A stretch of 37,031 nucleotides of DNA, from positions 43,233 to 80,263 of the forward strand of contig CAYVSA010000002.1 in NCBI GenBank assembly GCA_964454175.1, in the 5' to 3' direction. Under the pieces are notes generated by a model, which searched no databases, was not told where the DNA came from, and saw only the letters and a program-made list of their open reading frames with translations. The DNA is from an uncultured Pseudomonadota bacterium (GTDB taxonomy: Bacteria; BMS3Abin14). Numbering within the stretch: position 1 is the stretch's first letter; each line of letters begins with the position of its first letter. Made by a program: the position numbers and the translations under genes. Shown piece by piece: positions 1-37,031 of this stretch.

Positions 1-2
1 AT

Positions 3-566
3 GTAGCTGACCTCGCCCCTATGCTGTTTGCAATGAGGGCGCCTGAGACCGGCCGAAGTGATCCCCTGCTTGTGACCGGTCCGGAAGGTTTCGCGGATTA
101 TTATTCAGCGCTGCTAGGTCTTTACGGTCCATGGGTCGAGGGTGCCGGCTACGATCTTGAGACCATGGAGTGGTCCGGGGAACCTCTGGAATGGCGGGGA
201 GTCGTGGTGGAGGGCGCCTGCACAACCCACTCCAGGCCCAACCTGGCATATTTGCTTCATGATCATGGCAGGGGGGGGAGTGTCCTGTTCACGGGAGACG
301 GAGAGCCGACCAGAGAGCTTATCCGGATGGGGAGGGACAGAACCGATGTCCTGATATGCGAGTGCACTTTACCGGCAGGGACTGTGGAAAAGGGCCACAT
401 GAACCCTGGGCAGGCCGGGCGCCTGGCTGGGGAGCTTAATGCTCAAAAACTGATCCTCAGCCACCTGCGACAGGACTTTAATGCACTGGATGCTGAGGAA
501 GCAGCAATGGCGTGCTTTACCGGTGAGATCATTGTTGCAGTTGATGGTCTGAATATCTCTGTTTAA
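3..566 (+). CDS. MBL-fold metallo-hydrolase, RNase Z/BN-like; 5'-truncated by the window edge
   Basis: Frame is open from the window start (VADLAPMLFA, resembling the tail after an HxHxDH motif). Later metal-ligand motifs: TTHS, FTGD, ECT..GHM, LILSH. Confidence 0.8.
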   Translation, partial: VADLAPMLFAMRAPETGRSDPLLVTGPEGFADYYSALLGLYGPWVEGAGYDLETMEWSGEPLEWRGVVVEGACTTHSRPNLAYLLHDHGRGGSVLFTGDGEPTRELIRMGRDRTDVLICECTLPAGTVEKGHMNPGQAGRLAGELNAQKLILSHLRQDFNALDAEEAAMACFTGEIIVAVDGLNISV

Positions 567-702
567 ATTACCCTCTGAGCTTTGCTTTTGGACCTTTACC
601 GGGATCTCTGAGCGTGGCTCGTGTAAACTGATCTGTTCGCTTCAACGTCCAACCTCACCTGTGAGCCAGGTCCCTGGCCACTTGCTGCAGCCCGCAGTTT
701 CA

Positions 703-807
703 TTATTCCTGTTTCTCGAAGCTGTTCTGGGCACCGCAATCGCATTTTTTGGGTTTGCAGCGGCCTTCTTTGGTTGCGCCGCAATCTGAACATTTGAATG
801 TCGCCAT
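703..807 (-). CDS. RCKP-type rubredoxin-like small protein (34 aa), absent from the ORF track
   Basis: Manual translation MATFKCSDCGATKEGRCKPKKCDCGAQNSFEKQE*. CxxC...RCKP..CxC pattern, GGGAG Shine-Dalgarno upstream, tandem TAA TGA stops. Confidence 0.85.
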   Translation of the reverse strand: MATFKCSDCGATKEGRCKPKKCDCGAQNSFEKQE

Positions 808-862
808 TTTCAGTTCTCCCTTCATTGAAGTTGTCCTGGTGTCAAGACTCTGCCATAAAACT

Positions 863-892
863 AATTTATAGCACTATTATTTGGATGCGCAA
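863..892 (-). promoter_or_regulatory. Putative sigma70 promoter for the RCKP gene, overlapped by an AT-rich imperfect palindrome
   Basis: Minus strand TTGCGC-16 nt-TATAAA with an extended -10 TGn. Palindrome AATTTATAG-CA-CTATTATTT at 863-882 (7/9 arm match). Confidence 0.45.
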
Positions 893-976
893 GGCGGTTT
901 AGATCCATGAAAAACTGGAAAATTTCGGTTGTCCGGTCCAGATCAGTCTTAAACTGCCTGCTGCATGTGCCAGGTT

Positions 977-1402
977 TCAGGTCCTGCTGCACTTTTCGCA
1001 CAGACCGGAAAGGTAGGAGTGGGTAGTTCGGACGATGAATCCGTCTACTTTTGAATTGATCATGCTCCTGAAGGTAGATGGATACTCCGGGATAAAATCC
1101 TCAATTTTCCTGCAGGCAGTGCAGAAGGTGTGTGCGTGATCCGAAGTGTCGGGATCGTAATGAACCCTCACCGGGTCAATGGTGAGTTCATCTATCTCTC
1201 CCAGATCCCGCAGAGTCTGGAGCGTCTTGTAAACAGTAGTAAAGGATATGGAGGGATGGGTCTCCAGGGCCCTGTTGAATATCTCCTCGGCTGAGGGATG
1301 ATCATGGTTGTTCTTGAGAAGGTTGAAGATGCACAATCGCTGTTGGGTGACCTTGAGGCCGGTCTTTCGGAATCTCTCGATCGTGTTTGCAACGTCATTC
1401 AT
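977..1402 (-). CDS. Fur-family transcriptional regulator, PerR-like (alternative TTG start at 1414)
   Basis: LKVTQQR, HPSAEEIF, TTVYKTL, HAHTFCxxC and C-terminal CxxC. KIEDF has Asp at the position of B. subtilis PerR D104. Confidence 0.9.
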   Translation of the reverse strand: MNDVANTIERFRKTGLKVTQQRLCIFNLLKNNHDHPSAEEIFNRALETHPSISFTTVYKTLQTLRDLGEIDELTIDPVRVHYDPDTSDHAHTFCTACRKIEDFIPEYPSTFRSMINSKVDGFIVRTTHSYLSGLCEKCSRT

Positions 1403-1472
1403 ATCTGGAGTCAATGCTCTGTTAAACCGATGTCGATGGGTTTACCTGCGCATGCCGGACACTAAAGAGATG

Positions 1473-1721
1473 TTACCAGAGGTACCAGTCGTCCCAGTCA
1501 CTTTCGAAGAGATCGTGGACGAATCCCATCAGTAGGAAGTAGAGAATGAGCAAGGGCAGGACCGAAGAAAACAGTATCCAGAAGGGCTTGCGCCCCCATA
1601 TATAACCCAGCAATGTAAGCACCATCAGAAGGAGGGCAGCTATCCAGAGGAAAAGGCGTGTTGAGGAATTCCTCCATCCGGTCACGGAGTAACGTTTGAC
1701 CCGGCTCCAGTTATTTTCCAT
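1473..1721 (-). CDS. Small hypothetical membrane protein (82 aa, 2 TM, acidic/Trp tail)
   Basis: ATG at 1721 preceded by GAGGGGG. Two hydrophobic segments; C-terminus ESDWDDWYLW. Confidence 0.6.
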   Translation of the reverse strand: MENNWSRVKRYSVTGWRNSSTRLFLWIAALLLMVLTLLGYIWGRKPFWILFSSVLPLLILYFLLMGFVHDLFESDWDDWYLW

Positions 1722-1852
1722 GGCCCCCTCAGACCCCTCAAGTGAAATCTTTCCCTGCATTTGATTTAACTCTACTTGGTGTTTTATGTCAAGAGTTGAG
1801 CGGTGGGTTTAGCGGTGGGCCCTTCGATCACGCCTATTGCGTGACTCAGGGC

Positions 1853-1928
1853 AGGCTATGGGCTATGGGCGGTGGGCAGTGGATCCTGGATAATATATAT
1901 GGGTCATGGGACTTGGGTCCTGGGACTT
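1853..1928. repeat. Degenerate heptamer tandem array (GGGnnnT)
   Basis: aggctat gggctat gggcggt gggcagt ggatcct ggataat atatat gggtcat gggactt gggtcct gggactt. Confidence 0.8.
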
Positions 1929-1935
1929 GAGACAC

Positions 1936-1967
1936 AAAACCCCGCAGGCTGCCCTGCGGGGTTTTTT
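1936..1967. terminator. Intrinsic terminator just downstream of tRNA-Leu, bidirectional geometry
   Basis: AAAACCCCGCAGG-CTGC-CCTGCGGGGTTTT: perfect 13-bp stem including A/T tracts. Confidence 0.9.
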
Positions 1968-1970
1968 AAC

Positions 1971-2057
1971 TGGTGCCGAAGGCGAGACTCGAACTCGCAC
2001 GGGCTCTCGCCCACCACCCCCTCAAGATGGCGTGTCTACCAGTTCCACCACTTCGGC
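1971..2057 (-). tRNA. tRNA-Leu (anticodon GAG), encoded CCA
   Basis: Reverse complement GCCGAAGTGGTGGAACTGGTAGACACGCCATCTTGAGGGGGTGGTGGGCGAGAGCCCGTGCGAGTTCGAGTCTCGCCTTCGGCACCA: 87 nt, long variable arm, TTCGA loop. Confidence 0.98.
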
Positions 2058-2068
2058 AAGGATTGGCT

Positions 2069-2097
2069 ATTATTTTAGAAGGCTTTCGATTTGTCAA
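2069..2097 (-). promoter_or_regulatory. sigma70 promoter of tRNA-Leu
   Basis: TTGACA (2097-2092)-17 nt-AATAAT (2074-2069), 11 nt upstream of the mature tRNA 5' end. Confidence 0.75.
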
Positions 2098-2246
2098 GCC
2101 TTCAGGTGAACCCGGGACATTGAAGTTGATTTACCTTAAAAATCAAGGTATTAGTACTCCATATGTAATAATGATTCTTCGATTTTCGAACAACTGCTTT
2201 CCCTTCGGGGGTGGATTTGGCCCCGAATGAGCAATGGGAGGTCCAT

Positions 2247-3125
2247 TTGAAGGTCAGGAAGGTAGTGATACCCGCAGCCGGCATGGGCACGAGGTTTCTT
2301 CCAGCTACCAAAGCAACGCCCAAAGAGCTGCTTCCCATCGTTGATAAACCGGTTATACAGGAAGTGGTGGAGGAAGCTATAAAATCCGGCATCACCGAGG
2401 TGGTACTGATAACAGGCAAAGGCAAGGAAGCCATTGAGGACCATTTTGATATATCACCGGACCTGGAAGCGTTTCTTTCGGCTAAAGGTCAGGACAGGCT
2501 TCTTGAGAAGGTCATGGAGATCTCCCGCATGGTCGATATCATTTCTGTCCGCCAGAAAGAACCGAAGGGCCTTGGGCACGCTGTCCTTTGCTCAAGAGTG
2601 GCTGTGGGCAATGAGCCGTTTGCAGTACTACTGGGAGATGACATCGTAGATTCCGAGGTCCCCTGCCTGGCCCAGCTGCTGGAGGTCTTCGCGAAATACG
2701 GGTCGACAGTTGTGGCCCTTGAACGTGTGTCTGACACTGACGTGGACAAATACGGGATCATTGAGGGTTCTGAAGTAGAGCCCGGGGTTTACTGTATCAC
2801 CGGCCTGGTTGAAAAGCCTGCACCCGCTGATGCCCCCACTAATCTTGCCGTTATCGGAAGATATATTCTCCTCCCTGAAGTGTACGATGCTATCGAGGGG
2901 GTGGGACCGGACTCCCGGGGAGAAATACAGCTCACCGACGCACTCAATGTGCTGGCGGGCACCTCGTCAGTCTACGGAGTTCTGTTCGAGGGTACCAGGT
3001 ACGATGCAGGTAACCGCTTCGGGTTCCTGGCGGCAAATATCAACTATGCTCTAAAGGATAAGGTTCTGGCGCCCCAGCTTAGGGATTACCTGACGGGTCT
3101 TGTGGAAAGCTGGAGCAGTAAGTGA
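2247..3125 (+). CDS. galU: UTP--glucose-1-phosphate uridylyltransferase
   Basis: VIPAAGMGTRFLPATKATPKE, LGHAV, VEKP, EIQLTDA. Likely TTG start at 2247 after GGAGG. Confidence 0.97.
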   Translation: MKVRKVVIPAAGMGTRFLPATKATPKELLPIVDKPVIQEVVEEAIKSGITEVVLITGKGKEAIEDHFDISPDLEAFLSAKGQDRLLEKVMEISRMVDIISVRQKEPKGLGHAVLCSRVAVGNEPFAVLLGDDIVDSEVPCLAQLLEVFAKYGSTVVALERVSDTDVDKYGIIEGSEVEPGVYCITGLVEKPAPADAPTNLAVIGRYILLPEVYDAIEGVGPDSRGEIQLTDALNVLAGTSSVYGVLFEGTRYDAGNRFGFLAANINYALKDKVLAPQLRDYLTGLVESWSSK

Positions 3126-3565
3126 AAAGGAAAAAGGGGAAATTTGACGAAGTGATCATGTATCGTACGAGGATGAGCAAGATCCTCAGTCAGTTCTCTT
3201 CACCCTCTCATGAGGGAAGCCGCCTGGAAGAGACTTCCGATCCTGTTATAGATGTCTGGGAGAGAGAGGGCGATATACTGGTGGAGTGTGAGCTTCCCGG
3301 AGTCAGTGAGGACCAGATAGCTCTATATGTCGACAAAGGGTATCTGGTCATAGAGGGTCACAAGACCGAATCTGCTGACCAGGCGTGTCAGCGATATCTT
3401 CGCCTGGAGAGGCAGTACGGGTTTTTCAGGAGGATTATCGAACTGCCGTCCAGTGTCCATACCGCTCATGTTCAGGCAGTGCTGAGGGACGGGCTGCTGA
3501 GTATCAGGTTTGCGAAGGTGACCGAGCGCAGGAAAGAAAAAGTGGAAATACCCATTTCCCGGTAG
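3122..3565 (+). CDS. Hsp20/alpha-crystallin small heat-shock protein
   Basis: P.IDV.E, ELPGV, LERQYGFFRRIIELP, A.L.DGLL.I. The start overlaps the galU stop (GTGA). Confidence 0.92.
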   Translation: MKRKKGKFDEVIMYRTRMSKILSQFSSPSHEGSRLEETSDPVIDVWEREGDILVECELPGVSEDQIALYVDKGYLVIEGHKTESADQACQRYLRLERQYGFFRRIIELPSSVHTAHVQAVLRDGLLSIRFAKVTERRKEKVEIPISR

Positions 3566-3595
3566 TTCACCCTAAACTCTTTTTGAGGGATAAAT

Positions 3596-6028
3596 ATGGC
3601 TGAAGAGATCATCGCTCACGGTGAAGAGGATTCCAGCGAACACAAAAGTCTGGAGATCCCCGAAGAGCTGCCCCTGCTCCCCATCAGGGACATAGTGGTG
3701 TTCCCCTACATGATAATCCCGCTGCTGGTTGGAAGGCAGAAGTCGATCGCCGCCCTGGACGAAGCACTCAAGAAGGACAGGCTCATCTTCCTCTCAACAC
3801 AGACTTCGGGAGAAGCCGAGGAACCGTCAACTGAGGAGATCAACAGGCTTGGAACGGTGTCAGTTATAGTGAGGATGCTCAAAACTCCGGACGGAAAGGC
3901 AAAGATCCTGGTGCAGGGCCTGCAGCGCGGAACGATCTCGGAATTTGTCAAGGATGACCCCTTCTTTTTGGTAAAAGCCGATCTCATTGATGAGGAAATA
4001 CTGGATCCGGTGCCTCTGAAACTTGAAGCCCTGGTGAGGACAGTGAGGGAACGCCTGATCAGGATCGTCCAACTGGGCAAACCGATCGCTCCTGACGCCC
4101 TTGCGGTCGCTGAAAACATCACTGATCCGGGAAGGCTTGCCGATCTGGTGGCATCTAATATGGGACTTGAGATCGAAGAAGCCCAGAAGATCCTCGAAAA
4201 AGTAAGTTCAGAAGAACGCCTCCTGGCAGTTCATGAAATACTGGAGCGTGAGCTCAAGATCCTAGACATGCAGCAGCACATTCAGGACCGCACCCAGGAG
4301 GAGATGACCAAAACCCAAAGAGAGTATTTCCTGCGCCAGCAGCTCAAGACCATACAGGAAGAGTTGGGCGAGAAAGATGAAAAGGAACAGGAACTCGAAG
4401 AATTCCGCAAGAGGATCAAAGACGCCGGTATGCCCTCCGAGGTTAACAAGGAAGTTGAAAAACAGCTCGGCAGGCTCTCCAAGATGCACCCTGATGCCGC
4501 TGAAGCGGCGATCATCAGGACCTATCTCGAGTGGATGGTCGAGCTGCCCTGGAAAAAGACCACCCGGGACCGTCTTGATCTGGTAAAGGCCCAGAAGGTC
4601 CTTGATGATGATCACTATGACCTTGACAAGGTCAAGGAGAGGATACTGGAGTACCTTGGAGTTCTTAAGCTGAAAAAAGGCCTCAAAGGACCGATCCTCT
4701 GTTTTGTTGGACCGCCCGGTGTGGGAAAGACTTCCCTTGGCCGATCGATAGCCAGGGCAATGGGCAGGAATTTTTTCAGAATGTCTCTCGGCGGGATGAG
4801 GGACGAAGCGGAGATACGCGGACACAGGAGAACCTACGTCGGCGCCCTTCCGGGACGAATAATTCAGGGTATAAAACAATCCGGATCCCGCAATCCGGTG
4901 TTCATGCTGGATGAGATAGATAAACTGGGAGCCGATTTTCGCGGTGACCCTTCTTCTGCCCTGCTGGAGGTGCTGGATCCGGAACAGAACAATTCCTTCA
5001 GGGATCATTACCTGGCGGCGCCCTTCGACCTGTCTTCTGTGATGTTCATTGCCACTGCAAACCTCGCCGAGCCGATCCCTGCCGCCCTTCTGGATCGCAT
5101 GGAGGTGATACGTCTTTCCGGATACACGACTGAGGAGAAAAAGCACATCGCAAAGCGGTACCTGATCAAACGGCAGATGGAGCGGAACGGCATCGACGAA
5201 AAGCTCATTTCTATTTCCGACGGCGCTCTGGGGAACCTGATAATGAACTTTACCAGGGAGGCCGGTGTACGCAATCTGGAAAGAGAGATAGGAAACCTTT
5301 GCAGAAAAGTGGCAAAACAGGTGGCCATGGGACACACAGCCAGGAGCGTTGTCACCGTGAGGAACCTTAATAACTACCTTGGTATACCCAGGTTTCTGCG
5401 GGATGAAGAGCGAAGTGAGCCGCAGAAGGGCGTTACCATGGGGTTGGCCTGGACCCCTGTTGGCGGTGAAGTGCTGTACATTGAAGTATCTGCTGTTAAG
5501 GGAAGGGGAACGCTGACGCTGACGGGTTCTCTGGGTGACATAATGAAGGAGTCAGCCCAGGCGTCTCTCAGCTACATCAGGTCCAGGAGCTCGAGTCTCG
5601 GGATATCACTTCAGTCCCTCACCGGACTGGACCTTCACGTTCACGTTCCAGCAGGGGCCACTCCCAAGGACGGTCCTTCAGCGGGCGTAGCGATCACCTC
5701 AGCAATGGTATCTGCAATAATCGGTATACCCCCGAACGCCGGTATTGCCATGACAGGAGAGATAACTCTCACCGGCCGGGTCCTGCCCATCGGTGGTTTG
5801 AAGGAAAAACTTCTGGCCGCAAAGCGTGCTTCCGTGAAAACAGTGATAATTCCCAGGGGAAACCTGCCGGATCTCACGGAAATCCCTCCGTATGTAATGA
5901 AGAACCTGCAGATAGTACCGGCCGCCAGCGTGGACGACGTGCTGGACGCTGTATTCCCCAAGGGCGTCTTTAAGAAGAAAGGCAGAACGGGCGCGGGTCG
6001 AAAGACCGCCTCGTCGAGGAAAAAATGA
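3596..6028 (+). CDS. lon: ATP-dependent Lon protease (LonA)
   Basis: LON-N domain, Walker A GPPGVGKTS, Walker B MLDEIDK, catalytic PKDGPSAG and GGLKEK. Confidence 0.98.
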   Translation: MAEEIIAHGEEDSSEHKSLEIPEELPLLPIRDIVVFPYMIIPLLVGRQKSIAALDEALKKDRLIFLSTQTSGEAEEPSTEEINRLGTVSVIVRMLKTPDGKAKILVQGLQRGTISEFVKDDPFFLVKADLIDEEILDPVPLKLEALVRTVRERLIRIVQLGKPIAPDALAVAENITDPGRLADLVASNMGLEIEEAQKILEKVSSEERLLAVHEILERELKILDMQQHIQDRTQEEMTKTQREYFLRQQLKTIQEELGEKDEKEQELEEFRKRIKDAGMPSEVNKEVEKQLGRLSKMHPDAAEAAIIRTYLEWMVELPWKKTTRDRLDLVKAQKVLDDDHYDLDKVKERILEYLGVLKLKKGLKGPILCFVGPPGVGKTSLGRSIARAMGRNFFRMSLGGMRDEAEIRGHRRTYVGALPGRIIQGIKQSGSRNPVFMLDEIDKLGADFRGDPSSALLEVLDPEQNNSFRDHYLAAPFDLSSVMFIATANLAEPIPAALLDRMEVIRLSGYTTEEKKHIAKRYLIKRQMERNGIDEKLISISDGALGNLIMNFTREAGVRNLEREIGNLCRKVAKQVAMGHTARSVVTVRNLNNYLGIPRFLRDEERSEPQKGVTMGLAWTPVGGEVLYIEVSAVKGRGTLTLTGSLGDIMKESAQASLSYIRSRSSSLGISLQSLTGLDLHVHVPAGATPKDGPSAGVAITSAMVSAIIGIPPNAGIAMTGEITLTGRVLPIGGLKEKLLAAKRASVKTVIIPRGNLPDLTEIPPYVMKNLQIVPAASVDDVLDAVFPKGVFKKKGRTGAGRKTASSRKK

Positions 6029-7521
6029 ACGGATCGATTCAAAAGGGAGCTGGTCCCATCCTCGTCGTTGACGATGAGAGATTCTTCCAGACCCTGCTGG
6101 GCAAGATACTTACAGAGGCCGGGTACGAGATTGAAATAGCGGCAACCGGCAGAGAAGCTCTGGAATTTTTTGAAGCGGGCGCCTTCCCTGTGGTTGTACT
6201 TGACCTGGTACTGCCTGATATCATGGGTACGGACGTGCTGGTGCAGGTGAGGGAAATGGACCCTGACGCAGCAGTGATCATGATCACTGCATACGCTTCC
6301 ATGGAGAGTGCCATAGATGCTCTGAAGGCAGGGGCCTACGATTACATACAGAAGCCTATTGTCAGGGAAGATCTTTTAAGGGCCGTGGAAAGGGCTCTGG
6401 AAAGACAGCAGCTGGCTGTGAGAAACAGGAGCCTGATCGAGGAACTTGAGGAAAAACTTGGCGAACTGAGGACGATGGGAACCGAGAAGGAGGAAGTCTT
6501 CAGGATACTGGATGAGGGACTGGTGATCCTTGAAGACGACGGCAGGATCTTTGACATGAATGAGAAGGCTGCTTCCATGACTCAGCTGTCAGGCAGTTCC
6601 TGGGTCGGTGAAGATTTTATGAGCTCCGAGCTGCCCATTCCGAAAACTTTCCTGGGATCCATCGGGGAGCCGGGCTCTCGCCCGGTACGGGCCATGGTAA
6701 ATGTGGATAACGATCTTGCCACCTTTCGCAGTGTAGAGCTGATCGGAACGACCCTGAACAGCACAACCAAACCCGACAGATACCTGATCTGCATGAGAGA
6801 TCTGACTGCCATCAAGGAAATGGAAAAAAGGAGGGAAGAGTTCATGGCGATCGTCACACATGACCTCAGGACCCCCCTCACTTCGATGAAAGGGTTCGTT
6901 GAACTGCTCCTGGGCAACTTCGACTCGGATCCCCTGCTCATCGAATACCTGAACATCCTGGATTCGGAAGCTGACAGGATGATCTCCCTGATCAGTGATC
7001 TGCTGGATCTGGACAGGATCGATTCCGAGAAGCTGGACCTGCATAAAGAAGATATTTCCATTGTGGATGTAGTAAAATATGCTCTAAGGAGCATGGTTGG
7101 TGTCGCTGGTAAAAAAAATGTCACAACCCGCCTGAAGGTTGAACTTGAAGACGGGGAAATGATAAAAGCTGACAGGAAACGGGCGCTCCAGATACTGGTG
7201 AACATATATTCAAATGCCCTGCGTTATTCCCCCGAAAAGGGTACGGTTGACACCAGGATCTCCGCTGATGAAAAGGGCGTCCTGGTTGAGATATCGGATG
7301 AGGGCCCCGGCATACCCCCAGAGGACAGGGAGGTTGTTTTCGAAAAGTACCGTCAGCTCGGCGCCACCGCTCCCAGGCGCCTGAAGGGCAGCGGCCTCGG
7401 CCTGACTATTGTCAAGCGGCTCATGGACCTCCACCAGGGGGATATCTGGCTGGAGGATGTGGACGGTGATAAGGGGATAAAGTTTGTCCTTCGATTCCCC
7501 ATTGAGGAGAAAGGGGCTTAA
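6025..7521 (+). CDS. Hybrid sensor kinase REC-PAS-HisKA-HATPase
   Basis: REC: VVDD, VLD, ITA, QKP. H-box THDLRTPL, N-box NIYSNALRY, DEGPG, GSGLGL. No TM segment. Confidence 0.93.
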   Translation: MNGSIQKGAGPILVVDDERFFQTLLGKILTEAGYEIEIAATGREALEFFEAGAFPVVVLDLVLPDIMGTDVLVQVREMDPDAAVIMITAYASMESAIDALKAGAYDYIQKPIVREDLLRAVERALERQQLAVRNRSLIEELEEKLGELRTMGTEKEEVFRILDEGLVILEDDGRIFDMNEKAASMTQLSGSSWVGEDFMSSELPIPKTFLGSIGEPGSRPVRAMVNVDNDLATFRSVELIGTTLNSTTKPDRYLICMRDLTAIKEMEKRREEFMAIVTHDLRTPLTSMKGFVELLLGNFDSDPLLIEYLNILDSEADRMISLISDLLDLDRIDSEKLDLHKEDISIVDVVKYALRSMVGVAGKKNVTTRLKVELEDGEMIKADRKRALQILVNIYSNALRYSPEKGTVDTRISADEKGVLVEISDEGPGIPPEDREVVFEKYRQLGATAPRRLKGSGLGLTIVKRLMDLHQGDIWLEDVDGDKGIKFVLRFPIEEKGA

Positions 7522-7525
7522 AGGC

Positions 7526-9562
7526 ATGAGTCAACGTATTCTGGTTGTGGATGACAGCCCGTTCATCCATGAACTGGTCAGGGATATACTCACAGAGGCT
7601 GGCCACGAAGTGGAGAGGGCCATGAACGGCCACGAGGCCATGGTGTCCATTGGGCAGAACCCGCCGGACCTGGTTCTTCTGGACATCATCATGCCCGAAA
7701 TGAGCGGCTATCAGGTCTGTCGGCTGATCAGGAGCGACAAGCGCCTCATGAATCTGCCCGTAGTGATGATGACTGCCAAAGACACTCAGAAGGACCGCTT
7801 CTGGGGGCTCGAAGTCGGGGCCGATGCATATATAACAAAGCCGATTGAAAAGTCTGAACTGCTGTCCACCATTACAGAGCTCCTCGAAGAAGCCCGTGCC
7901 CCGGTGACACCCGTAAGCGAGACTGAGCTTACAACCGAGACCCTGAAGGGCCGCGCTGACGACATCCTCGAAAGAAAGCTGCTTGAGCTTACGATAATTA
8001 ACGAGACGGGAAAGCTTTATTCTTTTCTGGATCGTCCTACTGTCCTTTTACAGAATGCCCTCAAACTCATCTCACAGGTAATAGATTACGACCTGGGCGC
8101 CGTTTTCCTGGTGTTCCCGGAGGCGGAGGACAAGATCTTTGCTGCCCGGTACAGGAACTGTCACCTGAAAATGTCCAAGAAGGAAATTCTCAAAAAAGGT
8201 GCCGAGACCATCGCCTCTGAACGCTCCGAGGACATCAGTATCGTGCAGGATCTTCACACGATAATGACGGAAGAGAGCGAGATAGGGGAAGATTCATCGA
8301 GAAAAGCGGTCAAATCGAGGATCAGCGTCATCATGAGATCATCCAGGGGAGTCCTGGGAACTGTCATGCTGCTTTCCTCAAGGAAGGATTTCTTTATTCA
8401 GGACGACAAGTCTCTGGTGGAGATGATCAGTGTTCAGCTGTCCCTCCTCCTGGACAACGTCTGGCTCCTGAAAGAGAGGGACTATCAGCTGTCAGGTATG
8501 GAGCTTGAAAAGAACCGGGTGGAGGCGATCCTTGGGAATATGGGTGAAGGTGTGATCGTCACCGACTGGTCCTACAAGATCATACACGCAAATCCCAGGT
8601 CGAGAATGCTTCTGGGCCTGGAAGATGTTGATCTCGTCGGGCACCATCTTTTTGATCATGTTCCAAGAGAATCGTTCGGGATACTGGAAGATCAGGCGAT
8701 CGGTGAAGAAAACCCCATCTGGAATATCAGGTTCAATTCCAAAGTGCAGCAGCTGCCTATCATGGCAAGTGTGGCGGTGGTGGATGAGGAAGAGGAAAAG
8801 ACCCTGGGCCTTATTCTTCTTCTGCGCGATGTCACTGAAGAACATGAACTGGATAAAATGAAAAGCAGATTTCTCGAAAACGTCTCATCTCACCTGAACA
8901 GCCCTCTGACCTCACTTCGGGGTTTTTCGGACCTTCTAAGGGAAGAGATCTACGACTCTTCCACACCTCGCCAGAGAGAGTACATGGAAGTGATCGACAA
9001 GGAGACCGGGAAGCTTGCCGAAATACTTGATGATCTCATGAGCCTTTCACGGATCGAACTGGCCGACTACAAGTTCGCTCCCTCCCGGTTCCATATATCT
9101 GAAGCACTCCTCACATCTATGGTTAACTTCCAGAACGCTGCCCAGGCCAGGGGCATCACCCTGAAGACCGACATTCAGGATAACCTCCCGGAAGTTTTCG
9201 CGGACAGAGACAGCGTCGAGGATATTGTTAACAGACTCCTTTCTAACGCGATCAAGTTCAGCCCCGACAACACGAGCGTTATAATAGGAGCAAGAAATAC
9301 TCCCGACATAAAGGACGATGGATTCCTGGAAATATTTGTAAGTGACTCCGGCCCCGGGGTACCTCAGGACAAGAGGGATCAGATATTCGAAAAGTACCAG
9401 CAGATCTCTCAGTTCATGGAAAATCGTGGTCAGAGCGTTGGTCTTGGACTTCCGATCTGCAGGAAACTCACTGAAATGAACAGGGGCAGGATAGGCATCG
9501 ACTCATCAGGAAACAGGGGAAGCACCTTCTATTTCACACTGCCTGTTGCCGAAAATAATTGA
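7526..9562 (+). CDS. Hybrid sensor kinase REC-GAF-PAS-HisKA-HATPase with atypical H-box
   Basis: ATG at 7526 (MSQRILVVDDS). Intact REC, PAS (GEGVIVTD..ANP), H-box reads NVSSHLNSPL, LLSNAIKF, DSGPG, GLGL. Confidence 0.9.
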   Translation: MSQRILVVDDSPFIHELVRDILTEAGHEVERAMNGHEAMVSIGQNPPDLVLLDIIMPEMSGYQVCRLIRSDKRLMNLPVVMMTAKDTQKDRFWGLEVGADAYITKPIEKSELLSTITELLEEARAPVTPVSETELTTETLKGRADDILERKLLELTIINETGKLYSFLDRPTVLLQNALKLISQVIDYDLGAVFLVFPEAEDKIFAARYRNCHLKMSKKEILKKGAETIASERSEDISIVQDLHTIMTEESEIGEDSSRKAVKSRISVIMRSSRGVLGTVMLLSSRKDFFIQDDKSLVEMISVQLSLLLDNVWLLKERDYQLSGMELEKNRVEAILGNMGEGVIVTDWSYKIIHANPRSRMLLGLEDVDLVGHHLFDHVPRESFGILEDQAIGEENPIWNIRFNSKVQQLPIMASVAVVDEEEEKTLGLILLLRDVTEEHELDKMKSRFLENVSSHLNSPLTSLRGFSDLLREEIYDSSTPRQREYMEVIDKETGKLAEILDDLMSLSRIELADYKFAPSRFHISEALLTSMVNFQNAAQARGITLKTDIQDNLPEVFADRDSVEDIVNRLLSNAIKFSPDNTSVIIGARNTPDIKDDGFLEIFVSDSGPGVPQDKRDQIFEKYQQISQFMENRGQSVGLGLPICRKLTEMNRGRIGIDSSGNRGSTFYFTLPVAENN

Positions 9563-9588
9563 TCATCTGTGCTGACTGATCAGAGGGG

Positions 9589-11229
9589 ATGATTGACCGG
9601 TCCGATATGGAAACACTTGAACAGAGTATGAGTGAGCACAAAGCCCCGCTTCCGGAGAAAGTGATCCGTGATTATCTCAGGTCTCTTGCGAAGCTTACTG
9701 GGCTTCGTTTCTCCTTTTTCCGGCCTGGAGAGTATCGTGAGAGGATCGTTACGGGGGAGACCCGGTTCTGCATGGAGATTCAGTCGACAGTTGATGGCTC
9801 CAGGCGCTGCAGTAATTCAATAAGGTCCATTATTCAGAAAGCCGAAAGGTCTGACGAGTCTGTTTTCGATCTCTGCCACAGCAGGATGGGCATGGCGGGG
9901 GCCCCGATCCTTCATAATGGGAAGGCCATAGGGTTGGTAGTCACCTGCCAGGCCCTGCTCCACGGGCTGTCGGAAGAGCATAAGGAGCACCTGCGAACCA
10001 CTGGCCGGGATATCGGTATGGCCAACCCGGACGACCTTTTAAAAGCCGCTGCTAAAAATCCCCTCCTCTCGAGAACCCAGCTCGAGGACATTATCCAGTT
10101 TACCAGAGAGGAACTTGAGGAAAAGGCAGAATCAAGGACAGTGCTTGAAGATACGACCGAGTACCTGATGGACAAGTACGAGGAACTCATGTTCCTCTAT
10201 TCCATCACAGAAAAGCTAGCCCCCGAACACGAGTTTACCAACACCCTCTCTGAAATACTGGACAAGGGTCTGCAGAAACTTTCGGCACGATCGGCATTCA
10301 TTCTCCTGGAAGGGGAGAGCGGGATACATGATCCCGAGGCAATGGAGGTTTACGGGGAACCATTGTGGGACGAAGACCCGGAGTCACTCCCCCAGGGGTT
10401 TGCCGATTTTCTGTCGACCTGCGCCGGACCGGCGATAGCAATAAACCAGAAAGATATGGGTCTTGCCGCCGATGACAGGTTCAAAGCTCTGCTGGTGTAT
10501 CCCTTCCGGATCAAAAATTACAGAAGAGCATTCATGGTGTTCGCGTGGGAGAAAGTCGAGGAGCTCGGGGATAACGAATATAAATTTGTGGCGGCCCTTG
10601 CCAACCAGGCTTCCGTTGTCCTTCACACTGTCCACCTTTACAGGGAACTGGCAGACCTGCTCTTTTCCACACTTGAAGCATTAAGTTCCGCCATTGATGC
10701 AAAGGATCCATACACACATGGGCACTCCCACAGAGTTGCCGATTTTGCAGTCAAGATCGCCGGTGCGCAGGACAAGGGCCCAAGGTTTCAGACTATGATA
10801 AAGATCGCGGGCCAGCTCCACGATTTCGGTAAGATCGGGATCGCTGAAAGGATCCTGAGCAAAGAGGGAAAACTCGATCCGGCAGAGCGCGCGCTCATCA
10901 ATGAACATCCTGTGCTGGGAGCCCAGATACTGAGTCGCTTCAAGGCCTTTTCTGATATAGTTCCGGGGATCCGGCACCATCACGAGCGGTACGATGGTAC
11001 GGGGTATCCTGATGGCCTTGCTGGAGATCAGATCCCCATTGTTGGGCGGATAATTGCGGTGGCCGATGCCTTTGATGCCATGACTACCAGGCGCCCTTAC
11101 AGGGACAGCCTGAATTATGAAGAGGCGAAGGCCGAACTTGAAACAAACGCCGGGAAACAGTTCGATCCAGGGATAGTAGAAGCCTTTCTGGTCGGGTTTG
11201 ACGATAATAGTGACGAGGGTGAGATATGA
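9589..11229 (+). CDS. PocR-sensor/GAF/HD-GYP cyclic-dinucleotide phosphodiesterase
   Basis: N-terminal FC..I..RC..CH..G...API pattern of the PocR domain. AKDPYTHGHS, LHDFGK, HHERYDGTGYPDGL, ADAFDAM. Confidence 0.9.
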   Translation: MIDRSDMETLEQSMSEHKAPLPEKVIRDYLRSLAKLTGLRFSFFRPGEYRERIVTGETRFCMEIQSTVDGSRRCSNSIRSIIQKAERSDESVFDLCHSRMGMAGAPILHNGKAIGLVVTCQALLHGLSEEHKEHLRTTGRDIGMANPDDLLKAAAKNPLLSRTQLEDIIQFTREELEEKAESRTVLEDTTEYLMDKYEELMFLYSITEKLAPEHEFTNTLSEILDKGLQKLSARSAFILLEGESGIHDPEAMEVYGEPLWDEDPESLPQGFADFLSTCAGPAIAINQKDMGLAADDRFKALLVYPFRIKNYRRAFMVFAWEKVEELGDNEYKFVAALANQASVVLHTVHLYRELADLLFSTLEALSSAIDAKDPYTHGHSHRVADFAVKIAGAQDKGPRFQTMIKIAGQLHDFGKIGIAERILSKEGKLDPAERALINEHPVLGAQILSRFKAFSDIVPGIRHHHERYDGTGYPDGLAGDQIPIVGRIIAVADAFDAMTTRRPYRDSLNYEEAKAELETNAGKQFDPGIVEAFLVGFDDNSDEGEI

Positions 11230-12188
11230 CGAAGATCCTGATCGTAGATGATGAAGATAACATCCGACATCTTCTGAAGGTGGCATTTGAAGACGATTTT
11301 GACATCGCCATGGCAGTTGATGGTGTGGAGGCTTTCGAGACAGCCCTCAAATGGAACCCTGATCTCATTGTCTCGGATATCATGATGCCCAGACTCGACG
11401 GATATGGCCTATACCGTAAACTCAAATCCAGGCCCGAGACATCTTCTATCCCCTTCGTCTTCCTGTCGGCAAAAAAAGACGTGGAGGAAAAAGTCGTTGG
11501 TCTCGAGATGGGAGCTGATGACTACATCACAAAGCCGTTCAGTATCAAGGAATTGAAAGCGAAGATACGATCCATAATCAAAAAAGTCGATGAGATGCAG
11601 GACAGGGGCAGCCTGGAAGGCAGCCTCAGGGAAGTTGACCTCGTCGAAGTTGTACAGCTGATCGAGATGGGAAGAAAGACAGGCATGCTCGTGCTGGAGA
11701 CGAGTTCCCAAACAGGACATCTCTATTTCAAAAATGGTGAGCCAACATTCGCACAGGCCGTTCACTGGTTGGGTTCCGAGGCTTTTTTCAGCATGCTTTC
11801 CTGGAAGGACGGCCGCTTCAGGTTCGCGCAGCAGCCTCTGGAAATGCAGGAAAATATCGATTCAAACCGGGGGCAGGAACTGCTGATGGAGGGTGTGAGG
11901 CTCCTTGATGAAATGGCAGAGGCCGTCAGGAAACTGCCCTCACCCGAGACCAGGCTGATCCTGGCCGGGGGCAAGAGCCTGCCTGGTGGTGAGATTGGGA
12001 GTCTGCTTGAGTCGTTCAGAAAAGGGGATCACATCTGGAATGCCGCAGAAAAAACTGAGATCCCCCCATACCGGTTCTATCCCATGCTCATGGAGGCTCT
12101 CACAGCAGGATATCTCGTGTCCTTTGCTGCTGGGGCCAAGCGCCTCGAATCCCTCAGGCGACTTAGAAAAGCGGTGGAGGCGTTATGA
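11226..12188 (+). CDS. Response regulator REC-DUF4388 (PatA-N-like)
   Basis: Intact REC, then LEGSL..VDLVEVVQLI..GRKTG.L, G.LYF..G, W.DG.F.F, LLMEGVRLLDE typical of DUF4388. Confidence 0.88.
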   Translation: MTKILIVDDEDNIRHLLKVAFEDDFDIAMAVDGVEAFETALKWNPDLIVSDIMMPRLDGYGLYRKLKSRPETSSIPFVFLSAKKDVEEKVVGLEMGADDYITKPFSIKELKAKIRSIIKKVDEMQDRGSLEGSLREVDLVEVVQLIEMGRKTGMLVLETSSQTGHLYFKNGEPTFAQAVHWLGSEAFFSMLSWKDGRFRFAQQPLEMQENIDSNRGQELLMEGVRLLDEMAEAVRKLPSPETRLILAGGKSLPGGEIGSLLESFRKGDHIWNAAEKTEIPPYRFYPMLMEALTAGYLVSFAAGAKRLESLRRLRKAVEAL

Positions 12189-12634
12189 GCAGCCAGGACA
12201 AATTTATCAGATATCTCCTGCTTTCACCCGTGAACTCCATGAGACAGTCTTTTGTCGGGGCTGTTTTTGGTGCCTTTGAGCTTTCGCCGCAGGGACAGGG
12301 AGAAAAAGTTACTTTTAAATCTTCCAGCGGTGACGTGCTTGAGATAGTGGGTATAGGTGGATCAGGCAACCTCGATGACCTTGGTCGAAAGCTCTTCGAG
12401 GGCAACGTAAAAGTTGACGGCATACTTGCCCTCCTCCCCTCGGGAGACACCGGATCCCTGGACCAGGCACGCGCGCTTGCCAAATGGCTTGGGGAAACAG
12501 GGACTGCTGTTCCCATGAGGACCCTGGTGGTCGACGATGGTTCGGAAGTCCCCAAGGAAACAGCCAAAAAAACCCTTGTAGCTCTCATGGATGAACACGA
12601 AGAACTCCTCAAATCTTCCGGCTCAGGTGCTTGA
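12185..12634 (+). CDS. Hypothetical protein, possibly a degenerate small-GTPase (MglA/CvnD-like) fold
   Basis: ATGA overlap with the upstream gene and a GGAGG SD. Strand/helix pattern resembles Ras-like GTPases, but there is no GxxxxGK[ST]. Confidence 0.65.
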   Translation: MSSQDKFIRYLLLSPVNSMRQSFVGAVFGAFELSPQGQGEKVTFKSSSGDVLEIVGIGGSGNLDDLGRKLFEGNVKVDGILALLPSGDTGSLDQARALAKWLGETGTAVPMRTLVVDDGSEVPKETAKKTLVALMDEHEELLKSSGSGA

Positions 12635-12774
12635 TGGCCGTTGAATGGAGCCCCAGGCGTACTCAACCCCTGAGGGTCATCTTCCCCGAAGCTCACCGGA
12701 ATTTTGGGGAAGGATTTCTCATTTTTGTCAGGATCTCCGATCCATCTGACAACATTTCATCACTGGGTCTTTAA

Positions 12775-14415
12775 ATGGGAAAAGGTTTTACAGTTTACAT
12801 AGATATGCCCGATGCGGGGCAGGCCGCCAGGCTCGCGAAAATTGTCAGGAATCTGGGTGGAGACGTCCACCTCGGGGCAGCCGACGAGATCATACCCGAT
12901 GTGGTAGTGGCAACTCCCAAACGGGTGGAGAAGCTGGAAAAAAGGCGGCTCTGGGGCCGGGCGGTTCCAGAAATTATCGTCTGGGCAGAGAATGACAGCA
13001 TTGACGTGAGGTCACTATTAAATCTGAAGGTGAGCGCTCTTCTGGACCCCTCGGGCAAGGAAGAGGAGATATCGGAAACCCTCAACATGGTTATGGATGA
13101 CCTCAGGGCCTCGAGGACTGAACTGGATGAACTCCGTGAGATGGAGGACCGGTACAGGGAGATATCCACTATAATCCGCCTCAGTCTGGAGATTGGTGTT
13201 GAGCTGGACGTAAACAGAGTCCTGGAAATGATAGTGCAGCAGATCTCTCAGGACCTTGGATATGAGATCGTATCCATCATGCTTCTTGAGGAAGATTCGA
13301 AGTTTCTTTCAATAAAGGCCGCAAGGGGTTTGAGTGACAAAATAATCAGTTCGGCCAGAGTGGAGCTGGGAAAAGGGGTCTCGGGTACAGTAGCCAAGAC
13401 CGGCGAACCCATGCTCATAAAAGATATTGAAAGCGACGATCGATTCCAGAAGTTGAAGAGCCACGGGCGGTACTCGTCCAAGTCCCTGATATGCGTGCCT
13501 CTCAAAGTAGGGGACAGGGTGATCGGGGTCCTTAACGGCAACAACAAGAAAACGAAGGGTGACCTGGGGAGCCACGATCTCAGGCTTTTGAGTGTTTTTG
13601 CTGCCCAGGCCTCTGTATCCATAGAAAGGGCCCGCCTTTACAGGAGTCTCGAGCTGCAGGCACAGGAGGTCAAGAAAGCTTACGAGCGGCTTCAGGAACT
13701 TGACAGGATCAAATCAGATTTCATTACCAACGTCTCTCACGAGTTTCGAACGCCCGTGACTGTCATGCTGGGATATCTGGAGATTCTCAAAGGCAGTCTC
13801 ACCGATAAGGACCAGATCGAGAAGGTGGATATTGCGCTGGAATCCGCACTGAAGCTGGCGGTTTTTGTCGAGGATTCCACCGACGTGCTCAAGCTTGACA
13901 CAGGCGCCATGCACTTCGATTTCAAAAAGGTCTCCATAGATGTATTCGTTGAGGACATGACACGGAAGTTCTGGGGCGAATTCAGCTCAAGGGGGATCGA
14001 GCTCATCGTGGACATCGCGGAAGGGCTGCCCGATGTGTATGTGGATATAGAAAAGATCACCAAAGTGTTTAACAAGCTCCTTGACAACTCACTCAAATTC
14101 ACTCCTGAAGGGGGATACACAAAGATCGCCTGCTCGAACTCCGAAGATGAGGGGATAACGGTGCTGATAGAAGATTCCGGCCCGGGGATCCCACAGGGCG
14201 AGCACGAAACAGTTTTCGAACGCTTTGAGCAGTCCGGGGATATCCTGACCGCCAAACCAGCCGGCACGGGTCTCGGCCTCCCCATCGCCAGGGCCATAGT
14301 GGCACATCACGGGGGAACCCTGTCCATCGACGAGAGTTTCAAAGATGGGTGCCGTGTGTCCTTCATGCTTCCAGCTCAGCATCCAATTGAGCAGAATGAC
14401 GGGAGCGCTGCTTGA
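12775..14415 (+). CDS. GAF sensor histidine kinase with a degenerate REC-like N-terminus
   Basis: GAF (GKGVSG.V, SLICVPL..VIGVL), H-box SHEFRTP, DNSLKF, DSGPG, GTGLGL. Confidence 0.9.
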   Translation: MGKGFTVYIDMPDAGQAARLAKIVRNLGGDVHLGAADEIIPDVVVATPKRVEKLEKRRLWGRAVPEIIVWAENDSIDVRSLLNLKVSALLDPSGKEEEISETLNMVMDDLRASRTELDELREMEDRYREISTIIRLSLEIGVELDVNRVLEMIVQQISQDLGYEIVSIMLLEEDSKFLSIKAARGLSDKIISSARVELGKGVSGTVAKTGEPMLIKDIESDDRFQKLKSHGRYSSKSLICVPLKVGDRVIGVLNGNNKKTKGDLGSHDLRLLSVFAAQASVSIERARLYRSLELQAQEVKKAYERLQELDRIKSDFITNVSHEFRTPVTVMLGYLEILKGSLTDKDQIEKVDIALESALKLAVFVEDSTDVLKLDTGAMHFDFKKVSIDVFVEDMTRKFWGEFSSRGIELIVDIAEGLPDVYVDIEKITKVFNKLLDNSLKFTPEGGYTKIACSNSEDEGITVLIEDSGPGIPQGEHETVFERFEQSGDILTAKPAGTGLGLPIARAIVAHHGGTLSIDESFKDGCRVSFMLPAQHPIEQNDGSAA

Positions 14416-15755
14416 GGAATATCAACCCCCACCTCAGCATCCTTGCAGGTTTTGCTGCAGTGATCGCCGTGGGAACAATCATACTGCTTCTTCCCATTTC
14501 CACTGTTGACGGGAAGGGACTGCCCTTCCTGGACGCTCTTTTCACAGCTACTTCCGCCACGTGTGTCACGGGTCTTTCCACGCTGCCCATCAATGACACC
14601 CTGTCGGGTTTCGGTCAGAGTATTCTCCTCCTCATGGTTCAGATAGGCGGCCTCGGTCTAATGACGATCTCCACTTTTTTTGGTCTGCTTCTGGGTATTC
14701 AGCCCAGGCTTCAGGGCAGGATCGTCATAAAGGAGGCCCTGAACCAGGTAGATGAAGTTCACACCACAAACCTGATCAGCAGAGTAATATTCTTCACTAT
14801 TCTTATGGAAGGGGCCGGAACCGCGGTACTTTACACCAGGATGGGGGTCGGCCACAGCCTGGGACAGGGTCTTTACCTCTCCCTGTTCCATTCAATATCG
14901 GCATTCTGCAATGCAGGGTTCACACTTTTTTCATCCAGCCTCGAGGCTTACAGATCTGACGTGGTCGTCAACGTGGCTGTGATGGTACTGATCGTCAGCG
15001 GAGGTCTGGGGTTCTGGGTAGTGCAGGATATCTACGAAAACATAAGAGCTCGCCTTTCCGGCAGAGCAAGCAGGCCCCTGTCCCTGCAGGCCAGGGTTGT
15101 GCTGGGAATGACTCTGTTCCTTATCGTCTCGGGAACGATACTGTTCCTGCTGGTTGAGGGAACCAGGACAGGTGGGCAGCTCAACGGCGAGGGGCTTTTC
15201 TGGTCGGCGCTTTTCCAGTCGGTAACCACCAGAACAGCAGGTTTTTCCAGCGTCGACATAGGAACCCTTTCCATGCCCACACTGGTCTGGATGACCGCCT
15301 GGATGTTTATCGGCGCCTCCCCGGGTTCAACTGGCGGAGGCATCAAAACTACCACATTTATAGTGATGCTGGCCTCTTTCAGGTCGGTCTTTACAGGAGC
15401 GGAAAATGTCGAAATTGGCCGAAACTCTATCTCTGACCATGTTGTCCGACGGGCTAACGCAGTCTTCCTGGCAGCCTCAACATGGCTCCTTGTAGCTGTA
15501 TTTGCAATGACCATCGCCGGGGTGACAAAAGGGGTTTCGACCTTTTTACCGGTTCTGTTCGAGACCATATCGGCATTTGGAACGGTGGGACTCAGCATGG
15601 GTGTCACCTCTTCCCTGACCGGCATCGGGAAAGTTGTTCTGATACTGACAATGTTTGCCGGGAGGGTGGGCCCTATGAGCCTTATCCTTGCCCTGGCACA
15701 GAGAGCGGACCGGCCCGGGATCACATATCCCGAGAGAAATTTGTCCATCGGTTGA
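14412..15755 (+). CDS. KtrB/TrkH-family K+ uptake membrane subunit
   Basis: Four pore-loop Gly motifs CVTGL, CNAGF, RTAGF, GTVGL, plus GSTGGGIK and MFAGRVG. TTG start overlaps the kinase stop. Confidence 0.95.
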   Translation: MRNINPHLSILAGFAAVIAVGTIILLLPISTVDGKGLPFLDALFTATSATCVTGLSTLPINDTLSGFGQSILLLMVQIGGLGLMTISTFFGLLLGIQPRLQGRIVIKEALNQVDEVHTTNLISRVIFFTILMEGAGTAVLYTRMGVGHSLGQGLYLSLFHSISAFCNAGFTLFSSSLEAYRSDVVVNVAVMVLIVSGGLGFWVVQDIYENIRARLSGRASRPLSLQARVVLGMTLFLIVSGTILFLLVEGTRTGGQLNGEGLFWSALFQSVTTRTAGFSSVDIGTLSMPTLVWMTAWMFIGASPGSTGGGIKTTTFIVMLASFRSVFTGAENVEIGRNSISDHVVRRANAVFLAASTWLLVAVFAMTIAGVTKGVSTFLPVLFETISAFGTVGLSMGVTSSLTGIGKVVLILTMFAGRVGPMSLILALAQRADRPGITYPERNLSIG

Positions 15756-15891
15756 CAGAGAGCGGGCCAGGGCGCTGGCCGGGGCAGAACATACCGTAAG
15801 GGTAAGGAATATAATTGGAGCAGTGGGTGAAACTTCCCCTGTGGACAGGTGTATAATTATTATGCGAAAATTTGATAGTACTGTGAGATTG

Positions 15892-15921
15892 TTGACACTT
15901 TCAAAGGTGCTGTGCTACAAA
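15892..15921 (+). promoter_or_regulatory. Putative sigma70 promoter of the che cluster
   Basis: TTGACA-18 nt-TACAAA with a TGn extension. A second TATAAT lies at 15852-15857 in an AT-rich spacer. Confidence 0.45.
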
Positions 15922-15957
15922 AACCGAAGAATTCTCTAATGTTTACAGAGATTTGTC

Positions 15958-16830
15958 GTGGCTGAAAGCTGGAGTAAAGACGCAGCGCAGTTTGTAGGAA
16001 AGGACTCCTGGGCCTTCGAGGCGCTAAAGGAGCTTCTCATCCAGGAACGAGGGCTGGATCTTGAGGCCTACAAGGAAAGCTGCATTTACCGCAGGATCTT
16101 CCTCAGAGTGCGCTCCCGCGGATTTGCAAGCCTCGGTGCTTATTACAGGTCGCTTTTAAGAGATCCCGAGGAACTGGAGGGGCTCTTTAAGTACCTGACG
16201 ATACACGTTACTGAATTTTTCCGGAACCCGATGGCTTATGATTATCTCCGGAAGAGAGTCCTGCCAAAGCTGCTCCTTGACTTTCGAAGCGCTGCGAGGC
16301 TCAGGCTCTGGAGCGTGGGATGCTCAACCGGTGAAGAGGCTTACAGTCTGGCCATTCTGATGCAGAGGGCCAGGGAGGAGATCGGAGTCACAACGCCTTT
16401 TACAATATCTGCTACCGATATTGACGACGGCGTTCTTGAACGCGGCAGAAAAGGATATTATCCCAAAGACTCCCTGAAGAACGTCGACCCCATGGATCTG
16501 GTCAGATATTTCAAACATGATGGAGATGGTTACAAAGTTAGAAGTGAATTAAGGGATGTGGTAAAGTTTAGCCAGGCGAACGTATTGACTGACAAGCCCA
16601 GATATACCAAGAACCTTATTGTCTGTCGAAACCTGTTGATATATCTTGCAAGGGAGCAGCAGGAGAGGATCATAACCCGTTTTTCAGAATTCCTGATACC
16701 CGGCGGTTTCCTCATGCTGGGAAAGGCAGAGACCCTTCTCGGGGAGAACAGGGTGTATTTTCAAAATATTTCACCTGCCGAGAGGATCTATGTAAAAAGA
16801 GAAGTTCCTAAGGATCCACAGGGGTCCTAG
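15958..16830 (+). CDS. cheR: Chemotaxis protein methyltransferase
   Basis: TIHVTEFFR, WSVGCSTGEEAYS, ATDID, CRNLLIY, LGKAE. Confidence 0.96.
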   Translation: MAESWSKDAAQFVGKDSWAFEALKELLIQERGLDLEAYKESCIYRRIFLRVRSRGFASLGAYYRSLLRDPEELEGLFKYLTIHVTEFFRNPMAYDYLRKRVLPKLLLDFRSAARLRLWSVGCSTGEEAYSLAILMQRAREEIGVTTPFTISATDIDDGVLERGRKGYYPKDSLKNVDPMDLVRYFKHDGDGYKVRSELRDVVKFSQANVLTDKPRYTKNLIVCRNLLIYLAREQQERIITRFSEFLIPGGFLMLGKAETLLGENRVYFQNISPAERIYVKREVPKDPQGS

Positions 16831-16873
16831 TGCCCGCTTTTGACAGTGACATAAGGGAAAGGAGTTCCCAGTC

Positions 16874-18130
16874 ATGAGAATGGAAATCAGATTCAAGTTA
16901 ATCCTCACTTTTCTGGCGGTGGTTGCTGTTGTGGTATTTGTTCCATACCTTTTCGACATGATCGGTGTTGGGGGCGCTTGGGGAGAGTTTGGAGCCGTTT
17001 CGGCAGCCATAGCAGTCGGTCTGTCCCTGGGGAGTTTCGTCGCAGCAAGGATCACAAGGGACATCAGGGAAATGAGAGAGGTGGCATTAAAGATAAGCGA
17101 GGGTGAACTTACTGTTGACCTGGGGCACAAATCCTCGACTTTCGAAGATGAATTCACTGACCTGAGGGAGACGTTCCGTGTGATGGTCCAGCGACTCACA
17201 ATCCTGGTGAAGAACCTTAAGAACTCATCCGAGGAGATCCACGAATCAGCACAGACGTTCTCTGCCACAGCCCAGGAGATGAACGCTTCCACCGAAGAGA
17301 TAGCGGCTGCCATTGACGGCATCAGCAAGGGGGCGGAGATCCAGGCAGGCCAGGTGGAGAAGATCTCGACAACCATTCACAATGTGGCCACAAGCCTCGA
17401 CTCTGTCGCAAGCAAATCCAAGGAGGCATCAACTGTGTCAACTGAAGCCGGATACACGGCCCAGGCAGGCAGCAAACACACAGAGACCGCCACCACCAAG
17501 ATCAGGCAGGTTTTCGACTCCGTTCTTAAGACCAGCGAGTCGGTGATGAGTTTTGGAGAGAGAAGTAAGGAGATCGGAGAGATAGTTGATATCATCACCG
17601 GCGTTGCGCAGCAGACGACGCTCCTGGCCCTGAACGCAACCATCGAGGCTGCCAGGGCAGGTGAATATGGCAGGGGGTTTGCCGTAGTTGCGGAAGAGAT
17701 CAGGAAACTCGCGGAGAATACCGGGCAGTTTGCCGACAAGATCACGGGGATCGTAGGGAGGATCCAGAACGAGAGTGAGCAGGTTCTCGTTTCCATGAAG
17801 GATGTCGGGTCACTCCTTGACGAAGGTGAGGGTATCATTCAGACAATGGGTGGGGCCCTCGAGGAGATAGTTAAGGCGGTCCTGGAGTCCAACGCCAGGT
17901 CCCAGGAGATCTCCCAGCTCACCGAATCACAGAGCAACGCTTCCAAGGAGTTCCTGATGTCCATAGACGAGATCTCCAAGGTTGCCGAGGACAACGCTGC
18001 ATCGACCGAGGAAGTTTCAGCTGCTACGGAAGAGCAGATCGCGTCAATGGAAGAATTGGCTTCATCGGCTCAGGACCTGTCAGCTCTTTCGGAAAAGCTC
18101 AGGCTGATATCCGAGGAGTTCAAGGTTTAA
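16874..18130 (+). CDS. Methyl-accepting chemotaxis protein lacking a periplasmic sensor (DifA-like)
   Basis: Two adjacent TMs, HAMP, hairpin tip [31 protein letters not shown], several EE/EQ methylation sites. Confidence 0.96.
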
Positions 18131-18136
18131 CTGAAG

Positions 18137-18709
18137 ATGGCTGAACAAAACCTTCCGCCGGAAGAAAAAAACCGCGGCCTGACGCAGGAGAATCTGGAAA
18201 AGGAGTTGTCCCCGGTGCTGCGTGATCCTGACCATGAACTGGAGGAGCAGCCCGAGCCAGGGCACAATTCCATTCTTTTCAGTGTTGGGAGGGGGCTTTT
18301 TGCGATCCCGCTGGAGGATATTGATGAGATCTACAGATATGAGGAGATCACCTCTTTGCCCACGTCCCCTGATTTTCTAAAAGGGGTTATCAACGTCCAC
18401 GGCAACCTGACTTCCGTTATCAGCATCGCAAGTATCATGGGTGTGTCGGGCTCGGTAGATAGCGACCTGACGATTATTCTAATACCCAGGTTTGGCGGTA
18501 TCGCTGTAAAGGTTGATTCCACGTCTGGATTCGCGACATACACCATGCTGGAGGAAGTTGCCGTTGGGTTCGGCTCATCTTTCCGTGATTCTGGTGATGT
18601 TTCCTTTATTGAGGGGGTTTTTACTACCGAGAGAGGACTTGTTTCGCTTATCAATCCCGAAAAACTTCATCTCTGGATTGAGGATGCGTTTTCGAAAGGG
18701 GATGACTGA
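18137..18709 (+). CDS. cheW: CheW coupling protein
   Basis: FAIPL..I.EI, LP.SP.F.KGVINVHG, I.VD; about 40-aa acidic N-terminal extension. Confidence 0.92.
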   Translation: MAEQNLPPEEKNRGLTQENLEKELSPVLRDPDHELEEQPEPGHNSILFSVGRGLFAIPLEDIDEIYRYEEITSLPTSPDFLKGVINVHGNLTSVISIASIMGVSGSVDSDLTIILIPRFGGIAVKVDSTSGFATYTMLEEVAVGFGSSFRDSGDVSFIEGVFTTERGLVSLINPEKLHLWIEDAFSKGDD

Positions 18710-19101
18710 TGACAATCAAGGTTTTGATCGTCGATGACGCGATGTTCATGCGTAACATGATCGGCGATATCTTCGAAGGGAAAAAAATTGATGACCAGGA
18801 ATTTACGGTCGTAGCCGAAGCTGAAAATGGCATCGAGGCTGTGGAGAGATACAAAGAGCACAACCCCGATATCGTAACCATGGACATCGTCATGCCCGAG
18901 ATGACCGGCATTGAGGCCCTTAAAGAGATCATGAAAATAGACAGCGACGCCAATGTGGTTATGTGCAGCGCCCTTGGTCAGGACAGCCTTGTCATGGAGG
19001 CGCTGGATTCCGGTGCTCGTGATTTTATTGTCAAACCATTCCAGCCCGAGAAGGTACTGGATGTGGTCCTGCGGATACTCAAAGAAAGAAATGCAGGTTA
19101 G
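18709..19101 (+). CDS. cheY: Single-domain response regulator CheY (Bacillus/DifD type)
   Basis: VLIVDDAMFMR, TMDIVMP, MCSALGQ, FIVKPF. Confidence 0.95.
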   Translation: MTIKVLIVDDAMFMRNMIGDIFEGKKIDDQEFTVVAEAENGIEAVERYKEHNPDIVTMDIVMPEMTGIEALKEIMKIDSDANVVMCSALGQDSLVMEALDSGARDFIVKPFQPEKVLDVVLRILKERNAG

Positions 19102-19264
19102 CCGGCACGGAGCAGCATGCGGCAAGTTTCTGCGAGGGGTTTCCCGGCGGCCGAAGGTGCCGGTTTTTCAGGTGATATTTAACCGCGTGAGTCCTGAAAA
19201 CGCTGCAGATCAAGGTTCCCGGTCTTATAACTGAACGTCGCATTAGCTTGAAAAGGTATTTCCC

Positions 19265-21427
19265 ATGGACATGTCCAAATACAAAACCCTCTTTTTGACA
19301 GAGGCCAGGGAACACCTTCAGGGAGTTAACGACTGCATCCTTGTCCTGGAAAGCGATCCGGGAGCTTCCGAGAGTATCAATGAACTTTTCAGGCACGCCC
19401 ACTCCATAAAGGGAATGTCTGCATCGATGGGTTTTGGAGCCATTGCCCAGCTTTCCCATCGAATTGAAGATCTTATGGACAGCGTCCGGAAGGGACAGGT
19501 TGCGATCACCCCGGCCATTGTCGATGTCCTGCTTGAGGGGACTGACAGCCTGGAGGGGATGGTTGACGAGATAGAGAATGACAGTCCATCGCGGGAAGCA
19601 GACGAGGCGTATCTTGCAAAACTAAAGAGCATCATCGACGGAACTTTCGACACCGCTTCACCTGAAACGGCTGGCGAAGCTCCCGAGGCTGCGGCCGAAC
19701 CTGCAGCTCCGCCGCCTGCGGAACAGGCCGGGCCGTTGCAGGAGCCCACTGTCATTGAGACAGAGGCTGTCGCGAGCCCCCCTGTCCCGACGGCTGCAGG
19801 TGAGGTCAGCGTGAATTTCAAGATCTCCAGCGAAAGTCAGGTTCCCTGCGCCAGGGCTTACCTTGCCGTCAAAAAGATGCAGGGCCTGGGGGATATAACT
19901 CACATCAAGCCGTCCCTGTCCGACATCAAGGAGGGCAGGTGTACCGGCGCCGTTTCCCTGAAATTAATCGGGAGCGATCCTGAGACCGTAAGCAGCACCC
20001 TGTCAGGTCTCGTGGAGATGGGAGAGTTCCACATTCAGCCGCCGCCTGGCGGGGAGGCGCCTGAATCTCCGGCTCCTGCCGAGGCGGAGGTTGAAATGCC
20101 CGAGGCCCCTGGCCCTGCCGAAGATAAAACCGTAACGGACCCCTTGCCGCAGCGCGCGGATCCGATCTCAACCCCGCCCGCGCAGGCAGTGGATCAGCCC
20201 CAGGCACCTGCGCCAGAGCCTGCCGTTGAGACGCCAATAGCCAAGCCGCCTCCGCCGAGGCCAACTACTGCCAAGGCTGCGCCTTCCAAGATGGTGAGGA
20301 TCAGCACAGCCCTCCTGGACAATTTTATCAACCTGGTGGGTGAACTTATCGTGACCAAGAGCAGGATCAAGGACCTGACACACGGCTCCGGCTCGAGAGC
20401 CATGGACCAGGTTGTGACCCAGTTCGAGCAGTTGGTTGGCAGTCTTCACACTGAAGTCATGAAAGTGAGAATGATGCCCCTGGAGACGGTTACCCAGCGT
20501 CTGCCGCGCGTTGTCCGTGATCTCTCGCGTGAACGAGGTAAAAATGCAGTCCTTCATATCGAAGGGGCCGAGATCGAGCTGGATCGGGCGATCCTGGAAG
20601 AACTCGGCGACCCGTTGATACACATCCTTAGAAATTCAGTGGACCACGGACTGGAAAGTCCGGAGGACCGGAAGGCGGCAAATAAGGATGAAAACGGCAA
20701 GATCGTTCTGAAAGCATATAGAGAAAGGGATATGGTCTTTATCGAGGTTTCGGACGATGGCCGTGGAATGGATCTCGAGAGGATCAAGAGCAAGGCTGTT
20801 GAAAAGGGCCTTATCTCCTCACAGAAGGCCTCAGCCATGGAAGAGGAAGAGGCCGTCATGCTGGTGTGCCGCCCGGGTTTTTCAACAGCAGAACAGGTGA
20901 CCGATGTTTCAGGGCGCGGTGTCGGGATGGATGTTGTCCAATCAGTGGTCGACTCCATAGGGGGAAGTCTTTCTATTACAAGTACTGTCGGGGAGGGGAC
21001 GACTTTTGTGCTGAAACTCCCCCTGACAGTTGCAATAGTCAAAATGCTGCTCGTAGAAATGGCTAAGCAGATATTCGCAATACCGATCACAAGAGTTGTA
21101 CGTACTATTCGTGTTCCTGTTGAGGAAGTGAGCGAGAGCCAGGGCAGACAGTTCTTGAATCTCGAAGAGGAGTTGATTCCCCTTTACAAGCTCAGAGAAC
21201 TCCTGAAAGTGCCCAATACCGGCAAACCGGATGAAGAATTTACCATAGTGCTGGTAGAAGTGACCAACAGGACTGTCGGGATCCTGATCGACGGTATTAC
21301 CGGCCAGGAAGACATAGTTATCAAGCCCCTGTGTTATCCTCTGGAGAACCTGATCAGATATTCAGGGATGACCGTGCTTGGTGACGGCAGGATCGTCCCC
21401 ATTCTCGACCTTGGAAATCTCTTTTAA
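19265..21427 (+). CDS. cheA: Chemotaxis histidine kinase CheA
   Basis: Hpt FRHAHSIKG, P2-like domain between Pro/Ala linkers, HILRNSVDHG, GFSTAEQVTDVSGRGVGMD, C-terminal CheW domain. Confidence 0.97.
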   Translation: MDMSKYKTLFLTEAREHLQGVNDCILVLESDPGASESINELFRHAHSIKGMSASMGFGAIAQLSHRIEDLMDSVRKGQVAITPAIVDVLLEGTDSLEGMVDEIENDSPSREADEAYLAKLKSIIDGTFDTASPETAGEAPEAAAEPAAPPPAEQAGPLQEPTVIETEAVASPPVPTAAGEVSVNFKISSESQVPCARAYLAVKKMQGLGDITHIKPSLSDIKEGRCTGAVSLKLIGSDPETVSSTLSGLVEMGEFHIQPPPGGEAPESPAPAEAEVEMPEAPGPAEDKTVTDPLPQRADPISTPPAQAVDQPQAPAPEPAVETPIAKPPPPRPTTAKAAPSKMVRISTALLDNFINLVGELIVTKSRIKDLTHGSGSRAMDQVVTQFEQLVGSLHTEVMKVRMMPLETVTQRLPRVVRDLSRERGKNAVLHIEGAEIELDRAILEELGDPLIHILRNSVDHGLESPEDRKAANKDENGKIVLKAYRERDMVFIEVSDDGRGMDLERIKSKAVEKGLISSQKASAMEEEEAVMLVCRPGFSTAEQVTDVSGRGVGMDVVQSVVDSIGGSLSITSTVGEGTTFVLKLPLTVAIVKMLLVEMAKQIFAIPITRVVRTIRVPVEEVSESQGRQFLNLEEELIPLYKLRELLKVPNTGKPDEEFTIVLVEVTNRTVGILIDGITGQEDIVIKPLCYPLENLIRYSGMTVLGDGRIVPILDLGNLF

Positions 21428-21432
21428 CAGAA

Positions 21433-22059
21433 ATGATAAAAGCATCCACCTCCGGCTTTAACTTTACTCCTGAAGATATCGATTCCATCAGCATGGTAGG
21501 AAAGATAGGAGCCCAGCATGCAGCTGCAGCTCTTTCGAAGCTCGTCGGGATAACTGTCAAGCTTTCCAGGCTGGAGGCCATGACCCTTTCGGTCGGGAAG
21601 GTGCCTGACCGGGTAGGCGGTATGGGAACGCCGGTGATGGGAGTCCTGATCCCATTTCAGGGAGATGTCACCGGAAACACGCTTCTGCTCTTCTCCGACG
21701 AAGCGGTTGATGAACTACTGGTGCTTTTATTCCCGGATCGTAAAACCATAGAGGGCGATCTCAGGGATTCAGCCATAGCCGAGACGGGCAACATTCTTGC
21801 GGGCGCTATTCACACGGTGCTGTCCAGGTTGACGGGCAGGATACTGATCTCACTTCCGCCCGTTGCAGTTCTCGACATGGCCGGGGCATTGCTTGATTCC
21901 CTGCTGGCCGAGGCGGGATCGCGTGGCGATGCCGTGGTCTGCCTGGAGTTCCAGCTCACCGATGGCGATGGGAAAAACCTTGTAAAGACAGTGCTCCTTC
22001 CGGGCCTCGAGGGCCTGGAATTAATGAAAGAGGCTGCGAAACGACTGGAAACCGACTGA
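21433..22059 (+). CDS. cheC: CheC-family phosphatase (DifG-like)
   Basis: AAAALSKL, SAIAETGNIL, PP...DMAGALL. Confidence 0.88.
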   Translation: MIKASTSGFNFTPEDIDSISMVGKIGAQHAAAALSKLVGITVKLSRLEAMTLSVGKVPDRVGGMGTPVMGVLIPFQGDVTGNTLLLFSDEAVDELLVLLFPDRKTIEGDLRDSAIAETGNILAGAIHTVLSRLTGRILISLPPVAVLDMAGALLDSLLAEAGSRGDAVVCLEFQLTDGDGKNLVKTVLLPGLEGLELMKEAAKRLETD

Positions 22060-22541
22060 TGAGCCCCGTAGTTGTCGGTATCTCGGAGTTCAAATTTGCG
22101 AATGTTCCGGGACGGCTGATCACCTACGGCCTCGGGTCCTGTGTTGCGATAGTACTTTACTGCAGGGATGCAGGTGTCGCTTCCATGGCTCACGTTATGC
22201 TGCCCACTGCCTATCCTGACCAGGCGGCAGCCCATCCAGGTAAGTTTGCTGACACAGCCGTGGTGTCAATGCTTCGAGAGATGCAGGATCAGGGGATCAA
22301 TACCGTGGATCTTGAAGCCAAGATGACGGGAGGAGCCGAAATGTTCGCCGGCAAGATAAAGGGTCTTTCCAGGAGGATCGGTGCGAGGAATGTTCTTGCC
22401 GCCCGTAAGACCCTGGGAAATTACGGGGTAAAGATCGTGGCACAGGATACCGGGGGGCATGCCGGTAGAACGGCTGAATTTATGACTGAGGATTGTTCTC
22501 TCATAGTAAGAACTCTTAGAGTGGGAGATAGAGTGCTTTGA
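22059..22541 (+). CDS. cheD: Chemoreceptor glutamine deamidase CheD
   Basis: LGSCVA, AHVMLP, KFAD, GGA.MF, IG.RN, DTGG..GR. Confidence 0.96.
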
Positions 22542-22590
22542 TCGAACAGGCTGCAAGTCACTGAGCCTGACCAAAGCACGGTTCGCGAGG

Positions 22591-23526
22591 ATGAATATGT
22601 CTGATAAGGCGCATATCATAGACGGCAGAGCTCTTTCGGGCACTGTTCTGGAGGAGGTAAAAAAGGATGCAGCCCGGTTCAAGGCCGACCAAGGCCGGCC
22701 GCCAGGGCTTGCAGTGGTTCTTGTGGGTCAGGATCCGGCCTCCGGTGTGTATGTCCGCATGAAGGCCCGGGCATGCGGGGACTGCGGCATTGAGTCCTTC
22801 TCGCATGTACTCGATGAGAAAACGACCACAGATGAAGTTGTGTCGCTTGTCGAATCCCTTAATGCAGACGAGGCCACGGACGGTATCCTGGTCCAGCTGC
22901 CCCTTCCTGGCCAGATCGACACCAGACGGGTTTTAGACAGTGTGTCACCTTTAAAGGATGTGGACGGATTCCACCCTGTAAATGTTGGCCGTCTGGCCAG
23001 GGGCGACGAAAATGTTCTCGTGCCGTGCACACCGGCGGGTGTTATGCGGATGCTTGATGCCTGCGGTGTTGATCCACTGGGTAAAAGAGCGGTTGTAATA
23101 GGCAGGAGCGACATCGTCGGCAAACCTGTTGCTATGCTCCTCCTCCACAGACATGCCACTGTTACGATATGTCATTCAAGGACACCGGATCTTAAAGGTG
23201 TCGCCCGGGAGGCAGACATCCTCGTGGCGGCCGTGGGGCGCCCTCTCATGGTGAAGAAGGACTGGATAAAAGAGGGAGCTGTCGTTATCGATGTGGGGAC
23301 CAATAAGGTCCTGGAGGAAGAAGCTCCCGGGGAGATACTGAAAGTTCCTGAAAAGATGGCCGACTTCCAGAAGAAGGGCTACACTCTTGTTGGTGATGTA
23401 GCTTTGGATGCGGGGGAAAGAGCCGGCCAGATAAGTCCCTCTCCAGGTGGGGTGGGTCCCATGACAATTGCCTTTCTCATGAGCAATACTGTCAAGGCGG
23501 CGGACTGGCGGGTTAATAACAGTTGA
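22591..23526 (+). CDS. folD: Methylenetetrahydrofolate dehydrogenase/cyclohydrolase
   Basis: [43 protein letters not shown]. Confidence 0.97.
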
Positions 23527-23585
23527 ATGTTGATCGCCATCGTGAAGCATTGCATTCAACTTTAAACCGATAAAGACCGGGTAAT

Positions 23586-24347
23586 ATGAACAGGAAAAAC
23601 ATTCAAGATCTACTGGAAAAAGTAGCGGCCGGGGAAGTTGATCCGAAAGACGCCCTGACCGAACTGCAGGATTTCCCGTCCGCCATGCTGGAGTTTGCCC
23701 AGATAGATACCCATCGGATCCTTCGCCGTGGAGTCCCGGAAACCATTTTCGGGCTGGGAAAAACACCTGACCAGATCGAGCAGATAGTGGGGCGGATGAT
23801 GGATTCCGATTCTCCTGTTCTGGTCACCCGTATCTCCCGGGATGCGGCAGAAAGGATCCTGTCTCACTGGCCGGAGGCTGACTACGATCAATTATCGCGT
23901 ACGGTATCCATAGGCAAACTTCCACCTGCTGGAGGGAAACGAATACTGGTGATGACAGCGGGAACCTCCGATCTTCCGGTGGCGGAGGAGGCTGTCCGAA
24001 CAGCCTCTTTCCTCGGTAGGGAGGTCGGCAAGGCTTATGATGTCGGAGTCGCCGGGATCCACAGGCTCGCCTCCTGCAGAGATGAAATGGCCGGGTCCGG
24101 GGTGATCATCGCTGTGGCCGGGATGGAAGGCGCACTTCCGGGAGTGGTAGCGGGATTGATCCCGGTGCCGGTGATCGGAGTACCCACAAGTGTAGGATAC
24201 GGGACGTCTTTTTCTGGTATAACCCCGCTATTCACAATGCTTTCTTCCTGCGCCTGCGGCCTTACAGTGGTAAATATTGATAACGGCTACGGGGCTGCGA
24301 TGGCTGCGCACTTTATCCTTGGGCTCGATGGTCGACCGGAAGGCTGA
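23586..24347 (+). CDS. larB: Nickel-pincer cofactor biosynthesis carboxylase/hydrolase LarB
   Basis: AGTSDLPVAEEA, DVGVAGIHRL, AGMEGAL, PTSVGYG, VVNIDNG. Confidence 0.95.
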   Translation: MNRKNIQDLLEKVAAGEVDPKDALTELQDFPSAMLEFAQIDTHRILRRGVPETIFGLGKTPDQIEQIVGRMMDSDSPVLVTRISRDAAERILSHWPEADYDQLSRTVSIGKLPPAGGKRILVMTAGTSDLPVAEEAVRTASFLGREVGKAYDVGVAGIHRLASCRDEMAGSGVIIAVAGMEGALPGVVAGLIPVPVIGVPTSVGYGTSFSGITPLFTMLSSCACGLTVVNIDNGYGAAMAAHFILGLDGRPEG

Positions 24348-24363
24348 GGCTTCGGTGACAGAG

Positions 24364-25548
24364 ATGTCTGACAGGATATTATACATAGACCCTTACAGCG
24401 GTGCTTCCGGGGACATGTTCCTCGGTGCGATGCTGTCTGTGGGCGTCCCCCTGGATCTGATAGCCGATGCGGTGAACCGTGTTGTACCTGGAGAGGTCAA
24501 GCTGGAGTCTTCTGAGGTCAAACGCGGGGGGATAGCATGTTCACTATGCAAGGTGACAGTGTCGGACCCGACGGCCAGAAGGACCATGCCGGAGATGAGG
24601 GAACTCTTCGCGGTATCCGGCATGCCCGGAAAGATGAAAGATGATTGCCTCGGTGTCCTCGCCCTGATCGGTGCGGCTGAGGGCAGGGCCCACGGCCAGA
24701 AAGAAGCTGTCCACCTCCATGAATTGGGCGGTCAGGACACAATAGCGGATATTGTGGGAACCATCGCTGCAGTCAGGCACCTTGCTCCGGGCCGAATTGT
24801 CTGCGGCCCTGTAAATCTGGGCCGGGGCTGTGTTGATACCGAACACGGGACACTCCCCGTTCCGGCCCCTGCCACAGCCCTTATCCTTGAAGGTGTTCCG
24901 GTGTTTTCGGCTGGGCCCGAAATGGAGTTGACAACACCCACAGGAGCAGCCCTCATCAGGTACCTGGCCTCGGAATTCGCTGCCCTCCCCGAGCTAAAGC
25001 TTCAGTCCGCAGGGATGGGGGCCGGGGCAGGGGACAGTAAAGAAATGCCGAACGCCCTCAGGGTGTTTCTGGGCACTGGAACAGGAGATCCCCAAAAAGA
25101 GAGCGTGCTGATAGAATGCGGCATTGACGACGTAAGCCCTGAGTATCTGGCACCGTTATTTGAGTCCCTTTACGCCAAAGGCGCCCGGGAGGTCTTCATG
25201 ATACCTGCCCACACGAAAAAGGGGCGGATGGGTGTTCTCCTGCGTGTACTTGTGCCCACCCATCTGGAAGGTGTTCTCACCGACGCTGTTCTGGAGGGAT
25301 CGGGCAGCGCGGGACTGAGGTACTGGCGAGTGGACCGAAGGGTGCTCGACAGGGAAGTAGTAAAGGTAATGACGACTTGCGGGTCGATCAGCGTGAAAAG
25401 GTGGCGCATGCCCTCAGGGAAATGGCGAGCCAAGGTGGAGTTCGAAGATGTGAAGGAACTGGCAGGCAAAAACAACATACGGCCCGAGCGTCTCAGGGAC
25501 GAGGCAATGGCTGTATATCTCATGGAGTTTGAAAATGAACAGGAATAA
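24364..25548 (+). CDS. larC: Nickel insertase LarC
   Basis: [55 protein letters not shown]. Likely start ATG 24364. Confidence 0.92.
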
Positions 25549-26104
25549 GATCGAAAAGGGAATGAGGCTGATCCTCGAAGGCATTGGAGAGGATCCCAAA
25601 AGACCCGGTCTCCTGGAAACACCTCGAAGGGTCGCCGACCTCTACGAGGAGGTCTTCTCGGGTATGGATGACGACCCCATGCAATTTCTTGTGCCGGTGC
25701 TGGGTGAGGCCCATGACGAGATGGTCCTGATAAAAGACCTGCCCCTTCACTCCATGTGCGAGCATCACCTGCTCCCCTTCATAGGTGTTTCACACATAGC
25801 CTACATCCCGGAGGGCGGGACCATAACCGGGCTTTCAAGAATAGCCAGGGTACTTGACAGCTACGCGCGCAGGCCCCAGGTTCAGGAGAGGCTTACTACT
25901 CAGGTCGCCGAAGCGATCATGGATGGATTGTCGCCCAAGGGCGTGATGGTCGTGATAGAGGCCGAGCACCTGTGCATGTCAATGAGGGGTATTAAAAAAC
26001 CCAACGCACAGACGGTAACATCTGCAGTCCGGGGATCCTTCCGGCGGGATGAAAGAACCCGGAGCGAGACACTGTCGCTTATATACGGTCGTCAACGACG
26101 ATAA
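25535..26104 (+). CDS. folE: GTP cyclohydrolase I
   Basis: [36 protein letters not shown] 25535 after GGAG, overlapping the larC end. Confidence 0.97.
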
Positions 26105-26114
26105 TTAAACTGGT

Positions 26115-26170
26115 CCCAGGACCCAGGACCCAGGACCCAGGACCCAGGACCCAGGACCCAGGACCCAGGA
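26115..26170. repeat. Perfect heptamer tandem repeat (CCCAGGA)x8
   Basis: Direct count: 56 bp = 8 units, starting 10 nt after the folE stop. Confidence 0.98.
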
Positions 26171-26414
26171 ACAATTGTCAATAATCCAATATCCAAATCG
26201 ATGATCGACCTTGGACCTTGGACTTGGGACACCGGCATAAGGCCGGCATGCGAGGGACGACCCGGGGTTCCTGATTCCCACTCTAATATCTTGCTACCAA
26301 ACCCTCTTTTTTGATACCGTAGTTCCCGGGCGAATACATTGTTCCGGTTTGCGGAAAACAGGGCCGTCCCGGTGATCGAACAGAGCCTGATTCTTTTATG
26401 ATGCAGGGTGACGA

Positions 26415-26657
26415 TTGATAGTGCGGGCATTTCTGCTGCTGATATTATTTTCAGTTCTTTACTGGGCGCTGAAGGATGTATTCTCACCCGGGAGAGGAAA
26501 AAAATCCCGCTATGGTCCTCATGACAAAGGTGAGGAAATGGTTCAGGATCCAGTATGCGGGGTGTACGTGCCCCTGAGTTCGGCTGTTTCTAAAACCGTC
26601 GGCGGCAGGAAATTGTACTTTTGTTCGGATAAGTGCCGAGCCTCGCACGGCAGGTAG
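26415..26657 (+). CDS. Membrane-anchored YHS/TRASH-domain small protein
   Basis: N-terminal hydrophobic helix; VQDPVCGVYV...YFCSDKC. Confidence 0.88.
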   Translation: MIVRAFLLLILFSVLYWALKDVFSPGRGKKSRYGPHDKGEEMVQDPVCGVYVPLSSAVSKTVGGRKLYFCSDKCRASHGR

Positions 26658-26726
26658 GTGGGCGTCCGCCCTGTGCCAATGAGTGCTCTCTTAACCGCCG
26701 AAGGGTATAAACTACAGGAGGAGAAG

Positions 26727-27377
26727 GTGAGAAAGAGAATAATAACAGTTGTCACTGCTGTACTGGTACTCACGTCCCCCCTTGCTGCAAAGGCCTTTAA
26801 CGTAGGTTCCCCGGGAAAGCCGGTGGCCCCTGGTGGATCGGTCATCTCTGGGTCCATAGGGTTCCTGTCAGTTGATGTGGAAGACGTTGAGGTGGACAGC
26901 AAGTTCTTCCTCTTTAAAGGCTCGTTTGGAGTTTCAGATAGTCTTACCCCGTACTTTAAGGCCGGTTTCGCCGATATATCTGTTGACGCCGCGGGGTTCC
27001 AGGGCAACATGGGATTTTCCTTCGGGGGCGGGTTTCTCCTGGGGCTCATTAGCCCCGGTGAGGAGGGCGGCCTCTCTGTAAATCTCGATTCCCAGGTTCT
27101 CTGGACAGGGAGCAGTGAAGCCGGAGCCGATTACGACCTGTTCCAGGGGCAGCTGGCAGTACTGGGCTCCATGAAATCCGGCGGTACTACTGGCTACGGA
27201 GGGCTCGCAGCATCCTTCCTGACGCTTGACGGCGGCGGGTTGACCCGGGACGAAAGCGCACGGGGCCACATCTTTTTCGGGTTCGATTATTTTATGGACT
27301 ACAACTTCTTTTTCAACCTGGAGGCTCATCTTTTTGGCCAGAGCATGATCTCCGCCGGGGTGGGCTACCTTTTCTAG
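26727..27377 (+). CDS. Outer-membrane beta-barrel protein, function unknown
   Basis: GTG 26727 after AGGAGG. Signal peptide ending AKA, amphipathic strands, C-terminal GVGYLF beta-signal. Confidence 0.8.
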
Positions 27378-27408
27378 GGCCTTTAGCCGGGCTGACAGGA
27401 GCATTGGG

Positions 27409-28053
27409 ATGAAGTTCTTTCTTGACACTGCTAACCTTGACGACATACAGAATGCCACTGAAATGGGGCTCATCGACGGCGTCACTACCAATCCGACCCT
27501 GGTTGCAAGGGAGGGCAAGGAATTTCTCCCCCTGGTCACAAGGATATGCGAGACCGTGGACGGGCCAGTATCCCTGGAGACGGTGAGTACTGACGCAGAG
27601 GGCATGATGAAAGAGGCCAGGGACCTTTCGGCCATCGGCGGGAACGTTGTGGTAAAGATCCCCATGACCCCGGAGGGGCTCAAAGCTGTCAGACTCTGCA
27701 CAAGTGAGGGGATAAGGACGAATGTGACCCTTGTTTTCTCCCCGGTACAGGCTCTTCTGGCGTGCAAGGCCGGCGCGGATTATATAAGTCCCTTCGTGGG
27801 CCGGGTAGACGATATGGGCAGGTCGGGGATGGACCTCGTGGCAGAGATAATAGAGATCAAGGATAATTACGGATTTTCCAGCGAGGTGATCGTGGCCAGT
27901 GTTCGCCACACCGGGCACGTCCTCGAGTCGGCTCTCATGGGGGCAGATATAGCCACAGTGCCCTTCAAGGTGTTGATGCAGCTTTTCAACCACCCGCTGA
28001 CCGATGCAGGGATAGCAAAATTCCTGGCCGATTGGGAAAAAGTACCCAAATAG
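27409..28053 (+). CDS. tal: Short-type transaldolase (TalC/FSA family)
   Basis: FLDTA, GVTTNP, VVKIP, NVTLVFS. Glu in SLE and Phe in SPFVGR are the residues of transaldolases rather than true FSA. Confidence 0.92.
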
Positions 28054-28066
28054 GGAGAGGGCTGAA

Positions 28067-29014
28067 ATGGGAACCCTGTTGATCATTGACGATTCAGCGG
28101 CCAGCCGAAGCCAGATCATCGAGCAGATGGAGGGCACTGAAGAGTTCGTCCGCTTCCTGGAGGCCGAGGACGGCGCCCAGGGGCTCAAGACCCTCACGGA
28201 GATCGGAACCGGTGTGGATGTGGTCGTGTGCGATATCAACATGCCGGTGATGGACGGCTACAATTTTCTGAGGATGGCCAAAGCCAAAGAGAATCTGAAG
28301 CACATTCCTGTCGTCATGATTACGGCCGAAGCCGACGTTGCCGAAGTGGTCAGGGCTTTCGACATTGGGGCCAGCGATTACATTACAAAGCCTTTCAACC
28401 CCCTCATCCTGAAGGCCCGCCTGAGCAACATGCTCAGGATAAAAGAACTGCAGGACCAGTTGACCATGCAAAAAGATCTGATGGAGGTTATGGCCACTAC
28501 CGACCCTCTCACCCGGATACCCAATATCAGGTACTTTGCAAAGTGGCTGGACACGGAGTTGGCAAGATCCATGAGGTACGGGAACGATCTTGCCCTGATC
28601 ATGCTGGACATCGATCACTTCAAGAAGATCAACGACACGTACGGGCATCCCCAGGGCGACACGGTGTTAAGAGAAATGGCCGATGTGTTCAAAGATGACC
28701 TTCGCAAGATCGACGTTGTGGCAAGGTACGGCGGCGAGGAGTTTATAATAGCCCTGCCGCAGACGGACTGTGTCGGCGCCCTGATCGTAGCCCAGCGTTT
28801 GAGAGAGAAGGTGGAAAAACACCAGTTCAAGGGATTTACCAACCCGGTTACGATCACCATAAGCCTTGGCCTGTGCTGTCTGGTGGATAGTGATGTGCCA
28901 GAGCCGAAAAATATGATCGATGAGGCCGACCAGGCCCTCTACCGGGCCAAACGTGCCGGCAGGAACCGAGTTGAGATTGCAGGTAACTGCAAGAGGGCAG
29001 CAAAAACAGGCTAG
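28067..29014 (+). CDS. Response regulator diguanylate cyclase (REC-GGDEF, WspR-like)
   Basis: Intact REC; DIDHFKKINDTYGH; I-site RKID; RYGGEEF. Confidence 0.95.
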   Translation: MGTLLIIDDSAASRSQIIEQMEGTEEFVRFLEAEDGAQGLKTLTEIGTGVDVVVCDINMPVMDGYNFLRMAKAKENLKHIPVVMITAEADVAEVVRAFDIGASDYITKPFNPLILKARLSNMLRIKELQDQLTMQKDLMEVMATTDPLTRIPNIRYFAKWLDTELARSMRYGNDLALIMLDIDHFKKINDTYGHPQGDTVLREMADVFKDDLRKIDVVARYGGEEFIIALPQTDCVGALIVAQRLREKVEKHQFKGFTNPVTITISLGLCCLVDSDVPEPKNMIDEADQALYRAKRAGRNRVEIAGNCKRAAKTG

Positions 29015-29066
29015 GTCACCATTCTCTGACGGGAATTTCCTGCAAAGAGAAAAGGAGCGCTTCGTA

Positions 29067-29468
29067 TTGAATGTTCCCAAGGACTGTCTGTATTCCAGGG
29101 ACCACTTCTGGTCAAAGCCGGAAGGCAACGAGGCTGTCGTGGGGATCACCCAATGGGCACAGGGCGACCTCGGAGAATTCGTGTTCGTCGAACTGCCTGA
29201 GGTGGAAAGCGAAGTTGAAGCCTCGTCGGCCTGCGGTATCCTGGAATCTTCCAGGGCTGTTTTTGATATTATGGCTCCTCTTTCCGGGGAGGTGCTGGAT
29301 TTCAATCCGGACCTGAAGGAGAGCCCTGAACTGGTGAATGAGGATCCATACGGGGACGGCTGGCTGTTTCGTATTACCGTTGCAGATCTCGATCAGCTTT
29401 CCACACTGATGACGCCTGAAGAGTACGGAGATTATATAACTGATCTCGACACCGAGGAGGACAGGTGA
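29067..29468 (+). CDS. GcvH-like protein with Arg in place of the lipoyl-lysine
   Basis: TTG 29067 after AAGGAG. YS.DH.W, VGIT.WAQ..LG..VFVELP, ESSRA (canonical ESVKA), APLSGEV, PELVNEDPYGDGW. Confidence 0.9.
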   Translation: MNVPKDCLYSRDHFWSKPEGNEAVVGITQWAQGDLGEFVFVELPEVESEVEASSACGILESSRAVFDIMAPLSGEVLDFNPDLKESPELVNEDPYGDGWLFRITVADLDQLSTLMTPEEYGDYITDLDTEEDR

Positions 29469-31315
29469 GGCACGCTGGGACTATTACCAACCCTGGAGGA
29501 AATTCTTTACTTTCTGAAGACGGCACCGGCACCATTGTCCGAATGGTCAATGATCGGTCCGAACGCTTCGGCGACAGGGTCGTTTTCGAGCGAAAACGAG
29601 AAGGTGCCTGGGAGACGTTCTCGTGGAAGGATCTCTGCAGATTTTACAGGGAAGTCGCCAGGGGTCTGCTCAACCTGGGGATCGAGGAGGGGGACAAGGT
29701 TGCCATCCTGTCCGAGAATAGACCCGAGTGGGCTTTCGTGGATATCGGGGTCCTCTCCATGCAGGGAGTGGTGGTTCCCCTCTACTGGACCCTGACGCCG
29801 GCCCAACTGGAGTACATTCTGAGGGATTGTAAAGCAAGGGTGATCTTCGTCTCCAACACGGAGTATCTCGACAAAATACTCAAGATAAAATCCTCTTTGC
29901 CTGACCTGGAGACGATAGTGTGTTTCGATGCCTTTCCCGTTGACAGGCAGGTGGATGGTCTCCTGTCCTTCGACGACCTCCTGGAGACAGGCGCAAAGGC
30001 TGCACCGGAAATCTGGGAGGAGCTGGGAAGAAGGATAGCCTCTGGGAACGAAGGGGATCTTGCGACGATAATCTATACTTCCGGAACGACGGGGGAGCCC
30101 AAGGGTGTAATGCTCACCCATAGGAATTTCCTCTCCAACGTCAGGTCCGTCCTCGAGGTAATCGATGTCAAGAGCTCCGATACGTGTCTTTCCTTTTTGC
30201 CCCTCTCCCATGTTTTTGAGAGAGTAGCCTACTACCTGTTCCTCTACGTTGGAGGCAGGATCATCTACGCAGAGAGCATCGACAAGATAGTTGACAATAT
30301 GCAGGAGGTGAGCCCGACTATTCTTGTGAGTGTTCCAAGGATCTACGAAAAGGCCTACGCTAAAGTTCTGGACAAGGTCCACGATGCTTCGCCTCTTCGC
30401 AAAGCCATATTCAGCTTCTGCGTGGGGATCGGGCGCGAGGTGAGCGGCAAGCTTCTGGCCGGGCAGGAGATCGGCGGGCTGCTTGCCTTCAAGATGAAGT
30501 TAGCCGAAAAACTGGTCTTCGGCAAGATCAGGGAGACCTTTGGCGGGAAAATAAGGCTTATGATCTCGGGAGGAGCGGCCCTTTCCCGCGAGATCGCCGA
30601 GTTCTTCCACGCGGCCGGGCTGGTTATCCTGGAGGGGTACGGACTGACCGAGACCTCTCCCGTGATAGCGGCAAACCATGATGGCAGCATACGTTTCGGC
30701 TCTGTGGGCCAGGTCCTTCCGGGTGTTGAGGTCCGGATCGAGGGGGACGGCGAGATCTCCACCAGGGGGCCCAACGTGATGCAGGGCTACTTCAACAGGC
30801 CCGAAGAAACTGCAGAGGTGCTGGATGCGGACGGCTGGTTCCACACTGGAGATATAGGGCACTTTGACTCCGAGGGTTTCCTCTGGATAACAGACAGGAA
30901 AAAGGCGATCATCGTAACGGCCGGGGGCAAGAACGTGGCTCCGCAGGCCCTGGAAAACTCCCTGTCCACGGACAAGTTTATCTCCCAGGCCTTCGTTTAC
31001 GGAGACGGGAGGAAGTTCATATCGGCCCTCATTGTTCCCGACTGGGAGAGGACGAAAAGCTACGCCGCGGAAAAAAATATCGAGTATTCTTCAACCGCCG
31101 AACTCTGCAGTAATATGGTTATCATGGAGCTTTTTGAAAAGAGGGTGGAGCTTGCCCTGGTCGATTTTTCACGGGCTGAAAAGGTGAGGAAATTCAAGCT
31201 CATGGAGCGGGAGTTCAGCCAGGATGAGGGAGAGGTAACACCTACCCTCAAACTCAAACGCAAGGAAATAACCCAGCGGTACTGGAACGACCTCGAATCC
31301 CTTTACAAAGACTGA
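29465..31315 (+). CDS. Long-chain fatty acid--CoA ligase (AMP-binding)
   Basis: YTSGTTGEPKG, LPLSH, EGYGLTET, WFHTGDIG, GGKNVAP, TPTLKLKR. Confidence 0.95.
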   Translation: MRHAGTITNPGGNSLLSEDGTGTIVRMVNDRSERFGDRVVFERKREGAWETFSWKDLCRFYREVARGLLNLGIEEGDKVAILSENRPEWAFVDIGVLSMQGVVVPLYWTLTPAQLEYILRDCKARVIFVSNTEYLDKILKIKSSLPDLETIVCFDAFPVDRQVDGLLSFDDLLETGAKAAPEIWEELGRRIASGNEGDLATIIYTSGTTGEPKGVMLTHRNFLSNVRSVLEVIDVKSSDTCLSFLPLSHVFERVAYYLFLYVGGRIIYAESIDKIVDNMQEVSPTILVSVPRIYEKAYAKVLDKVHDASPLRKAIFSFCVGIGREVSGKLLAGQEIGGLLAFKMKLAEKLVFGKIRETFGGKIRLMISGGAALSREIAEFFHAAGLVILEGYGLTETSPVIAANHDGSIRFGSVGQVLPGVEVRIEGDGEISTRGPNVMQGYFNRPEETAEVLDADGWFHTGDIGHFDSEGFLWITDRKKAIIVTAGGKNVAPQALENSLSTDKFISQAFVYGDGRKFISALIVPDWERTKSYAAEKNIEYSSTAELCSNMVIMELFEKRVELALVDFSRAEKVRKFKLMEREFSQDEGEVTPTLKLKRKEITQRYWNDLESLYKD

Positions 31316-31348
31316 ATAAAACGCTATTTTACGCTTGGTGCATCATCA

Positions 31349-31395
31349 AAATGGCTTGAGGGGCAGAGAGCTGCCCCATCAAGCCATTTGTTGTT
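31349..31395 (+). terminator. Long hairpin between the acyl-CoA ligase and fadL genes, probable terminator
   Basis: AAATGGCTTGA GGGGCAG-AGAG-CTGCCCC A TCAAGCCATTT: 18 bp with one bulge, followed by GTTGTT. Confidence 0.65.
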
Positions 31396-31468
31396 AGGGT
31401 GGGGACGCAATAGCTTATTTGTGGGATTTATTCATTCTGAAATGTTGGGGTATGGGAAAGGAGAAAAA

Positions 31469-32710
31469 ATGAAAGGGTGTTTTAGAATTGTGTTTATTGC
31501 TTCCCTCGTTACTGTAATGGCGGCGGGGACGGCGATGGCGGGCTCATTCAGGATCCCCGAGTCAGGCGCTGCTGCCATGGCCCAGGGTAACGCCTTCGTG
31601 GGCCAGGCCGATGACCCATCGGCGGTTCACCACAACGTGGCGGGCATTACCGGCCTTGAGGGAAACCAGTTCATGGCTGGGTTGACGGTCATAACTCCGG
31701 AGAGCGAGTTTAAAAGTGTTGGCATGAAGGATCAGACCTTCTATCCGCCGTACCTGTTCTACACGAACCACCTGGGTGACGGCGACTGGTGGCTGGGTTT
31801 CGGGGTCAACTCTCCTTTCGGGCTCGGTACGGATTGGGATAATACAGCACCTTTTAATGTTACGTTTATCGGTGCTTTTGGGATTCCGGTTACGACGAAG
31901 ACTGAGCTTGAGATCGCCAAGATCGCTCCAGTACTCGCCTACAAGGTTAATGATAAATTTTCCATCGGCTTCGGCCCGGAGTATTACAATGTCCTGAGTG
32001 TGGAATATAACGGCGGAGGGCTTCCCCTGGGAGTGCCCACGCCTTTCTCACTTAAGGGTGATGGTGACGGTTACGGCTTTACAGTTGGGGGCCTTTATCA
32101 GGCCAGTGATGTGCTGAGGATCGGGCTTTCCTACCACAGCGGTGTTACAGCCAAGCTTTCGGGAGATGCGGTGAGCTTGCCGGGTAATACAACTGCAGAT
32201 GCTGCATACACAGGGAGAGCCAAGCTCGACCTGAATATTCCCGATACCTACGCCATCGGCATTAACTACCTCGCCAGCGATCAATTCTCCATCAACGTGG
32301 ATCTTGATTTTACACAGTGGTCTGATTACGACAAGCTGGTATTCAAGACCGCGGCCGGGGTTGAACAACTCACCGTAGACAAGAATTATGATAACGTCAT
32401 GGCCTGGAGGCTTGGCGGAAGTTATTACGTTGATGATAATTGGACGATCAGGTTCGGTTATCTGGCAGAGCCCACGCCGGTAATTGAGAGTACATTTGAT
32501 CCAAGACTCCCGGATGCCGATGCAACAGCGATATCGGTTGGAGGGGGTTACGATGCCGGTTCATGGGCCATTAACGGGGCCTACATGGCTCTTACGAAAG
32601 ATGACCGGACTGTTGACAGCGATGTTCCATCAACACTACCGACTCTTTATGACGGTGCCTATAAAACCACGATCAGCCTGCTGAGCGCGGATATAACGTT
32701 CAGATTCTGA
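31469..32710 (+). CDS. OmpP1/FadL-family outer-membrane transporter
   Basis: ATG 31469 after AAGGAG. Signal peptide ending AMA, GNAFVGQADDPSAVHHN.AG, PFGLGTDW, LPDAD, terminal Phe. Confidence 0.93.
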   Translation: MKGCFRIVFIASLVTVMAAGTAMAGSFRIPESGAAAMAQGNAFVGQADDPSAVHHNVAGITGLEGNQFMAGLTVITPESEFKSVGMKDQTFYPPYLFYTNHLGDGDWWLGFGVNSPFGLGTDWDNTAPFNVTFIGAFGIPVTTKTELEIAKIAPVLAYKVNDKFSIGFGPEYYNVLSVEYNGGGLPLGVPTPFSLKGDGDGYGFTVGGLYQASDVLRIGLSYHSGVTAKLSGDAVSLPGNTTADAAYTGRAKLDLNIPDTYAIGINYLASDQFSINVDLDFTQWSDYDKLVFKTAAGVEQLTVDKNYDNVMAWRLGGSYYVDDNWTIRFGYLAEPTPVIESTFDPRLPDADATAISVGGGYDAGSWAINGAYMALTKDDRTVDSDVPSTLPTLYDGAYKTTISLLSADITFRF

Positions 32711-32730
32711 TCGCTGCTGGATCGCTGGAA

Positions 32731-32764
32731 AAAGAAGGGGCAGGAGAGATCCCGCCCCTTCTTT
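32731..32764. terminator. Bidirectional intrinsic terminator between convergent fadL and tsaC
   Basis: AAAGAAGGGGC...GCCCCTTCTTT: perfect 11-bp arms with an inner GGA/TCC pair set. Confidence 0.88.
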
Positions 32765-32817
32765 AGTATCGAGTATCTAGTTTCTGGTAACCCCGACACC
32801 CCCATACTCCCTTACCC

Positions 32818-33444
32818 CTATACCCCCTGACCCACCAGCCACTCCATAACTTCATCACCCAGGACGCCGTGACGAATGATCCTGGGCGGGTCGGTCGTGA
32901 GATCGAGGAGTGTTGACGGAAGGCCCCCCTGAACCAGCCCGCCGTCTACCAGAAGGTCGACACAACTGACAAGTGCCGGGTCCAGTTTGTCTATCGTTGA
33001 CGGCGGCGGATAGCCGGCACGGTTGGCGCTGGTCGCTGTAAGAGGACCAGGAAACGATCCTGCCAGGTCCAGGGCCAGGGAGGGTCCCGGGACTCTAATT
33101 CCAACGGTACCTGTCCCTGCAGTTACGGTTTCGGGGACTGTTTTGTCAGCGCCAAGTACCAGTGTGAGCGGCCCGGGCCAGAATGAACCAGCGGCTTCGC
33201 GAGCCAGGCCGGGCACATTTCGGCACACCGAGAATGCTGTTTCCATGGTTCCTGCTATGAGAGAAATCGGCTTTCCAGAGGCCCTGTTCTTAGCGGCAAT
33301 GAGGGCTTGCATGGCTCTCTTGTTGAACGGGTCGGCACAGATCCCGTAGAAAGTCTCGGTGGGAATGACTGCAAGACCGCCTCTTTCCAGGATTTGGACA
33401 GCTTCTGCCAGAATTTTTTCACCTGCGGCGATAACGCTTGCCAG
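32818..33444 (-). CDS. tsaC: L-threonylcarbamoyladenylate synthase (TsaC/YrdC type), inferred CTG start
   Basis: Frame extends upstream of the listed ATG (33312) through GGLAVIPTETFYGI. Also KNR...KP, FWPGPLT, GIRVP, ATSAN, PST. Start position is uncertain. Confidence 0.9.
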   Translation of the reverse strand: MASVIAAGEKILAEAVQILERGGLAVIPTETFYGICADPFNKRAMQALIAAKNRASGKPISLIAGTMETAFSVCRNVPGLAREAAGSFWPGPLTLVLGADKTVPETVTAGTGTVGIRVPGPSLALDLAGSFPGPLTATSANRAGYPPPSTIDKLDPALVSCVDLLVDGGLVQGGLPSTLLDLTTDPPRIIRHGVLGDEVMEWLVGQGV

Positions 33445-33450
33445 GGCCGG

Positions 33451-33924
33451 TCAACCTCCGGTGCTGTTTTCTGTTTTCTCTCGATACGATACGAGTTCCC
33501 GGGCCAGGTCTTTCCTGTTCAAGGCCAGAATGGATACTGCCAGAAGTGCGGCGTTCTTTGCGCCCCCGGGGCCCAGAGAGACAGTGGCAACAGGCACCCC
33601 GGCGGGCATTTGAACTGTCGAGAGTAGAGAATCGAGGCCGTTAAGAGGCGAGGAAGCGATAGGCACGCCGATAACCGGTCTGGTAGTCAGGGACGCCACG
33701 ACTCCGGCGAGATGAGCAGCCCAGCCGGCACCGGCTATGAAAACCGAGCATCCGTTCTCTTCGGCCTCCCGGACGAGGCTCCTTACCCTCTCAGGCGCCC
33801 TGTGAGCCGAAGCTACCTCAATGCGGTGTTCAACGCCAAATTCTGAAAGTAGCGCGGATGTTTCATCCATAACTTCTTTATCAGATACGCTGCCCACCAG
33901 GACAAGGACATCTATTGGATCCAT
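33451..33924 (-). CDS. purE: PurE (N5-CAIR mutase / AIR carboxylase)
   Basis: GSVSD, SAHR, AGWAAHL, PVIGVP, QMPAGVPVAT. Confidence 0.97.
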   Translation of the reverse strand: MDPIDVLVLVGSVSDKEVMDETSALLSEFGVEHRIEVASAHRAPERVRSLVREAEENGCSVFIAGAGWAAHLAGVVASLTTRPVIGVPIASSPLNGLDSLLSTVQMPAGVPVATVSLGPGGAKNAALLAVSILALNRKDLARELVSYREKTENSTGG

Positions 33925-33956
33925 ATTTCTCCTTTATTTCGCAATTCTTCCTCGTA

Positions 33957-35234
33957 CTATTTCAGAAATTTTATCGCTTTTGCGCCGATGTCGCGCCTGT
34001 ACTGCGCGCCCTCCCAGTTTATAATGTCGCAGGCTTTGTACGCCCTTTCGATAGCGTCAGGAATGTCTTTGCCCAGAGCAGTAACACCAAGGACCCGTCC
34101 TCCTGAGGTCACGACGCAGCCGTTCTCAAGGGCGGTGCCGGCGTGGAACACTTTTACGTTCTCCATGGCATCGGCCTCTTCAATTCCCTTGATGACCCTG
34201 CCCTTTTCGTAGGACCCGGGATAACCTTCAGACGCCATTACAACGCAAATAGACGCGTCGTCGTGCCATTCGAGATCGATCTCATGGAGGCGCTCGTCCA
34301 CCACCGCCTCCATCACTTCTACCAGGTCCCCGTCCAGCCTTACCAGCAGCGGCTGAGCTTCAGGGTCGCCATACCTCGCGTTGAATTCAAGGACACGCGC
34401 CTTTCCATCCTCGATCATCAAACCCGCGTACAGAACACCCTTGTATGGCCTTCCCTCTGACTCCATTGCCTGGACAGTCCTTATCATTATCTCTTCCATA
34501 ACCTGGTCGAATATCGCCTGAGTGACAACCGGAGCCGGGCTGTAGGCTCCCATACCGCCGGTGTTTGGCCCCTTGTCGGCGTCGTAAATGGGTTTATGGT
34601 CCTGCGATGTGGCAAGGGGCAGGACGTTTTTTCCGTCAGAGAATGCAAGGAAAGAGGCTTCCTCACCCGTGAGGAATTCCTCTACCACGATGAGGTCGCC
34701 CGCGTCACCGAAACGGCGTTCCTCCATAATGATCCTGACCGCTTCGTCGGCCTCATCGATGGTCTGGCAGACGATAGCTCCCTTGCCGGCGGCCAGCCCG
34801 TCGGCTTTGACGACAATGGGGGCACCAACCTGGCGGATATAATCCCTGGCCTTGCCCGGGTCGTCGAAAACCTCGAAGAACCCGGAGGGAATGTCGTATT
34901 TTTTGAGGAGGCGCTTTGTAAAAACTTTACTCCCCTCGATCTCTGCAGCTTTTTTACTCGCCCCGAAGATGCGAAGGCCCGCTGCCTCGAAAGCGTCAAC
35001 GATCCCCATTGTCAAAGGTAGTTCGGGCCCAACGACGGTCAGGCCGATCCCTTCATTTCTGGCGAAATCAACTAACCCTTTGATATCCTCAACGTCTATG
35101 GGAACGTTTTCGCCTTCTATTGCAGTGCCTGCGTTCCCAGGAGCGCAATACACCCTGGAAACCCTCGGCGACTGCATGACTTTCCACACGAGGCTGTGTT
35201 CCCTTCCCCCTCCTCCAACGATCAGGACTTTCAT
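33957..35234 (-). CDS. purD: Phosphoribosylamine--glycine ligase
   Basis: GGGGREH, APGNAG, KADGLAAGKG, GPNTGGMG, EFNARYGDPE. Confidence 0.98.
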   Translation of the reverse strand: MKVLIVGGGGREHSLVWKVMQSPRVSRVYCAPGNAGTAIEGENVPIDVEDIKGLVDFARNEGIGLTVVGPELPLTMGIVDAFEAAGLRIFGASKKAAEIEGSKVFTKRLLKKYDIPSGFFEVFDDPGKARDYIRQVGAPIVVKADGLAAGKGAIVCQTIDEADEAVRIIMEERRFGDAGDLIVVEEFLTGEEASFLAFSDGKNVLPLATSQDHKPIYDADKGPNTGGMGAYSPAPVVTQAIFDQVMEEIMIRTVQAMESEGRPYKGVLYAGLMIEDGKARVLEFNARYGDPEAQPLLVRLDGDLVEVMEAVVDERLHEIDLEWHDDASICVVMASEGYPGSYEKGRVIKGIEEADAMENVKVFHAGTALENGCVVTSGGRVLGVTALGKDIPDAIERAYKACDIINWEGAQYRRDIGAKAIKFLK

Positions 35235-35252
35235 TTTTACCTCCTGTTAAAC

Positions 35253-35287
35253 AATGTCCAATGTCCAGTTTCCAAGTTCTAATGCCT
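35253..35287. repeat. Degenerate heptamer array in the purH-purD spacer
   Basis: aatgtcc aatgtcc agtttcc aagttct aatgcct. Confidence 0.6.
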
Positions 35288-36865
35288 GAAATGCCTTATG
35301 CCCGTGAATACCATTGCAAGGCCGTGTTCGTCTGCTGCCTCGATCACTTCCTCGTCCCGGACTGATCCTCCCGGCTGAATGATCGCGGTTACCCCTGCCT
35401 CCGCGGCCGCGTCCACGCCGTCTCTGAACGGGAAAAAAGCGTCCGAAGCAAGGACAGTTCCTTCAATGGGCAGGTTGGCTTTCTGGACGCCGAGCCTGGC
35501 TGAATCGACCCGGCTCATCTGCCCCGCACCAACTCCTACCAACTGCCCCTCACGGGCGTAAACGATGGCATTGGATTTAACGTGCTTTGCCAGGATCCAG
35601 GCAAATTTAAGAGATTCCATTTCTTCGTCAGAGGGCTGTTTCTTCGTGACTGTTTTCAGGGTGGACTCGTCGAGGCCTGACAGATCGCGGTCCTGGACCA
35701 GGAACCCTCCTCCCGCACTGATGACTCTCATGAGAGACTCGTCCATACTGCCCTCTTCCAGCCCCGGTAGTTCAAGGAGGCGCAGGTTCTTTTTCGTCTG
35801 CAGTATCTTGAGGGCCTCAGGTGAGAAACCGGGAGCGATCACGGCCTCCTTGAAACCGTCTACAATGCCTTCGGCCGTTTCCCTGTCCACTGTTCGGTTA
35901 AAACCGATTATGCCGCCGAAAGCTGAAAGTGGGTCGGTTGCCATGGCTTTGTCGTAAGCCTCCCTGGTTGTCGACCTGGAGACTGCGGCGCCGCAGGGGT
36001 TGGTGTGTTTGAGGATCACACAGGCTGGCTCCGAAAACTCCCTGACCAGGCTCAGTGCTGCGTCCAGGTCCAGTATGTTGTTGTGCGAAAGTTCCTTACC
36101 CCAGAGCTGTCTGGCTCCGATGAGGGTGGGTTCCTCCGAGAGGGGACCGCTGTAAAAGGCCGCCTGTTGGTGGGGGTTCTCGCCGTATCGGAGATCCTGA
36201 ATTTTACGGCCTCCGGTTACGAATACCTCTGGTAGTGGGGGTTTTTCCAGCTTTATACCGTCGTCGTCGATGCCTGACAGGTACGTGGAGATCGCTGAAT
36301 CATACATGCACGTGTGAGAAAATGCCTCTCTTGCCAGGCTCAGTCTTGTTGCAAAAGCGATCTCACCTCCACTTTTCAGTTCATCCACCACAGTGGAATA
36401 TTTGTCCGGGTTTACTATCACTGCCACAGAGGGGAAGTTTTTTGCTGCTGCTCTTACCATGGCTGGACCGCCGATGTCGATCATTTCAAGGACTTCATCC
36501 AGGGATGTGTCCTTTTTAGCGGCAGTTTCCTCAAAGGGGTAGAGATTGACTGCCACCAGATCGAAGGCCTTGAGATCATGGACCGAAAGCTCTTCCATGT
36601 GAGATGGCTTGTCCTTCCTCGCGAGAATGCCTCCGTGGATCCTGGGGTTTAATGTCTTGACCCTTCCATCGAGTATCTCAGGAAAGCCAGTCACTTCCGT
36701 TACGGGGATCACCTGCAGGCCTGCCTCGGATAGGACCCGTGCAGTACCTCCGGAAGATATTATTTCTACACCCATTTCGTGAAGAGCGGTGCAAAATTGT
36801 ACGAGTCCCGATTTGTTCCAGACGCTGATCAGCGCCCTTTTTACCTTGAGGGGTTGTTTTTTCAT
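35279..36865 (-). CDS. purH: Bifunctional AICAR transformylase/IMP cyclohydrolase
   Basis: [46 protein letters not shown]. Confidence 0.98.
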
Positions 36866-36924
36866 TGGTTCCCTTTCGCTATGTGAATTCGCAGTGAATG
36901 TTTGAGAGTGAAACAGAAAAAGTA

Positions 36925-36953
36925 GTTTTACATGAGGTGCGTGCGCGGGTCAA
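36925..36953 (-). promoter_or_regulatory. Putative sigma70 promoter of the purH operon
   Basis: TTGACC-17 nt-TAAAAC about 60 nt upstream of the purH ATG. Confidence 0.4.
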
Positions 36954-37031
36954 CTGTTCATGGAGTTCAGAGTGTTGGAAATTCGAGATTATGGAAGGTA
37001 ACGAGTGCCTAGTGCATGGTGTCAGAGCCTT

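Follow-up and report, generated by a model that had tools for sequence, protein, structure and literature searches.

The canonical H-protein of the glycine cleavage system, GcvH (PF01597, TIGR00527; solved for T. thermophilus as 1ONL and for E. coli as 3AB9), requires a lysine, the site of its lipoyl arm, together with the P-protein and the T-protein. Curated collections also set apart homologues that do not qualify as bona fide GcvH, under TIGR03077 (not_gcvH) and NF045810 (GcvH-related protein, GcvH_rel_desulf), the first of which we take to be a chlamydial family from genomes without P and T proteins. GcvH-L of S. pyogenes and S. aureus (PDB 5A35) uses the GcvH fold outside glycine cleavage, is lipoylated on a conserved lysine and is encoded in an operon with LplA2, SirTM and a macrodomain gene. 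It has been termed a lipoic acid carrier protein (PMC12440151). The LbpA proteins of sHdr sulfur oxidation have likewise been recruited from among GcvH homologues to a pathway unrelated to glycine; all 95 of them have a strictly conserved lysine and mostly two conserved cysteines (PMC6067878), and they come with their own dedicated sLpl(AB) ligase (PMC6067878, PMC10332631).

The relative considered here would appear, from its sequence and setting, to be a ‘pseudo-H-protein’ without a cofactor, one that is fixed in a phylum where the search for lipoate enzymes found none and whose gene is tightly joined to a fatty-acid-activating one. It lies in a 37,031-nucleotide stretch of contig CAYVSA010000002.1 (assembly GCA_964454175.1) from an uncultured Pseudomonadota bacterium, the whole of which is termed the window below, with positions counted from its first letter and all features given being on its + strand. 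With canonical GcvH it shares fold and length, and also H13, W15, E60, S61, D67 and the NEDPYG.GW motif, but it has no lipoyl-lysine, is hydrophobic in place of Glu-14 and polar in place of Val-62, has lost Tyr-70 and has an extra acidic tail; further, its gene adjoins fadD-fadL rather than gcvT/gcvP, and no P-protein, T-protein or lipoylation enzyme was found in its genome. In contrast to GcvH-L it has neither the lysine nor a ligase, and its gene is flanked by tal and a GGDEF regulator gene on one side and by fadD and fadL on the other. Unlike LbpA it again has no lysine, and there is no LplA-type gene in its genome. Set beside these descriptions, it is unlike any described GcvH relative. 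In the literature covered, mostly abstracts, neither GcvH homologues without the lysine nor a pairing of gcvH with fadD was found described, and a search of the ESM Atlas returned ordinary GcvH clusters only.

The open reading frame (29067..29468) runs from a TTG at 29067 to a TGA at 29466-29468 and specifies 133 amino acids; its Shine-Dalgarno sequence, AAGGAG (29052..29057), is 9 nt 5′ of the TTG, and the start is at the same position in orthologues. Residues 8-125 match Pfam GCV_H (PF01597) over profile positions 2-120 of 122 (E 1.5e-35; 122.2 bits versus a cut-off of 22.2), and two NCBIfam GcvH models are exceeded as well (TIGR00527, 128.8 versus 115.85; NF002270, 142.7 versus 117). By contrast, both of the ‘GcvH-like’ models introduced above score it far below their cut-offs (TIGR03077, 62.7 versus 144.05 bits; NF045810, 53.3 versus 150 bits). 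An AlphaFold2 model (mean pLDDT 84.1, pTM 0.77) superimposes on 1ONL with TM 0.88/0.92 and an rmsd of 1.4 Å, and on solved H-proteins overall with TM 0.86-0.92, at a sequence identity to them of 43-44%; GcvH-L (5A35) is reached by Foldseek at E 1.7e-7 with 19% identity. The product would be a cytoplasmic protein with the whole H-protein fold. A promoter and terminator scan gave nothing exceeding shuffles. One public DNA run was found, and its contigs cover 28590-28648, 29697-29921 and 30133-30381 only, the GcvH-like gene being outside them.

How firm is the loss of the lysine? The preliminary description of this DNA had read residues 60-64 as ESSRA where the canonical hairpin is E-S-V-K-A, with AGG (Arg) as codon 63 (29253..29255), the lipoyl-lysine position, and with the canonical Val before it replaced by Ser (codon 62, TCC), all of which is correct to the base. 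Homologues were taken as the best 120 of 6860: the first 66 with the query constitute a clade of 67, and the remaining 54 are canonical. The 66 relatives within those best 120 share 51-99% identity with the query and have lengths of 131-152 aa (131-133 for all but one), and in a tree of 133 homologues a branch with an SH-aLRT of 99 separates the 67 from all other sequences. Lys is present at site 63 in all 54 of the canonical homologues in the best 120, and absent from 51 of the 67 clade members, where 12 residue types are found (R23 K16 E6 D4 G4 L4 V3 A2 N2 H1 M1 I1). At least 18 changes are required at the site on a tree of the 67 clade members and six canonical outgroups; invariant in the canonical set, it has in the clade an entropy of 2.84 bits, rank 2 of 133 positions. 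The 16 genomes of the window's phylum have R in six, K in four, L in two and A, D, G and T in one each, and there is variation even inside three genera (K/D, A/G and R/L). The residue before the site is Val in 51 of the 54 canonical homologues; clade members have D, T, E, N, S or K there.

An ordinary GcvH spoiled by a sequencing error, or by a recent private Lys-to-Arg mutation, is what one would suspect of an AGG that is one base from AAG in a protein whose NCBIfam scores are above the GcvH cut-offs. The chance of this is negligible. A second sequence, identical to the window protein at 132 of 133 positions, also has ESSRA, and the closest distinct relative, at 83% identity, has ESSDT, so that the close orthologues have Arg and Asp rather than Lys; the lysine is missing from most of the clade, Glu-14 and Val-62 are changed too, and P protein, T protein, lipoate ligase and lipoate synthase were not found in the genome. 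As the site is variable clade-wide, the Arg at codon 63 is neither an error nor a private mutation. The earlier preference for real divergence over a lone error is thus well placed, with a clade of 67 sequences and a dozen residues at one site behind it. The same variability disposes of Arg as a conserved functional residue: that Arg might be conserved as a clade had been put forward for checking, and R is present in just 23 of the 67, at the second most variable of the 133 positions.

The window genome (G000) is 2.17 Mb and 98.5% complete, and the 16 genomes of its phylum in the collection amount to one family with nine genera. At E <= 1e-10 every one of the 16 has exactly one GcvH homologue, always of the window protein's clade, and in all 16 its frame is intact with no stops. 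Matches to GCV_T and to GDC-P are present in none of the 16 genomes, G000 included, and the 2-oxoacid dehydrogenase E2 core (2-oxoacid_dh) is likewise matched in 0 of 16. No lipA is above cut-off in any of the 16, although there are three weak radical-SAM matches. BPL_LplA_LipB is matched in 13 of the 16, once in each (G009 has an extra short fragment of 29 bits), the three genomes without a match being 78-81% complete; in all five cases tested the gene is BirA, with TIGR00121 scores of 159-174 bits versus a cut-off of 83. In G000 birA adjoins a gene that, by eye from its translation, is type III pantothenate kinase-like. Two weak GCV_H matches elsewhere in G000 proved to be biotinyl domains of carboxylases, with the motif AMKM.

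Since no lipoate enzymes were found in the lineage, there would be nothing to lipoylate the GcvH-like protein or to use it as a lipoyl carrier, and since there is one GcvH homologue per genome in all 16, it is not a paralogue beside a working gcvH but the lineage's sole gcvH descendant. This bears on several suggestions made at the outset. The absence of gcvT, gcvP, lipA and lplA, first noted for the vicinity of the gene, extends to the whole genome and to the 16-genome phylum. The proposal of a non-lipoylated H-protein paralogue with another role survives in its first and last elements; paralogy has to be dropped, and a canonical gcvH thought to be perhaps elsewhere in the genome is not there, the GcvH-like gene being the only GcvH homologue. 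A role as decoy for lipoate ligase is ruled out because no such ligase was found in the phylum, which leaves nothing lipoate-related to decoy. With the lysine lost and the lipoate partners missing, the protein must do something else.

The strongest functional lead as to what that might be, one that the preliminary description does not mention, is the tight coupling to fadD. A gene for a FadD-like long-chain acyl-CoA synthetase of 616 aa (29465..31315; AMP-binding, E 5.3e-83, plus AMP-binding_C_3; best NCBIfam match FadD11 / long-chain-fatty-acid--CoA ligase, below cut-offs) begins with a GTG that overlaps the GcvH-like stop by 4 nt. Its putative ribosome-binding site, GAGGAGG (29454..29460), is within the last GcvH-like codons, and a GGAGG-type sequence, formed from Glu/Asp codons at the C-terminal end of the GcvH-like frame, is at 16 of 16 orthologous junctions. 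Beyond it is a gene for a FadL/TodX-type outer-membrane fatty-acid channel (31388..32710; Toluene_X, E 7e-55); at 11 of the 16 phylum loci fadL is present 3′ of fadD, and the other five gave no match within the sequence available. The fadD gene is directly downstream of the GcvH-like gene at all 18 clade loci, these being the 16 genomes, L004 (a 2.78-Mb MAG chromosome with the order tal-gcvHL-fadD-fadL, probably the same genome as G003, whose single contig matches it in length and coordinates) and a metagenome contig, L122. At 14 of the 16 genome loci the GcvH-like stop and the fadD start are separated by -4 to +5 nt. There is looser spacing in G015, with ~300 nt between the two genes, and in L122, with fadD ~120 nt downstream; in G008 the fadD frame is of only 300 aa beside an intact GcvH-like gene, and in G012, a 71%-complete MAG, it is split.

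The upstream side is less constant. The usual neighbour is a transaldolase/FSA gene, tal (27409..28053; 12 of 16 loci), and between it and the GcvH-like gene the window has a response regulator-GGDEF gene (28067..29014), a variable neighbour outside the conserved core, which is full length in nine of the 16 genomes and missing from six, with a remnant of 65 aa left in G007. Seven genomes have tal with full-length GGDEF, one has tal with the GGDEF remnant and four have tal alone; in two there is a full-length GGDEF gene upstream and the contig ends before tal. Upstream in G011 is a divergent Glu/Gln-tRNA synthetase, and in G015 a LarC-FolE-MTHFR-YHS block. A link to the GGDEF regulator was considered, and is ruled out because that gene is in only 9-10 of 16 genomes. 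From these differing upstream genes it follows that the GcvH-like-fadD pair has come unbroken through at least three upstream rearrangements, and no other neighbour is constant.

Canonical gcvH keeps no such company. Neither fadD nor fadL is near it in any of 79 genome loci (within 5 kb) or 79 metagenome loci (within 3.5 kb), these 158 control loci being the canonical matches from genome and metagenome contig scans with the clade alignment, which were dominated by the general NEDPYG pattern and brought in just two clade members, L004 from the genomes and L122 from the metagenomes. The window genome also encodes acyl-CoA dehydrogenases, thiolase and a FabF-type ketoacyl synthase, and fatty-acid uptake for degradation is therefore plausible. 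A second acyl-CoA synthetase, 32% identical, is encoded in the same genome, and the sole GcvH homologue is not beside it.

An arrangement in which one frame's end serves the next frame's initiation invites the thought that the GcvH-like frame is a functionless gcvH relic, kept as a leader whose 3′ end carries the fadD ribosome-binding site and whose translation brings ribosomes to fadD. Its original biochemical partners are, after all, gone, the site is inside its last codons and the frames overlap. However, a leader frame needs no conserved fold of 131-133 aa, and here the frame has stayed free of stops in all 16 genomes. By the Nei-Gojobori method, omega of the GcvH-like gene is 0.09-0.21 in the ten pairs that allowed an estimate of dS; in six within-genus pairs it is 0.10-0.19, where fadD has 0.09-0.16 and tal 0.07-0.12, apart from a single tal pair at 0.34, the fadL values being unreliable because the fragments are partial. 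In a sample of 34 clade sequences 26 of the 133 positions are invariant and another 20 are at least 90% conserved, and these are spread along the fold; clade-specific residues are fixed as well. The gene is under purifying selection comparable to that on its neighbours, and an omega of 0.10-0.21 over its whole length, like that of fadD and tal, makes the relic idea quite improbable. That it is a non-lipoylated protein of the GcvH fold with a maintained function is, to our mind, very probable.

Which residues are maintained is informative in that respect. In E. coli H-protein, Glu-12 and Glu-14 form hydrogen bonds with the aminomethyl nitrogen when the lipoyl arm is loaded, and release of the arm is controlled by Ser-67, Asp-68 and Tyr-70 (PMC7733448). 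Aligned to the E. coli and T. thermophilus H-proteins, codon 14 of the GcvH-like gene, TTC for Phe (29106..29108), corresponds to the arm-anchoring Glu-14, and residues 12-14 of the window protein (D-H-F) to E. coli Glu-12, His-13 and Glu-14. Of that acidic pair the first is retained as Asp-12, and position 14 is not acidic. Position 14 is F in 61, L in five and I in one of the 67 clade members, against E in 50 and D in four of the 54 canonical homologues, and Phe-14 is present also in the 16 clade members that have Lys at site 63. Tyr-70 (E. coli numbering) is replaced by T, M or I. Asp-12, His-13 and Asp-67 are retained in the clade, and so is Ser-66, for which the window protein itself has Phe. 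Its own residues include Pro at position 18, where canonical homologues have Val, Ile or Leu, Asp rather than Glu at 42, Gln rather than Glu at 110, Thr-Pro at 116-117, Asp-Leu at 126-127 and the acidic tail. The features for carrying and sheltering lipoate have gone, while the scaffold has been kept together with residues new to the clade.

Could another residue, or another group, have taken over as attachment point? The preliminary description had allowed for different carrier chemistry, and one could imagine a protein that is still a covalent carrier and is loaded by the adjacent adenylating enzyme, for instance with an acyl thioester on Cys7. Position 7 is indeed Cys in 60 of the 67 clade members and Leu in 45 of the 54 canonical homologues, and an adenylate-forming enzyme is encoded next door. 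But the same position is Arg or Tyr in the other seven clade members, and no nucleophile apart from Cys7 comes into question as both invariant and clade-specific, E60, S61 and D67 being common to canonical H-proteins. With no alternative attachment residue invariant the suggestion loses its footing, and FadD for its part has the domains of an ordinary acyl-CoA ligase, in which nothing suggests an enzyme that loads carriers. We regard covalent carriage as very improbable.

The reading that we tentatively prefer, with doubt slightly outweighing belief, is that the function of the GcvH-like protein is tied to a FadD/FadL module for fatty-acid uptake and activation, of which it would be a lipoate-free accessory; synteny alone suggests this. 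Its main competitor is a selected lipoate-free protein of the GcvH fold unrelated to FadD, such as an adaptor or regulator of some other process, beside fadD merely through inheritance of an operon in one family. Loss of the lysine and purifying selection are explained equally by either. Because all 16 genomes are from one family-level lineage, the conserved synteny is not phylogenetically independent, which counts against the FadD link and suits inheritance of an operon. FadD orthologues of other phyla (34-50% identity) do without such a partner, with no GcvH-like ORF within 1.5 kb at any of 33 loci, of which 29 are from the phylum of G020 and four from G016, G017 and G020 (a further locus, in an unpublished genome, was excluded). 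Nor is there a fusion of GcvH with AMP-binding (PF00501) in any of 43 longer GcvH homologues, in which fusions with GcvT, GcvP and others are seen. The spacers in G015 and L122 and the short fadD in G008 also speak against the FadD link. Nevertheless, a bystander would hardly be expected to have stayed with fadD while the upstream side was rearranged three times or more, nor to have start and stop overlapping or within 5 nt in nearly all of the genome loci with no other neighbour constant, and we consider an unrelated role rather unlikely.

On the preferred reading, the course of events might be pictured as follows. The gcvH gene would have outlasted the glycine cleavage system, the 2-oxoacid dehydrogenases and all enzymes of lipoate synthesis and attachment. 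The lipoyl-lysine position may then have become a free-running site and the acidic arm-holding residue a large hydrophobic one, while the new residue set and the acidic C-terminal tail became fixed. Today the GcvH-like protein would be made from one message with the FadD-like synthetase, to which it is presumably translationally coupled, and then FadL; co-transcription, any ligand and a physical or functional link between the two proteins are inferred. As a cofactor-free accessory of the fatty-acid module it might make contacts with other proteins, or its re-lined arm cleft might hold an acyl chain; both adaptor and acyl-chain holder are speculation as mechanisms. The latter can be put more specifically, as non-covalent holding of a fatty acid, acyl-AMP or acyl-CoA in the former lipoyl-arm cleft with exchange to and from the co-translated synthetase, the cleft having been re-lined by loss of the lysine, by the change of Glu-14 to Phe and by loss of Tyr-70. 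In that specific form we judge it decidedly unlikely.

To our knowledge no family of accessory subunits of long-chain acyl-CoA synthetase is known. Were the FadD link true, an unknown component of bacterial fatty-acid uptake would be added; were the acyl-holder reading also true, the protein would represent a new kind of fatty-acid chaperone in bacteria and the first accessory subunit to be described for a FadD-type enzyme. Irrespective of either, an H-protein fold that is still selected after its lipoate partners have gone must have a cofactor-independent use, and the strict coupling to a fatty-acid-activating enzyme makes that cofactor-free use biochemically approachable.

There is also a caution for annotation. 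As the protein passes an NCBI equivalog cut-off, it can be expected to be named GcvH automatically, wrongly implying glycine cleavage or lipoate metabolism in the phylum. In a profile search of a library of representatives the window clade was present only as fragments (P0158 and P0245). Lysine-less relatives of GcvH exist in other lineages too: among the 149 representative homologues nearest to the clade profile 13 have no Lys at the site, none of the nine of these placed in the tree is inside the window clade, and those scanned still pass the GcvH cut-offs.

Loss of the lipoyl-lysine extends to GcvH homologues of other lineages, ten of which (P0129, P0143, P0154, P0157, P0185, P0198, P0229, P0246, P0255 and P0261, from a profile search of a representative protein library with the clade alignment) have R, E, T, N or S at that site. 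All ten score above the NCBIfam GcvH subfamily cut-off, and annotation as GcvH would result. A larger protein, P0122 (1391 aa), combines three GcvH domains with an HdrD/CCG-type iron-sulfur module and a FAD oxidase resembling GlcD in one fused chain.

Within the GcvH-like gene of the window there is a hairpin (TCCTGGA-ATCT-TCCAGGG, 29239-29256) which is followed by a T-run and whose 3' arm includes the AGG of codon 63, the codon that replaces the lipoyl-lysine. Since terminator-like elements in the surrounding region are at shuffle level (6 versus 5.4 in shuffles), this hairpin is probably due to chance.

Upstream of the GcvH-like gene are the overlapping frames of LarB-like (AIRC domain) and LarC (Ni_insertion) genes for nickel-pincer cofactor synthesis (23586-25548), and the same LarC-FolE block recurs upstream of the corresponding gene in G015, another genome of the phylum. 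Both loci also have, after a small YHS-domain gene, a gene for a protein without a Pfam match, at 26658-27377 in the window and, directly before the GcvH-like gene, at 1786-2430 of L121, the G015 locus. From their position and size (range 215-239 aa), these two proteins are assumed to be homologous. In the window the GTP cyclohydrolase I gene (25529-26104) has in the spacer immediately 3' of it a perfect tandem heptanucleotide repeat, (CCCAGGA) x 8, at 26115-26170.

On the 3' side of the GcvH-like gene, the frame for FadD, a long-chain acyl-CoA synthetase, is only 300 aa in one further genome (G008, locus L111) and is broken into two frames in another (G012, locus L109); either assembly errors or genuine decay could account for the short and the split fadD.
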